Positions 1 to 64,000 of a DNA stretch of 64,000 nucleotides are shown here, in pieces. Where the stretch lies: positions 4,113-68,112 of the forward strand of contig JAVBLM010000005.1 of assembly GCA_031553535.1 (NCBI GenBank), read 5' to 3'. A program made the position numbers and the translations under genes. The DNA comes from Bacteroidales bacterium. GTDB taxonomy: Bacteria; Bacteroidota; Bacteroidia; Bacteroidales; WCHB1-69. The notes beneath the pieces were generated by a model that ran no database searches, had not been told where the DNA came from, and worked only from the letters and a program-made list of their open reading frames with translations. Every line of letters starts with the position of its first letter. The stretch's first letter is position 1.

Positions 1-342
1 GGATATATCAAGGAGGTTTTTAATGGAAAGATAATTCTCCGGAGATATGATAGAACTCCCTTGTACCAACATATTTATACGCCTTAGCAACGCTTGATAA
101 TCAGATATCCGGTCTTCTAAAATATTTTTCCGGTCCCTCATCGTCTGTAATCTTCTGTCAAGTACAGCCGGAACATACACTGCAAGAAATACGGTTGCAA
201 CAAGTGTTGCTAAATCGATGAGATTAATCTCTTCCGCTAAAGGCATTGTGCCATAATGACCTAAAGCTATTCCTACAACCGCACCTACAATCACAAGAGA
301 CAGATAAAGAAGCACCTTGAATATCTTTTCACTTTTTTTCAT
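1..342 (-). CDS. hypothetical membrane protein, truncated by the window edge (first 114 codons present)
   Basis: ATG at 342-340 (minus) opens a frame that stays open to position 1 (MKKSEKIFKVLLYLSLVIVGAVVGIALGHYG...). One hydrophobic helix. Absent from the ORF track because it runs off the window. No family recognised. Confidence 0.4.
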   Translation of the reverse strand, partial: MKKSEKIFKVLLYLSLVIVGAVVGIALGHYGTMPLAEEINLIDLATLVATVFLAVYVPAVLDRRLQTMRDRKNILEDRISDYQALLRRINMLVQGSSIISPENYLSIKNLLDIS

Positions 343-427
343 TATTTAGTATTTTATTTAGATTTTGCATTGAAACAAAATTATCAAAAAAAAGTTTGAA
401 AAAACAAATTATGAACAATTTGATATG

Positions 428-435
428 TAATTTTG
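428..435 (+). promoter_or_regulatory. Bacteroidetes-type -7 promoter box (TAnnTTTG)
   Basis: TAATTTTG, 101 nt upstream of the ATG at 537. Confidence 0.3.
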
Positions 436-536
436 TAACAAATGGAAAGTAGTATAAGAATCCCTTTTACTGTTTTGAGATTTAAATAGATGAAAGGATA
501 GTTTTTATAATTATTTATTCTACTTATAATCTAAAT

Positions 537-1433
537 ATGAAATTCAGGGCGATTCTTGCATGTATATTATGGGGTTCCGCATTTGCCGGAGCAAAGATCG
601 GGTTTCAATATGCTGATCCTATCTATCTTTCCGGTATGCGTTTTACTTTGGCAGGACTTTTATTGATTCCGGTAATGATTGTTAAGAAAGTACATTTTTT
701 CGATGCGCTTAAACATTGGCGATTTATGTTGCTGTTTGCTTTTATACAGACTTTTCTACAATACGGATTATTTTTCATGGGATTGAATAAAGTACCCGGT
801 GCAATATCTGCTATTATTATTGGGGCAGGCCCTTTGTTTGTGGCCATCATGGCACATTTTACACTTCAGGATGATAAAATGAGCCTGCGGAAAATAGTCG
901 CTATTGTTTTGGGTATTTCCGGCATTGTATTTATCAGTTTGTCGCAAGGTGAAATTTCGTCAAACAATCCTTCTTTTTATGCAGGAGTGGGGTTGTTGGT
1001 TTTGAGCAATATAATTGGAAGTTACACCAATATTATGGTTGTAAAGAAAAAATCTTATAATATATCGCCTTTTGTTTTAACTTCTTTTGCGAACTTTACA
1101 GGAGGAATTATGCTGCTTATTGCATCATTTATTATAGAGAAACCAGAGATAAAGGTATACCCACCGGAGTTTTATGGTGCTTTGTTATGGCTTGCCCTTA
1201 TACCGGCCGTTTCTTTTTCCCTATGGTACGGATTATTGCAAAGACCCGGTGTTAAAGTTTCGGAACTTAATATGTGGAAGTTTGTCGTTCCGGTAACCGG
1301 TTGTATTTTGAGTTGGTTGTTGTTACCCGGAGAATCCCCGACAGTTACATCGGTAATGGGAATTATTATTATCACTTTTGCATTGCAATTGCAACAACTG
1401 CCCAGCAATTTCTTTATGAAAATCAGGAAATAA
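537..1433 (+). CDS. EamA/DMT-superfamily transporter
   Basis: 298 aa with about 10 hydrophobic helices in two EamA-like halves (ILWGSAFAGAKIG... near the N-terminus). Confidence 0.85.
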   Translation: MKFRAILACILWGSAFAGAKIGFQYADPIYLSGMRFTLAGLLLIPVMIVKKVHFFDALKHWRFMLLFAFIQTFLQYGLFFMGLNKVPGAISAIIIGAGPLFVAIMAHFTLQDDKMSLRKIVAIVLGISGIVFISLSQGEISSNNPSFYAGVGLLVLSNIIGSYTNIMVVKKKSYNISPFVLTSFANFTGGIMLLIASFIIEKPEIKVYPPEFYGALLWLALIPAVSFSLWYGLLQRPGVKVSELNMWKFVVPVTGCILSWLLLPGESPTVTSVMGIIIITFALQLQQLPSNFFMKIRK

Positions 1434-1523
1434 TAAGAAATAGGAACGTTATATATCTGCTATATTTTAAAGTTTATTATCTTGTAATATTTACAAGTAT
1501 TTGTTTCTTGTCGGGTAAATAAA

Positions 1524-1566
1524 CAAAAAAACGAGATTCGGATAAATAGATGAATCTCGTTTTTTA
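1524..1566. terminator. bidirectional intrinsic terminator between convergent genes
   Basis: Perfect 9-bp stem ACGAGATTC (1531-1539) / GAATCTCGT (1552-1560). An A-run precedes it and a T-run follows. Confidence 0.75.
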
Positions 1567-1585
1567 AATAATCAAAAAAGTTTTA

Positions 1586-1987
1586 CTATTTTGTACCGTC
1601 GTATGTTACAACAGTAAGATCTGCTATTCCTGCCACATTATAAGTTAACTTCATGTTTACCGAGTTATCAGAAAAAGTGAAAGTGGCTTTTGCATTTTCA
1701 ATTTGATCCAATGTAATGCTCGAATTGATTAATTGGATAATAGTTACAAGCATAGTTCCGGTTGCTGTATATACTCCGTCTGATGTTTTTGTAAGAGGAT
1801 AACCATACAAAGTTAAAGCATCATCGGTAAGTCCTTCTATAAAGGTAAGTTTTATATTAGATTTACTCTGCCCTGCAGAAGTTATACTCCCTGTATATGT
1901 TCCGGCATAGCTTGTATCATTTTTTTTACAGCTAATAGTAGATATTGCCAAAACGGCAACGAATAATAATGTAAGCGTTTGTTTCAT
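1586..1987 (-). CDS. hypothetical lipoprotein
   Basis: 133 aa. Signal peptide with lipobox (LAISTIS-C-KKN). No family recognised. Confidence 0.6.
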   Translation of the reverse strand: MKQTLTLLFVAVLAISTISCKKNDTSYAGTYTGSITSAGQSKSNIKLTFIEGLTDDALTLYGYPLTKTSDGVYTATGTMLVTIIQLINSSITLDQIENAKATFTFSDNSVNMKLTYNVAGIADLTVVTYDGTK

Positions 1988-2028
1988 TTTATTTTTTTAT
2001 TTAGTTAAAATTATTTAGAAAAATTGTG

Positions 2029-2036
2029 CAAAGGTA
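2029..2036 (-). promoter_or_regulatory. Bacteroidetes-type -7 promoter box (TAnnTTTG)
   Basis: TACCTTTG on the minus strand, 41 nt upstream of the ATG at 1987. Confidence 0.45.
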
Positions 2037-2231
2037 ATCGATTTTTTAAATGAAACAAGCAAACTGTTAATTTGTTTTTATCATCAAGAAAAATAAATTG
2101 TATAATTGTCAAAAAAGGAATTTAATTGAACCATGATGCATCTAATTAGCGAATAATATTTCTTAAATTAGATATAAAGAGAAATAAACACATACTGCTT
2201 TATTCAAATATCTGGGTGTCTGTTTTATTAC

Positions 2232-2239
2232 TATTTTTG
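2232..2239 (+). promoter_or_regulatory. Bacteroidetes-type -7 promoter box (TAnnTTTG)
   Basis: TATTTTTG, 17 nt upstream of the ATG at 2257. Confidence 0.45.
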
Positions 2240-2256
2240 TAAAAATATTTATCAGG

Positions 2257-2805
2257 ATGAAAGATCTTTCTTTACATATAATGGATATTCTTCAAAACTC
2301 AATCCGGGCAGGTGCAACACGTATTGAGCTTGATATAATTGAAGATACAAAAAGGGATACGTATCAGTTGGTGTTTATTGATAATGGATCGGGAATGGAT
2401 GAGGAGACGGTACAAAAAGTTATTGATCCCTTCTTTACCACAAGAACAGTTAGGAAGGTAGGGTTGGGACTTCCTTTATTAAAACAGAATGCAGAAAAAA
2501 CAGGTGGAAGCTTGGAAATAGATTCAGAATTAGGCAAAGGAACCAAAGTAACTGCCATTTTCTCTCATCAACATATCGATCGTCCTTCTTTAGGAGATGT
2601 TGCCGGAGCAATTGTGTTAACGGCTTCTGCCTATCCGGATATTCATTTTATATATAAACATGAGAAAGATGGAAAAGAATTTGTTTTTGATACGGAAGAA
2701 ATCAATGAAGCCTTAGACGGTATTTCTATTCAGGAACCCGAAATTATCAAATATTTACGGGAGATGATTTCCGAAAACTTGAAAGAAATAGGAGTTGATT
2801 CTTAG
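2257..2805 (+). CDS. stand-alone GHKL (histidine-kinase-like) ATPase domain protein
   Basis: 182 aa with Bergerat-fold motifs (DNGSGMD, GLGLPL, GKGT). No DHp, sensor or receiver domain. Confidence 0.7.
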   Translation: MKDLSLHIMDILQNSIRAGATRIELDIIEDTKRDTYQLVFIDNGSGMDEETVQKVIDPFFTTRTVRKVGLGLPLLKQNAEKTGGSLEIDSELGKGTKVTAIFSHQHIDRPSLGDVAGAIVLTASAYPDIHFIYKHEKDGKEFVFDTEEINEALDGISIQEPEIIKYLREMISENLKEIGVDS

Positions 2806-3045
2806 AAAGTGAATATAAATACATCAAACTATGGCAATAATTAAAAAACCACGCGTGACCGTTTTATCTGATTGAAAATACACTAATCCAAAAAGAGGGC
2901 GATAAAATCAAAAAGACCAAAACCCATTGAAGACCTTGCCGATCGTATTGTGCGGGAACGCACCGAGTATCGCATGATTTTGCTTAACGATTAATGCGAA
3001 TCAAGAGTTGAAAATAGGATTAATGTTCAGATATATGAAATAGAT

Positions 3046-3135
3046 AACAGAAGTTAAACAAGTCAGAGGTAATAATTGCAACAGGCAGAAGAAAGAAAGG
3101 GTAAAACCAATAAAATAAATAAAAAGCAGAAAGCA
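3046..3135 (+). repeat. partial copy (left end plus core) of the AACAGAAGTTA MITE-like family
   Basis: AACAGAAGTTAAACAAGT...GCAACAGGCAGAAGAAAGAAAGGGTAAAACCAATAAAATAAATAAA aligns by eye with the left halves of the full copies at 51844 and 54908. Confidence 0.55.
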
Positions 3136-3222
3136 AATCGTCAAATAGCCAGACCAACACATATCCAACCAAACAATTTACCTTTTTAAATGTTTAAAAC
3201 GATGTTATAGCATATTTTTTGT

Positions 3223-3230
3223 TAGCTTTG
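3223..3230 (+). promoter_or_regulatory. Bacteroidetes-type -7 promoter box (TAnnTTTG)
   Basis: TAGCTTTG, 23 nt upstream of the cbpA ATG. Confidence 0.45.
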
Positions 3231-3253
3231 CATTAAAATAAAGAAGATAAATT

Positions 3254-4171
3254 ATGGCATTTATAGACTATTATAGCATCCTGGGTGTTGATCGAAAAGC
3301 ATCGGCTGATGATATCAAAAAGGCATATCGGAAGTTGGCGCGGAAGTATCATCCTGATGTAAATCCGGATGATTCGAATGCTCATTCTAAGTTTCAACAG
3401 ATAAACGAAGCAAATGAAGTATTGAGCGATCCTGAAAAAAGGAGAAAGTACGATGAGTACGGGGAAAACTGGAAGCACGCGGATGAATATGAAAAGGCTC
3501 ATCGTGAGCAAGCCAAGCATGGAGGCTTTTCGAGTGATTTTGGAGGAGGAGGCTATTCGTATGGCTTTTCCGGAGATGATTTAGGTGGTGGATTTTCTGA
3601 TTTTTTCGAATCACTTTTTGGAAATAGCGCTCGCGCGGGTGCGGGTGGAAGAAGGTCGGCTGGATATAAAGGGAATGATTATAATGCGGAACTGCATATT
3701 AGTCTACATAATGCTGCACAAACACATAAGCAAACGCTGACTGTTAACGGGAAGAATATCCGTATTACGGTTCCTGCCGGTGTTACGGATGGACAAGTTA
3801 TCAAACTGAAAGGGCAGGGAGGGCCGGGAGTAAATGGCGGGCCCAATGGTGATTTATATATAACATTTGTAATTGCGAAGGATCATGAATTTCAACGAAA
3901 GGGGAATGACTTATATGCAACGGTTCCATTGGATCTTTATACTGCAGTATTGGGTGGGGAAACTACTGTTAATACATTAGATGGTAAGGTGAAACTGAAA
4001 GTGAAACCAGAAACCCAGAATGGAACCAAGATACGTTTGAAAGGAAAGGGATTTCCTGTTTATAAAGAGGAAGGTCATTTCGGGGATCTATTTATCACCT
4101 ATTCCATTAAAATTCCCACAGGGCTGACAGAAAAGCAAAAAGAACTGTTTCAACAATTAGCTAATTCTTAA
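3254..4171 (+). CDS. cbpA: J-domain co-chaperone, CbpA class (curved-DNA-binding protein)
   Basis: 305 aa. J-domain with HPD ([16 protein letters not shown]), a Gly-rich linker and two DnaJ C-terminal beta domains. No Cys-rich zinc finger. Confidence 0.85.
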
Positions 4172-4182
4172 TCAAAAAAGGT

Positions 4183-4500
4183 ATGGATCAAGATTTAATT
4201 TTATTAAGTGAATATTGTGATAATAGCCGTGTAGAGCTTGAATTTGTGTTGTTGTTGGAAGATGAAGGTCTGATCGAGACACAAATATATGATAATGCTA
4301 AATATCTTCAATCATCTCAACTAAAAGATCTGGAGACTTTTTCCCGCTTGCATTACGATTTATCGATTAATATTGAAGGGATTGATGTTATTAATAACCT
4401 GTTAAACAAAGTCCGGAAAATGGAGTGGGAGCTTTCCGTCCTGCGCAGGCAACTTGATATGGATCCATTTATGGCAGATGATTTCTTTGACGAATTCTGA
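4183..4500 (+). CDS. cbpM: chaperone modulator CbpM-like protein
   Basis: 105 aa, starting 11 nt after cbpA. Has the MerR-like small-protein layout typical of CbpM. The call rests on synteny plus resemblance. Confidence 0.65.
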   Translation: MDQDLILLSEYCDNSRVELEFVLLLEDEGLIETQIYDNAKYLQSSQLKDLETFSRLHYDLSINIEGIDVINNLLNKVRKMEWELSVLRRQLDMDPFMADDFFDEF

Positions 4501-4554
4501 TTTCCAATAGTTCCGTAAATGCCTATGATAGAGCAGGTAATTGTATCTGATATA

Positions 4555-5133
4555 TTAGTTTTCTATAATGATATCATATTTTGTAAGTAACCCCATGGTG
4601 CCGTATATTGAGAATTTTGCATGCTTGATATAGTTCTGCGCAGGATCGATAATATAGTTTATTGCAGATACAAAGTCTGTCCCTTTGCAGTTGGTATGTT
4701 CAAAGATAGCTCCTTCAAGGTCGCAATGTATAAATTTCGATTCGGATATGTCCGCACCGGAAAAAACAGTATTTTTTAAAGAAGTATTCCGGAAAGTTGT
4801 TTTCTCCATTTTTCTGTTCGTAAACAAAGCATAATCGGCAATACAATCTTCCATTTTGATAGAAAATAAAAAATCGATGCACTCGCTGAAATCTGCTCCG
4901 AGCACTTTACTTTCTTTAAAAAGAACACTGTCCATCTTGCACTTCCTGAATTTGGCCAACGATAGATCACAATTCAAAAAGGTACATTTCGAAAATAAGT
5001 TTGATGTGAATAAAAAACCGGAAAAGGAACAATGCTCGAATACACATCTTTCAAATTCTTTATTGCATAGCTCGTTTTCCGTAAGTATTATATTTTTAAA
5101 GATTCTATCTTCATGAAATAATTCGTTTTCCAT
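4555..5133 (-). CDS. pentapeptide-repeat protein
   Basis: 192 aa made almost entirely of tandem pentapeptide units (CSFSGFLFTSNLFSKCTFLNCDLSLAKFRKCKMDS...). Confidence 0.8.
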   Translation of the reverse strand: MENELFHEDRIFKNIILTENELCNKEFERCVFEHCSFSGFLFTSNLFSKCTFLNCDLSLAKFRKCKMDSVLFKESKVLGADFSECIDFLFSIKMEDCIADYALFTNRKMEKTTFRNTSLKNTVFSGADISESKFIHCDLEGAIFEHTNCKGTDFVSAINYIIDPAQNYIKHAKFSIYGTMGLLTKYDIIIEN

Positions 5134-5160
5134 CTATCTAATTCCATTTTTATTTTGATA

Positions 5161-5168
5161 CAAAAATA
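5161..5168 (-). promoter_or_regulatory. Bacteroidetes-type -7 promoter box (TAnnTTTG)
   Basis: TATTTTTG on the minus strand, 27 nt upstream of the ATG at 5133. Confidence 0.45.
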
Positions 5169-5330
5169 GTATTTTCTTTTTTGTGAATGAAATTTAATCT
5201 CTACAGGTTTTTCGATCTTCATAATAAACGTTTTTTATAGTTAAAATGAAAAGAGAAAAAGAAGAAGCGAAGAAAAACGGAACCATTGATGGTAACCATT
5301 TTTCAGCGAGGGAGTCGTTCCAAAATAAAA

Positions 5331-5365
5331 ACCTCTTTCCATAAAAAGAAAGAGGTCTTTTATTT
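5331..5365. terminator. intrinsic terminator hairpin
   Basis: 9-bp stem ACCTCTTTC (5331-5339) / GAAAGAGGT (5348-5356) with T-runs on both strands. It lies 50-60 nt downstream of the stop of the minus-strand gene 5415-5807. Confidence 0.65.
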
Positions 5366-5414
5366 GGTCTTCTTTATTTTTATTGCCGTTATTGAGACAA
5401 TAAAACAAAATATA

Positions 5415-5807
5415 CTATTTAGTGATTTTTTTAGAAGATAAAACCGTAACCATAATTACCATTCCTGCTATAAAAAGGAAGAAAATATTAAAAGGCTTTT
5501 GAATCTCCCTGCCTACAATTCTTAAAACGCCCAGACAGGTTACCTTTCCTGTAGGAAAGTTAGCACTTATATCATAACTGCCGTTGCTTAGTACTACATT
5601 CGTATTGAGACTGTGTGTTGAATAAGCGGAGTTTTGATAATAAGCCTGTACGACTTCTTTTTCTTCTAAGTAGGCTTTACGGATACAAAACGATCCTTTT
5701 ACTGCGATAATACTTAAAACCAAAATGATTATCACGGATGGCTTTTGAAAAATTTTCCAGGAGAGTTTTTTCTTCTTAGCAATAGAAATTTGATCAATGC
5801 TACTCAT
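5415..5807 (-). CDS. hypothetical membrane protein
   Basis: 130 aa with hydrophobic helices near both ends. No family recognised. Confidence 0.45.
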   Translation of the reverse strand: MSSIDQISIAKKKKLSWKIFQKPSVIIILVLSIIAVKGSFCIRKAYLEEKEVVQAYYQNSAYSTHSLNTNVVLSNGSYDISANFPTGKVTCLGVLRIVGREIQKPFNIFFLFIAGMVIMVTVLSSKKITK

Positions 5808-5909
5808 GTCTTTTTATTTTTAGTTATTAGTTTAATGCTTTACGATCCCTTCATTGTTTTTCTTTTAGTTTTAAGTTGAGTTATTTTGTTTAAAAAAATC
5901 TATATGGTG

Positions 5910-5917
5910 CAAAAGTA
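5910..5917 (-). promoter_or_regulatory. Bacteroidetes-type -7 promoter box (TAnnTTTG)
   Basis: TACTTTTG on the minus strand, 102 nt upstream of the ATG at 5807. Confidence 0.35.
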
Positions 5918-6453
5918 TTAAAATATCATAAATAAAAGTTGTTTTTTTTGATAATTTTTTACTTCTTTTTGTAAATATTTTAGAAGTTGTAGGTTGATAA
6001 TTTTACTTTGTTTGTATAATTTACTATTTGTGAATATTTTATCTTCTGAAAATAGTGATTTTAATGCTTGTATGATTGTGTTTTTTTTGTTCCTTTCAGA
6101 AGAAAATATATGTTTTTGATTCATTATAAGTGCTTATTTTTGATAAAATTGGATAATATTAGATTATTTTATGTTGCAATTTGGAAGGATTTTTATTGTT
6201 TAGGCGAATAAATTTTATATTTATATATTTTGCCGAATTGAAAAGGTAACTTAAAAATATCTGTATCGGCCGATCCCGGCGGAAGACGTTAGATTGCGAA
6301 GAATTTTCCGATAAGCAAATACGAGTCGATGGACAGAAGGACTGCTGTCATTATTTCGTGTCGGAAGAGGGCCTTGTGTTGTTCCTGTAACACAATTAGA
6401 TTTCTAAAATAGATATTTATAATAAAGAATAATATATTGCGGAAATAAAATAT

Positions 6454-6461
6454 ATATCTTT
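6454..6461 (+). promoter_or_regulatory. Bacteroidetes-type -7 promoter box (TAnnTTTG)
   Basis: TATCTTTG, 56 nt upstream of the ATG at 6518. An ATTG lies 15 nt further upstream as a possible -33 element. Confidence 0.45.
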
Positions 6462-6517
6462 GCTAAAAATATTTTTCAACTTTATATAGGAATTCCATCA
6501 CCCGTAAAAAATAATTT

Positions 6518-9388
6518 ATGAAAAGAGCAGTCATTATATTAATAATCCAATACATGGTAAGCATTTCCTTTTCCCAGAAAATCAGCCTGGAGGCAGATAC
6601 ATTTAGGTTGGCCAATGGGTTGAAAGTGATTTTGTGTGAGGATCATTCCAAACCGGAAATTTTTGGGGCTGTTTGCATACATGCAGGCAGCAAAAATGAT
6701 CCTGTAGATGCTACCGGAATGGCTCATTATTTTGAACACATCATGTTTAAGGGAACCGATAAAATCGGAACGACCGACTGGGAAAAGGAGAAAATCTTTT
6801 TGGACAGTATTTCTCTTTTTTATGATCGATTGCATGAAACTTCCGATGCAAAACAAAGAGAAAGCATACAAAAAAAGATCAATGAATTGAGTATTGAAGC
6901 GTCCCAATATGCCATTCCCAATGAAGTGTATACCATTTTGAAGAAAATGGGAGGAAAACATATCAATGCTTTTACAAGCTATGATGTTACTGCTTATTTT
7001 AATTCTTTCCCTTCTAATGAGTTGGAGAACTGGATGGATGTATATATGGAACGATTCCGTAATCCGGTTTTCCGCTTGTTTCAATCGGAGTTGGAAACCG
7101 TATATGAAGAAAAGAACATGTATGATGACAATCCTGCATCCAAGTTTATGGAAGATGGGATGAAGCTATTTTATGGGGAACACCCCTATGGCCGTCCGGT
7201 TATTGGTTATAGCGAGCATTTGAAAAATCCGCAAATAGCGCGGATACAAGACTTTTTCAATGCCTATTATGTTGCCAATAATATGACGTTGGTTCTGGTA
7301 GGGGATTTCAACAGCAAAGAAATCAAACCGTTAATAGTATCAACATTTGGGAAAATGCGTTCAGGGAAACTTCCCGGGCAAATATCATATGTTCTTCCCG
7401 AAATAAAAGGAAAGCAAATAGTCAATACACGGCAAACGCCCATAAAAGTCGGAGCAATTGCTTTCAGGGGTGCTTCTTCACATCATCAAGACAGATTGGG
7501 ATTGGAAATATGTTCGCGTTTGTTTTCCAACGATGCCTCCACCGGATTGTTTGATAGGCTGGGAACCGATAACAAACTCATGATGGCGCAGATGATGAGT
7601 ATGTCGCTGAAAGAACACGGGTTGTTTGCAATTCTTTATATGCCCAAAATACTTGGGCAATCGCACGCAAAAGCCGAAAAGCTTATTTTCGATTGTATTG
7701 ATTCTATCAAAAACGGATATTTCAGTGATGATTTGCTCGAAGCTATCAAAACGGAATATGTCTCTTCGCTGATACAAGAATTTGAAAATATGGAAGGAAA
7801 ATTCATCAAGCTCTTATATGCCGAGATGGAAGGAAATAACTGGAGTGATTTAATCACTAATATAGAAACGGTAAATAATTTTACAAAGCAAGATATGATG
7901 GATATTGCAAAGAGATATCTGGGGAATGACTGTTTGGTTTACCGTTCAAAAATGGGTTTCCCAAAAAAAGATAAACTCAAAAAGCCGGACTGGAAACCTA
8001 TTCCATCCCAAAATAATGACCGGTCTTCCGGTTTTGCTCAGGCAATTGCCGGGCGTCCTGTTTCTGAAATCAATCCGCAGGTTATAGATTTCAAAAATGA
8101 TATCTCCACGAAAACATTGAATGATAAATATACGGTATATGCGGTAAAGAATCCCTATAATGATATCTTTACATTGAATATTATGGCTAATTACGGATTA
8201 TTGAATGATAATGAATTGGATTTTGTGATTGAGTATTGGCAATTGCAGGGAACGACATCCAAAAGTAGTGATGAATTCAATCTCATCCTGCAAAAACTGG
8301 GAGCTTCAATTGAAATAAAGGCTCTCCATGACAAGTTCATTATTTCAATCAAAGGGTTTGAAAAAGACCTGGATACTATCCTACGACTTTGTAGTGAGAA
8401 GCTGTATTCCCCGGGCAATGATGAATCAAAACTGGCGTTGCTCGTCGACAATTATATGGCAAGTATCCGTTATAATAAAAAGGATGCATCTACTTATGGG
8501 GATGCGATATTTGAATATGCTTTGTATGGAAATCAATCACAATACTTACGCACCCCGACTTTAAATGAAATAAAGCTGTTTACAGGAAATTATCTGCTTG
8601 AAAAAATGACCAAGCCTTTTCAACAGGACGGATGTATTGCTTTCGTAGGAAATACGCCGGTTGATATATTGGAACAATATGTAACGGATGCTTTTCAATG
8701 GGACGTTACTACGCCTGTAGAAGAACTATCTTTCTTGGAAGAAAAAGAATATACGGAAAATAGGTTTTTTTTTATTCACAATAAAACATTGCGTCAAAGC
8801 AATATTCATTTTTATGTTCGGGGAGAGAATACGAGTGAACAAAACAAATCAATGATCAAGGGCTTCAATGCTTATTTCGGTACGGATATGTATTCTCTTG
8901 TTTTCCAGGAAGTCCGGGAGCTTCGTTCATTGTCGTATTCGGCAGCAGCAATCTACCATAGCGATGTTTTCAATCGAAAGCCGGGATACCTGTCTGCATA
9001 TATGGGAACTCAATCCGATAAAACGGTAGAAGGGATCAACGCCATGCGTGATTTGATTCTCAATATGCCTCAAAAACCGGATAAATTTCAAACGGCAAAA
9101 GAATCTTTAATGAAAAGCAATGCGTCGGATTATATTAATTTTCGTAGTATTCCGGCTTATGTTTATCTTTGGGGAAAACAAGGATACACACAAGACCCAC
9201 GCATCGAACAGAATAATCACATTAAAAGTATGGTATTTGACGATTTGCTGGACTTCTATCGAACAACAATAGCAAAAAAACCGGTTATTATTACGCTTTC
9301 GGGAAATATGAAACAGGTCAAGAAGGAAGAACTTCAGCAATTCGGAAAAATGACTGAACTGCAATACAAGGATATTTTTAAAGAATAG
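6518..9388 (+). CDS. M16-family (pitrilysin/insulinase-like) zinc peptidase, exported
   Basis: 956 aa with a signal peptide and the inverted zinc motif HxxEH (AHYFEHIMFKGT). The length fits two fused M16 halves. Confidence 0.85.
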   Translation: MKRAVIILIIQYMVSISFSQKISLEADTFRLANGLKVILCEDHSKPEIFGAVCIHAGSKNDPVDATGMAHYFEHIMFKGTDKIGTTDWEKEKIFLDSISLFYDRLHETSDAKQRESIQKKINELSIEASQYAIPNEVYTILKKMGGKHINAFTSYDVTAYFNSFPSNELENWMDVYMERFRNPVFRLFQSELETVYEEKNMYDDNPASKFMEDGMKLFYGEHPYGRPVIGYSEHLKNPQIARIQDFFNAYYVANNMTLVLVGDFNSKEIKPLIVSTFGKMRSGKLPGQISYVLPEIKGKQIVNTRQTPIKVGAIAFRGASSHHQDRLGLEICSRLFSNDASTGLFDRLGTDNKLMMAQMMSMSLKEHGLFAILYMPKILGQSHAKAEKLIFDCIDSIKNGYFSDDLLEAIKTEYVSSLIQEFENMEGKFIKLLYAEMEGNNWSDLITNIETVNNFTKQDMMDIAKRYLGNDCLVYRSKMGFPKKDKLKKPDWKPIPSQNNDRSSGFAQAIAGRPVSEINPQVIDFKNDISTKTLNDKYTVYAVKNPYNDIFTLNIMANYGLLNDNELDFVIEYWQLQGTTSKSSDEFNLILQKLGASIEIKALHDKFIISIKGFEKDLDTILRLCSEKLYSPGNDESKLALLVDNYMASIRYNKKDASTYGDAIFEYALYGNQSQYLRTPTLNEIKLFTGNYLLEKMTKPFQQDGCIAFVGNTPVDILEQYVTDAFQWDVTTPVEELSFLEEKEYTENRFFFIHNKTLRQSNIHFYVRGENTSEQNKSMIKGFNAYFGTDMYSLVFQEVRELRSLSYSAAAIYHSDVFNRKPGYLSAYMGTQSDKTVEGINAMRDLILNMPQKPDKFQTAKESLMKSNASDYINFRSIPAYVYLWGKQGYTQDPRIEQNNHIKSMVFDDLLDFYRTTIAKKPVIITLSGNMKQVKKEELQQFGKMTELQYKDIFKE

Positions 9389-9398
9389 GATTTATGAA

Positions 9399-9593
9399 TT
9401 ATTGGACATGAATTTGTTGCAACAGGGTGCTTGTTTTGTTCACATCACCCTGCCAGGGTAGATAGTTTGTAAACAGATCTTGGATTTTGAATGCCTTGGT
9501 ATCGGACAGGTTAGCTGATTTTTTTACTTCCATGTGAAACTGGAGATGTTCATTGTTACGTAAACGGGGATTGTTAATGAATTTAATTTCCAT
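9399..9593 (-). pseudogene. possible N-terminal remnant of a Bacteroidetes hypothetical-protein family
   Basis: The 64-aa ORF (MEIKFINNPRLRNNEHLQFHMEVKK...) resembles the N-terminus (RLRNxEHxQF) of a roughly 200-aa Bacteroidetes family from memory. It stops 10 nt from the convergent M16 gene. Confidence 0.25.
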
Positions 9594-9663
9594 AGTTTAT
9601 AATAATGTAATGATTACTGTTTATTTTTTCCCTGCGGGGGATATTTTTTCTTCCAATAAGCGC

Positions 9664-9970
9664 TGGAGGTTCCCGAACCCACCCCAGCAATGCCGGACAT
9701 GGTTTCGGAGGTTCCCGAACTCACCCCAGCAATGCCGGACATGGTTTCGGAGGTTCCCAACACCGCCCCAGCAACTCCGGGCATACCTTCGGACGTTCCC
9801 GAACCCTTCCCAGAAACATCAGGCATGGTTTCGGAGGTTCCCGATACCGTCCCAGCAACTCCGGGCATACTTTCGGATTTTCCCGAACCCTTCCCAGAAA
9901 CTCCTGATATACTTTCAGAAGTTTCTGAGCCCTTTCCGACAACTGTCGGCCTATTTCCGGGAATACTTTC
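9664..9970. repeat. tandem array, 42-nt period, 7 full plus 1 partial units (array 1)
   Basis: Units start at 9664, 9706, 9748, 9790, 9832, 9874, 9916 and 9958. An example unit is GGAGGTTCCCGAACTCACCCCAGCAATGCCGGACATGGTTTC. The array is GC-rich in an AT-rich spacer. Confidence 0.9.
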
Positions 9971-10309
9971 CGTTATTATTGTTGCTTTCGGAACAAGAGC
10001 TCAAGCTCAAATAAACAATAAATCAAAATATTGTATATACCAACAGTTGAAATTTTTTATTATAGAAACCGGATGGAAACTTCATCTGTAAAATAGGATG
10101 CTATCATGAATCATAGTATCCTATAAATCATTTCGATATTGTTTAAATAAGCTGAATTTTAATCCCCGGATTCATGTTTATATACCTTGTGTAATTTCGA
10201 TGCTTACTCCCTTTTTGGGGTAGGGTTGATTCTTGCGTTTGTTTAGTTCGTGTAATTTCAGTTTAAAAGTACTTTTGAATTTCATCTCGATCTATAATAT
10301 AAATTCATG

Positions 10310-10317
10310 TATATTTG
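10310..10317 (+). promoter_or_regulatory. Bacteroidetes-type -7 promoter box (TAnnTTTG), candidate promoter of lysine locus 1
   Basis: TATATTTG, 160 nt upstream of the ATG at 10478. No better match lies closer. Confidence 0.3.
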
Positions 10318-10477
10318 TAAACAAAAAATAGAAATAATTATCTTGTGTAATGAACTCGTTCTTATATGATATAATTATTTTAAAGATTTTTATTAATGCA
10401 TGTTCCTCTTAAGGTTTGAGAAAAAATTGTATTATTGTATTATCTTTTTAGATTAAGAATTTGTAAATATAAATAAT

Positions 10478-11122
10478 ATGGAAAAAATAATATCGGTAGA
10501 AGAAGCTGTCGCAAAGATTAAAGATGGTATGACCGTAATGATTGGAGGTTTTATGGCAGCGGGAACTCCCCACAAGATTATTGACGCACTTTCAAAAAGT
10601 AAAGTTAAAAATCTGACCGTGATTTGTAATGATACGGCTTTCCCTGATAAGGGAATAGGGATATTGGTGACAAACAAACAAGTGAAAAAGGTGATTGCTT
10701 CTCACATTGGCACAAATCCCAATACGATTGAACAGTTTAATAACAAAGAGTTGGAAGTTCAATTTGTTCCACAGGGAACACTGGCTGAACAGGTACGCTG
10801 TGGCGGAGCCGGTTTGGGAGGCTTCCTTACTCCTACGGGAATCGGTACTGTGGTGGAAGAAGGAAAACAGAAAATGACTGTAAATGGAGTGGAATACTTG
10901 TTGGAATTACCTATACGTGCGGATGTCGCTTTGATAGGTGCCAGCATTGGGGATCAATCGGGAAATCTTTGTTATAAGGGAACTACACAGAATTTTAATC
11001 CCATGATGGCTACGGCTGCCGATTTGGTAATTGCGGAGGTAGAAGAAATGGTGGAAATAGGCGGGATTCCTATGGAAAACATACATACTCCTGCTATATT
11101 TGTTAATTATATTGTAAAATAA
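10478..11122 (+). CDS. atoD: 3-oxoacid (butyrate-acetoacetate) CoA-transferase, subunit A
   Basis: 214 aa with the typical subunit-A N-terminus (AVAKIKDGMTVMIGGF). First gene of the lysine-fermentation operon. Confidence 0.85.
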   Translation: MEKIISVEEAVAKIKDGMTVMIGGFMAAGTPHKIIDALSKSKVKNLTVICNDTAFPDKGIGILVTNKQVKKVIASHIGTNPNTIEQFNNKELEVQFVPQGTLAEQVRCGGAGLGGFLTPTGIGTVVEEGKQKMTVNGVEYLLELPIRADVALIGASIGDQSGNLCYKGTTQNFNPMMATAADLVIAEVEEMVEIGGIPMENIHTPAIFVNYIVK

Positions 11123-11137
11123 TAAAATCTAAAAGAT

Positions 11138-11527
11138 ATGAACAAACAAGCAATGATTCGAGTAAGAATGGGTTCAAACGATGCCCATTATGGTGGAAAT
11201 CTGGTGGATGGTGCTAAAATGTTGCAATTGTTCGGTGATGTGGCTACCGAGCTTTTAATTATTAATGATGGGGATGAAGGGCTTTTTGCCGCTTATGATA
11301 AAGTTGAATTTCTGGCCCCTGTTTATGCCGGCGACTATATTGAGGCTGTAGGAAAAATTGTGAACGTGGGTAACTCTTCTCGTAAAATGGAATTCGAAGC
11401 AAGGAAAGTTGTTGTGCCGCGTCCTGATATATCCGATTCCGCTGCTGACTTTTTACCGGAGCCAATCATCGTATGCCGTGCAAGCGGAACATGCGTTGTT
11501 CCTGTGAAATGTCAAAGAAAGAAATAG
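11138..11527 (+). CDS. kal: 3-aminobutyryl-CoA ammonia-lyase
   Basis: 129-aa hot-dog-fold protein of the size and position seen for Kal in lysine-fermentation clusters. Sits between the CoA-transferase gene and kce. Confidence 0.8.
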
Positions 11528-11578
11528 TTAAAAGTGAAAGGTTGAATTGCTATTTTACTCACCTTTCACTTTTAACTA
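11525..11578 (+). repeat. perfect 18-bp inverted repeat (hairpin) between kal and kce
   Basis: TAGTTAAAAGTGAAAGGT (11525-11542, starting on the kal stop codon) is the exact reverse complement of ACCTTTCACTTTTAACTA (11561-11578). The loop is 18 nt. Confidence 0.9.
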
Positions 11579-11615
11579 TTCACTTTTTACTATTAACCTT
11601 TAACTAAAAAAATAC

Positions 11616-12437
11616 ATGGAAAAATTGATCATTACAGCTGCCATATCAGGCGCTGAAGTAACCAAAGAGATGAACCCCAACGTTCCTTATACAAAGGAAG
11701 AATTTGTCCGTGAAGCGAAATCTGCCCACAATGCCGGCGCAAGTATTATTCACTTGCATGTACGTTATGATGACGGTACGCCGACTCAGGATAAAGCTCG
11801 TTTTAAGGAAATTATTGATGCTATTAAAGCTGAAATTCCCGATGTTATTATTCAGCCTTCTACAGGTGGGGCAGTGGGAATGACCAATGATGAACGTCTT
11901 CAACCTACCGAACTTAATCCCGAAATGGCAACGCTTGATTGCGGTACGTTGAATTTCGGAGGGGATGAAATTTTCGAGAATACAGAAAATACAATTAAAT
12001 ATTTCGGTCAACGAATGATCGAGCGTGGTATTAAACCTGAGCTGGAAGTGTTTGATAAGAGTATGATCGATATGGCTCTTCGTCTGCATAAAAAAGGATT
12101 TATTAATAAACCCATGCATTTTGATTTTGTAATGGGAGTGAACGGAGGGATTTCGGGTGAATTGCGGGATTTCGTGTTTTTACGCGGAAGTATTCCTGCG
12201 GATGCTACCTATACGGTGGCAGGAATAGGACGTTATGAATTTCCTTTAGCAATGGCTGCCATTATTGATGGAGGTCATGTACGGGTAGGGTTTGAAGATA
12301 ATGTTTATTTGTCGAAAGGCGTATTGGCGAAATCCAATGGAGAATTAGTTGCCAAGGTAGTCCGCATGGCAAAAGAACTCGGACGTGAAATCGCCACGCC
12401 AGCTGAAGCTCGTGAAATCTTGGGATTGAAGAAATAG
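11616..12437 (+). CDS. kce: 3-keto-5-aminohexanoate cleavage enzyme (BKACE/DUF849)
   Basis: 273 aa. The N-terminal IITAAISGAE and IIHLHVR motifs are typical of BKACE TIM barrels. The operon context agrees. Confidence 0.88.
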   Translation: MEKLIITAAISGAEVTKEMNPNVPYTKEEFVREAKSAHNAGASIIHLHVRYDDGTPTQDKARFKEIIDAIKAEIPDVIIQPSTGGAVGMTNDERLQPTELNPEMATLDCGTLNFGGDEIFENTENTIKYFGQRMIERGIKPELEVFDKSMIDMALRLHKKGFINKPMHFDFVMGVNGGISGELRDFVFLRGSIPADATYTVAGIGRYEFPLAMAAIIDGGHVRVGFEDNVYLSKGVLAKSNGELVAKVVRMAKELGREIATPAEAREILGLKK

Positions 12438-12515
12438 CTTATTGATCACGAAACGACCTTAGAGATATTTTGTGGTAAAATAAATACGGAGTAATAATAA
12501 ATAAAAATAAAAAAT

Positions 12516-13559
12516 ATGCAAAAGAAAGGAAATAAATACGGAATTCACAGAGTTATCGAACCTAAAGGTGTTCTCCCACAACCGGCAAACAAAATTGATA
12601 ATAACATGGATGAGATCTATGATAATGAGATTTTAATCGATGTTCAAACCTTAAATATAGATTCGGCTTCTTTCACGGACATAGAGCAAAGAGCAGGCGG
12701 CGATAAAAAGAAAATTGCCGAGATTATGATGGAGATTGTTGAAAAACAAGGTAAACATCGTAATCCTTGGACAGGTTCGGGCGGTATGCTCTTAGGTACT
12801 GTTGAGAAAATAGGCGACGCGCTTATTGGAAAGACCGACCTGAAAGTAGGGGATAAAATAGCCACATTGGTATCACTATCACTTACTCCTTTGAGAATAG
12901 ATAAAATTAAAGAAATCCGCCCTGATATTGATCAGGTGGATATTGATGGTAAAGCCATTTTATTTGAAAGTGGTATTTATGCGAAAATTCCCAACGATAT
13001 GCCTGCAACGTTGGCTTTGTCGGCATTGGATGTCGCCGGAGCGCCTGCACAAACCGCCAAGTTGGTAAAGCCGGGAGATACGGTTCTTATTATCGGAGCA
13101 GGAGGTAAATCCGGAATGCTGTGTTGTTACGAAGCTAAAAAGCGTGCCGGTGTTACGGGCAAGGTAATCGGACTATGCCATAGCGAGAAGAGTACCAAAC
13201 GTTTGGAAGCGTTAGGATTCTGCGATTATGTGTTTTCTGCCGATGCAACCCAGCCCGTCCCGATTCTTGAAAAGATGGAAGAACTGACCAACGGTGAAAT
13301 GGCTGACGTTACAATCAACAATGTAAATATCCCCGATACGGAGATGACAAGTATCCTTTGTACGAAAGATACAGGGGTAGTTTATTTCTTTTCTATGGCT
13401 ACCAGCTTTACAAAAGCCGCTTTGGGCGCAGAAGGAGTAGGAAGCGATGTGACTATGATTGTCGGAAACGGTTATACAAGAGGACATGCGGAAATAACCT
13501 TGCAATTATTACGCGAAAGCGAGAAACTAAGGAAAATATTTACAGAACTTTACGCATAA
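12516..13559 (+). CDS. kdd: L-erythro-3,5-diaminohexanoate dehydrogenase, paralog 1
   Basis: 347 aa. Rossmann motif IIGAGGKSG and conserved blocks NEILIDVQTLNIDSAS and FFSMATSFTKAALGAEGVG. The pathway context agrees. Confidence 0.85.
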   Translation: MQKKGNKYGIHRVIEPKGVLPQPANKIDNNMDEIYDNEILIDVQTLNIDSASFTDIEQRAGGDKKKIAEIMMEIVEKQGKHRNPWTGSGGMLLGTVEKIGDALIGKTDLKVGDKIATLVSLSLTPLRIDKIKEIRPDIDQVDIDGKAILFESGIYAKIPNDMPATLALSALDVAGAPAQTAKLVKPGDTVLIIGAGGKSGMLCCYEAKKRAGVTGKVIGLCHSEKSTKRLEALGFCDYVFSADATQPVPILEKMEELTNGEMADVTINNVNIPDTEMTSILCTKDTGVVYFFSMATSFTKAALGAEGVGSDVTMIVGNGYTRGHAEITLQLLRESEKLRKIFTELYA

Positions 13560-13581
13560 GGTTCATTGAAATTAAACCTAT

Positions 13582-13617
13582 ATTCGGCGGGATTACAAAT
13601 TCCGCCGATATTTTTTT
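13582..13617 (+). terminator. intrinsic terminator after kdd paralog 1
   Basis: Stem TCGGCGG (13584-13590) / CCGCCGA (13602-13608), followed by TATTTTTTT. Confidence 0.8.
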
Positions 13618-13781
13618 ATCGAATTTCGATACTGTCCGAATATAATACTTCGGGATCTATATCAATTTCATTTTGCCATTAATAACAGAAGTTGCTTCAT
13701 GTTTCGTAATTGATGGAACTTTTTGTTTTACCAAAAGAGCATAAATCACTAACCACTAAAAAAACATTAAGCATTTTTACG

Positions 13782-13789
13782 TATCTTTG
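13782..13789 (+). promoter_or_regulatory. Bacteroidetes-type -7 promoter box (TAnnTTTG) for the kdd2-kamA unit
   Basis: TATCTTTGCAAC, 91 nt upstream of the ATG at 13881 and downstream of the kdd1 terminator. Confidence 0.5.
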
Positions 13790-13880
13790 CAACATAACAT
13801 TAAAAAGTCGATTGTCCGCATTATCAATGATAATGAACACTAGATTAGTTGCAAAATATAAAGAGTGAATAGAATAATAT

Positions 13881-14918
13881 ATGAGAAAAGGTTGTAGATA
13901 TGGAACACATCGCGTAATAGAGCCTAAAGGTACTTTGCCCCAGCCTGCATTTCGTCTGGATAACACCATGGAAATTTATGATAATGAAATCCTGATTGAT
14001 GTTCAGACCTTGAATATCGATTCGGCAAGTTATACCCAAATAAAACAGGCATGTAATGGCGATGCTCAAAAAATGAAAGAAATGATTTACGGTATTGTCC
14101 GGGAGTGTGGCAAGATGCAGAATCCTGTAACCGGTTCGGGAGGTATGCTGATTGGGACAGTAAAAGAGATAGGGCCTAATTTTCCAAATACAACCAATCT
14201 GAAAGTAGGGGATAAGATAGCAACATTGGTATCGTTATCTCTTACACCTCTTAAACTGGAAAAGATATTGCATTTGGATGCCGGTCATGACCAGGTAGAT
14301 GTGGAAGCGCAAGCCATTCTTTTTGAGAGTGGGATTTTTGCTATCCTGCCGGATGATATTCCTGAAAAATTGGCTTTGGCAGCTTTGGACGTGGCTGGAG
14401 CTCCTGCACAGGTAGATCGTTTGGTAACAGAAGGCGATATTGTTTGTATTATCGGTGGTGGTGGAAAATCAGGGATACTATGTTGTTATCAGGCAATGAA
14501 AAATGTCGGAAAGTATGGCAAAGTGATTGTTGTAGAATATTCAGACATGAATGCTCAACGGATTATCAACATGGGCTTGGCTACCGACGTGATAGTTGCG
14601 GATGCGACCAACGTAATGGATGTCTATAATAAAGTGATGGCTATAACCGGAGGAAGGGGATGCGACGTAACAATAAATAATGTAAATGTTCCTTCTACGG
14701 AAATGACTTCCATTTTGGTAACAAAAGGACAAGGATATGTTTATTTCTTCTCTATGGCGACCAGTTTTACCAAGGCAGCTTTAGGTGCCGAAGGAGTAGG
14801 AAAAGATATTAATCTGATTGTCGGAAACGGTTATGCCAAGGGCCATGCCAACCTTACGTTGAATATCATCAGAGAGTCACAACCTATCAGAGAGTTATTT
14901 GAGAAGTTATACGTTTAA
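13881..14918 (+). CDS. kdd: L-erythro-3,5-diaminohexanoate dehydrogenase, paralog 2
   Basis: 345 aa, colinear with paralog 1 over its full length and sharing the same conserved blocks, but clearly diverged. Confidence 0.85.
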   Translation: MRKGCRYGTHRVIEPKGTLPQPAFRLDNTMEIYDNEILIDVQTLNIDSASYTQIKQACNGDAQKMKEMIYGIVRECGKMQNPVTGSGGMLIGTVKEIGPNFPNTTNLKVGDKIATLVSLSLTPLKLEKILHLDAGHDQVDVEAQAILFESGIFAILPDDIPEKLALAALDVAGAPAQVDRLVTEGDIVCIIGGGGKSGILCCYQAMKNVGKYGKVIVVEYSDMNAQRIINMGLATDVIVADATNVMDVYNKVMAITGGRGCDVTINNVNVPSTEMTSILVTKGQGYVYFFSMATSFTKAALGAEGVGKDINLIVGNGYAKGHANLTLNIIRESQPIRELFEKLYV

Positions 14919-14928
14919 ATATAAAATT

Positions 14929-15240
14929 ATGAACATTAGTGTTTGTGGAATAGATTGCGATATTGCCGGCATTGAATGCAATAAAAATAACGAAGAATTT
15001 TTTATCGAACCTTGTAAGGGGTGTAATGCTGTGGAAGGAAGGATTTTTTGGACACAATATTTAGGATTGGATACTTGTCCGATTTACCATTGTTGTGTAG
15101 ACGAAAAACAGCTCGCTCACTGTGGACAATGCACCGATTTACCCTGCGAAATATATTTTAATACGAAAGACCCGTCAATACCTGACGATATTTTTAAGCA
15201 AAAAATATATGAGCGGACGGAATTATTAAAGAAATTGTAA
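14929..15240 (+). CDS. DUF3795-like small Cys-rich protein
   Basis: 103 aa from the ATG at 14929 (MNISVCGIDCD...CKGCN...CPIYHCC...CGQC...LPC). The track ORF from 14899 overlaps the kdd2 stop and is probably too long. Confidence 0.6.
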   Translation: MNISVCGIDCDIAGIECNKNNEEFFIEPCKGCNAVEGRIFWTQYLGLDTCPIYHCCVDEKQLAHCGQCTDLPCEIYFNTKDPSIPDDIFKQKIYERTELLKKL

Positions 15241-15253
15241 AAAGTAAGATATT

Positions 15254-16495
15254 ATGCAAGTGAATAACCGAAAAATCATGTTCCCGAATGTTACCGATGA
15301 ACAATGGAACGATTGGAAATGGCAAGTGAAAAACCGGATTGAAACCTTGGATGAATTAAAAAAATACATCAACTTGACCGCAGAGGAAGAAGAAGGGGTA
15401 GCGAAATCATTACAAACGCTCCGTATGGCTATTACACCTTATTATATGAGCTTGATAGATCCCGATGACCGCAATTGTCCTGTTAGGAAGCAAGCTATTC
15501 CAACCGGAGCAGAGACACATCAATCGGCTGCCGATTTATTGGATCCACTGCATGAAGATGAAGATTCGCCTGTTCCCGGACTAACACATCGTTATCCCGA
15601 TCGTGTACTGTTCTTAATTACGGACATGTGCTCAATGTATTGCCGTCATTGTACGCGCCGCCGCTTTGCCGGACAAATGGATGCACAATCACCTTCGGAA
15701 CGGATTCAAAATGCTATTGATTATATTGCCAAAACACCTCAGGTAAGAGACGTATTGCTCTCGGGAGGAGATGCCCTTATGGTGAACGATACGATGTTGG
15801 AATCTATTATTAAACGTCTCCGTGATATCCCGCATGTGGAGATTATCCGTATAGGTACCCGTACCCCGGTGGTTTGTCCTCAACGTATTACCGATGACCT
15901 GGTAGATATGTTGAAAAAATATCACCCTGTCTGGTTGAATACTCACTTCAATCATTCCAAAGAAATAACTCCGGAAGCATCTCAGGCATGTGCTAAACTG
16001 GCTAATGCCGGAATTCCTTTGGGTAATCAGTCGGTATTGCTTCGCGGGGTGAATGATTGTGTACATATAATGAAAAAATTGGTGCATGATTTAGTAAAGA
16101 TCAGGGTTCGTCCTTATTATATTTATCAATGCGACTTGTCGATGGGGTTGGAGCACTTCCGCACCCCGGTATCCAAAGGCATTGAAATTATTGAAAATCT
16201 AAGAGGGCATACTTCCGGATATGCAGTGCCTACTTTTGTGGTAGATGCGCCTGGTGGAGGTGGGAAAACACCGGTTATGCCTACCTATCTTATCTCTCAA
16301 AGTTCGGGCAGGGTAGTGCTTCGCAATTTTGAAGGTGTTATTACCACTTATACAGAGCCTAATGATTATGTAAATGAATGTACCTGTGAAGGATGCTCTA
16401 ATAAGAAAGATGAGGCAGAAGGAGTCGCCGGTTTGTTGAGAGGAGATCAGCTATCTCTGGAACCTGAGAATCTGGCTCGTAAGAGAAGACACTAA
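15254..16495 (+). CDS. kamA: L-lysine 2,3-aminomutase (radical SAM, PLP)
   Basis: 413 aa with the radical-SAM motif [12 protein letters not shown] and KamA-type overall architecture. Confidence 0.92.
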
Positions 16496-16496
16496 A

Positions 16497-17510
16497 ATGC
16501 CGTTTATTGATGACATATTAAATTATAAAAGTGTATCGATTGTGGGTATGGAGAAAAATACCGGCAAGACCGAAACGCTGAATTATGTCATTCGCAGACT
16601 TAATCAACTTAACAAAAAAGTAGCGGTTACTTCTATTGGTATTGACGGGGAAACTACAGATCAGGTTACCCATACACATAAGCCGGAAATAGAATTATTT
16701 GAAGATATGGTATTCGCTACTTCCGAAAAACATTATCATGAAAGGAAGCTTGTGTCTGAAATCCTTGATGTTTCTTCCCAGCAAACGGCGTTGGGAAGGC
16801 TTATTACAGGCAAGGTAAAAATAGGAGGGAAAATCATTCTTTCCGGGCCAAGTAATACCGGCTGGCTTAAAAAAGTCATTCGAAATATGGATCAATACCA
16901 TGTTACCACTACATTGATAGATGGGGCTTTGTCTCGGCGTAGTTTTGGATCTCCTTCGGTTACCGAGAGCATGATTCTTACTACGGGAGCGGCTTTATCC
17001 CCTAATATTCCCGAGTTAGTTAGAAAGACTAAATTTTTGTATTCCCTGATTAATCTACCACAGTATGAAACGCTGTTACAGGATACACTTTTGGAAATAG
17101 AAAACGGCATTTGGAGTATTGATAAGGAAGGGAATCTTCTTAATCTGCATATTCCTTCCACTTTTCTTATCGATCAGTATAAGGAAAGACTTTATTCACA
17201 TGGGGGTATTCTTTTTGTTAGCGGTGCGGTAAGTGATAAATTACTTGATACCCTTCGGTTGCAAAAGAATATTGCAGACATAATATTGGTAGTAAAAGAC
17301 TTTACCCGTATTTTTGCAAGCCCTGATTCCGTAAATGCTTTTCTTAAAAAGGGAGGAAGAATTAATGTGTTACTAAAAACAAAGCTGATTGCTCTTTGTA
17401 TCAACCCTGTTTCTCCGGAGGGCTATGTATTGGATTCCGACAAACTCAAAGAGAGTTTAAGAGAAAGTTTACATATTCCGGTGTATAATATTAAATTCGA
17501 TCGCATATGA
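16497..17510 (+). CDS. P-loop NTPase of unknown function, candidate subunit of a lysine 5,6-aminomutase reactivase
   Basis: 337 aa with Walker A GMEKNTGKT at residues 17-25. It starts 1 nt after the kamA stop, and its stop overlaps the next ATG (ATGA). Confidence 0.55.
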   Translation: MPFIDDILNYKSVSIVGMEKNTGKTETLNYVIRRLNQLNKKVAVTSIGIDGETTDQVTHTHKPEIELFEDMVFATSEKHYHERKLVSEILDVSSQQTALGRLITGKVKIGGKIILSGPSNTGWLKKVIRNMDQYHVTTTLIDGALSRRSFGSPSVTESMILTTGAALSPNIPELVRKTKFLYSLINLPQYETLLQDTLLEIENGIWSIDKEGNLLNLHIPSTFLIDQYKERLYSHGGILFVSGAVSDKLLDTLRLQKNIADIILVVKDFTRIFASPDSVNAFLKKGGRINVLLKTKLIALCINPVSPEGYVLDSDKLKESLRESLHIPVYNIKFDRI

Positions 17511-18892
17511 AAACATTCAAAACTTGCCTGCAACATATAAGTGGTTTGAAGTTTATTTATGAAAATCTTCAAATACAATCCTCTATCGGACGAAAACGCT
17601 TGTTGCAACAAACTTTTATAACTGATACTACTTTGATACAACAAGAATTGGATTCAATGGAAGAAAGTATCCGGTTTTTGGAACAGGGAAGCAATAGCCG
17701 GATAATTGATTCGGTTAATCGGAATTTGGAACAAATTAATGATATTTCTCCCACGATTATACGTCTAGGCCAGAAACAGGTATTAGATGATATCGAACTC
17801 TTTGAAATCAAAAAGTTTTGTTTACTTTCGCAACAGATTGCAGATTTGTTGAATACTTCCCAGTACAATGTTGTAACCATTGATAATCCGGAAGCGGTTA
17901 TTAATTTGTTAGACCCTGAACATACACACATCCCCCATTTCTATATTTACTCGGCTTATGATCCGGAATTGGAAAAATTACGAAAGAAAATCACATCTGC
18001 ACCTGATCCGGAGAAGATGGAAGAATATCGTTGGGAAAGTGTAAAACGGGAAGATATGATCCGTGCAGATATTGCAGAGAAACTATTACCGTATCATAAA
18101 CTACTGGAACAGAATCTGGAACAAATGGCCATACTGGATATCTTATGGAGTAAGGCTGAACAGGCTTTGAAATTGGGTTTTTGTAAACCTACGGTTTCTT
18201 CCGGTAAAACTACTTATAAGCAGTTATTTAATCCGGAGATCAAAGAAATATTAAAAGCTTCTTCCAGGGAATTTCAATCTATTGATATTGACCTTTATTC
18301 CAGTTCCTGCCTGATTACGGGGGCTAATATGTCAGGGAAAACGGTTTTGTTGAAAACCATTGCATTATCTCAATATTTGTTTCAATTTGGGTTTTATGTA
18401 CCGGCAACTCAAGCAGCAATTATGCCTGTAGAAGAAATCGCTATCAATATTGGAGACCATCAATCGGAAACGAATGGTTTGTCTTCTTTTGCCGATGAAA
18501 TCCTGAAAGTGAATCAAATTATCAGAAAGGTGAAAAAGGGAGAAAAACTATTGGTGCTGATTGATGAACTCGCCCGTACTACCAATCCTGAAGAAGGAAA
18601 AGCATTGGTAAGTGCGTTTATCCGAATCATGTCGGAACACCATGTTATGTCGCTTATTACCACGCATTACAGTGGTATTTTAGTTCCAACCCGCAAACTA
18701 CGGGTAAAAGGACTCAAAACCAACCAGCTAACTGTAAATATTACTCCTCGAACCCTAAATGATTTCATGGATTACTCCCTTATAGAAACCCAAGAGGATG
18801 ATGTTCCCATGGAAGCCTTGAAAATTGCAGAAATATTTAATGTAGATGAAGAATTTCTGCAACTGGCAAAGAAGATGGTGAAGGGTTTATAA
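17507..18892 (+). CDS. MutS-domain-V-only ATPase (MutS-related), candidate reactivase ATPase
   Basis: 461 aa with Walker A GANMSGKT, Walker B LVLIDELARTTN and the TTHY motif. No mismatch-binding or clamp domains. Confidence 0.7.
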   Translation: MKTFKTCLQHISGLKFIYENLQIQSSIGRKRLLQQTFITDTTLIQQELDSMEESIRFLEQGSNSRIIDSVNRNLEQINDISPTIIRLGQKQVLDDIELFEIKKFCLLSQQIADLLNTSQYNVVTIDNPEAVINLLDPEHTHIPHFYIYSAYDPELEKLRKKITSAPDPEKMEEYRWESVKREDMIRADIAEKLLPYHKLLEQNLEQMAILDILWSKAEQALKLGFCKPTVSSGKTTYKQLFNPEIKEILKASSREFQSIDIDLYSSSCLITGANMSGKTVLLKTIALSQYLFQFGFYVPATQAAIMPVEEIAINIGDHQSETNGLSSFADEILKVNQIIRKVKKGEKLLVLIDELARTTNPEEGKALVSAFIRIMSEHHVMSLITTHYSGILVPTRKLRVKGLKTNQLTVNITPRTLNDFMDYSLIETQEDDVPMEALKIAEIFNVDEEFLQLAKKMVKGL

Positions 18893-18905
18893 TCAGTTCA
18901 ATGTA

Positions 18906-18926
18906 AAGTCCGCAAGGACTTTTTTA
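18906..18926 (+). terminator. intrinsic terminator at the end of lysine locus 1
   Basis: AAGTCC-GCAA-GGACTT hairpin followed by TTTTT, 14 nt after the stop. Confidence 0.65.
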
Positions 18927-18955
18927 TCCACTTTTGTTTATTTAAATAATTTTTG

Positions 18956-18963
18956 TACATTTG
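18956..18963 (+). promoter_or_regulatory. Bacteroidetes-type -7 promoter box (TAnnTTTG)
   Basis: TACATTTG, 127 nt upstream of the ATG at 19091. Confidence 0.35.
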
Positions 18964-19090
18964 TGGGACGAAATAGTTCATTATTGTAATTTGGAACATA
19001 TGAAAAACAACATGTTCTGTTTCCTGCAATATTATAGATTAAAAAGGCATGTATTTTAACACCTATAATTATTAATTAAACTGAAATATT

Positions 19091-22000
19091 ATGAGAAATT
19101 TTTTTGTATGTGTATGTATCTTCATCTCATATGGGGTATTTGCACAAAACACAGCCAGGGAGGATCAACTCCTGAAAACCATTCAAAATGAATTGAATCG
19201 AAATATGGAACAGCTAAAAAAACAAGATGTTCCAGTCTACCTGTTAAGTTACCGAGTGGATGATATCCGACAACATAACATGAGTGCTACATTCGGAGCA
19301 TTGGACTATTCAAGAGGAAAATCGGAAAGAATCTTGACAGTTCAGGTACGAGTAGGGGATAATCAGATGGATAATTTTAGAGAGTTGCGTGATGATCAGT
19401 CTTTTGGGGTTACCTTTTCTTCTTCAACAACGCTTTCTTTGGATGATGATTCCAAGTCGATAGCACTTACATTGTGGAGAGAAACAGAAAAACTTTATAA
19501 AGAAGCAGTCAGCCGTTATCGAAAAGTAAAAACAAGCACTTCTTTGGTAGTAGATTCTGAAGATAAAGCTGCTGATTATTCCGATAACACAGCGAATCAA
19601 TATTATGAAAAACCAATCTCTTTTACCGATTTCAACTTCGAGCCTTCACAATGGGAACAACGAATTAAAAAGTACAGTAAATTGTTTGCTGATAAAAAAG
19701 AAATTCATGAAGGGCAGTCAACCATGCGCTTTTTTATCGAACGAAAATATTATGTAAATAGCGAAGGAACTTCTATTGTTCAGAATTATACCAATTGCCG
19801 TTTGTTTATTACTGCCGAAACACAGGCTGATGATGGGATGAGATTACCTATATTCGAGTCTTATTATGCCCATTCTCCTGAAGGATTGCCAAGTGACAAA
19901 CAGATGATGGAAGATGCGGCAAAAATAGGCAATGTGCTTTTACAAATGCGTAATGCACCTACTGTTGATGCATATACAGGACCTGCAATATTATCTAAAG
20001 AAGCTGCAGGTGTTTTCTTTCACGAAATATTCGGTCACCGGGTGGAAGGATACCGATTGAAAAAAGAATCGGATGCGCAAACATTCAAGAAAAAAGTAGG
20101 TGAAAATATTCTTAACCCTGAAATATCTGTTGTCTTTGACCCTACAATAAAAGAATACAAAGGCAGTTTGCTCAATGGAAGTTATATGTATGATGATGAA
20201 GGAGCAAAAGGAGAAAAAGTAATCGTAGTAGAAAACGGGGTATTGAAAAATTTTCTAATGACCCGTACGCCTATTAATAACTTCCCGAAATCTAATGGAC
20301 ACGCCCGTGCACAAGCGGGAAAACAGCCTGTTTCCAGACAATCAAATTTGATTGTAGAAACTTCAAAACCATATACCGATGCCCAACTGCGGCAAATGTT
20401 GATTGATGAAATCAAGAAACAGGGGAAACCCTATGGATATTGGTTTGAAAAAGTACAGGGAGGGTTTACGATGACGGGTCGCTATATGCCTAATTCATTC
20501 AATGTTACACCAATTGAAGTTTATAGGGTTTATGCAGATGGACGACCGGACGAATTGGTACGCGGTGTTGACTTGGTGGGTACGCCCTTAGCCATGTTTT
20601 CCAAGATTGAAGCTGTCGGTGATGCGCCGGGGAATTTTGCAGGCACCTGCGGAGCTGAATCTGGTTGGGTGCAAGCAGGCTGCTGTTCCCCGGCTCTCCT
20701 TATTTCGCAAATTGAAACACAACGAAAAGATAAAAACCAATACCGTGCTCCTGTTTTGGAAAGACCCTATTCTCAAAACGCTGAGAAAGCAAATGATTTC
20801 TCAACAGTTGCTTTCAAGGCTATGGAAGACGAGCTCAAACTCAATATGGCACAACTAAAAATTGACAATCTACATCCCCTTTATTATATAAGTTACTTGG
20901 TAACGGATGGTAATACCTATAATGTAGAAGCTTCTTTGGGAGGGATTACTAATTCTAGCATTTTACCTTACAGGACGCAGGAAACAACCGTATTGGTAGG
21001 AGATAATCAACGCAATAACCTTAATTACAGTATAGGACAAAATAGCTATTATTATTCTGGTAATAGTATCGACTTGCCTATTGCCAATGAAGATGATTAT
21101 AACTCCATTCGCAGCAGTTTATGGATATCTACCGATCAGCAATACAAAGAGGCTGCAAAACAATTGGAAGAAAAAAACACAACCATTGGAGAGCAGAATA
21201 TTCCCCAAGAGGATATTGAGCTTCCTGACTTTTCATCTATACCTGTGCAAACGAAGATTATTGATTCTCCGAGGGAAAATGTAAATAGTATTAATTTGGA
21301 GAATATGGCAAAAGAGCTTTCTTTGGTTTTTGCAGATTATCCGAACTTTACGGAATCATCGATAGATATTACCGTCAATCAAACAGATGCTTTATATCTT
21401 AACAGCGAAGGTGTAAAATATAAATCACCTGCATCTATCCTGACGATCATAGCTTATGCCTCTACTGTTACCAATGACGGAGAATCTATTGCCGACAAAA
21501 TAACGATTTATTCCAACTCTTTTGCACAACTTCCTGATATGCAAACTTTAAAAGGAAATATAAAATCAATGGCCTCACTTTTAGATCAATTGCGTATTGC
21601 CCCTGTGTTGAGCAATGATGAATTATTTAAAGGTGCTATTATGTTTGAACAAGACGCAGTAGGATATCTTGTATCCCAATCGTTTTTTGAAACAACTGGC
21701 GGACTATGCGCTAAACGTAAAAAAATCGAGAAAGAAAGTTCTGCTATTCCGTATTTTACATTTATGAGCGGAAGTGCGGCAAATGAGAATAAACTGGAAA
21801 ATCAAATAGGGAAAACTGTTATTTCGAAAGATTTATCTATTATTGCTATGGACAGAACAAAAACCTATAATAACATTCCTTTAATAGGATATTATGAGAT
21901 TGATGCCGAAGGAGTCAATAGCAGTGAGTATTTTCCTTTGATTGAAAATGGAGTAATGAAAAATTTACTGAATGACCGTATCCCGACCCAAAAATTCCGC

Positions 22001-22570
22001 CAATCGAATGGGCATAAACGATTATCTACTTCAGCATACAATGTAAATACGTCCATCGCTCCGGGAGTAATCGAAATGACAAGCAAAAAAGCCACATCTA
22101 AAGATAAGATGAAAAAACAATTGATAGCGTTAGGAAAGAAAGAAAAAGCCGAATATGTTTATATCATCCGGAAAATAGATGCCAACTTTTCTCTGGATAA
22201 TATGGTTGCTAACATTACCAGGATGGTATCAGGAGACAAAAGTATAAAACCATTGTATGTTTATCGTGTTTCCGTTAATGATGGAAGCGAAACATTGGTT
22301 CGCATGGCAACTCTTTCTAATATAACCCTTGAATCGTTTAAAGATGTTGTTGCCGTATCAAATCAACAGCAAGTATATAATACGTTATTGCAAGGAGATA
22401 GTGGTGGAATGATGGGTTTCTTTTTCCGCTTTGATTCCAAAAATGGTATTCCTGCCAGCTTTATTGTTCCGGATGCTATTATTCTCAATGGACTTGAATT
22501 GAAGAAAGACAGAAGTATCATTTTAAATAAAAAACCGGTAACACCAAATCCTTTGTTGGTAGAAGAATAA
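19091..22570 (+). CDS. exported fusion of a TldD-like and a PmbA/TldE-like metallopeptidase module
   Basis: 1159 aa with a signal peptide (ISYGVFA-QN). The N-terminal half carries HExxxH (HEIFGHRVEG) and YDDEGAKGEKVIVVENGVLKNFLMTR...SNGHARA. The C-terminal half repeats the fold (DAEGVNSSEYFPLIENGVMKNLLNDR...SNGHKRL) without HExxxH. Confidence 0.75.
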   Translation: MRNFFVCVCIFISYGVFAQNTAREDQLLKTIQNELNRNMEQLKKQDVPVYLLSYRVDDIRQHNMSATFGALDYSRGKSERILTVQVRVGDNQMDNFRELRDDQSFGVTFSSSTTLSLDDDSKSIALTLWRETEKLYKEAVSRYRKVKTSTSLVVDSEDKAADYSDNTANQYYEKPISFTDFNFEPSQWEQRIKKYSKLFADKKEIHEGQSTMRFFIERKYYVNSEGTSIVQNYTNCRLFITAETQADDGMRLPIFESYYAHSPEGLPSDKQMMEDAAKIGNVLLQMRNAPTVDAYTGPAILSKEAAGVFFHEIFGHRVEGYRLKKESDAQTFKKKVGENILNPEISVVFDPTIKEYKGSLLNGSYMYDDEGAKGEKVIVVENGVLKNFLMTRTPINNFPKSNGHARAQAGKQPVSRQSNLIVETSKPYTDAQLRQMLIDEIKKQGKPYGYWFEKVQGGFTMTGRYMPNSFNVTPIEVYRVYADGRPDELVRGVDLVGTPLAMFSKIEAVGDAPGNFAGTCGAESGWVQAGCCSPALLISQIETQRKDKNQYRAPVLERPYSQNAEKANDFSTVAFKAMEDELKLNMAQLKIDNLHPLYYISYLVTDGNTYNVEASLGGITNSSILPYRTQETTVLVGDNQRNNLNYSIGQNSYYYSGNSIDLPIANEDDYNSIRSSLWISTDQQYKEAAKQLEEKNTTIGEQNIPQEDIELPDFSSIPVQTKIIDSPRENVNSINLENMAKELSLVFADYPNFTESSIDITVNQTDALYLNSEGVKYKSPASILTIIAYASTVTNDGESIADKITIYSNSFAQLPDMQTLKGNIKSMASLLDQLRIAPVLSNDELFKGAIMFEQDAVGYLVSQSFFETTGGLCAKRKKIEKESSAIPYFTFMSGSAANENKLENQIGKTVISKDLSIIAMDRTKTYNNIPLIGYYEIDAEGVNSSEYFPLIENGVMKNLLNDRIPTQKFRQSNGHKRLSTSAYNVNTSIAPGVIEMTSKKATSKDKMKKQLIALGKKEKAEYVYIIRKIDANFSLDNMVANITRMVSGDKSIKPLYVYRVSVNDGSETLVRMATLSNITLESFKDVVAVSNQQQVYNTLLQGDSGGMMGFFFRFDSKNGIPASFIVPDAIILNGLELKKDRSIILNKKPVTPNPLLVEE

Positions 22571-22578
22571 AGAATAGA

Positions 22579-22630
22579 AAAGAGCATCTTTTTGTTTTAG
22601 AAAACAGGAAGATGCTCTTTCTTTTATTTA
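22579..22630 (+). terminator. intrinsic terminator
   Basis: 12-bp stem AAAGAGCATCTT (22579-22590) / AAGATGCTCTTT (22609-22620), followed by CTTTTATTT. Confidence 0.7.
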
Positions 22631-22719
22631 AAAGAATAGGTAAGATTTACTTCAAAATATCAGAAGATTGTCGTGGATATTGAATATATCCGAAGGGAGA
22701 ATTTCATGGGATTTTATAA

Positions 22720-24213
22720 TTATTGTTTCGTTTTTAACTCTTCATATGCTCGGTAATCGGCAAGATTCCATTCCAGGAAAGACCGTTTCTTATAATTCCG
22801 GAGGAAATTGCTTCTTCGTTTTTCCATTTTGTCATAGTATTGATTATAATCCCAATAATAAGTATGATCTATATTAAAAGGAATAGCTTTCCTTTGTATC
22901 TCATCTATTTTTTGTAATTCATCCAGCGATTTAACTGTAAATGGAAGGGAAGAATCATTCAACTGTGCCATAAAACGGTATTCGATAAAAGAACGATTGC
23001 AGTGTTTGAAGTTATATTTGGCAATAATCACATCCCAGTTGAAAAGCGAAGATACAAACAGCACCAAAAGTAATGAAAGTCCGTTGATACGTAATAAAAA
23101 ATATGAACTTTTCACTTTTATTATTTTAAAGATAATACTTATCAAACCAATGGCAACCAAAGTTAAAAAGAAAATTACTGCAATCCGTTTGTATGCCAAT
23201 CCGAAATAATTAATATACCAATAATTACGTATGATAACGGAAATCGTCATAACAAGATTTTGAAATATCCAAGCACTGGTAAGTGTTTTAAGTGTTTTGT
23301 TTTTTGAATAGAAGTTCAAATTTCCATGGAAAAAATAAAGGGCAATTGCTGCTGAAATTATGACAGAAAATACCAGTACCCATGTTCCCTGATGAACAAA
23401 CTCTTTTAACATATCGCCTTCCCATGAGAAGTTGAACCAAATAGTTGTAATATCCAAATAATTAAAAAACAGTATTAATAAATTGAGCAAACTCAAAAGC
23501 ACTATTCCTGCTTTGTTTTGCATGGATAGACCGTCTTTTTTGAAAGGATAAAAGTGGCGTTTTCTTTGACGTATAAGATTATCGGAAGATGAAATATCGT
23601 TTTGATAGATAGATGTGGGAACCGTTTTTGCCAGTAATACATTGGCAACGATAACCCCTAAAATAAAAAACAAAATAATGGAAATGTTCAGTTTGCCTAA
23701 GAATTCGAAAAAAGGAAGGAACCTATTATAAAAGACAGAACTGGATGAAACATATAAAACAAAGAAAAATAAAAAGATAAGAGCGGGAAAGATAACAAAA
23801 TACAATAATTTCCGCATTGATCTGCCACCTGTGGTATTACTATCTTCTTGCCCTTTCTGAAATACCCGAGCCTGTGCAAGGAAGCTTCGGATAATTGTTT
23901 CTATTCCAAGATGTAAAAACGACTTGCTGCCTTGAAAATTTAAAGCCGTTGCCAAAGCAAACAAGAGGATAAAATTAATAAAAATAACCCAAGATGTGCT
24001 AATAAGCATAGTGAAAATTGCAGTTGTGGCGGTAGAAACTAACAGTAAAACGGTAAAGAAATTAAACTTTACCGGCCGGTTGAAATAAATCATTACCGGG
24101 ATAAGAATAACTTCAAATAACAATAAGTTTATCCCGATTGACTTTTTGTAGAATAAAACAGTAAAGAGCAGAGCCGTTAGCAGGGCAAAGACTATAAATT
24201 GGATTTTTCTCAT
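22720..24213 (-). CDS. polytopic membrane protein (DUF4153/DUF4173-like)
   Basis: 497 aa with more than 10 hydrophobic helices and a soluble C-terminal tail. The family assignment is from memory only. Confidence 0.55.
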   Translation of the reverse strand: MRKIQFIVFALLTALLFTVLFYKKSIGINLLLFEVILIPVMIYFNRPVKFNFFTVLLLVSTATTAIFTMLISTSWVIFINFILLFALATALNFQGSKSFLHLGIETIIRSFLAQARVFQKGQEDSNTTGGRSMRKLLYFVIFPALIFLFFFVLYVSSSSVFYNRFLPFFEFLGKLNISIILFFILGVIVANVLLAKTVPTSIYQNDISSSDNLIRQRKRHFYPFKKDGLSMQNKAGIVLLSLLNLLILFFNYLDITTIWFNFSWEGDMLKEFVHQGTWVLVFSVIISAAIALYFFHGNLNFYSKNKTLKTLTSAWIFQNLVMTISVIIRNYWYINYFGLAYKRIAVIFFLTLVAIGLISIIFKIIKVKSSYFLLRINGLSLLLVLFVSSLFNWDVIIAKYNFKHCNRSFIEYRFMAQLNDSSLPFTVKSLDELQKIDEIQRKAIPFNIDHTYYWDYNQYYDKMEKRRSNFLRNYKKRSFLEWNLADYRAYEELKTKQ

Positions 24214-24313
24214 AAGAAGTAAAATTATGTTTTTTATGGAACGGAATAATTATTTAAAATATTGCTATAATCCATGCCCGTTAAAAGTTTTTCCCTTTTT
24301 ATTCCTTTAATTT

Positions 24314-24427
24314 CAACAAGCAAAAAGCGACAAGGGTAAAACCGATAAAAAAATAGATAAACTTTAGCCACTAACAACTGTTGCTGTAACTTCCTGTAAC
24401 TTGTATGACTTCCCGTAACTTCTATTT
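24314..24427 (+). repeat. partial copy (core plus right end) of the MITE-like family
   Basis: Core CAACAAGCAAAAAGCGACAAGGGTAAAACCGATAAAAAAATAGATAAA plus right end GTAACTTCCTGTAACTTGTATGACTTCCCGTAACTTCTATTTT. It abuts the OmpA stop codon. Confidence 0.55.
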
Positions 24428-25137
24428 TAGTTATGTTCTTTTGTGATTTTGACTTCCGTACGCCGGTTACGCTGACGGCCTTCCGGGTTATCCGATCCGT
24501 CGGGATGAGTATTGTAATCAACGGGCATAGAAGCACCATAACCTTTTGCTGTAATTCTGGAGGCGCTTATTCCTTTTGAGACCAGATACTTCTTGACACT
24601 TTCGGCACGGGCTTGCGATAATTTCAGGTTTGCCTCATCGGAACCGATATTATCCGTATGGCCGCCTATTTCTATCTCCATTCTGCTTTTTAGCTTCATC
24701 ACTTCAACAAGATCGTTCAGCGCTTTATACGAACTGGAACGTAATGACGCCTTTCCATAATCGAATTCTACATTTTCCAATACAAAGACCTTCGCCGGTT
24801 GATACGTTATCTTTACATTCATTGTATATAACTTTCTTTCCGCAGGGACAGCAAATTCACTGTAATCCACTTCTTCTGTGAAACTCCTGTACTTTATCTT
24901 GTAGGTATCGCCAATGGGAAGTAGGATGGAAAACTTACCGTCTTTATCCGTATGGGATTTAAATATCTCCTTGCTGCTTTTTCCTAAAAAGGAAACTATT
25001 TCCCCTTCAAAGGGAACATTATTATCATCAGTTACCAGTACATTTATCAATGCTTTCGTTTCTGTGGGTTCCAATGTTTGCGAAAAGACACAGGAAGCAG
25101 ATAGTAATAAGATACTTAAAACAAATCCGTTTTTCAT
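24427..25137 (-). CDS. OmpA-family protein with an N-terminal carboxypeptidase-regulatory-like domain
   Basis: 236 aa with a signal peptide. The C-terminal OmpA motif is GHTDNIGSDEANLKLSQARAESV...RRTEV. Confidence 0.85.
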   Translation of the reverse strand: MKNGFVLSILLLSASCVFSQTLEPTETKALINVLVTDDNNVPFEGEIVSFLGKSSKEIFKSHTDKDGKFSILLPIGDTYKIKYRSFTEEVDYSEFAVPAERKLYTMNVKITYQPAKVFVLENVEFDYGKASLRSSSYKALNDLVEVMKLKSRMEIEIGGHTDNIGSDEANLKLSQARAESVKKYLVSKGISASRITAKGYGASMPVDYNTHPDGSDNPEGRQRNRRTEVKITKEHN

Positions 25138-25162
25138 ATATCAAGATTATTATAATTATCAG

Positions 25163-25170
25163 CAAAAATA
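25163..25170 (-). promoter_or_regulatory. Bacteroidetes-type -7 promoter box (TAnnTTTG)
   Basis: TATTTTTG on the minus strand, 25 nt upstream of the ATG at 25137. Confidence 0.45.
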
Positions 25171-25250
25171 CATATTATTCTTCTGCAATCAATCTGTTTT
25201 TAATGAGATTTTTCGGTCATGGATTAAATTGGCGGATTAAGCAGTTTTAC

Positions 25251-25283
25251 ACCGTTCATGTGAACGGTTCTCGTTGTTTTTTT
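25251..25283. terminator. hairpin downstream of the toxin gene
   Basis: Palindrome ACCGTTC-ATGT-GAACGGT (25251-25268). The T-run follows only on the + strand, so the function is uncertain. Confidence 0.35.
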
Positions 25284-25291
25284 AAGGAAGG

Positions 25292-25555
25292 TTATGACAA
25301 ATAATGCCCCTTCAAGGAAAGTATACGTATCTTATCTTTTAGGATTTCATACATAATACGATGTTCATCGTTAATTCTGCGAGACCAATAGCCTGAATAT
25401 TCGTATTTCAAATGTTCCGGTTTGCCCAATCCGGTTTCAGGATGTAGTTTTATATCGGCAAGCAATTGTTGTATTTTCTTTTGAATTTGTTGATTACCAC
25501 TTTTCTTCCAAAATACAATATCTTTTCTTGCTATTTCAGTAAATACTACTTCCAT
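25292..25555 (-). CDS. yoeB: YoeB/Txe-family type II toxin (mRNA interferase)
   Basis: 87 aa with typical YoeB blocks (HPETGLGKPEHLKYEYSGYWSRRINDEHR). Confidence 0.85.
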   Translation of the reverse strand: MEVVFTEIARKDIVFWKKSGNQQIQKKIQQLLADIKLHPETGLGKPEHLKYEYSGYWSRRINDEHRIMYEILKDKIRILSLKGHYLS

Positions 25556-25746
25556 AAATCTTCTATCGAAATGACTTTATCATTTTTACTGTTTTTGGAT
25601 TTTTCCAGTTTCTTCATAAATTCCTTATCATAAGGGCATTCGTCCGCTTCTGTTTTAACTTTAAAAACACCTATACTATATATAAGGTCTATCATTTTTT
25701 TAGCGATTGTGTTTCTCGCATCATATTCTAATATTATCCGTGCCAT
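25546..25746 (-). CDS. cognate antitoxin candidate (DUF2683-like)
   Basis: 66 aa, overlapping the toxin start by 10 nt. The small-protein family often paired with YoeB in Bacteroidetes is recalled from memory. Confidence 0.6.
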   Translation of the reverse strand: MARIILEYDARNTIAKKMIDLIYSIGVFKVKTEADECPYDKEFMKKLEKSKNSKNDKVISIEDLWK

Positions 25747-25773
25747 GGTTTTACTCCTTTCTATTCATTTTTA

Positions 25774-25781
25774 CAAAGGTA
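25774..25781 (-). promoter_or_regulatory. Bacteroidetes-type -7 promoter box (TAnnTTTG)
   Basis: TACCTTTG on the minus strand, 27 nt upstream of the antitoxin ATG. Confidence 0.45.
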
Positions 25782-25939
25782 CAAAAAATATACCAGTTAG
25801 ACTAAAACCTATGGAATAAATAGTCCAGCTATATTTATTGCAAGAGGTAATATAAATGTCTTATTGCATTCTAATAACCACTTACTTTCATACATTAAAA
25901 GGCCTCTATATTTACTATGTTTAACCAGATCTTGATTTT

Positions 25940-26749
25940 TTATTTGAAAAAGTCAGACATCGGCTCACAATCATCAAAGAATTGTTTGGGTGTCAAACCC
26001 GTCATTGTTTTAAAATCGTTGGTAAAGTGCGATTGGTCGTAATACCCGTTTTCATACGCCAACTCAATTAATGATGTATTTTTGTTTTTCGACTTGAAAT
26101 AAATAGTTGCCTGTAACCGGATTGTTTTCAAATATTGTTTGGGTGAAATTCCGATGTATTCAGCAAAAATCCGTTCAAACTGTTTCCTACATAAACAAGC
26201 GTGTGAAGCCAATGTGTCGATGTCAATATTTCCTTTTGTTGTTCGAATATGTTGGATTGTATTGCTGATTCGCTGAAACTCAAATTCTCGTTTATTGTCA
26301 TATAATAATTTACAGAGGCATTCTTCTACAATGTTAATTTTCGTTTGAAAAGAATTTTGTTTCGACAATTTGAATTCCAATTCACCGTACAGTTGTTTGT
26401 TGATATATTTTAAAGGGATAGTGTAGTTTAATAGTTCGATAAAAGGAAGTGGAAAGAATTGTCTTACACCTTGAGGGTGGAATGAAATAGAGAAAATCGA
26501 CAAATCTTCGGAAATAAGAATGTCGTAGTAATCGTTTTGCTGTCCACCCAAAAGGAATTTGTCTTCCAACGACCTGTTTTTTGTAAGCGCTTTTGGTTTA
26601 TGGCCTAGATACAGGATAAGTTCGGGTAATCCGCTTGGGATAATGCGTTGTGTATATTGTTCTCCTGCTTTCAATACGTTCTCAAGTCCCCAATATTGTT
26701 TAATATAGGGTTTTAACTTTTCCGATGGCTGACCAAAATGATAATTCAT
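25940..26749 (-). CDS. AraC-family transcriptional regulator
   Basis: 269 aa with a C-terminal double HTH (LAYENGYYDQSHFTNDFKTMTGLTPKQF). Confidence 0.85.
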   Translation of the reverse strand: MNYHFGQPSEKLKPYIKQYWGLENVLKAGEQYTQRIIPSGLPELILYLGHKPKALTKNRSLEDKFLLGGQQNDYYDILISEDLSIFSISFHPQGVRQFFPLPFIELLNYTIPLKYINKQLYGELEFKLSKQNSFQTKINIVEECLCKLLYDNKREFEFQRISNTIQHIRTTKGNIDIDTLASHACLCRKQFERIFAEYIGISPKQYLKTIRLQATIYFKSKNKNTSLIELAYENGYYDQSHFTNDFKTMTGLTPKQFFDDCEPMSDFFK

Positions 26750-26802
26750 ATCTTAAAAGAGGAACGGTGTCCGGGTTAACAAACACCGTTCGTTTAATTG
26801 CT

Positions 26803-27162
26803 TTACAATTTTTCGTACAATCCGACTTTGTTTCCTTCCGTGTCAATGAATAAGGCAAAATATCCCTTTCCTTCGACTTCAATTTTGGTTTTTGGGAAAA
26901 CTATTTTTCCACCATTTGCTTCGATACGTACCGCTGTTTGTTCGATGCTGTCAGGAACATTCAAATTGACAATTACACCACTTCCGGAAGACTTGTGATC
27001 GGGGTTATAAAAAATAGAACCTTCTCCCGTAGGGAAACACGCCATTTTTTCGGTTCCGCAATCAAATTCTTCCATTGTAAGATTGAAAACGTTGCTGTAG
27101 AAGTTTACCGCACGCTTAAAATCAGCTGTCGGGATATCTACCCATTCGATTAATTTTTCCAT
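26803..27162 (-). CDS. VOC/glyoxalase-fold protein
   Basis: 119 aa with a beta-alpha-beta-beta-beta module pattern (WVDIPTADFKRAVNFY...GYFALFIDTEGNKVGLY). Confidence 0.75.
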   Translation of the reverse strand: MEKLIEWVDIPTADFKRAVNFYSNVFNLTMEEFDCGTEKMACFPTGEGSIFYNPDHKSSGSGVIVNLNVPDSIEQTAVRIEANGGKIVFPKTKIEVEGKGYFALFIDTEGNKVGLYEKL

Positions 27163-27197
27163 TTTTCTGTATTTAAATTAGACATTGAATTTCGGGA

Positions 27198-27205
27198 CAA
27201 AATTA
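27198..27205 (-). promoter_or_regulatory. Bacteroidetes-type -7 promoter box (TAnnTTTG)
   Basis: TAATTTTG on the minus strand, 35 nt upstream of the ATG at 27162. Confidence 0.4.
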
Positions 27206-27348
27206 CCACCAATGTCGGTTTAAAAATTGGAAATTTGAGACATTCACGACTTGTCATTTTTTATTGCCAAATGGGGGGAGTGGTACCTGGCATCGATTTA
27301 CTTCCCCCTTGTATATTGTCCCGCTAACCTCACCAATCTATTCAACTA

Positions 27349-27840
27349 TCACAATGTCTCGTTGGAAACGGTACCTTCAAAAGAAAACTCTACGGATTTA
27401 TTTTCTTTAGTAGTTATGCCGTGGCCTGTTAGTTGGTAGCGGTCATCGCCCAGGCTTTTAACATCAACATAAGCATTTTCCAGGCATTTTTGACTATTTA
27501 TAGTGCTACCTGTCTGTACCTCTACGGTAAGCAGCCACGAGTTTTGCTCATGCGTATATGTTCCGGAGGGGTCGCTGTTCTTCCTGCAAATTTCGGCCAC
27601 AACGAACACATCTTCTTTGGTCTCCAGATGGAACCAGGTCTTATATGGCCCACAGTCATCCCAAGTCGATCCATTCATCTTCACCAGGTACGCATTGGTA
27701 ATCTTGTACTCACTCCCGTTATATGTGATCGTGCCCTTTATGTCCCCCTTATTGGCCTTACCACAAGAGATAAAAACGGTTAATACAAGTAAGACAATTG
27801 CCATCAGGCTACATACTGATTTCTTCTTATTCTGTATCAT
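27349..27840 (-). CDS. hypothetical lipoprotein (paralog A)
   Basis: 163 aa with lipobox VFIS-C-GK. Shares blocks with the next gene (KGTITYNGSEYKIT / SGTYT / VEFSFEGTVS). Confidence 0.55.
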   Translation of the reverse strand: MIQNKKKSVCSLMAIVLLVLTVFISCGKANKGDIKGTITYNGSEYKITNAYLVKMNGSTWDDCGPYKTWFHLETKEDVFVVAEICRKNSDPSGTYTHEQNSWLLTVEVQTGSTINSQKCLENAYVDVKSLGDDRYQLTGHGITTKENKSVEFSFEGTVSNETL

Positions 27841-27961
27841 AACTTTAACTATTTATTATTATATGAATTATTCTATATAATTATATGGTATTTTAATTAA
27901 TACTAACCCAAAACCCTGTTATAGTTCCGGATATTCGGCTACCTACATTTAATATGGTTCT

Positions 27962-28501
27962 TTATTTCTGAATAGTTACCTCTCCGGTATAAGAGAATTC
28001 CACTTTCCCATCAATACTGGCATCAAAAAAGCCTTCTATAGTGTATTTCCCATCGGAATAACTCACTTTTACCTGTTCGTTCCCATCGCCAATACCCGTG
28101 AAATTGAAAGGCGTACCTCCAATATTACATTGCGTACGACTATTTGAAATTGTGCCGGCTTTGGTTGAGCCGGTACTTTTTGTATAGGTTCCACCGGCAC
28201 TTTGTAATGAAGAAGCATCGGAGTAGAAAGCAAACTGTAACCCGACATACTTCTCATCGCTATTGGATGAATTTTCCAGCAATACCGTAAATCCGGTTCC
28301 TTCAAATCCAGGAACGGATAATACATCTCCCCGTGCAGTAGCTTGCGTCAAATCATGTGTTTTACCCTGGTATTTTACCCAACCCTTAGCGGCTTCTTCT
28401 TCTTTTTTACAGCTTGAAAACATGATACCTGTTACGGTAAGGCAGATTGTTGCCATAACTACGTTCTTAAAAATTAATCTAATACATTTCATTTTTTTCA
28501 T
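27962..28501 (-). CDS. hypothetical lipoprotein (paralog B)
   Basis: 179 aa with lipobox MFSS-C-KK. Shared blocks are KGWVKYQGKTHDLT / GGTYT / VEFSYTGEVT. Confidence 0.55.
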   Translation of the reverse strand: MKKMKCIRLIFKNVVMATICLTVTGIMFSSCKKEEEAAKGWVKYQGKTHDLTQATARGDVLSVPGFEGTGFTVLLENSSNSDEKYVGLQFAFYSDASSLQSAGGTYTKSTGSTKAGTISNSRTQCNIGGTPFNFTGIGDGNEQVKVSYSDGKYTIEGFFDASIDGKVEFSYTGEVTIQK

Positions 28502-28586
28502 TATTTACTTGGTTATTATTTTAATACTATCTCTATTTTCATTTGTTTAATCCTATTGTTTATATCTGTCTATATGTATATTCTCT

Positions 28587-28673
28587 ATCTACCTATGCGT
28601 AGATTATAAATCTACTTATGTGTAGATTCTGTATCTACCTACGTGTAGATTCTCTATCTACTTATACGTAGAT
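28587..28673. repeat. four phased palindromes ATCTAC-N6-GTAGAT, 23-nt period
   Basis: Copies at 28587-28604, 28610-27, 28633-50 and 28656-73. They lie between the DUF4469 gene stop and the lipoprotein B start. Confidence 0.9.
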
Positions 28674-28737
28674 TCTTTGCCTGCCCATGAGGGGATTTTC
28701 TCTTTCTACCTGCATAAATCCTTCTTTTGACCATTAT

Positions 28738-29442
28738 TTATCTTACACTTAGACTTTTCGGATAGACAAACACCTTGGGTGTCTTTAACAGTTTCACTCC
28801 ATTGGCAAATTGCGTTGCTATCTTTATACGATATTCTCCCGCAGCAAGATAGGGGATCACCACAATAACTCTGGACGGTTTGTTCTCTATTACTATTTCT
28901 GCTTTGGTTTCAGTACCATCTTCCGAAATAAACCATAATCCGCAGGCAGGGTCTTCCCCTTCTATTTTCAAATTATGCCCATATATTTGGGCAACGCCTC
29001 CCGGGGTGAGTATCTCGTTCACCAAATGCGATACACTGTCCTTTACTTCCTGTATTTGGGGTAGGGGGGAACTGGTACTCATCTTTTCAAACTTTATATT
29101 TTTCTGTGTATCACGAAGTAAAGTGCCTTTGGATACATTGATATGCAGCTTATGGCGATTCCTGTCAAAAGTATCCATTGGTCCTTCAAACACACCGGAA
29201 ATAGAGAATGAGGTATTGAACAAAGGTGTAGTAACAGTGCTTCCTTCTGTCAATACTTCTATAATTGTTTCTTCATAACTGTTTATTGCTGCGATAATAT
29301 CGGTGCGGGTAAGCAGTGTTCCCTTGTTAATCATACGGGTGATAATCGCTTCCTTATCCATACGGCTACTTACATAGATTTGTGCGTAATAATCATCGGG
29401 ACGCTCTGTTAATCGATTTTCTATCAGTGAGTACTTTAACAT
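28738..29442 (-). CDS. HU-like DNA-binding domain fused to DUF4469 (Ig-like) domain
   Basis: 234 aa. N-terminus MLKYSLIENRLTERPDDYYAQ... and PLFNTSFSISGVFEGP are hallmarks of this Bacteroidetes family (from memory). Confidence 0.7.
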   Translation of the reverse strand: MLKYSLIENRLTERPDDYYAQIYVSSRMDKEAIITRMINKGTLLTRTDIIAAINSYEETIIEVLTEGSTVTTPLFNTSFSISGVFEGPMDTFDRNRHKLHINVSKGTLLRDTQKNIKFEKMSTSSPLPQIQEVKDSVSHLVNEILTPGGVAQIYGHNLKIEGEDPACGLWFISEDGTETKAEIVIENKPSRVIVVIPYLAAGEYRIKIATQFANGVKLLKTPKVFVYPKSLSVR

Positions 29443-29547
29443 GATAATTCAAATTTAAGTTAGTGTTTTTAGTTGATAATTTATATTGTAGTTTTATCTT
29501 TTAATTCATTTTTATCCTATTATTTGATAAATCTCTTAAAGGATTTG

Positions 29548-29555
29548 CAAATATA
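29548..29555 (-). promoter_or_regulatory. Bacteroidetes-type -7 promoter box (TAnnTTTG)
   Basis: TATATTTGCAAA on the minus strand, 105 nt upstream of the ATG at 29442. Confidence 0.4.
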
Positions 29556-29694
29556 CGGTTTTTTATTGAACTAATAACAGTTAAAATTATTTTTTATAAT
29601 AACAGGAATGCTTTATCTTTACGTTTAAAATGTAATATAATTCAGATACTTCACTATTTTCTTTCAATTTTAGTGGAGTTATTCCAAAATTATA

Positions 29695-29702
29695 TACCTT
29701 TG
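29695..29702 (+). promoter_or_regulatory. Bacteroidetes-type -7 promoter box (TAnnTTTG)
   Basis: TACCTTTG, 13 nt upstream of the ATG at 29716, implying a near-leaderless mRNA. Confidence 0.4.
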
Positions 29703-29715
29703 GAAAAAAACAGAT

Positions 29716-30132
29716 ATGAAACAAATTTACATTATTATTACAGGCTTGTTGGCATTTACCTGTATACCATCGGTTATTAATGCTCAGACCAATACGAATT
29801 CTACCTCAAGCGAAGAAGAAGTATATACGATAGTAGAAGTAGCTCCGGAGTTTCCCGGAGGGGAAGAAGCACGTATGAAGTTTCTGCGTGACAATATTGT
29901 GTACCCTATAGAAGCTCGTAAAAAAGGAATAAAGGGAAGAGTTGTTCTGAGCTTTATAGTGGAGAAGAATGGCTCAATTACAAATATAGAAGTATTAAAA
30001 TCCGCACACAAGCTATTGGATGAGGAAGCTATACGTGTCACAAAGTTAATGCCTGCATGGAAGCCTGCTATGCAAAAAGACAAGCCTGTAAGTATAAAAT
30101 ATAGCATGCCTATTACATTTAATATATATTAA
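29716..30132 (+). CDS. periplasmic TonB-C-terminal-domain protein
   Basis: 138 aa. A signal peptide is followed directly by a TonB_C domain (VAPEFPGGEEARMKFLRDNIVYP...GRVVLSFIV...W.PA...PV). No TM anchor or Pro-rich spacer. Confidence 0.8.
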   Translation: MKQIYIIITGLLAFTCIPSVINAQTNTNSTSSEEEVYTIVEVAPEFPGGEEARMKFLRDNIVYPIEARKKGIKGRVVLSFIVEKNGSITNIEVLKSAHKLLDEEAIRVTKLMPAWKPAMQKDKPVSIKYSMPITFNIY

Positions 30133-30405
30133 GCAGGTTTCTATTTTGATTTTCCGATGGATTCCTTAATCCTCTTCCAGTTTGTTTTACGATAACAATA
30201 CGTATCGAAAGCAGATTCTTTTACTTGCGTGATGTTATTTGTATATGAAGATGTCAAAATTTGATATAAGAGATTAACTCCGTTGAGCTCGCAAGCTCGG
30301 TTATCCCGCTAATGCTTCTTACTTCGTGGCTTAGGTGCTTCATGCCAATTATAGGGATTATATCACTGCGTTTCGATGCTTTCGCTATACTTTGTGGCTC
30401 AGGTG

Positions 30406-30464
30406 CTTCGTGCCTCGCAATGACGTTATTTCGTTTGTTTAGAGCGTCATTGCGAGGTACGAAG
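30406..30464. repeat. REP-like long hairpin (CGTCATTGCGAGG...ACGAAG family)
   Basis: 20-nt arms CTTCGTGCCTCGCAATGACG (30406-25) and CGTCATTGCGAGGTACGAAG (30445-64) pair at 19/20 positions. A related copy lies at 51148-51215. An upstream direct repeat GTGGCTyAGGTGCTTCrTGCC occurs twice. Confidence 0.8.
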
Positions 30465-30509
30465 CAATCCCTATCCTTATTTTAGCTTGATTTTTAACAA
30501 CCGCTACAA

Positions 30510-30538
30510 TAAAAAAGCCGGATTAGTTACCTCCGGCT
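30510..30538 (-). terminator. intrinsic terminator of bcd-etfBA (minus strand)
   Basis: Stem AGCCGGA (30516-22) / TCCGGCT (30532-38). On the minus strand a run of six T follows. Confidence 0.7.
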
Positions 30539-30609
30539 GTAATTTATTCCTCCTTTCAATTCCGTAACAGAGGTTCCTTTATTGCTCTGTCTTTGTTACT
30601 CCATCCATG

Positions 30610-30617
30610 CAAAGATA
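30610..30617 (-). promoter_or_regulatory. orphan -7 promoter box between the etfA stop and the terminator
   Basis: TATCTTTGCATGG on the minus strand, about 75-95 nt upstream of the terminator at 30538-30510. Confidence 0.3.
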
Positions 30618-30670
30618 ATATGACACTTCCCTGTATCATCATTCTTAATTTTTAACTCTTAACTCTTAAT

Positions 30671-31684
30671 TTATTTGTTATGCTCCGCCAGTTCATGCGA
30701 TAGACGTTCGGTAAGCAAAGGAATGATTTTATTTACGTCCCCTACAATACCCAAATCCGCGACATTGAAGATAGGAGCATGCTTGTCTTTGTTGATGGCA
30801 ATAATAAAGTCGGATTCTTCCATCCCTGCCAAATGCTGGATCGCTCCCGAAATACCGGCAGCAATGTAAAGGTCAGGGCGTACTGTTTTTCCGGTCTGTC
30901 CCACTTGGCGATCGTGCGTGAGGACGCCTGCATCTACTACGGCTCTGGAAGCGGATACTTCCGCTTTCAATACATCGGCCAGTTTCTTTAACTGGTCGAA
31001 ACCATTTTGATTGCCGACACCTCTTCCACCGGATATTAATATTTTTGCTTCGGTAATATCGATTTTGTTCTTCTGTTCTTTCACATTCTCTATTAGGCGT
31101 ACCTTAAACTTGCTACTGTCAAATCGAACTTGGAAAGTAATTATTTCTCCTTTTCGTCCCGGTATACGATCGATCTTTTGCATCACACCCGGACGTACCG
31201 TAGACATTTGCGGACGATATTCTTCACAAGTGATAGTTGCCATCAGGTTTCCGCCAAATGCAGGGCGGGTCATAAGGAATTCCCGTTCTTCGGAGATTTC
31301 GAGCTTTGTACAGTCGGCAGTCAATCCGGTTTCCAGGCGTGCGGATAGTCTCGGCGCCAGGTCTCTTCCTATGGTCGTCGCTCCAAAAAGCATAATGGAA
31401 GGCTTGTACCTGTTGATCACTTGATCAATAGCCTGTGTATAAGGTTCTGTCATATAATCTTTTAATTCGGGGGAGTCGATACAGATCACTTCATAGGCAC
31501 CGTATTCAATCAGTAGCTGTGCCTGTGATGTGATGTTATGACCGGGGAAAACAGCCACTACTTTCTCTTGCAGTGTCTTTGCCAGTTCTGTTGCCTTTCC
31601 TAACAATTCCAGGGCAACCGGTTGAATTGTGTTTTCCCGTTGTTCAATAAATACGAATATATTTTTATATTGTGCTTTATCCAT
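30671..31684 (-). CDS. etfA: electron-transfer flavoprotein, alpha subunit
   Basis: 337 aa with the C-terminal FAD-binding block (PDLYIAAGISGAIQHLAGM). Confidence 0.9.
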   Translation of the reverse strand: MDKAQYKNIFVFIEQRENTIQPVALELLGKATELAKTLQEKVVAVFPGHNITSQAQLLIEYGAYEVICIDSPELKDYMTEPYTQAIDQVINRYKPSIMLFGATTIGRDLAPRLSARLETGLTADCTKLEISEEREFLMTRPAFGGNLMATITCEEYRPQMSTVRPGVMQKIDRIPGRKGEIITFQVRFDSSKFKVRLIENVKEQKNKIDITEAKILISGGRGVGNQNGFDQLKKLADVLKAEVSASRAVVDAGVLTHDRQVGQTGKTVRPDLYIAAGISGAIQHLAGMEESDFIIAINKDKHAPIFNVADLGIVGDVNKIIPLLTERLSHELAEHNK

Positions 31685-31703
31685 TTCAATGATTTTTGAC
31701 AGA

Positions 31704-32486
31704 TTAAATAATAAATTTCTCTTTTAGCTTGCTGATCATAATGCTTACAGCTTCTTCAGGTTCCACATCGAAGACTTCCCCGGCTCCTTTTACTCCTTTG
31801 GAGAACGCTTTCTTTACCCTGGTAGGAGAACCTTTCAATCCCAGTTTTTCCGGGTCGGCGTCAATTTTGTCAGCACCCCATATTTCCACTTCTTTATCAA
31901 AAGCATCTATAATGCCGGATACGGTCATGTACCTGGCTTTTTGGGCAGAAGCCAATACGGTAACCAGACAGGGGGCTCCCACTTCCAGGATTTGATATCC
32001 TTCTTCGGTTTCTTTTTTAATAGTGAATAACTTTTTGCCATCGTATTTCATATCTGCCAGATAAGAAATTTGCGGTAACTGGAGATGTTCCGCTATTTGT
32101 GGCCCTACCTGTGCCGTATCACCGTCAATGGCTTGTCTTCCTGTAATGATAAGATCATATTCCAATGTTTTTAAAGCGGCAGCCAGTGCATGGGAAGTTG
32201 CCAGTGTATCGGCTCCGGCAAATGCTCTGTCGCTTAGAAGAATCGCTTTGTCTACACCCATGGCATATGCTTCGCGTAAGATAGCATCGGCCTGCATCGG
32301 CCCCATGGTAATCACTGTAATGTGTGCATTGTATTTATCTTTCAATTGGAGAGCTACTTCCAGCCCCCCTTTATCATCCGGATTCATAATGCTGGGAATA
32401 CCATCCCGGATCATGGTTCCGGTAACCGGATCTATTTTAATTTCGTTCGTATCGGGAACTTGTTTTATACATACTATAACCTTCAT
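31704..32486 (-). CDS. etfB: electron-transfer flavoprotein, beta subunit
   Basis: 260 aa with N-terminus MKVIVCIKQVPDT typical of EtfB. Confidence 0.9.
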   Translation of the reverse strand: MKVIVCIKQVPDTNEIKIDPVTGTMIRDGIPSIMNPDDKGGLEVALQLKDKYNAHITVITMGPMQADAILREAYAMGVDKAILLSDRAFAGADTLATSHALAAALKTLEYDLIITGRQAIDGDTAQVGPQIAEHLQLPQISYLADMKYDGKKLFTIKKETEEGYQILEVGAPCLVTVLASAQKARYMTVSGIIDAFDKEVEIWGADKIDADPEKLGLKGSPTRVKKAFSKGVKGAGEVFDVEPEEAVSIMISKLKEKFII

Positions 32487-32498
32487 AATTTCTCCTTT

Positions 32499-33638
32499 CT
32501 ATTTAAACATTTTTCCTGCGATAACCATCCGTTGTACCTCCGAGGTACCTTCATAGATTTCAGTGATCTTGGCATCTCTCATCATCCTTTCTACCGGATA
32601 TTCGCGCGTATAGCCATATCCACCGTGAAATTGCACTGCTTTTACAGTCACTTCCATAGCCGTTTCGGCAGCAAACAATTTACATATGGCTGCATCCACA
32701 GAATAGGGTAGTCCCGCATCTTTTTTAAAGGCAGCCGAACGTACCAGTAAGCGGGAGGCTTCTATTTTTGTATACAAGTCTGCCATCTGGAACTGCGTAT
32801 TCTGGAAAGCCGCGATAGCTTTGCCAAACTGTTTTCTTTCCTTGGTATAACGGATCGTTTCATCCAAAGCCCCCTGAGCAATGCCTAAGGCTTGGGCGGC
32901 GATACCAATACGGCCGCCATCCAGTGTCTTCATGGCAATGCCAAAGCCTTTATTGACCTTTCCCAATATGTTTTCCTTCGGGATAGAGCAGTTCTCAAAT
33001 ATCAGCTCGCAGGTGGAAGATCCCCTGATTCCCAGTTTTTTCTCTTGCTTTCCGATGGTGAAGCCGGGAGTACCTTTTTCTACGATAAAGGTAGAGATGC
33101 CTTTTACTCCCAACGATTTATCGGTCATCGCGATGACAATATACACATGCGCATTGCCCGCATTGGTAATAAATATTTTCGATCCGTTTAAGATCCATTT
33201 ATCCCCTGCATCTACTGCTATTGTTTGTTGCATGGCCGCATCGGTTCCTGCATTGGGTTCCGTCAGCCCGAAAGCACCTATCCATTCCCCGGAACAAAGC
33301 TTGGGAAGGTATTTTATTTTCTGTTCCTCCGTTCCGTTTTCCAATATAGGAGCAATACACAAAGAAGTGTGTGCCGAAACAACAACGCCGGTTGTGGCAC
33401 AGGCTTTGGATATCTCTTCCACGGCCATACTGTAAAGCATATTATTACCTCCTTGTCCACCGTATTGTTTGGGCACAGGGATTCCCATAATCCCGATTTT
33501 GCCCATTTTCTCAACCGTTTCGACAGGGAATCGTTCTTCCTCATCAATTTCGGCTGCTATAGGAGCTACCTCATTCTCTGCAAAGTTTCTGATCATTTGC
33601 AGGAAAAGTTCTTCTCGATCAGTTAAATTAAAGTCCAT
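32499..33638 (-). CDS. bcd: butyryl-CoA (short-chain acyl-CoA) dehydrogenase
   Basis: 379 aa with ACAD motifs (GLTEPNAGTDA; QFHGGYGYTREYPVERMMRDAKITEIYEGTSE). Directly upstream of etfBA. Confidence 0.9.
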   Translation of the reverse strand: MDFNLTDREELFLQMIRNFAENEVAPIAAEIDEEERFPVETVEKMGKIGIMGIPVPKQYGGQGGNNMLYSMAVEEISKACATTGVVVSAHTSLCIAPILENGTEEQKIKYLPKLCSGEWIGAFGLTEPNAGTDAAMQQTIAVDAGDKWILNGSKIFITNAGNAHVYIVIAMTDKSLGVKGISTFIVEKGTPGFTIGKQEKKLGIRGSSTCELIFENCSIPKENILGKVNKGFGIAMKTLDGGRIGIAAQALGIAQGALDETIRYTKERKQFGKAIAAFQNTQFQMADLYTKIEASRLLVRSAAFKKDAGLPYSVDAAICKLFAAETAMEVTVKAVQFHGGYGYTREYPVERMMRDAKITEIYEGTSEVQRMVIAGKMFK

Positions 33639-33694
33639 CTGATTTATATGTTTTTATTTTTATTCTTTATTGGTGTGTTTTTTTAAATAAGGCA

Positions 33695-33702
33695 CAAAAT
33701 TA
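33695..33702 (-). promoter_or_regulatory. Bacteroidetes-type -7 promoter box (TAnnTTTG) for bcd-etfBA
   Basis: TAATTTTG on the minus strand, 56 nt upstream of the ATG at 33638. Confidence 0.45.
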
Positions 33703-33738
33703 AGAAAAAAATGCTATTGAATATCGCTTGATGAAAAA

Positions 33739-33746
33739 TATCTTTG
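33739..33746 (+). promoter_or_regulatory. orphan divergent -7 promoter box
   Basis: TATCTTTGCAAC on the + strand, pointing into 250 nt that contain no ORF of 60 aa or more. Confidence 0.3.
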
Positions 33747-33755
33747 CAACAAATC

Positions 33756-33784
33756 GAATAGTGAATAGTGAATAGTGAATAGTG
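33756..33784. repeat. heptamer microsatellite (GAATAGT)x4
   Basis: Four perfect tandem copies directly downstream of the orphan promoter box. Confidence 0.9.
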
Positions 33785-33997
33785 TAACAGCGCAAGGGTG
33801 AAATTGTTTGGTTGGCTATTTTTGTTGGTTTGGAATAGCTTAATGATAAAGTTCCCTTCGAGTCAGAATGGGATGGCAAAAGAAAAGGCTTTTGAGAGGG
33901 TAGTTGATTACAGTTATTTAGGATGGTGCAAAATACAATCCTTTAACTACATCGGAATAATGACTGAATAGGGGAGATTTGAGCAATAAAAAAAAGA

Positions 33998-34453
33998 CTA
34001 TTTAAAATCTATGGAACAATTAACCCATTCCTCATCGAAAGTAGTGTTGTATTTCCGGTAGAAATTCAGTGCCGGTTCATTCCATTCCAATACCTGCCAT
34101 ACCATACCATTTAGTTGTTGTTCTTTCCCTTCTTCTATAAGGCGTTCAAACAATAGTTTACCTATTCCTTTTCCTCTCAGGAGAGGCTCGACATAGAAAT
34201 CTTCCAAGTATAGCCGTTGCCCTTTCCATGTGCTATAGCGGATATAATAAAGGGCAAATCCCCGGACGATTCCGTCAACTTCAGCTACAAAAGCCCACCA
34301 TAGGGGATTCTCTCCAAATCCGCTTTTTTCGAAATGAGAAAGCGAAACGATTACTTCGTCGGGAGCTTTTTCATATAAAGCCAATTCTTTGATCAATTCC
34401 AATATACGCGGACAATCTTTCTTGCCTGCTTTTCGAATGATAATGTTCGACAT
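33998..34453 (-). CDS. GNAT N-acetyltransferase (diamine/SSAT-like)
   Basis: 151 aa with acetyl-CoA motif RGKGIGKLLFERL and an SSAT-like layout (ELALYEK...YSTWKG..LYLEDFYV). Last gene of the atoA operon, 4 nt after the SDR. Confidence 0.8.
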   Translation of the reverse strand: MSNIIIRKAGKKDCPRILELIKELALYEKAPDEVIVSLSHFEKSGFGENPLWWAFVAEVDGIVRGFALYYIRYSTWKGQRLYLEDFYVEPLLRGKGIGKLLFERLIEEGKEQQLNGMVWQVLEWNEPALNFYRKYNTTFDEEWVNCSIDFK

Positions 34454-34457
34454 ATTG

Positions 34458-35186
34458 TTATACGGTCATTCCACCATCAACGCTTAAAGTATGTCCGTTG
34501 ATATAGGATGCTTCATCCGAAGAAAGGAAAGCATATACGTTGGCAATTTCTTTTGGGTCTCCCAAACGACCAATAGGCACTTTCGCTTTCATCCCATCCA
34601 GTACATTTTCCGGCATAGCGGCAACCATTTCGGTTGCAATGAATCCCGGAGCAATAGCATTAACCGTGATTCCCTTTCGCCCCAGCTCCCGGGCCCAGGT
34701 TTTTGTCATGCCAATGATGCCGGCTTTTGTTGCCACATAATTAGTTTGTCCGAAGTTTCCATAAATACCCACTACGGAAGAAGCATTTACAATACGTCCC
34801 CATCCGTTTGCCAGCATATATTCACTAACTATTTTTGTACAGTAGAATACGCCTGTAAGGTTCACATCAATTACTTGCTGCCATTGCTCCGGAGTCATTT
34901 TTTTCAATGTGCTGTCACGTGTAATTCCGGCATTGTTAATCAATATATCAATACGGCCATATTGATCATTAGCCCTTTTGGCGGCAGCTTCCACTTCCTC
35001 ATAATTTGTTGTGTTGACCTTCATAAATGTTCCGTGCAGTTTCTCTTCCAAAACTTTTCCTTTACTTTCATCAACATCCCAAATAATAACCTTTGCTCCT
35101 TCTTCGGCAAATTTGATTGCCGTTGCAGCGCCTATTCCTGCCGATCCACCGGTGATAATAGCCACTTTATTTTCTAATCTTTTCAT
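34458..35186 (-). CDS. short-chain dehydrogenase/reductase, FabG/PhaB-like 3-oxoacyl reductase
   Basis: 242 aa with TGGSAGIGAA, NNAG and YVATKAG motifs. Confidence 0.85.
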   Translation of the reverse strand: MKRLENKVAIITGGSAGIGAATAIKFAEEGAKVIIWDVDESKGKVLEEKLHGTFMKVNTTNYEEVEAAAKRANDQYGRIDILINNAGITRDSTLKKMTPEQWQQVIDVNLTGVFYCTKIVSEYMLANGWGRIVNASSVVGIYGNFGQTNYVATKAGIIGMTKTWARELGRKGITVNAIAPGFIATEMVAAMPENVLDGMKAKVPIGRLGDPKEIANVYAFLSSDEASYINGHTLSVDGGMTV

Positions 35187-35230
35187 ATAATTATCTTTTA
35201 TCTTTATTGTTCAATAATTTGGATTAAATA

Positions 35231-35638
35231 TTAAAACTTTTCGGTATGCATTAATTTCGCCTGTCCGGAGATGATTACCTTCCCTTGGGGATCTTCAAGA
35301 ATGCATTGAATGATACCTCTGTGTTTCTCTTCATTGATTTCTATTGCCTCAAATTTGGCGGTGTATTCTATATCCACGAAAGCAGGGGCTTTGAAAAGAA
35401 GATCCTGAAACATGTAAATTGTTCCTTCTCCGGGCCATTGTGTGCCGAAAACTTTTGAAAAAACAGAAGCAGCGAAGATTCCGTGAATGATTGGCTTGCC
35501 AAAAGGAGTCTTTGCTGCATATTCCGCATTAGTATGTATAGGATTATGATCTCCTGATATTTCAGAGAATTGATTTACGTTGGCTTGTGTGAATTTCACT
35601 TTTTCGATGAAAGTATCGCCGATTTTAATTTTATTCAT
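35231..35638 (-). CDS. MaoC-family (R)-specific enoyl-CoA hydratase
   Basis: 135 aa with hydratase-2 motif FSEISGDHNPIHTNAEYA. Confidence 0.85.
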   Translation of the reverse strand: MNKIKIGDTFIEKVKFTQANVNQFSEISGDHNPIHTNAEYAAKTPFGKPIIHGIFAASVFSKVFGTQWPGEGTIYMFQDLLFKAPAFVDIEYTAKFEAIEINEEKHRGIIQCILEDPQGKVIISGQAKLMHTEKF

Positions 35639-35649
35639 TTATCTATATT

Positions 35650-36858
35650 TTAACAGGTTTTTATAATGATGGCTGTTCCCATACCGCCTCCTATGCATAA
35701 GGAAGCCAAGCCGTATTTTTTATGGTGATCTATAAGCTCATGAACTAAAGTTACCAAAATCCGATTGCCTGATGCCCCGATTGGGTGCCCTAAAGCAATG
35801 GCTCCTCCGTTGATGTTTGTTCTTTCATCGACCCATTGTCTGGAAACGCCATGTTCTTCTATTAATTCGTGAATAACTCCTAATGATTGTGCAGCAAAAG
35901 CTTCATTCAATTCAATTAAGTCTATATCTTTAAGCTTCATATCTGCCTTTTGTAATGCTTTGCGGATAGCCGGTACCGGGCCTAATCCCATAACAGCGGG
36001 ATCTACGCCTCCCTGTCCTACAGAGATGATTTCGGCTAAAGGCTTTAATCCGAGTTCTTTTACTTTATCTTCCGATGCGAGCAGGATAAAAGAAGCGCCG
36101 TCATTTACTCCCGATGCATTTCCTGCAGTTACGGTACCTTCTTTTTTAAAGGCCGGTTTTAACATCGCCAGCTTCTCAAGTGTAGAAGTTCTGTTTGGAA
36201 ACTCATCTTTGCTAAAAGTAAGAGTCTCTTTCTTCGCGATAAGGGGAACAGGTACGATTTCTTTCTCAAAAGCACCCGAATCAACCGCTTTAATAGCTTT
36301 TTGTTGCGAATTATATGCAAACTGATCCTGTGCTTCCCTTGAAATATCATATTTCTCAGCAATATTCTCAGCCGTGATACCCATGTGATAATCTTTGAAA
36401 GCATCGGTAAGGCCATCATTTACCATATGGTCAACTGCATGCAGATTACCCATTTTATATCCGGAACGAATGTCTCCACTTAAAATGAATCCGGCTTTTG
36501 ACATGTTTTCAGTACCTCCGGCCAATACAAGGTCGGCCTCGCCGACTTTAATATCAGCATAAGCATTCATTACGGCTTTCATTCCACTTCCACAAACCAT
36601 ATTAATACTATAAGCCGGTACTTCGGGAGGAATACCTGCCTTAATAGCGGCTTGGCGGATCACACCTTGTTTCTGCCCGGCGGACAATATGTTTCCTCCG
36701 ATCACTTCATCAATCTGCTCGGGTTTGACTCCGGTTTCTGCCAGAATATTTTCAATTACCAATGCTCCCAGTTCGCCGGGGGTGAAGTTTGTTAATGAAC
36801 CCATAAACTTACCGATGGGTGTTCTTTTGGCTGCGATAATAAATACTTTCTTTTCCAT
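35650..36858 (-). CDS. acetyl-CoA C-acetyltransferase (thiolase II)
   Basis: 402 aa with motifs VCGSGMKA, NEAFAAQ, GHPIGASG and CIGGGMG. Confidence 0.92.
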   Translation of the reverse strand: MEKKVFIIAAKRTPIGKFMGSLTNFTPGELGALVIENILAETGVKPEQIDEVIGGNILSAGQKQGVIRQAAIKAGIPPEVPAYSINMVCGSGMKAVMNAYADIKVGEADLVLAGGTENMSKAGFILSGDIRSGYKMGNLHAVDHMVNDGLTDAFKDYHMGITAENIAEKYDISREAQDQFAYNSQQKAIKAVDSGAFEKEIVPVPLIAKKETLTFSKDEFPNRTSTLEKLAMLKPAFKKEGTVTAGNASGVNDGASFILLASEDKVKELGLKPLAEIISVGQGGVDPAVMGLGPVPAIRKALQKADMKLKDIDLIELNEAFAAQSLGVIHELIEEHGVSRQWVDERTNINGGAIALGHPIGASGNRILVTLVHELIDHHKKYGLASLCIGGGMGTAIIIKTC

Positions 36859-36944
36859 GAATATTATTTAATATTTAGTGATTAATACTTGATGTTAAAT
36901 TGTATCCTCTAAATCCCCTGAAGGGGACTTGTGCTTTTTGTTTT

Positions 36945-37006
36945 TGTTATTTTATCTGTTTTATCCCTTTTATCGGTTTTATCCTTTCTGGTTGTTGCAT
37001 TCTGCA
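36945..37006 (-). repeat. core fragment of the MITE-like family (inverted orientation)
   Basis: The reverse complement reads GCAGAATGCAACAACCAGAAAGGATAAAACCGATAAAAGGGATAAAACAGATAAAA, matching the core of the copies at 51844 and 54908. It is preceded by hairpin TCCCC-TGAA-GGGGA (36916-36928). Confidence 0.55.
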
Positions 37007-37008
37007 TT

Positions 37009-37668
37009 TTAATTGATCATCGATTTGAGTGAATCAGAGATGATGAGCTTCGCTTCGGTTGCTTCCTGAACCTGCTCTACTGTAAACTCCGGGTTGATCT
37101 CTTTGAGTAAAACTCCCTTTTCGGTAATTTCCATGACACCCATTTCCGTGATAATCAAATTCACTTGCCCTTTTGCAGTAAGGGGTAGGGTGCATTTTTT
37201 TAGAATTTTAGGACTACCTTTTGCTGTATGTTCCATGGCCAGGATTACTTTTTTAGCACCTACAATCAGGTCCATGGCACCGCCCATGCCCGGAGTTAAT
37301 TTACCGGGAATCATCCAGTTGGCAAGGTCTCCGTTTTCGGCTACCTGCATTGCTCCAAGAATAGTTACATCTACATGTCCACCCCGTATCACTATGAAGG
37401 AGTCGCAGGAATCGAAAGAAGCCGCTCCCGGTCGAGCTGTGATGTAACCACCACCTGCATTTACAAGGTTAGGGTCTTCTTTTCCCAGTTCCGGTGTAGG
37501 TCCCATGCCTAATAATCCATTTTCGGATTGTAATGTTAATCTCACGTTTTCGGGAAGATAATTTGGAATAATGGTAGGTAAGCCAATTCCTAAATTAACC
37601 ACGTCACCGTCTTTAAGTTCGAGAGCTGCCCGTTTTGCAATGACTTCTCTGATCTGATTTTTATCCAT
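37009..37668 (-). CDS. atoA: 3-oxoacid (butyrate-acetoacetate) CoA-transferase, subunit B
   Basis: 219 aa with the catalytic-Glu motif LQSENGLLGMGP. Confidence 0.9.
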   Translation of the reverse strand: MDKNQIREVIAKRAALELKDGDVVNLGIGLPTIIPNYLPENVRLTLQSENGLLGMGPTPELGKEDPNLVNAGGGYITARPGAASFDSCDSFIVIRGGHVDVTILGAMQVAENGDLANWMIPGKLTPGMGGAMDLIVGAKKVILAMEHTAKGSPKILKKCTLPLTAKGQVNLIITEMGVMEITEKGVLLKEINPEFTVEQVQEATEAKLIISDSLKSMIN

Positions 37669-37691
37669 GATATTATGTGTTTTTATTGTTG

Positions 37692-37699
37692 CAAATTTA
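37692..37699 (-). promoter_or_regulatory. Bacteroidetes-type -7 promoter box (TAnnTTTG) for the atoA operon
   Basis: TAAATTTGCAAC on the minus strand, 23 nt upstream of the ATG at 37668. It lies between atoA and the repeat array. Confidence 0.5.
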
Positions 37700-37710
37700 C
37701 TTTATTTTTT

Positions 37711-37917
37711 TATAATCCTGTCATCCCTTCGGGATTTTATTGGTTTGTTATCCTGTATTTTCTACAATCCTGTCATCCCTTCGGAATTTTATTGGTTTGT
37801 AATCCTGTCTTTTCTACAATCCTATCATTCCTGGGGGATTTATTGGTATATTATTTTATGTTTTCTACAATACTGACAGCCCTATGGGATTTATTTGTGT
37901 GTTATTTTACATTTTCC
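37711..37917 (+). repeat. tandem hairpin-unit array, 51-52-nt period, 4 units (left flank of the Y1 transposase)
   Basis: Units start at 37711, 37763, 37815 and 37866. An example unit is TACAATCCTGTCATCCCTTCGGGATTTTATTGGTTTGTTATCCTGTATTTTC. Each carries an ATCCC-TTC-GGGAT-type hairpin. Confidence 0.9.
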
Positions 37918-38008
37918 TTGCAATCTATGCAAACTCAACCCCGAAGGGGTGTAAAGATTGTAGCACAAAATGATATGCCATTTTTTAAACCTCGAAGAGG
38001 TGATATAA

Positions 38009-38470
38009 TTAATCTAACCATTCAAACAAATATTTTTCATCATATTCAATTTCAAATTTGTGGAGAAAATCAATGTATTCTTCTTTGAAAGTTTTCTTTC
38101 GATGATGTTTTTCCTGGTTAGTAATATATTGATATACATTTTCGATTTGCGAATGTGAATAAGAAAACGCCCCATATCCTTCTTGCCAAGCAAATTTCCC
38201 TCTGAGAAATTTTTGTTCATTTATAAAATTAGTGGAATTGTTTTTGATGTCTCGCACCAAATCAGATATACGCATTGCCGGCTGTAATCCCACAAAAACA
38301 TGTACGTGGTCGGTAACGCCATTGACGATAATTGTTTTTTGATTTTTACCAGTTATGATACCTGAAATGTATTTGAATACTTCATCACGCCAAGGTTTTT
38401 GCAATAGGTTCTCCCTGCCTTTTACAGAAAAAATATATTGAATATATATTTGTGAAAATGTGCTTGGCAT
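38009..38470 (-). CDS. Y1 (HUH) transposase, IS200/IS605 family, RAYT-like
   Basis: 153 aa with HUH motif DHVHVFV and catalytic-Tyr region WQEGYGAFSYS, then YITNQEKHH. Confidence 0.8.
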   Translation of the reverse strand: MPSTFSQIYIQYIFSVKGRENLLQKPWRDEVFKYISGIITGKNQKTIIVNGVTDHVHVFVGLQPAMRISDLVRDIKNNSTNFINEQKFLRGKFAWQEGYGAFSYSHSQIENVYQYITNQEKHHRKKTFKEEYIDFLHKFEIEYDEKYLFEWLD

Positions 38471-38526
38471 AATTTTATGTTGTTTATCTTAGATTTGTTT
38501 TATAATTATTCCATTTATAATTCTAT

Positions 38527-38680
38527 TAATTATGTCATCCCTTCGGGATTTATAGGTTTGTTTTTTCTCTATTTTCTATAATCATATCATCCCTGCGGGG
38601 TTTTATTGATTTGTTATTTTACATTTCCTACAATCTTGTCATCTTTTCGAGATTTTTTCATATATCATACTGTTGTTCTG
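38527..38680 (+). repeat. tandem hairpin-unit array, about 51-nt period, 3 units (right flank of the Y1 transposase)
   Basis: Units start at 38527, 38577 and 38629. They belong to the same family and orientation as 37711-37917 (…TGTCATCCCTTCGGGATTTATAGGTTTG…). Confidence 0.85.
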
Positions 38681-38793
38681 TTCCAATTTTTCTATATTTA
38701 ACCCCGGAGGGGTGATATAATGAATCTTCTTGTTTCTAATTGGTTTGTCTTTGTTATCATATTATCATATCGGTTAATTGTCATATTGGTTAA

Positions 38794-39582
38794 TTACCCA
38801 TTCATCCTTCTATCCATCTCCTGAGCTATATACGAAGCTACATCATCCCCGTAGCTGTTCATGCCGAATCCGGCATCATACCCCAATTCTTTGGCCAGTT
38901 CATACGTAATACGAGGGCCACCGCAGGCAAGTATCACTTTATCCCTCAATCCCTCTGCTTCCAGCATTTCCACTAATTCCGTCAGGTTTTTGATGTGTAC
39001 ATCTTTTTGTGTCACTGTCTGTGAAACCAAAAGTGCGTCGGCTTTCATCTCAATGGCTTTGGCGATGAAATCTTCGTTAGAAACCTGGCTTCCCATATTA
39101 AGGGTTTCGAACATTTCATAACGCTCAAGGCCATAGTGTCCCGCATAACCTTTCATATTCATAATGGCATCAATGCCAACGGTATGGGCATCTGTGCCGG
39201 TACTGGCACCTAATACGATGATTTTGCGTCCGATATGCTCTTTAATAAACTCATCGGTTTCTTTCATACCCATAACCGTCGATTCTACTTTGGGTACATG
39301 GATAGCCGTAAAATCAACCGTATGAACAGAAGAACCATAGCAGTTAAAAAAAGTAAATCCTTTGGTCAATTCCTTGTAATAAACTACCTGGGGATTCTCG
39401 AACCCCATTTTTTTCAATAGCTGCTTTGCTGCTTCTATCGCTTCGTCGTTACAAGGAACCGGAAGGGTAAAACTGATCTGCGTTTTCCCGTCATTCATGG
39501 TATCCCCGTAAGGTTTTATCCGGGTTAAATCTAATGTTTGATCAAAATCACGTTGTTCTGTTGAATATAATCCACCACTCAT
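38794..39582 (-). CDS. kamE: D-lysine/beta-lysine 5,6-aminomutase, beta (cobalamin-binding) subunit
   Basis: 262 aa with B12-binding motif DxHxxG (GTDAHTVGID). Its ATG overlaps the kamD stop (TAATG). Confidence 0.9.
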   Translation of the reverse strand: MSGGLYSTEQRDFDQTLDLTRIKPYGDTMNDGKTQISFTLPVPCNDEAIEAAKQLLKKMGFENPQVVYYKELTKGFTFFNCYGSSVHTVDFTAIHVPKVESTVMGMKETDEFIKEHIGRKIIVLGASTGTDAHTVGIDAIMNMKGYAGHYGLERYEMFETLNMGSQVSNEDFIAKAIEMKADALLVSQTVTQKDVHIKNLTELVEMLEAEGLRDKVILACGGPRITYELAKELGYDAGFGMNSYGDDVASYIAQEMDRRMNG

Positions 39583-41141
39583 TATTGTTTTCCTCCTTTC
39601 ATGATTTTTATAAACGGGTTAAAATAGTTGTCTGCTTTTGCTACCACTCCGGCTAATCCTTTTCCTCCTGTTTTGGAACGTTTGATATCTGCAAAGATAC
39701 CTTTTTCCAATGCATCAAAAAGACCTTCTTTTTCAATGCTACTTAATAATTTGTGAGCTTCATCCAATACATGTTGTGCTCTTTTCCGGATGATGCCGTT
39801 TTCTTTAAACTCAACTTCATCACCGATGTTTTTCATATTACTGAAAATATATTTGGCATTCTCAATAGCCAAGTAGCGATCCGACATAAACGGAGTATGA
39901 ACAGCTTCGGTAATCATTCCCAGCAGTTGAAGTCCTTGTCCTGTCCAAATAGCAATTTCATTAAACAATGCATTCTGGATTTGTCCTTTAAAGATATTTC
40001 CGGTCATGAACTTGGTAGGAGGCATATATTTCAACGGTGCTTTAGGGAAAATTTCACGGGTCATTTGCGCTTGTGCCAATTCGTATAAGAACCCATTTTC
40101 GAGTTCGGGATTCATCTCAAAAGCATGTCCCAGGCCCATTTGTTCTTCGGGCATGCCGGCAAGCAGTGCCAACTGTTCGTTGATAAGGTCGGAAGCCAAA
40201 ACCGTATGTGCCTGTTCAAAAGCATCTGCCGTAGTAAGATAGTTATCTTCTCCCGTATTGATAATTACACCAGCGAAACCATTAATTGCTCTTGAAAAAT
40301 ATTGGTCGACAATGGTTCGTTGCGGGTTGATATCCCTGAATAAAATACCATACAAAGCATCGTTCAACATCACATCAAGGCGTTCCAAAGCTCCCATTGC
40401 CGCTATTTCGGGCATGCACAATCCTGAACAGTAGTTACATAATCGAATATATCGTCCTATTTCTTCACCTACTTCATCCAAGGCTTTTCGCATTATGCGG
40501 AAGTTCTCTTGGGTTGCGTAAGTTCCCCCGAACCCTTCGGTAGTTGCTCCATAGGGGACATAATCCAAAAGGCTTTGACCTGTTGTCCGGATTACGGCAA
40601 TAATATCGGCACCCTGTCTTGCAGCAGCTTGTGCCTGTATCACATCTTCGTAAATATTTCCCGTGGCAACAATAACATAAAGGTATGGTTTTGCTCCTTC
40701 CCCGATAGTCTTCAGATAATCATTGCGGCGTTGTACATTTGCTCTTATTCTATTGACCGTGGCTTGTACCAACGGGTTTATAGTTTGTATAATACGTTCT
40801 TTGGGGTTGATATTTAATGTAGTGATATCTATCTCTTCATTAGCAATCTTTTCTGCGATATCCTGAGGTTGCAATCCGGTTTCAATCATGGCATTGCCCA
40901 AATAAAAAAGTACTCCCTGGCTTAGAAGTCCTTTCTCATGTAGATGATTAACTACAATGTTTGGCAACGGGACTTCGTTGGCATCAATGCCGTCGATGCC
41001 TATTAAGCGGCATAACGTTCTTTCTACTGCAACCGTCGTATAATGGTTTACAAACTCCTGTACTTCTATGGCGATATTTTGGGCCAATTGCTTCGCTGCA
41101 TCTACCTTCTTAAAATCAAGACCCAATTTGCTGTTTGTCAT
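39582..41141 (-). CDS. kamD: D-lysine/beta-lysine 5,6-aminomutase, alpha subunit
   Basis: 519-aa TIM-barrel subunit of KamD length and sequence character, directly upstream of kamE. Confidence 0.88.
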   Translation of the reverse strand: MTNSKLGLDFKKVDAAKQLAQNIAIEVQEFVNHYTTVAVERTLCRLIGIDGIDANEVPLPNIVVNHLHEKGLLSQGVLFYLGNAMIETGLQPQDIAEKIANEEIDITTLNINPKERIIQTINPLVQATVNRIRANVQRRNDYLKTIGEGAKPYLYVIVATGNIYEDVIQAQAAARQGADIIAVIRTTGQSLLDYVPYGATTEGFGGTYATQENFRIMRKALDEVGEEIGRYIRLCNYCSGLCMPEIAAMGALERLDVMLNDALYGILFRDINPQRTIVDQYFSRAINGFAGVIINTGEDNYLTTADAFEQAHTVLASDLINEQLALLAGMPEEQMGLGHAFEMNPELENGFLYELAQAQMTREIFPKAPLKYMPPTKFMTGNIFKGQIQNALFNEIAIWTGQGLQLLGMITEAVHTPFMSDRYLAIENAKYIFSNMKNIGDEVEFKENGIIRKRAQHVLDEAHKLLSSIEKEGLFDALEKGIFADIKRSKTGGKGLAGVVAKADNYFNPFIKIMKGGKQ

Positions 41142-41202
41142 TATTATTTCTTTCTAATTACTATTTTTACTTTGTTGTTTTTCTTGTAAATAAAACATAT
41201 TG

Positions 41203-41210
41203 CAAATTTA
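41203..41210 (-). promoter_or_regulatory. Bacteroidetes-type -7 promoter box (TAnnTTTG) for kamDE
   Basis: TAAATTTGCAAT on the minus strand, 61 nt upstream of the ATG at 41141. Confidence 0.5.
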
Positions 41211-41529
41211 CATAAAAACTTCGAACCCGGATGAAAAGAGAGATGAGACTTTTCAATATACGGAAATGAATAATAATAAAATTATCAAAGAAGATAATTA
41301 GTCGATTATTTGCAGGGTAATTATACATTTGCTGATTAATATAATTTTTGACAAGTTCATTATTTCTTTAGTAGACAATGGTACAATTATGTACTAAATT
41401 TAACGACTAAGATATTATTTTCTTAGGAAGGAATTTGTTTTTGAAATGGGTTTGTTTAAAAATAACATCTCTTGGTAGGACAAAACCCTATATTCGTTGA
41501 TTATAGTTTTAAGTTTAGGAAATAGATTT

Positions 41530-41537
41530 TACCTTTG
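41530..41537 (+). promoter_or_regulatory. orphan -7 promoter box
   Basis: TACCTTTG on the + strand, about 95 nt upstream of the terminator at 41630-41661. Confidence 0.3.
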
Positions 41538-41629
41538 TGTCGTAAATAATCTATTCATAATAAAAATATTAAGTTTTATTTTTTCTCTGTTATTAATTCA
41601 GTAGTTTTATCAGGTCTTTTTAACAATGA

Positions 41630-41661
41630 AGCCGGCTCAGTATTGGGTCGGCTATTTTTTA
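41630..41661 (+). terminator. orphan intrinsic terminator
   Basis: 7-bp stem AGCCGGC (41630-36) / GTCGGCT (41647-53, one G-U pair), followed by ATTTTTT. Confidence 0.5.
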
Positions 41662-41835
41662 TGCTTGGCTATGCCTTTTTGTTTCAGGGAAAGTAAAGAA
41701 CAAGAGAGACAATCGGGATTTTCCGGTTAATTCCCGTCTATCAGTTGATGCCAACCATTCTGGACATCCTGAATCCTTCTCATCGATTGATGGCCAATAT
41801 TTAAGGCTTTTGAACTCTTTTAAGAGGTTACAGGT

Positions 41836-42060
41836 AGTCCATCTGTCACGACAGAATTACTCCCCGCGATTAAGGGGAACCATCCCGCCAGGACAGAATT
41901 ACTCCCCACGATTAAAGGGAACCATCCTGTCAGGACAGATTTACTCCCCACGATTAAGGGGAACCATCCTGTCAGAACAGATTTACTCCCCGCGATTGAG
42001 GGGAACCATCCCGCCAGGACAGGATTATCCTCCGAAATTTCGGACAGGCAATCTTTCAAC
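41836..42060. repeat. tandem array, 42-nt period, 4 good units plus degenerate flanking units (array 2)
   Basis: Units start at 41851, 41893, 41935, 41977 and 42019. An example unit is ACAGAATTACTCCCCGCGATTAAGGGGAACCATCCCGCCAGG. Each has a CTCCCC-N8-GGGGAA hairpin. Confidence 0.9.
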
Positions 42061-42323
42061 TATATTCTTTTCATAGGATCATGGGTTGCCAATTTGTTAT
42101 GAAATATGTTGCCTGCTATTATGTGTTTACGATTTTTTTTCAATCCATAAAATGCTTGTCGATACATTTTTACTGCTTTATTCGATTGTTTTGTTCCGGC
42201 AGACCGGTTGTTGATTCTTTTTTGAATATTTAATCTATCTATCTTACAATTAGTCTTATGTCCCGGTTGTAAATTGTTGATAATTTTTCTTCCTTTTCAG
42301 ACTCTTTTTTATGACAGAAAGTA

Positions 42324-42331
42324 TACTTTTG
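42324..42331 (+). promoter_or_regulatory. Bacteroidetes-type -7 promoter box (TAnnTTTG) for the riboswitch-nrdDG transcript
   Basis: TACTTTTG, 8 nt upstream of the riboswitch P1 region. Confidence 0.5.
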
Positions 42332-42339
42332 TAAGTGAT

Positions 42340-42512
42340 TTATGGTTCCCGGATTTACTAAGAAGATAACAGGGATTAAAAGGGAATCCTGTGAGAGTCA
42401 GGAACTATCCCCGTAGCTGTAAGTTTCATCAAGGAGATGCATCCTTTTGCCACTGGCTATATGCCGGGAAGGCCGCATAAGTCCGAAACAAGTCAGAAGA
42501 CCTGCCATAGAA
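42340..42512 (+). promoter_or_regulatory. cobalamin (B12) riboswitch aptamer
   Basis: Conserved core elements are present in order: GGTTCC, AAAAGGGAATCCTGTGAGA, CCCCGTAGCTGTAAG, GCCACTGG, GGGAAGGC, and B12-box AGTCAGAAGACCTGCC. P1 closes as TATGG / CCATA. Confidence 0.8.
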
Positions 42513-42549
42513 AACAAGATCCGGTGCTTTCGGGCGAAGAGCAGGAGAT

Positions 42550-42594
42550 GAGAATTATTCTTGAAAGATGAATATTCTCTTTCTTTTTTCTTTT
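42550..42594 (+). terminator. riboswitch expression-platform terminator
   Basis: Stem GAGAATTATTC (42550-60) / GAATATTCTC (42570-79) with one bulge, then TTTCTTTTTTCTTTT. It lies 55 nt upstream of the nrdD ATG. Confidence 0.65.
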
Positions 42595-42649
42595 AGACAT
42601 TGTGGGCATTAGATTTTATAATAAAACAATAATTATTTAAATAAATAAT

Positions 42650-44776
42650 ATGGAGTTATTTATTATTAAGAGAGACGGAAAGAAAGAACCTTTTTCCGTT
42701 GAGAAGATTAAAAGTGCAATAGCGAAAGCTTTTCTGTCGGTTGGAAGTTTTGCGACTCAGGATGTGATTACAAATATCCTCAGCAGGATCAGCATAGGGA
42801 ATGAAACAACGGTAGAAGATATCCAGAACCAGGTGGAAGTGGCGCTGATGGCGGAACAATATTATGCTGTTGCCAAATCGTATATGTTGTATCGTCAAAA
42901 GCATCTCGAAGATAGAGAGGTTCGCGATAAGCTGAAGTTTTTAATTGATTATTGTGATGCGACCAATGCCGCTACAGGCAGTAAGTTCGATGCGAATGCG
43001 AATGTGGAAAACAAGAACATGGCCACATTGATTGGCGAACTTCCCAAATCTAATTTTATTCGCCTTAACCGCCGTATGCTTATCGACAGGCTGAAAGATC
43101 TGTATGGAAAAGAGGTGGCCGACCGCTATGTTGAATTGCTTAATAGTCATTATATTTATAAGAATGATGAAACCAGCCTGGCTAATTATTGCGCCAGTAT
43201 TACCATGTATCCGTGGTTAATTGGGGGAACGTATTCTATCGGAGGAAATTCAAAGGCTCCCACCAATTTGAAATCGTTTTGCGGCGGATTTGTCAATATG
43301 GTATTTATGGTTTCAAGTATGTTGAGCGGAGCATGTGCCACTCCCGAGTTTTTGATGTATATGAACTATTTTATCGGACAGGAATATGGAAAAGATTACT
43401 ACCGGAATACTGATAAAGTAGTGGATTTGTCAAAGAAGCAACGTACATTGGACAAAGTTATAACGGATTATTTTGAACAGATTGTCTATTCCATCAATCA
43501 ACCTACCGGGGCACGTAATTTTCAGGCTGTATTCTGGAATATATCTTATTATGACAGATATTATTTTGAGAGTCTTTTTGAGAATTTTGTTTTCCCGGAC
43601 GGAAGTAAACCTGACTGGAATTCTCTCAGCTGGTTGCAAAAACGTTTTATGAAATGGTTTAACCGTGAACGAACCCGTGCGGTATTGACATTTCCGGTAG
43701 AGACCATGGCTTTATTGACAGAAAACGGAGATGCCAAGGATAAAGAATATGGTGACTTTACCGCTGAAATGTACGGGGAAGGGCATTCGTTTTTTACATA
43801 TATGAGCGATAATGCGGATTCTTTGAGTAGTTGTTGCCGTCTGCGGAACGAAATACAAGATAACGGGTTTAGTTATACCCTGGGGGCGGGAGGGGTTTCA
43901 ACCGGCTCGAAGAGTGTTTTGACAATCAATTTAAACCGTTGTATACAGCAGGCAGTGCGTAAAAGTATTCCGTATCAATTTTTTCTGGAAGATATTGTTG
44001 ATTTTGTTCATAAAGTTCAGTTGGCATATAATGAGAACTTAAAATACATGCAACGGAAAGGAATGTTACCTTTGTTCGATGCAGGATATATCAATTTGGG
44101 GCGCCAATACTTGACAATCGGAGTGAATGGTCTGGTTGAAGCGGCAGAGTTTCTTGATATTGAGATTTCGGATAATCCCCGTTATGAAGCATTTGTCCAG
44201 CAGGTTTTGGGTATTATTGAAGACTGCAATAAACGATACCGGACCAAAGATGTTTTATTTAATTGTGAAATGATTCCTGCAGAGAATGTAGGTGTTAAAC
44301 ATGCAAAATGGGATAAACAAGACGGATATAAAGTGAGCCGTGATTGTTATAATAGCTATTTTTATGTGGTGGAAGACGATTCCGTAAATATTCTCGACAA
44401 GTTCCGTCTCCACGGCAAAAAATACATTGAACATCTTACAGGGGGCTCGGCATTGCATTTGAATATGGAAGAACATCTCAGCAAGGAACAATACAGGCAA
44501 TTGCTTCGTGTTGCAACACAGGAAGGATGTAACTATTTTACATTCAATATTCCAAATACTGTTTGTAATGATTGTGGGCATATAGATAAAAGCCAACTGA
44601 AAGTATGTCCGTCATGTAATAGTAAGAATCTTGATTATTTAACCCGCATTATCGGATATATGAAACGAGTTAGTAATTTCTCACAACCACGGCAAAAGGA
44701 GGCCGCTCAACGACACTATGCATCAATTACGAATTACGAATTACAAATTACGGAAAATGCAGATGTTGTAAGATGA
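42650..44776 (+). CDS. nrdD: anaerobic ribonucleoside-triphosphate reductase (class III)
   Basis: 708 aa with an N-terminal ATP-cone, C-terminal Zn site CNDCGH...CPSCNS and glycyl-radical motif TRIIGYM. The last roughly 17 codons run into the left inverted repeat. Confidence 0.92.
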   Translation: MELFIIKRDGKKEPFSVEKIKSAIAKAFLSVGSFATQDVITNILSRISIGNETTVEDIQNQVEVALMAEQYYAVAKSYMLYRQKHLEDREVRDKLKFLIDYCDATNAATGSKFDANANVENKNMATLIGELPKSNFIRLNRRMLIDRLKDLYGKEVADRYVELLNSHYIYKNDETSLANYCASITMYPWLIGGTYSIGGNSKAPTNLKSFCGGFVNMVFMVSSMLSGACATPEFLMYMNYFIGQEYGKDYYRNTDKVVDLSKKQRTLDKVITDYFEQIVYSINQPTGARNFQAVFWNISYYDRYYFESLFENFVFPDGSKPDWNSLSWLQKRFMKWFNRERTRAVLTFPVETMALLTENGDAKDKEYGDFTAEMYGEGHSFFTYMSDNADSLSSCCRLRNEIQDNGFSYTLGAGGVSTGSKSVLTINLNRCIQQAVRKSIPYQFFLEDIVDFVHKVQLAYNENLKYMQRKGMLPLFDAGYINLGRQYLTIGVNGLVEAAEFLDIEISDNPRYEAFVQQVLGIIEDCNKRYRTKDVLFNCEMIPAENVGVKHAKWDKQDGYKVSRDCYNSYFYVVEDDSVNILDKFRLHGKKYIEHLTGGSALHLNMEEHLSKEQYRQLLRVATQEGCNYFTFNIPNTVCNDCGHIDKSQLKVCPSCNSKNLDYLTRIIGYMKRVSNFSQPRQKEAAQRHYASITNYELQITENADVVR
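44725..44753. repeat. left inverted repeat of the four-helix-bundle cassette (AATTACGAATTAC... microsatellite-like)
   Basis: The sequence is AATTACGAATTACGAATTACAAATTACGG. Positions 44733-44753 match the reverse complement of 45121-45141 at 20/21 positions. Confidence 0.85.
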
Positions 44777-45132
44777 AAAAGGATAATGTAATACAGGAGA
44801 AATCATTTGCTTTCGCTATAAGAATAGTAAATCTATACAAGTTTTTATGTGAAGAAAAGAAAGAGTTTGTCTTGTCGAAACAGGTTTTGCGTAGTGGAAC
44901 ATCAATCGGAGCAAACATTGAAGAATCTATTGGAGGGCAGTCGGATAAGGATTTTCTTGCAAAAGTAACGATTGCATACAAAGAAGCACGGGAAACTATC
45001 TATTGGCTAAAGTTACTTTCGGCAACCGATTATTTGAGTATGGAACAGGCTGACAGTTTACTCAAAGATGCGGAAGAAATCTGCAAAATTATTGCTAAGA
45101 TTCAATTAACAATAAAAAGTCGTAATTTGTAA
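44773..45132 (+). CDS. four-helix-bundle protein (23S rRNA intervening-sequence protein family)
   Basis: 119 aa with family hallmarks FAFAIRIVNLYKFL...QVLRSGTSIGANIEE...AYKEARETIYWLKLL. Its ATG overlaps the nrdD stop (ATGA). Confidence 0.8.
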   Translation: MKKDNVIQEKSFAFAIRIVNLYKFLCEEKKEFVLSKQVLRSGTSIGANIEESIGGQSDKDFLAKVTIAYKEARETIYWLKLLSATDYLSMEQADSLLKDAEEICKIIAKIQLTIKSRNL

Positions 45133-45141
45133 TTTGTAATT
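45121..45141. repeat. right inverted repeat of the four-helix-bundle cassette
   Basis: CGTAATTTGTAATTTGTAATT, spanning the cassette stop codon and ending 3 nt before the nrdG ATG. Confidence 0.85.
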
Positions 45142-45144
45142 AAA

Positions 45145-45615
45145 ATGAGGTTCGCCAATTATAATGTTGTTTTCCAGGAAATACCCGACGAAGTGACGCT
45201 TGCGATCAATTTGTCTAACTGTCCGAATCGTTGTCAAGGTTGCCACAGTCCGTATCTTCGGGAAAATACGGGTGAGATACTTAATGAGGAAACATTGTTG
45301 AGCATTATCAATAAATATAAAGGTGCTATTACCTGTGTCTGCTTTATGGGTGGAGATGCAACTCCCGAAGGAGTAGGAGGGTTAGCCGGTTTTATACGGA
45401 AAAAAACAAATGGAGCCCTGAAAACGGGCTGGTATTCGGGAAAAGATATGCTTCCCGACAATTATTCTTTACAGAATTTCAATTATATAAAATTAGGGCA
45501 ATATAAAGAGAATCTTGGAGGATTAAATTCTATGGCAACAAATCAGCGGTTTTATCGCATTGAGAATAATAAAATGATAGACATGACTTATCGGTTTCAA
45601 AAACGTTTTGTTTAA
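45145..45615 (+). CDS. nrdG: anaerobic ribonucleotide reductase activating protein (radical SAM)
   Basis: 156 aa with motif CPNRCQGCHSP. Confidence 0.88.
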   Translation: MRFANYNVVFQEIPDEVTLAINLSNCPNRCQGCHSPYLRENTGEILNEETLLSIINKYKGAITCVCFMGGDATPEGVGGLAGFIRKKTNGALKTGWYSGKDMLPDNYSLQNFNYIKLGQYKENLGGLNSMATNQRFYRIENNKMIDMTYRFQKRFV

Positions 45616-45743
45616 TAGTAGGTAAAAAAGAAGAACCGTACAGTTCTATACCGGATTCCCGGAATTAATCATAAAATATAAATAGGAGAAGACTAAAAAA
45701 GTCAGGGAACTGTTCAAAAAGTCACTATTAGTAAAGTTCTTAT

Positions 45744-46700
45744 TTACCGAATTTTTTGATTGGAAAAGTTCCAGGCCACACCAAATAACAGGCTATATCC
45801 CCAAGAGGATTCGTACAGGGAAAGATTATTATTTTCATAATCTAATCCTGCCGCAAATTTTAGAGAAATGCCTTTATAGATCATGGCATAAAACTCAAAT
45901 TGTAAAAGAATATACGGATATACTTTTTTTAGTTCGGGGTAAACGGTTGTAATTTCCTTATTGTAAGGAGAAGTCAAACTTTGTTGAAAAGAAGTATGAT
46001 AGGCTAGGCGCAATATGTTATTGATTTTATAGTCCAGATTCAGTAAAAGCATAGGCCTGAATTCGGAGTGATCTTGATACATGTTCTTTCTCAGTTTTAT
46101 ATGGCTGTTGATAAATAGGATTTTGTCTTTTAACCCGGATGAGACGGCATCAATCTTATCCATATTATTTACTTCCCAAGAAGACCAGTCATATACGAAG
46201 CCCAATCCGAAATTTAATTTGAATTTTGGACGGATAATCGCCCAAGGATGGAACAATACTCCTATTTGAAAACGCCATCGTAATCCTCTATCCGAGTTGT
46301 TTTGAACAATAAATATGGGTTCAGGATAGAATTTACGAAGCATTGTCCGTTTTTTATCAATAGGCTTATATTTGTAAATACCTGAAGAAAGCATCAGATA
46401 ATGATTAAAATAGAAACTCCCATCATCCTGGCGTTCTATAATTTGTCTGAAAGTTAATTCAATATCCGTGTTTCGGAACAGGTAATTGAATAGCGCGGAA
46501 TTTGCAACTCTTATCTCTGTAAATTGATCCATTTCATTATCGGATACATACAGCAGTAAGTCTAGGTTCAGGGAGACGGAATTGGTTTTCAGCGTATCGA
46601 GACTATAGACTTTATTGGCGATAACTTCAATTTGTCCATAGCTTTTCATTCCCAGACAGAACAAAAGCATAATAAGTATTGTCCGATAATCTTTCACCAA
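45744..46700 (-). CDS. hypothetical exported protein, possible outer-membrane beta-barrel
   Basis: 318 aa, Tyr/Phe/Asn-rich with alternating hydrophobicity and an N-terminal signal-like segment. The track start at 46700 is TTG. An ATG alternative lies at 46670. Confidence 0.45.
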   Translation of the reverse strand: MVKDYRTILIMLLFCLGMKSYGQIEVIANKVYSLDTLKTNSVSLNLDLLLYVSDNEMDQFTEIRVANSALFNYLFRNTDIELTFRQIIERQDDGSFYFNHYLMLSSGIYKYKPIDKKRTMLRKFYPEPIFIVQNNSDRGLRWRFQIGVLFHPWAIIRPKFKLNFGLGFVYDWSSWEVNNMDKIDAVSSGLKDKILFINSHIKLRKNMYQDHSEFRPMLLLNLDYKINNILRLAYHTSFQQSLTSPYNKEITTVYPELKKVYPYILLQFEFYAMIYKGISLKFAAGLDYENNNLSLYESSWGYSLLFGVAWNFSNQKIR

Positions 46701-46939
46701 TATAATTATTTATCTGATATAAAATAACTATCAAGAAAACATAAACTATGCAAATCACGTCGAGTTTTGACTTAAATAGAATACTTTATTTTAAAGATCC
46801 ATCTTCTTTTGGGGTACTGGTTTAATGCCCTAAACAGCTAAATGTTATTTTAAGTGCTACGAAGACTATCTTTGATAATAAAAAAGGCGTTTCTTTTTGT
46901 AATTTCATTTTTCATATTGACAATTCGTAGCGTTTGAGT

Positions 46940-47022
46940 ATTAGTAACCACAGATAAATGCAGATAACGTGTGACTATATACAACTTCCTGTATCTTCAT
47001 TTAACTTGTGTAGCTTCTACTG
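46940..47022 (+). repeat. degenerate right-end fragment of the MITE-like family
   Basis: ACAACTTCCTGTATCTTCATTTAACTTGTGTAGCTTCTACTG resembles the right end ATAACTTCCTGTAACTTCATTTAACTTGCGTAACTTCTGTT. Confidence 0.45.
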
Positions 47023-47116
47023 ATAATTTGAGACTATTTATAGGATTGATAAATGAACTATTTAAAAGCATAACTGTTAATACATAAGATTTGGATATTT
47101 TAATAAACTAAAGGAA

Positions 47117-47686
47117 ATGAAAGTAAAAAATGTATTAATAGGAAGTGCGGTGGGGATGGTATTCGCAGCAGGTGCCGGAGCTGCCTTGTATTTTAAGAAC
47201 AGAAAAACTATTCCGGATGGTGCTAATGCTGTTACTCCATTTGATATTAAGAAATATCTGGGGAAATGGTATGAAATAGCCCGTCTGGATTTTTATTTTG
47301 AAAAAGGATTGGATAATGCCATCGCCGAATATTCTTTGAATGAGGATGGAAGTGTTAAAGTTGTAAACAAAGGATTTAATGTCAAGAAAAATAAAAAAGA
47401 GAAATCCATAGGAAAAGCAAAATTTGTTGATTCTCCTAATGAAGCAAAATTAAAAGTGAGTTTTGCAGGGCCATTTTATGCCGGATATAATGTAATTGCT
47501 ATTGATAAGGCATATCAATATGCATTGGTTGCCGGTAGGAATTTAAATTATTTGTGGATATTATCAAGAGAAACCTCAATTCCGGATGATATAAAGGATG
47601 CATACCTTCAGAAGGCTAAAAAGTTAGGATATAAAACGGAAAATTTGATATGGTGTGATCATAAAAACCAAGAGGAAACAGAATAG
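47117..47686 (+). CDS. blc: bacterial lipocalin
   Basis: 189 aa with lipocalin signature YLGKWYEIARLD. Confidence 0.85.
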   Translation: MKVKNVLIGSAVGMVFAAGAGAALYFKNRKTIPDGANAVTPFDIKKYLGKWYEIARLDFYFEKGLDNAIAEYSLNEDGSVKVVNKGFNVKKNKKEKSIGKAKFVDSPNEAKLKVSFAGPFYAGYNVIAIDKAYQYALVAGRNLNYLWILSRETSIPDDIKDAYLQKAKKLGYKTENLIWCDHKNQEETE

Positions 47687-47875
47687 GATTCCGATTTAGT
47701 ATATTTGTATATATGAGAATCTTATTATAGATTTTTCATGAGGAATAAATCTTCGAATGAAATTTTGTGTAGGTTTGCAACACATAAATAAGTAATTATG
47801 TAAAGAGAGAATAACTTTTATATATACTTATCGAAATGTCATTGTATGTTTTAATAAAAACAGAACTGTTTATGG

Positions 47876-47905
47876 AGGCTGTCTTTTCACAGCCTTTTCT
47901 TTTTG
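47876..47905 (+). terminator. intrinsic terminator
   Basis: Stem AGGCTGT (47876-82) / ACAGCCT (47889-95), followed by TTTTCTTTTT. Confidence 0.55.
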
Positions 47906-47940
47906 ATGAGCTTAATAAAGTTTTGGGGTAAGAAGATAGA

Positions 47941-48774
47941 TTATGCTATATATAAGTTATGCAACATTTCAATTTCTTTCGCATATCCCTCTAACTCGTT
48001 AGGAGTTTCAAGCAAGAAGGGGAGATGTCGTAATTCAGGATGATTGATTATGCGCTTTATTGCATCTGTTCCGATTGTCCCTTCACCTAATTTTTGATGA
48101 CGGTCTTTCCGGCTCCCTATCGGATTCATGCTGTCGTTTAAATGAATAGCATGCAGTTTGCTTAACCCTATTATCTTGTCGAATAGAGAGAGAACTCCAT
48201 CCAAATCATTTACAATATCATAACCTGCGTCATACACATGGCAAGTGTCTAAACAAACACCTAACTTATCAGTTAGAATCACTCCATCCAATATTTCTTT
48301 TAGCTCTTCGAATGTACCGCCAACTTCACTTCCTTTTCCCGACATTGTTTCAAGTAATACAAGTATGTTTTGTTCTTGGGTTAATAGTTTATTAAGAGAT
48401 TCTATAATCTGCTCGATTCCTGTTGCGGTTCCTTGTCCGGTATGGCTTCCCGGATGAAAGTTGTATAGTTTACAGGGTAGTTGTTTTAGCCGGGAAAGGT
48501 CATCGGCCATCATATTTCGGGCAAATTCGCGAATACCTTTATCTGCAGAACAAAGATTTAACGTATAAGGCGCATGAGCTAATAATGGCGCAAAGTTATT
48601 TGTGTTTAATAATTCTGCCAGATTTTGAGCATCCTTTATATCTATTGTTTTTGCATTGCCGCCCCTTGGATTCCGGGTGAAGAACTGGAATGTATTTGCA
48701 TTTATTTTTAAGGCATCCTTTCCCATGGCATAATAACCGTTGGATAGAGATAAGTGGCAACCGACGTTAAGCAT
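47941..48774 (-). CDS. nfo: endonuclease IV (AP endonuclease)
   Basis: Endo IV motifs are present ([32 protein letters not shown]). I prefer the ATG at 48774 (MLNVGCHLS) because the track start at 48825 overlaps the upstream gene. Confidence 0.85.
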
Positions 48775-48803
48775 AAGATAAATATATTTAGATATTCCTA
48801 ATT

Positions 48804-49409
48804 TCAAAGATTTGCTTGTTTGCATTTAGCAAGAAAATCCAACCAAGCCAGAATTTTATTATCCAATGCTTCGGGGGTTTTGAATAAATTGTTATGGAAA
48901 TTCTCACCTCTCAGTATTTTGGCATTCTGGATGGAGTGGCTGAATGAATCATAATAATCACCCAGCTCACCTTCATGAGTGGTGAATAATGTTACTGTTT
49001 TGCCATTGAAATCTTGTTGAGACAATAAAGTAAGAACAGCAGGTGCAATACTATACCACCATATTGGAGAGCCGATAATAATTAAATCATAAGAACCTAA
49101 ATCGGGAATAGTTGTTTTTAATTCGGGGAGGTATCCGTTGGCGACTTCTTCCTTTGCTTCTTGATATATTTCAGGAAGAGGTAAATATGTTTTTACTGTT
49201 TCCAGTCTACACATATCGGCACCTGTCTTTTCCTGAATCATTTCAGCTATTTCATGTGTTTTGCCACTCCAGGAATAGTAGATTATTAAAACTTTTCCAA
49301 GTTCGTTTTTTTCTTTTTGTGGACGATCCTCTCCTGGCGACATGCATCCACAAAAGATAAGAATAAATGAAGCGATCCATATTGTTATTCTGTTTACGCC
49401 GTTTTTCAT
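48804..49409 (-). CDS. flavodoxin-like lipoprotein
   Basis: 201 aa with lipobox ILIFCG-C, then flavodoxin N-terminus [19 protein letters not shown]. Confidence 0.7.
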
Positions 49410-49459
49410 AACTATATTTTTTGTCTTTTAGGTAGCTATTTATTCAATAAATATGTTCA

Positions 49460-49467
49460 CAAAGATA
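49460..49467 (-). promoter_or_regulatory. Bacteroidetes-type -7 promoter box (TAnnTTTG)
   Basis: TATCTTTG on the minus strand, 50 nt upstream of the ATG at 49409. Confidence 0.45.
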
Positions 49468-49648
49468 ATCATTAATTCAGAATACAAATCGAAAATTTGC
49501 ATTTCTCATAATTTTTTTGTGAGAAAACAAATAAAAATCCAAATAGCTTTTATAATTAAAACGAATTAAGGAAAAAATATTGTTGAAGATCTGTCAAAAA
49601 TAAGTATTCAGGACATCGAAACAGCAAAACACACACTTCAATCCCCTG

Positions 49649-50032
49649 TTACAGTACCAATTCATTATATAACTTTTCTGTTGTCTGATCTAAATCACAT
49701 GAAAATCCACAATGAGGACGAGATGTTTGTATACAGGAGCTTTTTTCCGCAGTAATCCAGCGGAAGCGTTCGGCAATATCTAGTTGAGAAATTAAACCCC
49801 CGGCCTTATCTCCGACAGCAATTTTATTAAAAGATTCTAATGTTTCGCGGATTAATTCGAGGTCTAATTCATTAGCAAAAGTCCGTATTCTTTCTTTATT
49901 CAGATGATATTCAAGTCTGATGAATTTTGCCTCTTTAGAAAATAGTATGATACCGATGTTCATGAATTCTTCACGCTCAACTTTCGGTATAACACGAATT
50001 ACAGCATATTCATATAAATACTTTCCTTGCAT
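49649..50032 (-). CDS. DUF3037-like protein
   Basis: 127 aa (YEYAVIRVIPKVEREEFMNIGIILF...). Overlaps the upstream kinase gene by 23 nt. The family call is from memory. Confidence 0.55.
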   Translation of the reverse strand: MQGKYLYEYAVIRVIPKVEREEFMNIGIILFSKEAKFIRLEYHLNKERIRTFANELDLELIRETLESFNKIAVGDKAGGLISQLDIAERFRWITAEKSSCIQTSRPHCGFSCDLDQTTEKLYNELVL

Positions 50033-50792
50033 ATTGAGCTTCTTTTACAAAAATTCCGGAATGTTCTAATCGTCTGGTTAAAAACTGAAGGTATATATTT
50101 CTCAAATCGTCAGGTAAGTATTCTTTCTCTGCTACGATTAACCAATCGTCAGGGATCAGATTAACTATTTCTTTCAGCTTGCCTGCGTGCAGCAATTGTC
50201 GGTATTCAGTATCTACTTCATCCAGCTGATCGGCAAAAGGCAGTAAAACATGATTTTTAATCATTGAAAAGGGACTTAACGCTTGTTCCTTCCAGTTATC
50301 CATAGCATGATGAAAATATAACATCGAACCATGATCGATCAACCAAAGTTCTCTATATTTGAGCATCATATTTGTATTCTTGATTGTTCTGTCAACATTG
50401 GTAAGAAAGGCATCCAGCCAAATGATCTGGGATGCCAGCTTCCCATCCACCTTTGTTGTAACAGGGTCGAAAGTAAGGGAGCCTGACAAGAAATGCGATC
50501 CTATGTTTAATCCTCTGCTTGCCCGTAAGAGATCTTGTATTTCGGCATCCGGCTCGGTTCTGCCGAAGGCTTCGTCCAAGTAAATAAAAACAAGTTCAGG
50601 AGTATGCAGCCCGAGTAATTTTGCGGTGATGCCTCCTATTAATTCTGCAATAAGTGCTTTCGTTCCATGTCCTGCGCCTCTGAACTTAATTACATATTTA
50701 AATTCATCATCTGCTTCAGCCAATGCAGGTAAAGAACCGCCTTCCCGTAGGGGAGTAATATATCGCGTTACATTTACAGTTCTTATTTCCAT
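50010..50792 (-). CDS. HipA-like serine/threonine kinase-fold protein
   Basis: 260 aa with a catalytic-loop-like NVDRTIKNTN and a Mg-binding-like LWLIDHG. Confidence 0.65.
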   Translation of the reverse strand: MEIRTVNVTRYITPLREGGSLPALAEADDEFKYVIKFRGAGHGTKALIAELIGGITAKLLGLHTPELVFIYLDEAFGRTEPDAEIQDLLRASRGLNIGSHFLSGSLTFDPVTTKVDGKLASQIIWLDAFLTNVDRTIKNTNMMLKYRELWLIDHGSMLYFHHAMDNWKEQALSPFSMIKNHVLLPFADQLDEVDTEYRQLLHAGKLKEIVNLIPDDWLIVAEKEYLPDDLRNIYLQFLTRRLEHSGIFVKEAQYARKVFI

Positions 50793-50813
50793 GATTTATA
50801 TTATTAATTTATG

Positions 50814-50821
50814 CAAAAATA
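50814..50821 (-). promoter_or_regulatory. Bacteroidetes-type -7 promoter box (TAnnTTTG)
   Basis: TATTTTTGCAT on the minus strand, 21 nt upstream of the ATG at 50792. Confidence 0.45.
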
Positions 50822-50903
50822 TAAAAAAAACATAAATCATTATTCAAGCTTCATAACAGCAATCCATCAATTTAATATTCTTGCTGTTTTTTTCATAACT
50901 AAT

Positions 50904-50944
50904 ATCAGAAGTTACACAAATTAAATAAAGTTACAGGAAGTTAT
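50904..50944 (-). repeat. isolated MITE-family end in inverted orientation
   Basis: ATCAGAAGTTACACAAATTAAATAAAGTTACAGGAAGTTAT is the reverse complement of the right-end type (…ATAACTTCCTGTAACTTCATTTAACTTGCGTAACTTCTGTT). Confidence 0.6.
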
Positions 50945-51147
50945 GATTCAGGATTTGATTTTTCTTGGAATTTAATGATTTATTCCATTTTGTTTAATGA
51001 GTTTACTATCTTTCGGTTCAAAATTGTTTTCCCACTGGCCTCACAGATTTCCGCAGATTTTATATTGAAGTTGTCCGAAGTTGAAATAAAATGAATAGAG
51101 ATTACCTCGCTTCGTTTGATGTTCTCACCTGCTTTGCTTTCGGGGAC

Positions 51148-51215
51148 TTCGTCGTTCCTCCCGGCAAAGGATGACGGTAATATGTTACTTAAGAGCGTCA
51201 TCCGAGGAACGAAAC
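51148..51215. repeat. REP-like long hairpin, second copy of the CGTCAT..GAGGAACGAA family
   Basis: TTCGTCGTTCCTC[CCGGCAAA]GGATGACG (51148-76) pairs with CGTCATCCGAGGAACGAAAC (51196-215). Confidence 0.7.
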
Positions 51216-51453
51216 CATCTCCCATGTCAACTTTCGACAACTTCATTATAAAAATTTCATTATTAATCATTAACTCTTAATTTTTAATTTCTCCTTTCCC
51301 ATGGCAAATGTATTTTCCACTGTAAAAGGCATTCCGGATGTACCGGCAACGACTTCAGGACGCCGGAATGTGTCTTTCAAATTCTCCTGAAAGAGTTTAA
51401 ATGCTTTACATGCCTGTTTTCGATCCCGGACAGGCATTCGGGAAGTCCTGAAA

Positions 51454-51815
51454 CCCTGTTTCCATTTCCAAACAAGGAATACTATAAGTGGAAAACCCTG
51501 TTTAAAAATCAAAACAGGGAATATCGCAGGTGGAAAACCCTGTTTGAAAATTTAAACAAGGAATATTATAGCTGGAAAACCCTGTTTGAAAACGAAAACA
51601 GGGAATATCATAACAAAGATCGCCTGTTTGAAAATGAAAACAGGGTCCATTACGACGAAGACTACTTGTTTAAAAATGAAAACAGGGTCTATTATGATGA
51701 AGACTACCTGTTTGAAAATGGAAACAGGGTCTATAATAATGAAGAGTGCCTGTCTGAAAAGGGAAACAGGGTCTGTTACGATGGAAAGAGCCAGGGCAAA
51801 AACTGTTTGCCTGTA
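51454..51815. repeat. tandem array, 42-nt period, 8 units plus a degenerate ninth (array 3)
   Basis: Units start at 51454, 51496, 51538, 51580, 51622, 51664, 51706 and 51748. Each has a CCTGTTT-N7/8-AAACAGG hairpin. Two unit subtypes are present (units 1-4 versus 5-8). Confidence 0.9.
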
Positions 51816-51843
51816 TTTCTTTTCGTTCTTTTTTTTTATTATT

Positions 51844-52054
51844 AACAGAAGTTACGCAAGTGGAAAAGTTATAGTAACGCAATAGGCAGAAGGCAACAAG
51901 CAGAAAGGATAAAACCGATAAAATAGATAAAGCCGGTAAAACGGTAAAATTCAACATATAGAAAGTATCAAGGAATAACCAAATCAACAAGATAATAAAT
52001 TGTTTCGCGAATGATAACTTCCTGTAACTTCATTTACCTTGCGTAACTTCTTTT
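51844..52054 (+). mobile_element. MITE-like element, full copy B (211 bp)
   Basis: Left end AACAGAAGTTACGCAAGT and right end ACCTTGCGTAACTTCTTTT form an imperfect TIR. The core GCAGAAGGCAACAAGCAGAAAGGATAAAACCGATAAAATAGATAAAG is shared with copy C. Confidence 0.7.
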
Positions 52055-52117
52055 AATAAGTTGGTTTGTCGAAATATTTTGAAGATACAACGAAATAAAA
52101 GGCCGGAAAAAATGTTA

Positions 52118-52125
52118 TATCTTTG
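52118..52125 (+). promoter_or_regulatory. Bacteroidetes-type -7 promoter box (TAnnTTTG)
   Basis: TATCTTTG, 20 nt upstream of the mltG ATG. Confidence 0.5.
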
Positions 52126-52145
52126 TAGAAACGAACGGATGTAAC

Positions 52146-53177
52146 ATGCGCAGGAAAGTAATAATAATAAGTGTGATACTTTTTCTTTTTTTAGTAGGAA
52201 TAATCACAGTGTATTTTGCTTATAAAATGGTCTTTACTAATAATATTTCTTCTGAAGCACCATCATACATATATATAAAGACGGGATCGACATACGACGG
52301 AGTAATAGATATACTGAAAAAAGAGCATGTCGTGAAGGATTTGAAAACATTTCAATGGGTTTCAAAAGTGAAGGACTATCCCCAACGGGTAAAAGCCGGC
52401 CGATATGCCGTAAAGCAAGGGATGAACAATAATGAACTGGTGAATATGCTTCGTTCCGGTAGACAAGAACCTGTCAACTTTACATTTAATAATGTAAGAA
52501 CCAAAGAGCAATTTGTGCAGAAAGTATCCCAGCAGCTGGAGACCGGTTATGATGATCTTTTATCCCTTCTGGATGATGATAAAGAACTTGAAAAATACAA
52601 TGTAAACAAAGAAAATGTATTAATTCTTTTTATCCCGAACACATATCAATTCTGGTGGAATACATCTCCTGATGAGTTTATGCAAAGAATGTATAAGGAA
52701 TATCATACGTTTTGGAATCAACAACGGATACAAAGGGCTAAGGATATAAATCTGTCACCAATCGAAGTTAGTATAATGGCATCTATTGTAGAGGAAGAGA
52801 ATCATCGCGCAGATGAACAGGCAAGAATAGCCGGTGTATATATAAACCGGTTGAATAGAGGCATGCTTCTTCAGGCGGATCCTACTGTAAAATTTGCATT
52901 ACAGGATTTCGGTAGAAAAAGGTTGTTGTATGCCGATCTGGAAATTGATTCACCCTATAATACATATAAATATATGGGACTGCCTCCCGGGCCTATTCGA
53001 ATTCCAAGTCCTGTAAGCATTGATAATGTACTAAATTATGAAAAACATAACTATATATTTATGTGTGCAAAAGAAGATTTTTCGGGATATCATAATTTTG
53101 CCGCTACATCTGCCCAGCATGCAGCAAATGCAAGGAAATATCACGATGCACTTAACAGGAATAAAATAAAAAAATAA
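52146..53177 (+). CDS. mltG: endolytic murein transglycosylase MltG (YceG-like)
   Basis: 343 aa with an N-terminal TM anchor and YceG motifs (ASIVEEE, LQADPTV, SPYNTY...GLPPGPI). Confidence 0.88.
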   Translation: MRRKVIIISVILFLFLVGIITVYFAYKMVFTNNISSEAPSYIYIKTGSTYDGVIDILKKEHVVKDLKTFQWVSKVKDYPQRVKAGRYAVKQGMNNNELVNMLRSGRQEPVNFTFNNVRTKEQFVQKVSQQLETGYDDLLSLLDDDKELEKYNVNKENVLILFIPNTYQFWWNTSPDEFMQRMYKEYHTFWNQQRIQRAKDINLSPIEVSIMASIVEEENHRADEQARIAGVYINRLNRGMLLQADPTVKFALQDFGRKRLLYADLEIDSPYNTYKYMGLPPGPIRIPSPVSIDNVLNYEKHNYIFMCAKEDFSGYHNFAATSAQHAANARKYHDALNRNKIKK

Positions 53178-53179
53178 CC

Positions 53180-53725
53180 ATGGGTATATATACAAAAACA
53201 GGAGACAAAGGAACCACCTCACTGATGAATGGAACAAGGGTACCTAAGAATCATATCCGGGTAGAAGCATATGGTACAATCGATGAATTGAATGCTCATA
53301 TTGCTTTGCTGGAATCTATTATTGACGATGAAGCGGTAAAGAAAGATCTGCTTAAGATCGAAAATAACTTATTTATAATCCAGACACATCTGGCAATCGA
53401 CCCTGACAAAGAATGTTTTTTTAAAGTGCCGGATATTCAAAAGATTAATGTGAATGATCTGGAAAAGGATATCGATCGTATGAATGATCAGTTGGTGCCT
53501 ATGAAATCGTTTATTTTATTAGGCGGACATCCAACTATTGCCCAGTGCCACATAACAAGGTGTATATGCCGCCGGTCGGAACGAACATTAATTACCTTGT
53601 CCAGCGGATCATTTGTAAATTCGGAAATTTTATCTTATATTAACCGCTTGTCCGACTATTTATTTATCCTGGCGCGTTATACGGCAAAGATACTGGGAGT
53701 AAAAGAACAGTCTGCACAGATATAA
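53180..53725 (+). CDS. ATP:cob(I)alamin adenosyltransferase, PduO type
   Basis: 181 aa with N-terminus IYTKTGDKGTTSL and CRRSER motifs. Confidence 0.88.
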   Translation: MGIYTKTGDKGTTSLMNGTRVPKNHIRVEAYGTIDELNAHIALLESIIDDEAVKKDLLKIENNLFIIQTHLAIDPDKECFFKVPDIQKINVNDLEKDIDRMNDQLVPMKSFILLGGHPTIAQCHITRCICRRSERTLITLSSGSFVNSEILSYINRLSDYLFILARYTAKILGVKEQSAQI

Positions 53726-53751
53726 CCTTCCTTTTCAGATGGGAATGGCCT

Positions 53752-54897
53752 ATGCTGGAGTCAGGAAATAATAAAATGCATTTAACAAATAAGCCATATA
53801 CTTATTTTGTTCAATCAGTATTATTCATACTGTTCTTTGTTCATTCTGTTAGTCTGTTCGGAAAGGATTCTACTTACAAAGCAAATTATTATGTTGAACC
53901 CATTCTCCGGATAGGACGGGTTATGGGTTATCCGGGGAACGTTTATTTATATAGCCCGGAAATCAGGTTCGGGAAACAAACATTAGGGGAAAAAGAGTGG
54001 GAGAGAGAGTATCATTATCCTCATTATGGGATCGCTTTCCGTTATGGTAGCTTTGATAATAATGCTTTCGGGAATAAACTGGCTGTTTATGGCTATATAA
54101 ATTGTTCGTTTTTTGATTATAAGCGCTTATCATTGCATTATCAGCTCGGATTTGGGGTTGCCTATTGGTTTCGATGCTACGATTCCATATTGCATCCCGA
54201 AAGCAGATACATCGGCAAACATTTCAATGCCTATATCGATTTGGAGCTGGGTGCCCAATACCAATTATCTCCGTCGTTTGATTTAATAATGAGTGCCGAC
54301 TTTACACATTCTTCCAATGGCGCTACCAAAATGCCTAACCTGGGAGTGAATGTTATTTCCGGACATGCAGGTCTTCGTTATCATATAAGTTCATCCCGAT
54401 CTTATATACACCCAATTGATTCGGTAGATTGTTTTTCTCCTCAGAATAATATATACTTTTTTATTGCACCCGCTTTTCGCCAGTCGAAAGAGAGTTATGG
54501 TAATTATTTTGCCGGAACCTTTCAGATAGGATATATGCGTCGGTTTCATCCTAAATTCCGGTATGGAGGAGGTATAGATATTATGTACAGCGAAGAATTA
54601 CGAAATTATTTACCCCTTGAACAACGTTCGCAGATGAAATATATAAGCCAGGCTTTATTTGCTTCTTTTGAAGTGCTGTATAATCGTGTTGTTTTGCATG
54701 TAGCATTGGCGTCTTATCTTCACCGGGCATTCGATTTTTATGAATTTTATTATGAGCGGGCAGGGGTGAAATTATTATTAGGAAGACAATACAATCATTT
54801 TGCCGGAATTTCAATAAAAGCACATGGGGGTGTTGCCGATTATATTGAATGGACATACGGTTATCAGTTCCTGACCTGGAGTAAAAAAGAAAAATAA
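53752..54897 (+). CDS. acyloxyacyl hydrolase / PagL-like outer-membrane lipid A deacylase family protein
   Basis: 381 aa with a signal-like N-terminus, beta-barrel-like composition and FTHSSNG (His-x-Ser) as in PagL. The start codon is uncertain. Confidence 0.5.
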   Translation: MLESGNNKMHLTNKPYTYFVQSVLFILFFVHSVSLFGKDSTYKANYYVEPILRIGRVMGYPGNVYLYSPEIRFGKQTLGEKEWEREYHYPHYGIAFRYGSFDNNAFGNKLAVYGYINCSFFDYKRLSLHYQLGFGVAYWFRCYDSILHPESRYIGKHFNAYIDLELGAQYQLSPSFDLIMSADFTHSSNGATKMPNLGVNVISGHAGLRYHISSSRSYIHPIDSVDCFSPQNNIYFFIAPAFRQSKESYGNYFAGTFQIGYMRRFHPKFRYGGGIDIMYSEELRNYLPLEQRSQMKYISQALFASFEVLYNRVVLHVALASYLHRAFDFYEFYYERAGVKLLLGRQYNHFAGISIKAHGGVADYIEWTYGYQFLTWSKKEK

Positions 54898-54907
54898 TAT
54901 CCTCTAT

Positions 54908-55156
54908 AACAGAAGTTACGCAAGTGGAGAAGTTATAGTAACGCAACATGCAGAAGGCAACAAGCAGAAAGGATAAAACCGATGAAATAGATAAAGTCGA
55001 TAAAAGCAAATATCATTTACTTGTTCACTCATTTACTCATTCGCTTATTTTCTTATTCACTCGTCATACAAAAATCAGAAAGGAATAATCGACTCAACAG
55101 TTAAATAACTAAATTATAACTTCCTGTAACTTCATTTAACTTGCGTAACTTCTGTT
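54908..55156 (+). mobile_element. MITE-like element, full copy C (249 bp) with perfect 18-bp terminal inverted repeats
   Basis: AACAGAAGTTACGCAAGT (54908-25) is the exact reverse complement of ACTTGCGTAACTTCTGTT (55139-56). CTAT lies immediately outside both ends and is a possible target-site duplication. No ORF inside. Confidence 0.8.
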
Positions 55157-55340
55157 CTATAAATTCAAAATTATAAATTATAAAAGACTGCGGAACAGTT
55201 TGCCCGGCGAAGTCAAATCTGTCTGATCTATGTCATCTGCGTGCCGGATACCTCTTTCGTTATTCTCTTATTTATAATGCACAAGCAAATAAGCAAATCA
55301 ACGGGATTCCTATACCTCAAAATAAGATTTAGCTCTTCGA

Positions 55341-56012
55341 TCAGAACTGTATAATAAAAGCATCAGGAATATATTGCCGATAATATTTTAAATATGTTGA
55401 TGCTTGTTCTTTCGATGTGAAGTTTCCTATGAAATATTTATAGTATTTCTCGGTTTTTTGTTCCAGAATGATATGCTCGTTTTGCAAATGTACAAGTTTG
55501 GCAATGTCATTCTTCTTCTGCATTGTATTTGACGCAGATATTTGGATATAATATGATTCTTTTTGTAAAGTATCTATATCCGGACGATTCTGCCGGACAA
55601 TATAATTCCGTGCAGGAGAGGTTATTTTCTGAACAATTCCTTTCTTGTTTTCATACATTAATGCGGATTCTCCCCAGAGAATGACATCCGGAAGAGAATC
55701 TGTTTTGCAGACAAATTTGAATGCCAGTGTATCAATAGATGGATAATTAGAACTTATTAATGTTAAAATATTATTAGCTGTATCCCAGAGCAAAAACTCA
55801 GAGGGAAGATTCGTTAGCGTTGCTTTAGGATGTAATCGTTGCTGAAAACGCACACGTCCGCCATCGGGAATGTTTACCAGGGAAATAAAAGTTGTTATTT
55901 CATTTGTTATGGTATCCATTCTTGCGAATGAGATAATTTCTTGTCCGTAAGAATCGGTTGTTGTCTTGTAAAATAATATAAGAAAAAGAAAAACTTTATA
56001 TGCTCTTTTCAT
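55341..56012 (-). CDS. SPOR-domain protein
   Basis: 223 aa with a signal peptide. The C-terminal roughly 70 aa are SPOR-like (YYIQISASNT...YYKYFIGNFTSKEQASTYL). Confidence 0.6.
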   Translation of the reverse strand: MKRAYKVFLFLILFYKTTTDSYGQEIISFARMDTITNEITTFISLVNIPDGGRVRFQQRLHPKATLTNLPSEFLLWDTANNILTLISSNYPSIDTLAFKFVCKTDSLPDVILWGESALMYENKKGIVQKITSPARNYIVRQNRPDIDTLQKESYYIQISASNTMQKKNDIAKLVHLQNEHIILEQKTEKYYKYFIGNFTSKEQASTYLKYYRQYIPDAFIIQF

Positions 56013-56014
56013 TA

Positions 56015-57067
56015 TTAGCGATTCCCATACATCTTTTCGTAATAATTTTGATAGTTGCCCGAGGTGACGTTATTCAGCCATTGCTCATTGGATAAATACC
56101 ATCTTACCGTAAGCCGGAATCCATCCGTGAATTTAATGGAAGGTTCCCAACCTAATTCCTTTTTGATTTTAGAGGCATCGATGGCATATCGTAAATCATG
56201 GCCGGCACGATCTTTTACATATGTGATTAAGGACAGCGATGTTCCTTTAGGACGCTCCAACTCCTCATCCATGATTTCAATAAGATTATGGATTAAATCA
56301 ATATTCTTCCATTCGTTATTGCCCCCGATGTTGTATGTTTCCCCGTTCTTTCCTTTATGAAAAACAAGGTCAATAGCTTTTGCATGGTCTTCAACATAGA
56401 GCCAGTCCCTTACATTCAGCCCTTTGCCGTATACGGGCAAGGCTTTATTATGTAATATATTATTAATGAATAAAGGAATAAGTTTCTCTGGAAACTGATA
56501 CGGGCCATAATTATTGGAACAATTGGTAATAACATTAGGCATTCCAAACGTGTCGTAGTAAGCACGCACCAGATGATCGGAACTTGCCTTTGAGGCAGAG
56601 TAGGGGCTATGCGGATCATAAGGGGTCTTTTCGGTAAAAGAGCCATCCTCGCCCAACGAACCGTATACTTCATCGGTGGAAATATGGTAGAAACGTTTGT
56701 TTTCCAGATTATCTTTCCATGTATAACGGGCGGCATTTAATAGATTTGCAGTTCCAACAATATTGGTATATATAAAATCCAATGGTGAGATAATAGATCT
56801 ATCCACATGCGATTCTGCGGCAAGATGGATAACTCCATCAAATTGATGTTGTTCAAAGATCTGATTAATGAATTCAGTATCTACAATATCCCCTTTGATA
56901 AAGGTATAATTATCTTTATTCTCAATATCTCTTAGGTTTTCCAGATTACCGGCATATGTCAATTTATCTAAATTGAATATTTGATAATCGTTATACTTGG
57001 TTACGAACAAACGCACAACATGGGAACCGATGAAACCGGCCCCTCCGGTAATTAATATTTTCTTCAT
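56015..57067 (-). CDS. rfbB: dTDP-glucose 4,6-dehydratase
   Basis: 350 aa with motifs TGGAGFIGS and YSASKASSD, plus RmlB-type sequence throughout. Confidence 0.92.
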
Positions 57068-57072
57068 ATGAA

Positions 57073-57810
57073 TTATTTTGTTTCGAAATTTAAACGAACG
57101 GTAATACTTGCTGTTTTATCTTTTGATTTTGTATTAAAGGCTCCTCCCCAGGAATAATCCTCATTAGAGTTTTGTGCAGTGATCTGAAAAATACCCAAAT
57201 TGGCATAGAGTAATTTTCCAAGATTCGCTTTTGCACTGTGAGCGATTTTCTCTGCTCTGATACGTCCGTCCGCAGTTGCTTCTTCTACTAACTCTAATTT
57301 TAAGTCGGATAGTTTTGTGTAGAAAAAGTCAGGGGAATCGCTGGTTAGTTCAACACCCATATCAATCAGTTCGGATACTTCGCGGGATATTTTTTCTATC
57401 CTGTCAATATCTTGAGATGAAATATTTACTTCCTGGCGTAATTCATATCCTACAAATTTACGATTGTATCGTCCTTTGTCATCGTAAGATCCATCATATA
57501 CTTTTTCGATCTGCACAGAACTGAATACCATTTCGTTTTCTTTGATTCCTTTTTTTAAAAGGTATTCTTTTACAAGTATCTCATCTGTTTTCAATCGTTT
57601 AAACGCTTCTTTCATATCTACATTTTGTTTAGAAAAAGATCCGTTCCAAACAATTAAATCTGCAGTGAAGTTTCGCTCTGCCTTACCGGTAACTTCTATT
57701 TTTTTGGGGATTCTTCCTTTGGTTTTATAAGCATCCGATACCAGTATTGCGGAAATAACAATCGCAATTGAAATAATTGATATTGAAATTATTTTATCTG
57801 TACTTTTCAT
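57073..57810 (-). CDS. SIMPL/DUF541-domain protein
   Basis: I prefer the ATG at 57810 (MKSTDK...). The track start at 57846 is TTG, and the -7 box at 57836-57843 lies inside that extension. Confidence 0.7.
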
Positions 57811-57835
57811 TTTTGTGGGCTTTAAAATTATTTTA

Positions 57836-57843
57836 CAAAAATA
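57836..57843 (-). promoter_or_regulatory. Bacteroidetes-type -7 promoter box (TAnnTTTG)
   Basis: TATTTTTG on the minus strand, 25 nt upstream of the ATG at 57810. Confidence 0.45.
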
Positions 57844-58039
57844 CAATTTTATCTGCTAGGATAAAAGTATATCTAATTTGATTATTTCTCTTATTGGTAA
57901 TAAAAACGAAAGAAGTTCGGCATTTGTTGCCTTAATTACTTTATCTTATCAATAATGTATTTATATTGATTAAAATGCTGCTGATTGTTATAATTAAAAA
58001 ACACTTATTTTTATGCAATAAATGAAGTATGTTTTCTGT

Positions 58040-58047
58040 TACTTTTG
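58040..58047 (+). promoter_or_regulatory. Bacteroidetes-type -7 promoter box (TAnnTTTG)
   Basis: TACTTTTG, 38 nt upstream of the ATG at 58086 and inside the longer track ORF. Confidence 0.45.
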
Positions 58048-58085
58048 TAAGGATTCCATTTATAAACCTTTTAATACTAAATATC

Positions 58086-58766
58086 ATGGAACGGAAAAAA
58101 TCAAAAAAAGCAGATCTGGAATGGAGAAAGTCTTCATTCTTTCAAGTAGGTGTTATTGTATCCCTCTCACTGGTTTTGATGGCTTTTGAATTTATCGGCA
58201 CGAATGAAAAAACCAGTACGATTAATTTTTCCAGAATGGAAATAGATGAAGATATAATTGTGATTCCAACAAAAATCGATCCGGAATTGCCAAAGCCTAA
58301 ACCGGCTCCCAGTACGATTTTGGATATCGTCAAAACAAACGATATTATAGAATATCTTCCTATTGATGTAACTGTAAACCCCGGAGATGAAATGGATGAA
58401 TATTTTGACATTGACGAACCAGAAGATAAGAACAATGTGAATTCTGCCGATATTGTATACGATATGGCAGGAGTTTCCCCTTCTTTTGTTGGCGGCGATA
58501 ATGCTCTTTTGAAATTTTTGTCGGATAATATAGTATATCCAAAAGTTGCTCGTGATGCGGGTATATATGGAAAAGTTATTGTATCTTTTGTGGTAAGTTT
58601 GGATGGCAGCATAAATGATATAAAGATTGTTAGAGGAGCAGCACCCAGTTTAAATGAAGAAGCAATGCGGGTGGTGAACTTAATGCCTAAATGGATACCC
58701 GGAAGACAAGGAAATAAAGTAGTAAAAGTGAGATATATGTTACCGATAGAATTTTCACTTTATTAG
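58086..58766 (+). CDS. energy transducer TonB, paralog 1
   Basis: 226 aa from the ATG at 58086 (MERKKSKKADLEWRKSSFFQVG..., colinear with paralog 2). Has a TM anchor, a Pro/acidic linker and a TonB_C domain. Confidence 0.8.
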   Translation: MERKKSKKADLEWRKSSFFQVGVIVSLSLVLMAFEFIGTNEKTSTINFSRMEIDEDIIVIPTKIDPELPKPKPAPSTILDIVKTNDIIEYLPIDVTVNPGDEMDEYFDIDEPEDKNNVNSADIVYDMAGVSPSFVGGDNALLKFLSDNIVYPKVARDAGIYGKVIVSFVVSLDGSINDIKIVRGAAPSLNEEAMRVVNLMPKWIPGRQGNKVVKVRYMLPIEFSLY

Positions 58767-58918
58767 TTCTTTAAATCCGGATTTTTCTAATACAATAACA
58801 GTTGATTTGTAATTATCAGATTTGATGTTGTATAAATGCCGGGTGTAGAACTATTATAATATAGCTTATTTTGGGATTATTTTTTAAATAAGGGTAATAA
58901 TTGCATTAAAATTAATGT

Positions 58919-58926
58919 TATCTTTG
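58919..58926 (+). promoter_or_regulatory. Bacteroidetes-type -7 promoter box (TAnnTTTG)
   Basis: TATCTTTGCAAA, 46 nt upstream of the ATG at 58973. Confidence 0.5.
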
Positions 58927-58972
58927 CAAATAGTAAATTAATATAGGAACTAAATCAAAGAATAAAAAGGAT

Positions 58973-59653
58973 ATGGAACTCAAAAAATCAGTAAAGGCCG
59001 ATTTGGAGTGGAAAAAGCCAACATTTTTTCAAATAGGACTTGTTGTTTCACTTTTATTAGTTTATATGGCTTTCGAGCTTGTTGGTGCAAGAGAAAGTAC
59101 GGAGACAATGATGGTTGGAGTGACGCAAGTTATTGAAGAAGAAAAGGTTATTCAGACAGAGCAACCTAAGGAGGCTCCGCCACCACCACCGGAACAAATG
59201 AGCCAGACAATTATAGAAGTAATATCCGATGATATTAAAGTAGCGGATTTTACAATAGATGCGGAATCAGATGAACATATGCAGGTAGAGGAAGTTGCAT
59301 TTGTAGAAGATACAAAGGAAGAAGTTGTTAAAGAAGCTGAGATTTTTGTTGTAGTTGAAGAAAATCCTGAATTTCCTGGCGGAGATGCAGCTCGTATGCA
59401 GTTTTTACGTGACAATATAGAATATCCAAGGGTAGCTCGTGAAACCGGCTTGGAAGGGCGTGTGGTTGTAGGTTTTGTAGTAGAGCCTGACGGACGTCTT
59501 ACTAATTTCAAGGTAATCAGAGGAAGAGCACCTTCTTTAGACGATGAAGCACTCCGGGTGGCTAAGTTGATGCCGAAATGGAAACCGGGGAAACAACGTG
59601 GTAAAACAGTACGTGTGCAATATCAGATGCCTATAACATTTACATTGTACTAA
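58973..59653 (+). CDS. energy transducer TonB, paralog 2
   Basis: 226 aa (MELKKSVKADLEWKKPTFFQIG...) with a PPPPPE linker and a TonB_C domain. Confidence 0.82.
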   Translation: MELKKSVKADLEWKKPTFFQIGLVVSLLLVYMAFELVGARESTETMMVGVTQVIEEEKVIQTEQPKEAPPPPPEQMSQTIIEVISDDIKVADFTIDAESDEHMQVEEVAFVEDTKEEVVKEAEIFVVVEENPEFPGGDAARMQFLRDNIEYPRVARETGLEGRVVVGFVVEPDGRLTNFKVIRGRAPSLDDEALRVAKLMPKWKPGKQRGKTVRVQYQMPITFTLY

Positions 59654-59671
59654 ACATAAAAGAATTGAATG

Positions 59672-59704
59672 AAAGAGGCTGTTGTAAGATAGCCTCTTTT
59701 TTTA
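59672..59704 (+). terminator. intrinsic terminator
   Basis: 9-bp stem AAAGAGGCT (59672-80) / AGCCTCTTT (59691-99), followed by a T-run. Confidence 0.75.
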
Positions 59705-59719
59705 CATGATTTATATCAC

Positions 59720-60685
59720 ATGAAAGATAACGAATATATTATCGAACGTCACATTAACGGATTGGACTGGAGTATGGATCCCCGTAACTTATACGAACCC
59801 ATACATTATATAATGTCCCAGGGGGGGAAAAGAATTCGTCCTCAACTATGTCTCTTATCCGCAGATTTATTTGGAGGGAATAAGGAGCAAGCAGTTTATC
59901 CTGCAGTAGCATTTGAATTGTTACATAATTTTACATTATTGCACGATGATATTATGGATAACGCTTCCATGCGAAGAGGGAAGGAGACTGTTTATAAAAA
60001 GTGGAATGCCAATATTGCCATTCTTTCAGGTGATGCTTTATTTGCTAAATCATATGAATATCTTCTCGGTTATCAAGGAGAGAATTTATCCTCATTAGTC
60101 TCCCTGTTGACCAGAACTTCTATTGAAATTTGCGAAGGACAACAACTGGATCTGGACTTTGAGAGTAAAGAAGATGTTAGCATAGATCAATATCTTACAA
60201 TGATACGATTAAAGACGGCTGTTATGCTGGCGGCTTGTTTAAAGGCCGGAGCGATTACTTCTTTCGCGGTAGAAACAGAACAGCAGTTAATATACAACTT
60301 TGGTATAAAAATAGGGCTGGCATTTCAGATACAGGATGATCTGCTGGATGTTTATGCCAACGAAAATAAATTTGGAAAGCACCTTGGTGGAGATATTGCC
60401 GAGAATAAAAAGACTTACATGTCCTTACGAGCAATGGAATTAGCTCAAGGGGAGGATTTGAAACAATTACAGTATTATTTTTCATCCTTGGATTTTGATA
60501 AGGAAGAGAAATTTACAATAGTAAGATCTATTTATGATAAATATAAGGTAAAAGAGGATGCCTATAATTTAATAAATAAGTATTATGAAGAGGCAATTTT
60601 TTCTTTACAACAGATAGATGTACAACAATCCTCGAAGCAACCGCTAATTGATTTTATAAATAAGTTAGTCAATAGAGATTATTAA
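59720..60685 (+). CDS. polyprenyl diphosphate synthase (trans-IPPS)
   Basis: 321 aa with first DDxxD in LLHDDIMD and second in FQIQDDLLD. Confidence 0.88.
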   Translation: MKDNEYIIERHINGLDWSMDPRNLYEPIHYIMSQGGKRIRPQLCLLSADLFGGNKEQAVYPAVAFELLHNFTLLHDDIMDNASMRRGKETVYKKWNANIAILSGDALFAKSYEYLLGYQGENLSSLVSLLTRTSIEICEGQQLDLDFESKEDVSIDQYLTMIRLKTAVMLAACLKAGAITSFAVETEQQLIYNFGIKIGLAFQIQDDLLDVYANENKFGKHLGGDIAENKKTYMSLRAMELAQGEDLKQLQYYFSSLDFDKEEKFTIVRSIYDKYKVKEDAYNLINKYYEEAIFSLQQIDVQQSSKQPLIDFINKLVNRDY

Positions 60686-60691
60686 TTATTC

Positions 60692-62518
60692 ATGACAAAT
60701 AAGTCGATGTATAGCAAACGAAAATGGTGGATACTAACTATTTTTGGTTTTGTTGCTATCGTTTATATTATCCGTTTATTCTCATTGCAGATATTAGAGG
60801 ACAAGTGGAAGAGCGATGCACGTGCAAATGCTTTTCGACATATTGTTGAAGCTCCCCCACGTGGATTGATCTTCGACAGGAATGGGGAAAAGTTAGTAGA
60901 TAATGAAATATCATACGACTTAATGGTTGTTCCTCGTAATATCCGTTCATTGGATACATTGGAGTTGTGCAATATTCTAAATATGGATACGGCGGAATTT
61001 AATCAACGTTTGACGAAAGCAAAAAAATACTCCACATATGCACCTTCGTTGTTTGCAAGAAGATTACCCCCGCAAATGTATGCCTATCTGACGGAACGCT
61101 TATATCGATTCAAAGGTTTTTATATATATCCCCGTACAATCCGGACATATTATACACAGGCAGCTGCCCACTCATTAGGCTATATAGCGGAAGTTAATTA
61201 CAATGATATGGAATCCGATCCTTATTATACGATTGGGGATTATATCGGCCGTAGTGGTATTGAAAGATCCTATGAGAAGGAACTCCGGGGAGTGAAAGGG
61301 CAACGTATTGTTCTCGTAGATAATCTGGGGCGAGTACAAGGGGCTTATCAGGATGGAGCGTATGATGTTGCCGCGATACCGGGGAAAAGTTTATGGGCAT
61401 CGATAGATAAGGATCTGCAGGAATATGGAGAATCGCTTATGCAAGGGAAACGAGGTAGTATTGTTGCCATAGATCCTTCTACAGGTGAGATATTATGCTT
61501 GATAACAAGTCCATCTTACGACCCGTCTCTTTTGGTAGGGAGCGAACGCGGCAAAAACTATATGAAATTGCACCATGATTCTATCAACAGACCTCTTTTT
61601 AACAGAGCATTGAGTGCAATGTATCCGCCAGGGTCTACCTTTAAGCTGGCAAATGCACTTGTTTATCAACAGGCGGGTACTGTTAATGAACATACATTAT
61701 ACGGGTGTCAGATGGGATATGCTTATGGGAATCGTAAATTGGGTTGTCATGGGCATCCTTCACCGTTGAATGTGTCAGGTTCCGTACAACATTCATGTAA
61801 TGCATGGTATTGCAGGGGATTAGTAGCCATGCTGGAAAATCGCAAAATGTATAAATCGACCCGGGAAGCTTATGAAGACTGGTATAGCCATATTTTGCAG
61901 TTGGGATTTGGCCAAAAATTCAACAGCGATTTGCCTTATGAAATAACAGGAACAATACCTTCTGCAGATTATTATGATAAGATGTATGGTAAAAACCGCT
62001 GGAAGGCAACTTCCATTATTTCAATATCCATAGGGCAGGGGGAAATATGTGCGACACCTGTGCAGCTGGCTAATTTAGTTGCTATTATTGCAAATAAAGG
62101 CTATTATTATCCACCGCATTTGGTTCGCGCCATTGCCCATAAAGATTCTTTGAATGACAGATTTACAGATAGAAAATCGTCAGGTATTGATGCCAGGTAT
62201 TTTAATAGTGTTATTGACGGCATGGAGCGTGCTACATTGGCAGGGACTGCCCGCAGGGCATCGGTCCCGGGAATTCGTGTTGCGGCAAAAACAGGGACAG
62301 CGGAAAATCCACCAAGAAAAGATCATTCCCTGCTTGTATGTTTTGCGCCAGTGGAAAATCCTAAGATAGCTATTTCTATTATTGTGGAGAATGGCGGATT
62401 TGGGGCGACATGGGCAGCGCCGATAGCCAGTTTAATGATTGAACGCTATCTTAACGATACCATTACCAGGAAAGATCTGGAATATCAAATTAAGGAAGGA
62501 AAAATCACTTATTGGTAA
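60692..62518 (+). CDS. mrdA: penicillin-binding protein 2 (elongasome transpeptidase)
   Basis: 608 aa with a TM anchor and motifs STFK (PGSTFKL), SCN (HSCNAWY) and KTG (AKTGTA). Confidence 0.9.
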   Translation: MTNKSMYSKRKWWILTIFGFVAIVYIIRLFSLQILEDKWKSDARANAFRHIVEAPPRGLIFDRNGEKLVDNEISYDLMVVPRNIRSLDTLELCNILNMDTAEFNQRLTKAKKYSTYAPSLFARRLPPQMYAYLTERLYRFKGFYIYPRTIRTYYTQAAAHSLGYIAEVNYNDMESDPYYTIGDYIGRSGIERSYEKELRGVKGQRIVLVDNLGRVQGAYQDGAYDVAAIPGKSLWASIDKDLQEYGESLMQGKRGSIVAIDPSTGEILCLITSPSYDPSLLVGSERGKNYMKLHHDSINRPLFNRALSAMYPPGSTFKLANALVYQQAGTVNEHTLYGCQMGYAYGNRKLGCHGHPSPLNVSGSVQHSCNAWYCRGLVAMLENRKMYKSTREAYEDWYSHILQLGFGQKFNSDLPYEITGTIPSADYYDKMYGKNRWKATSIISISIGQGEICATPVQLANLVAIIANKGYYYPPHLVRAIAHKDSLNDRFTDRKSSGIDARYFNSVIDGMERATLAGTARRASVPGIRVAAKTGTAENPPRKDHSLLVCFAPVENPKIAISIIVENGGFGATWAAPIASLMIERYLNDTITRKDLEYQIKEGKITYW

Positions 62519-62521
62519 CCT

Positions 62522-63748
62522 ATGAGAAATAAACCGGATTGGCTTTTGATTTTATTATTTGTATTGCTAACCGCTGTCGGTTGGATCAGTATCTTCTTTA
62601 CCATATATCAACCGGGTAATTTCACAATGAGTTCAAGTTATGGAATGCAGTTGATCTGGATTGCATCTTTATGGTTGATTGGCTTGTTTACTTTTATTAT
62701 CAATAATAGATTTTATTATAATTTCTCTGCTTATATTTATTTATTTTTTATTATACTGATTGTACTGGTCTTTTTTGTCGGGGTGGAGCGCTCAGGGGCA
62801 AAGTCCTGGTTAGGGATTGGAGGCTTCGGAATACAACCCGCAGAGTTTGCAAAATATGGGACATGTTTGTTTTTAGCGAGATATGTTTCTTTATATTCAT
62901 GCGATCTGACAAAATGGAAGTCGGTCCTGGGGGCTGCTGTTATTATCCTGATCCCGGTAGGTTTAATATTACTCCAAAATGATACGGGGTCGGCATTGCC
63001 TTTCTTTTTCTTAATCTTTGCATTGTTTCGGGAAGGGCTAACACCATGGATTTTAATTATAGGATTTGCGGCTATTTTATTATTTATTTTACTAATATAT
63101 ATTCCCCAGTGGATAATCCTGATTGCATTAACCGTTTTGTTTGTCGCTATAATAATATATTTTTATAAAAAGAGGCGGAATGTTTTACGGATACTGGTCA
63201 TTTATTTTTTAGTGATGGGATATGTGTTGTCTGTTGACATTATCTATCACAATATATTGCAACAACATCAACGTCAGCGTATCGAACTTTTATTCGGGAA
63301 GATAGATGATCCTAAGGGAATTGGATATAATGTAAACCAGGCCAAAATTGCGATAGGCTCGGGAGGTTTATGGGGAAAAGGGTTCGGAGAAGGAACTCAA
63401 ACCAAATTAAACTTTGTTCCGGAACAATCTACCGATTTTATATTCTGTACAATAGGAGAGGAGCATGGATTTGTCGGAACAGTCTTGGTGATTCTGATCT
63501 TTTGTCTTTTTATCTGGAGGATTATCAATTTATCGGAAAAGAGCAATGATACGTTTGTCCGATGCTATGGTTATTGTATTGCCTCTATTTTCTTTGCCCA
63601 TGTTGTTATAAATATAGGAATGACCATTGGATTAATGCCTGTTATCGGCATTCCATTGCCGTTTGTGAGTTATGGAGGGTCTTCTTTATGGGCATTTACA
63701 TTGATGTTATTTACGTTTATTAACCTTGAAGCAAAAACAAATCGATAA
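62522..63748 (+). CDS. rodA: rod-shape-determining SEDS glycosyltransferase RodA
   Basis: 408-aa polytopic protein of the FtsW/RodA/SpoVE family (QPAEFAK, TDFIF, PLPFVSYGGSS), 3 nt after mrdA. Confidence 0.9.
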   Translation: MRNKPDWLLILLFVLLTAVGWISIFFTIYQPGNFTMSSSYGMQLIWIASLWLIGLFTFIINNRFYYNFSAYIYLFFIILIVLVFFVGVERSGAKSWLGIGGFGIQPAEFAKYGTCLFLARYVSLYSCDLTKWKSVLGAAVIILIPVGLILLQNDTGSALPFFFLIFALFREGLTPWILIIGFAAILLFILLIYIPQWIILIALTVLFVAIIIYFYKKRRNVLRILVIYFLVMGYVLSVDIIYHNILQQHQRQRIELLFGKIDDPKGIGYNVNQAKIAIGSGGLWGKGFGEGTQTKLNFVPEQSTDFIFCTIGEEHGFVGTVLVILIFCLFIWRIINLSEKSNDTFVRCYGYCIASIFFAHVVINIGMTIGLMPVIGIPLPFVSYGGSSLWAFTLMLFTFINLEAKTNR

Positions 63749-64000
63749 ACTGACAGCTGAACGTATAATACTTTCCATAGAAATACATCAGATAGATAAA
63801 AAAACATTGCACTATCCATAGCGATGGGGCAAAATTTGTTAATGGAACCGTTTTTTTCGTCGACAATGGATAGGCAGATGCCTGATTATCCACCTGACAG
63901 TTATCATGATCCTCCCTCTTTTTTCTTTAGCTTCGAAACAGCCGGAATAAATATTCTTTTATAGAAACAGACTTGCTATGTCTCTTATATCCATTTAATC

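Follow-up and report, generated by a model that had tools for sequence, protein, structure and literature searches.

The DNA separating the lysine-fermentation genes kamE and atoA in the window (the whole 64-kb stretch analyzed here) is probably one inserted copy of a REPtron-like unit, made up of an IS200-type single-stranded DNA (ssDNA) endonuclease/transposase and its cognate hairpin repeats. The inserted block extends on the minus strand from the kamE stop codon to the atoA start codon (37669-38793; 1,125 bp) and comprises ten hairpin units and AT-rich flanks in addition to the gene; it is bordered by kamE at 38794-39582 and by the CoA-transferase B gene (atoA) at 37009-37668. A preliminary description of the sequence had placed an insertion between these two genes, and the comparison with close relatives confirmed it. 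In five contigs with 93-94% identical AtoA, kamE and atoA are 11 nt apart, in contrast to the 1,125 nt found here, and the operon is otherwise collinear without the block. The whole block is thus an insertion relative to close relatives, and the short spacer shows that no earlier array was present at the site. The sole other contig carrying the exact protein of the window, Logan SRR23967707 (locus L001), was 100% identical over the 5,266 nt compared and showed no strain variation over that length.

The edges of the block have features of their own. On the atoA side, 23 nt upstream of the ATG and inside the inserted block, we read from the sequence a candidate Bacteroidetes -7 promoter element, TAAATTTG (37692-37699, minus strand). 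The Bacteroidetes -7 promoter consensus is TAnnTTTG, and the box fits it as a putative promoter; a weak sigma-70-like match (37694-37667) is also found near the atoA start. The kamE-side edge contains a 16-nt tandem duplication, ATTATCATATCGGTTA, in 2.2 copies (38761-38796), detected with Tandem Repeats Finder and a repeat search.

The gene, tnpA (38009-38470, minus strand), is the one Y1 gene copy in the 64-kb window and encodes the 153-aa HUH/Y1 protein of the preliminary description. Its identity was supported by matches to the Pfam family Y1_Tnp (PF01797; E=7.8e-24, 84.6 bits against a cut-off of 23 bits) and to the NCBIfam IS200/IS605 transposase model (transpos_IS200; 63.6 bits against a cut-off of 55 bits). 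The protein contains the motifs DHVH (H55, H57), WQ (95-96), Y115, Q119, and H122-H123. Aligned with IS608 TnpA, DHVH corresponds to DHIH and YQYITNQ to QYIENQ, placing both the HUH and the YxxxQ motifs in register. Among 16 family sequences, H55, Y115, and Q119 are invariant and the C-terminal tail (residues 124-153) is conserved. The gene is intact and its catalytic residues are present. A search of the PDB with the family profile returned only IS200/IS605 transposases, namely ISDra2 (1e-5), IS608 (2.5e-4), and Sulfolobus TnpA proteins, and no TnpAREP chain was among the matches even at E<=10. An AlphaFold2 model built from a 21-sequence alignment had a mean pLDDT of 53.7, too poor for a fold search. 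In comparisons with homologues for which dS was computable, dN/dS was below 0.13; the synonymous sites were saturated (pS 0.61-0.84), and dN was 0.06-0.21. Some homologues have decayed and show a degenerate HUH motif (DHVRVF, NHVNVF), fragments, or split reading frames.

Quentin 2018 (PMC6006769) defined TnpA-Y1 subclass 1.2 by the motifs Y---Q--HH, DH[IV]H, and WQ, a length of ~148 aa, and a conserved C-terminal tail. The YITNQEKHH, DHVH, and WQ motifs of the protein, its 153 aa, and its conserved tail agree with the entry for this subclass in Table 1 of that study, and the protein thus carries the signature of subclass 1.2, an assignment based on motifs and not on the authors' HMM. The subclass was reported to lack REPs, generally to lack terminal secondary structures, and not to be IS-like, with 1.7 copies per genome at 36% identity, compared with 4.8 at 99% for IS200 (PMC6006769). 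A homologue search with the enzyme matched at least 8,000 protein clusters; some homologues are labeled 'RayT' by JGI. The gene is codirectional with a metabolic operon in the window and in locus L002, and the gene neighbors vary from genome to genome.

Both sides of tnpA are occupied by copies of a hairpin unit of ~27 nt, built from the tag CTAYAAT, 5 nt, CA, a stem of 5 bp closed by a TTC/GAA triloop, and TT; it can be written as the pattern CTAYAATNNTNNCAYCCCNNNGGGRTT (with mismatches). The tag starts 13 nt 5' of the stem. RTAG is confined to the opposite strand, on the 3' side of the hairpin, and GT[AG]G was not found at the foot of the stem. The fold predicted for the unit, a 5-bp stem closed by a 3-nt loop of TTC (or GAA), replaces the C(UUCG)G-type hairpin proposed earlier. 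Using a covariance model derived mostly from units of other genomes, we found exactly 10 copies in the window (E<=0.002), all within 37710-38726; the next best match had E=0.06, and the model detected no second unit cluster in the 64 kb. The core TCATCCCTTCGGGATT, allowing up to three mismatches, was found nine times against 0.75 expected, a count reached in none of 100 shuffles, and eight of the nine copies fall at 37721-38715. Every unit had been described as containing this core, but the exact sequence is present in only two of the seven same-strand units, the rest having one to three mismatches. The arrays described on both sides of the gene were recovered by Tandem Repeats Finder, which reported two of them: one with a 52-nt period at 37697-37916, with 4.3 copies and 79% matches, and the other at 38521-38655 (2.6 copies). 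Linkers are common to the units within one array. On the plus strand, two of the units were also scored as weakly terminator-like. No Rfam family covers the unit, the sole match there being Acido-Lenti-1 at 17.8 bits against a gathering score of 37 bits.

The arrangement of the units around the gene is ordered. Upstream, the left inner unit (38523-38550, plus strand; 31.6 bits, E=1e-5) lies 53 nt from the ATG and, in the sense of the gene, reads as a hairpin followed by an ATTAAT tag. Beyond it, the left outer unit (38576-38602, plus strand; 37.5 bits) bounds the canonical core element on the left; 16 gene-bearing loci have their outer-left unit in the same place. An extra left-type unit with a degenerate stem, TCTTT/GAGAT (38628-38654, plus strand; 30.0 bits), is the third unit of the 52-nt array, and a right-inner-like unit of opposite orientation is the last one upstream, at the block's far edge (38700-38726, minus strand; 22.0 bits, E=0.002, model match 38700-38721). 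On the other side, the tag of the right inner unit (37986-38013, minus strand; 22.5 bits) overlaps the last tnpA codons and the stop (GAT TAA TTATATCACCTC...). The right outer unit (37937-37963, minus strand) bounds the core element on the right and, at 38.5 bits, is the best covariance match in the window; it is also the sole window unit fitting the exact pattern used in our scan of GTDB genomes. Four left-type units repeated every 52 nt follow downstream of the core, immediately upstream of atoA (starting at 37710, 37762, 37814, and 37865 within 37697-37916, plus strand; 28-37.7 bits).

Two parts of the preliminary description gain a different meaning from this order. A GC-clamp hairpin at 37937 had been listed as an element separate from the arrays, as had a 27-nt direct repeat. 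The copies of the latter are real (37985-38015 and 38697-38727, differing at 4 of 27 positions), but both they and the GC-clamp hairpin are reverse-complement members of the unit family. The gene is consequently bracketed by inverted double-hairpin modules, and the arms at 37986-38013 and 38525-38552 form an inverted repeat around it (28 nt, 82% complementary). The resulting core element (37937-38602, ~0.67 kb) consists of the gene between the two modules, with further units outside. Hairpins at 36916 and 9630, earlier considered related, lack the tag, receive no covariance-model score, and have the look of ordinary terminators.

The stem of the unit covaries. Two of the four positions at which the 27-nt copies differ form the compensatory change noted before, CCTC/GAGG versus CCCC/GGGG. 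Among 49 units picked without using the stem, 89.8% of cells were paired, compared with 76.9% in shuffles (0/500), and all five stem pairs showed changes on both sides (slid controls, 16-64%). Tag-only detection at 9/10 positions was too noisy, with 19 chance matches per 100 kb expected against 62 observed; we required all 10/10 tag positions instead, no farther than 400 nt from a seed, and obtained 66 units, with ~1 false match expected. Intervals between units of the same orientation peaked at 49-53 nt (255/448), with minor peaks at 42-44 and 34 nt. The main peak fits five turns of B-DNA.

The association of gene and repeat holds across the whole protein family. In 80 metagenome loci selected by the protein, a left-type motif was found within 350 nt upstream of 67/72 genes and a right-type motif downstream of 54/73; the covariance model gave 424 matches in these and the five empty-site loci (338 kb in total). 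In 16 loci, one and the same order is found, running from outer-left and inner-left units through the gene to inner-right (on the stop codon) and outer-right units. In most of these loci the stop codon lies within a unit and the start codon adjoins one, and the gene is flanked by inverted double-hairpin modules of ~80 nt each. The pattern of gene, two right units, and then left units recurs in other loci, and the number of units around the gene was 4, 15, and 32 in three protein-selected loci. The 52-nt linker pattern specific to the window had no match in a metagenome scan, which thus recovered no further array of the type seen in the window. One locus (L006) contains tandem copies of the 3' end of the gene, with junctions at the foot of the outer hairpin that share the microhomology AAAGAAG, a pattern that enzyme action and slippage would explain equally.

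These hairpins contradict the reported absence of REPs and terminal structures in subclass 1.2. The criteria of the earlier REP search, a stem of >=7 bp with GT[AG]G at a distance of 0-2 nt (PMC6006769), could not have detected a tagged unit with a 5-bp stem. Searches of the literature for the motif strings and for follow-up on subclass 1.2 returned nothing beyond that study; the partnership of gene and hairpin has not been reported before for this subclass.

Copies without a gene are dispersed in the extragenic DNA of several phyla. Scanning GTDB genomes with the exact pattern, we found at least 120 stretches in several phyla. Among the 120 listed, 15 contain a Y1 gene and at least 46 have none within 1.5 kb or more, the other 59 not being callable; several genomes have at least two to four stretches each, as lower bounds. 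Some of the taxon labels are those of metagenome bins, and several matches lie on contigs of 0.3-3 Mb. Only 7% of motif centers are in long open frames, compared with 78% of all bases. The gene-less copies include clusters of alternating orientation and four-hairpin clusters of roughly 140-200 bp, and no target duplication was found at 13 of the latter. Three such clusters in one Jettenia genome have their hairpin modules in common and not their spacers, which argues against recent bursts of transposition. Searches of 72,556 plasmids and 50,697 phage records gave no close homologue of the protein, and viral contigs lacked the motif, so a phage or plasmid vehicle is not supported; for IS200, 13% of the genes are on plasmids (Bertels 2017).

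We infer the cleavage mechanism from IS608/ISDra2 TnpA and E. coli TnpAREP. By analogy with them, the enzyme would bind single-stranded hairpins, for example, at replication forks, and read the tag adjoining the hairpin. Tyr115 would then cut the DNA, with a metal held by His55, His57, and Gln119, and the strands would be rejoined. The outcome would be the movement and amplification of hairpin modules and, occasionally, of the gene-bearing unit; binding, cleavage site, and active strand are all predictions of this scheme. At least two units upstream and two downstream form the inverted double-hairpin modules, with more units piling up outside them. The linkers shared within arrays suggest that growth by slippage or unequal recombination could also occur without the enzyme.

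The preliminary description had offered two explanations, and its second, a Bacteroidota Y1 enzyme with REP/BIME-like arrays of its own, is close to the evidence: the tagged hairpin flanks homologous genes and is dispersed without them. Strictly speaking, however, the enzyme is no RAYT, and a class-2 RAYT (TnpAREP) with classical REPs is extremely improbable. The inverted palindromic repeats around the gene and in extragenic DNA, as well as the 'RayT' labels, would agree with one, but the tyrosine motif is YxxxQ (YITNQE) and not YxxxNP, the PDB matches include no TnpAREP, and the 5-bp stem has no GT[AG]G at its foot and is shorter than the >=7 bp of the REP criteria; the protein motifs thus contradict this assignment. 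The first explanation, a canonical IS200 copy of ~740 bp (37988-38726) with same-orientation hairpin ends that landed in an older array, is hardly credible either. Its basis was the direct orientation of the 27-nt copies, 712 nt apart, and the score of the protein above the NCBIfam IS200 cut-off agrees with it. Both copies are ordinary members of the unit family and not element ends, however, and the core element, as in sixteen loci, ends in inverted modules instead of direct hairpins; together with the array-free empty site, these inverted ends contradict the proposal, and subclass 1.2 has been reported as not IS-like. The repeats could also be independent satellites or terminator-like slippage repeats in or beside which a Y1 element prefers to insert, as some ISs target REPs. 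Many clusters without a gene, linkers that are common within an array as local tandem duplication predicts, and the two weakly terminator-like units are in agreement with such an origin. We nevertheless find it very unlikely, given that the empty site of the relatives contains no array, most gene-bearing loci have units reaching into the stop codon and adjoining the start codon, and the motif is found upstream of 67/72 genes; furthermore, the nonstem tag CTAYAAT is conserved across phyla, and a terminator has no need of it.

A different question is whether the system serves its host. As proposed for RAYT/REPIN, the enzyme and phased arrays could have been domesticated for processing ssDNA at forks or punctuating operon transcripts, with mobility being incidental. 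The strong purifying selection, with synonymous sites saturated, the retention of both motif and ~51-nt spacing across phyla, the rarity on mobile replicons in comparison with IS200, the low copy number and 36% identity between copies, and the codirectionality with metabolic operons in the window and L002 would all fit. On the other hand, close relatives have a collinear operon without the block, the gene neighbors differ among genomes, some copies have a degenerate HUH motif, fragments, or split frames, and no host phenotype is known; we regard domestication as unlikely. In its broadest form, the idea would make subclass 1.2 enzymes and the tagged triloop hairpin an ancient, host-retained ssDNA-processing system. 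Its recognition code of enzyme, motif, and ~51-nt spacing would be essentially fixed across Bacteroidota, Ignavibacteriota, Chloroflexota, Planctomycetota, and others, in contrast to the REP/RAYT pairs described, which are all lineage-specific, and the phased arrays would be nucleoprotein assembly sites with a cellular role and more than debris of transposons. We offer this only as a speculative proposal, on balance rather unlikely.

If the locus is an inserted REPtron-like unit, as we consider probable, it provides a candidate DNA substrate, with defined tag, stem, loop, and spacing, for a widespread HUH/Y1 subclass. Subclass 1.2 was published without IS ends or REPs and so had no assigned DNA substrate; a concrete candidate makes the activity of the enzyme directly testable in vitro. 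The REP/RAYT paradigm would be widened beyond class-2 enzymes and beyond Proteobacteria, by an enzyme-motif pair whose conservation across phyla is unusual among REP systems. With its predicted activity, the enzyme could be attractive as a compact, sequence-specific ssDNA tool. The unit can also split operons, here separating kamDE from atoA, and it probably breaks metagenome assemblies, as many contigs end beside the gene.

In comparison with known systems, the unit most resembles REPtrons (Nunvar 2010, PMC2817692; Ton-Hoang 2012, PMC3333891; Bertels and Rainey 2011, PMC3116915), in which a Y1/HUH gene of low copy number is flanked by short inverted palindromic repeats, each hairpin being preceded on its 5' side by a short conserved tag, and gene-less repeat copies are found in extragenic DNA, often in BIME-like clusters of alternating orientation. 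The REPtron enzymes are of class 2 (YxxxNP), however, whereas the one here is of class 1 (YxxxQ, IS200-like), and their repeats have a longer, GC-rich stem with GT[AG]G at its foot, in place of CTAYAAT ~10 nt from a 5-bp triloop stem. REPs typically number >100 copies per genome; the lower bounds for the unit here are two to four stretches in several genomes. The ~51-nt unit spacing and the gene-bearing unit being an insertion relative to close relatives are further differences, and while REPs are species-specific, motif and enzyme here are nearly the same across phyla.

The closest proteins are those of the IS200/IS605 family (IS608, ISDra2, IS200), which share the HUH, Tyr, and Gln catalytic set. 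The ~0.67-kb gene-bearing core is as in IS200, hairpins lie next to the ends, and target duplication is likewise not visible (judged here at the gene-less four-hairpin clusters). IS200/IS605 elements end in left and right hairpins on the same strand, but the ends here, in the window and in the canonical loci, are inverted double hairpins, so the IS608 scheme, with both cuts on one strand and hairpins in the same orientation, is not directly transferable. Unlike IS200/IS605, the family is essentially absent from plasmids and phages, and has gene-less modules and unit arrays outnumbering the gene copies (in motif-selected tiles). Multiple identical copies were not seen, the 64-kb window containing a single gene copy.

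Two further groups share part of this organization. TIRtrons (TIRYT; Di Nocera 2013, PMC3733652) contain Y1 genes with long terminal inverted repeats, which in some cases are double palindromes, and moderately abundant solo, dimeric, or grouped repeat copies elsewhere in the genome. Their proteins belong to Quentin subclass 2.1 and have long C-terminal domains, whereas the 153-aa protein here has class-1 motifs and no such domain; their repeats (GGGGWSAS-type and others) show no sequence relationship to the unit, and no tagged triloop unit or 51-nt spacing has been described for them. The Bacteroidetes enzymes of subclass 2.6/RAYT group 5 (PMC6006769) are similarly bordered by 'atypical secondary structures' that lack GT[AG]G and have copies elsewhere in the genome, but they are defined by NH[LIV]H, YIH[QN]NP, and a length of ~179 aa, compared with the DHVH, YITNQEKHH, and 153 aa of the enzyme described here.

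On the minus strand, the open reading frame at 38009–38470 encodes a 153-aa protein that matched Pfam Y1_Tnp (E = 7.8e-24) and scored above the NCBIfam IS200/IS605 cut-off (63.6 versus 55 bits). Pfam and NCBIfam matches placed it among genes of the same strand, between those for the alpha (39582–41141) and beta (kamE, 38794–39582) subunits of lysine 5,6-aminomutase and those for the 3-oxoacid CoA-transferase B subunit (atoA, 37009–37668) and thiolase (35650–36858). With the 52-nt tandem arrays located by Tandem Repeats Finder at 37697–37916 (4.3 copies) and 38521–38655 (2.6 copies), these matches bore out the preliminary description of an HUH/Y1 gene flanked by repeat arrays.

The nearest CoA-transferase homologues, with 93–94% identity, came from uncultured Bacteroidales. 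In five relatives' contigs with the gene order of the window, the kamE stop and the atoA start were invariably 11 nt apart (AACAGAATATT), against 1,125 nt in the window, where the final 13 nt ahead of the atoA ATG retained a likeness to the ancestral spacer. Judged by this comparison, the block at 37669–38793 is an insertion into a site without an earlier array, and the proposal of an insertion sequence landing in a pre-existing array was abandoned. Given the 11-nt spacer of the relatives, the gene and all ten hairpins came together or grew after arrival. A candidate atoA promoter (TAAATTTG, 37692–37699) lies inside the block. The atoA–thiolase spacer (36859–37008) was also extended, measuring 150 nt versus approximately 31 nt in close relatives; the added stretch, which includes the 9-mer repeats and a hairpin resembling a terminator (36914–36927), is a second small gain in the operon and unrelated to the Y1 block. 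The B12-dependent lysine aminomutase operon adjoins a cobalamin riboswitch (42326–42523, plus strand, 113.9 bits) upstream of an anaerobic ribonucleotide reductase gene, NrdD (42650–44776, plus strand, ATP-cone and NRDD domains), apparently an ordinary case of B12-dependent regulation acting on a reductase that itself needs no B12.

The repeats of the block reduced to one tagged hairpin unit with the consensus CTAYAAT-NNTNN-CA-YCCC-TTC-GGGR-TT. Folded as single-stranded DNA, the unit was predicted to form a stem of 5 bp with a loop of 3 nt (TTC, or GAA on the complementary strand), in place of the C(UUCG)G tetraloop suggested earlier. The C-GAA-G triloop of the CCC-GAA-GGG strand is a motif known to form unusually stable DNA mini-hairpins. 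Two elements described as separate dissolved into the same family, as the "GC-clamp hairpin" (37937–37963) and both copies of the "27-nt direct repeat" (37985–38015 and 38697–38727) were found by repeat search to be reverse complements of the 52-nt unit core. With a covariance model for which most of the units came from other genomes, ten copies and no more were detected in the 64 kb, every one of them within 37710–38726; the next best match had E = 0.06, and the supposedly related hairpins at 36916 and 9630 fell outside the family. Along the gene direction, the two orientations of the unit, left-type and right-type, were arranged as one right-type unit (38726–38700), three left-type units (38654, 38602, 38550), the gene, two right-type units (38013, overlapping the stop codon, and 37963) and four left-type units (37891 to 37710).

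The window contained further repeats. A different 42-nt tandem repeat at 41850–42027 (4.2 copies, 89% matches), with its own hairpin CTCCCC-RCGATTAA-GGGGAA and unrelated to the tagged family, lies between kamD and the riboswitch in a 1.5-kb stretch whose sole open reading frame of at least 80 aa spans the repeat. A 42-nt array at 51451–51781 (approximately eight copies in two overlapping registers; hairpin CCTGTTT-GAAAATG-AAAACAGG) occupies a gap holding short open reading frames only. Spacers carried approximately four copies each of GATAAAAYC-type 9-mers (36950–36984, 51908–51942, 54972–55005) and TAACTTCCTG-type 10-mers (52015–52050, 55117–55152, 24384–24422); at 51908–52050 and 54972–55152, the two motifs lie approximately 110 nt apart upstream of genes, and they may be regulator binding sites. 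GC-rich 42-nt repeats at 9665–9934 (approximately six copies, also scored as 84- and 126-nt periods) leave several frames open on both strands and may encode a repetitive Pro/Glu/Thr/Ser-rich protein segment. A 23-nt repeat at 28563–28676 (five copies) has an internal palindrome, TCTACCTATGTGTAGA.

Three other loci picked by protein identity alone held 4, 15 and 32 units clustered at the gene, compared with 0.2 in a shuffled window. Sixteen gene-bearing loci had a common architecture of outer-left unit, inner-left unit, gene, inner-right unit and outer-right unit, with neighbouring units approximately 50–52 nt apart. Left units consisted of the hairpin followed by ATTRTAG and the outer-right unit of CTAYAAT followed by the hairpin, while the inner-right tag fell on the stop codon or shortly after it; by this template, the core element of the window spans 37937–38602 (666 bp). 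Among 80 metagenome loci sampled by protein similarity only, 67 of the 72 that were usable had a left-type unit within 350 nt upstream of the gene, 54 of 73 had a right-type unit on the downstream side, and 43 of 65 had both. Over these loci and the five empty-site loci, the covariance model gave 424 matches. The association of gene and hairpin is general across the protein family.

Individual loci showed variations. In ERZ21742408 ctg6194l (L006, 6457–8867), the last 75–105 nt of the gene and both right-end hairpins recur downstream as at least 10 tandem repeats, DDE and rve transposase genes lie within the upstream hairpin array, and DHVRVF replaces the HUH motif; in PHDJ01000002.1 (L081, 3957–5273), 19 units surround a gene whose HUH reads NHVNVF. 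The two largest gene-adjoining arrays seen both accompany a degenerate HUH, an anecdote with n = 2. Two full-length subclass 1.2 genes 2.2 kb apart in JADLBQ010000043.1 (L100, 264–722 and 2924–3382) each have their own left-type array. In DAONJS010000008.1 (L062, 5200–5858), a Y1 gene with 34% identity to the window protein lies approximately 190 nt from a perfect tagged hairpin, so use of this unit, or of one related to it, may extend to a more distant Y1 subclass. Many metagenome contigs (L132–L211) end no more than a few hundred bases from the Y1 gene, which suggests that hairpin arrays break short-read assemblies.

To avoid circularity, units for the covariation analysis were selected by tag positions alone and had to lie no more than 400 nt from a seed match, with the seeds themselves excluded. 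This yielded 66 units versus approximately one expected by chance. For the 49 units that were distinct and ungapped, pairing reached 89.8% of stem cells compared with 76.9% in shuffles (0 of 500), slid controls gave 16–64% pairing, and all five stem pairs had changed on both sides (pair 15–25: UA 17, CG 15, GC 9, AU 2). The compensatory change noted earlier between two copies therefore belongs to a family-wide pattern. Same-orientation spacing peaked sharply at 49–53 nt (255 of 448 intervals, mode 51) and was kept across loci with differing linker sequences; minor peaks over all loci lay at 42–44 and approximately 34 nt.

In an alignment with IS608 TnpA, the DHVH (HUH) and YQYITNQ (Tyr/Gln) motifs matched its catalytic residues. 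Searched with a profile built from 16 members of the family, the PDB yielded only IS200/IS605 transposases (ISDra2, 1e-5; IS608, 2.5e-4) and no TnpAREP, even at E ≤ 10. By DHVH, WQ, YITNQEKHH, length and a conserved C-terminal tail, the protein is putatively TnpA-Y1 subclass 1.2 of Quentin et al. (2018), assigned by the published motifs and not by the authors' HMM. That subclass was reported from Bacteroidetes and Cyanobacteria at 1.7 copies per genome with 36% between-copy identity, was described as lacking REPs and, in general, secondary structures at its ends, and "does not share IS properties" (PMC6006769). The REP search of that study demanded GT[AG]G 0–2 nt from a stem of at least 7 bp (PMC6006769), so the present unit was undetectable by it. 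Our literature search found no paper with the hairpin motif and none tying subclass 1.2 to repeats.

The protein has a large and closely conserved family, with at least 8,000 candidates in the protein search, the best 120 of which had 77–87% identity to the window protein and came from Chitinophagales, Cytophagales, Flavobacteriales and even Methylovulum. Against 16 homologues, synonymous sites were saturated (pS 0.61–0.84) and dN was 0.06–0.21, with dN/dS of 0.04–0.13 in the eight computable pairs; the high protein identity thus stems from strong constraint acting through a long period of divergence and not from a recent sweep. No close homologue turned up in 72,556 plasmids or 50,697 phage records, and the viral contigs searched lacked the tagged hairpin motif.

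Gene-less hairpins occurred as well. When one genome per GTDB species was scanned for the exact pattern, at least 120 stretches matched. Those listed, with labels partly from metagenome bins, represented Bacteroidota, Ignavibacteria, Melioribacteraceae, Brocadiaceae, Anaerolineae and other Chloroflexi (including a 3.1-Mb contig), Calditrichaceae, Nitrospirota, Kiritimatiellae, Chloroherpeton and Methylocucumis. Of the 120 listed, 15 had a Y1 gene, 46 had none for at least 1.5 kb on each side, and 59 lay too near a tile edge to judge; several genomes had at least two to four stretches each among the matches listed. Only 7% of motif centres fell inside long open frames, compared with 78% of all bases. 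Three gene-less forms were recurrent: four-hairpin clusters of roughly 140–200 bp in the order of the gene-bearing unit, right-plus-left modules back-to-back, some with perfectly complementary arms, and tandem arrays in which as many as 18 units share one orientation. Conservation of the four-hairpin clusters ended at the foot of the outer hairpins, with no target duplication visible. One Jettenia genome had three such clusters with common hairpin modules and different spacers, which argues against a recent burst.

By analogy with the IS608/ISDra2 and E. coli TnpAREP paradigms (PMC6006769, PMC3333891, PMC3479197), the enzyme would bind the hairpin in single-stranded DNA and read the adjoining tag, cleave via Tyr115 with His55, His57 and Gln119 holding the metal, and rejoin the strands. 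Cleavage and rejoining could move or amplify modules and, occasionally, the gene-bearing unit. As the ends are inverted, the scheme is closer to a REPtron, a RAYT/TnpAREP gene with its REP repeats, than to IS608. Slippage could also grow arrays, since linkers are common to units within one array.

Of the preliminary proposal of a Bacteroidota RAYT with its own arrays, the arrays stood, as the units flank homologous genes and are dispersed gene-less, and the RAYT identity did not: the locus differs from class-2 RAYTs in the Y motif, the GT[AG]G tag and TnpAREP similarity, and we rejected that assignment on all three. A canonical IS200/IS605 element was likewise rejected, as its ends would lie on the same strand. 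By sequence, the protein belongs to class 1 of IS200/IS605, whereas in architecture and genomic behaviour the locus resembles a RAYT/REP system (REPtron) or a TIRtron.
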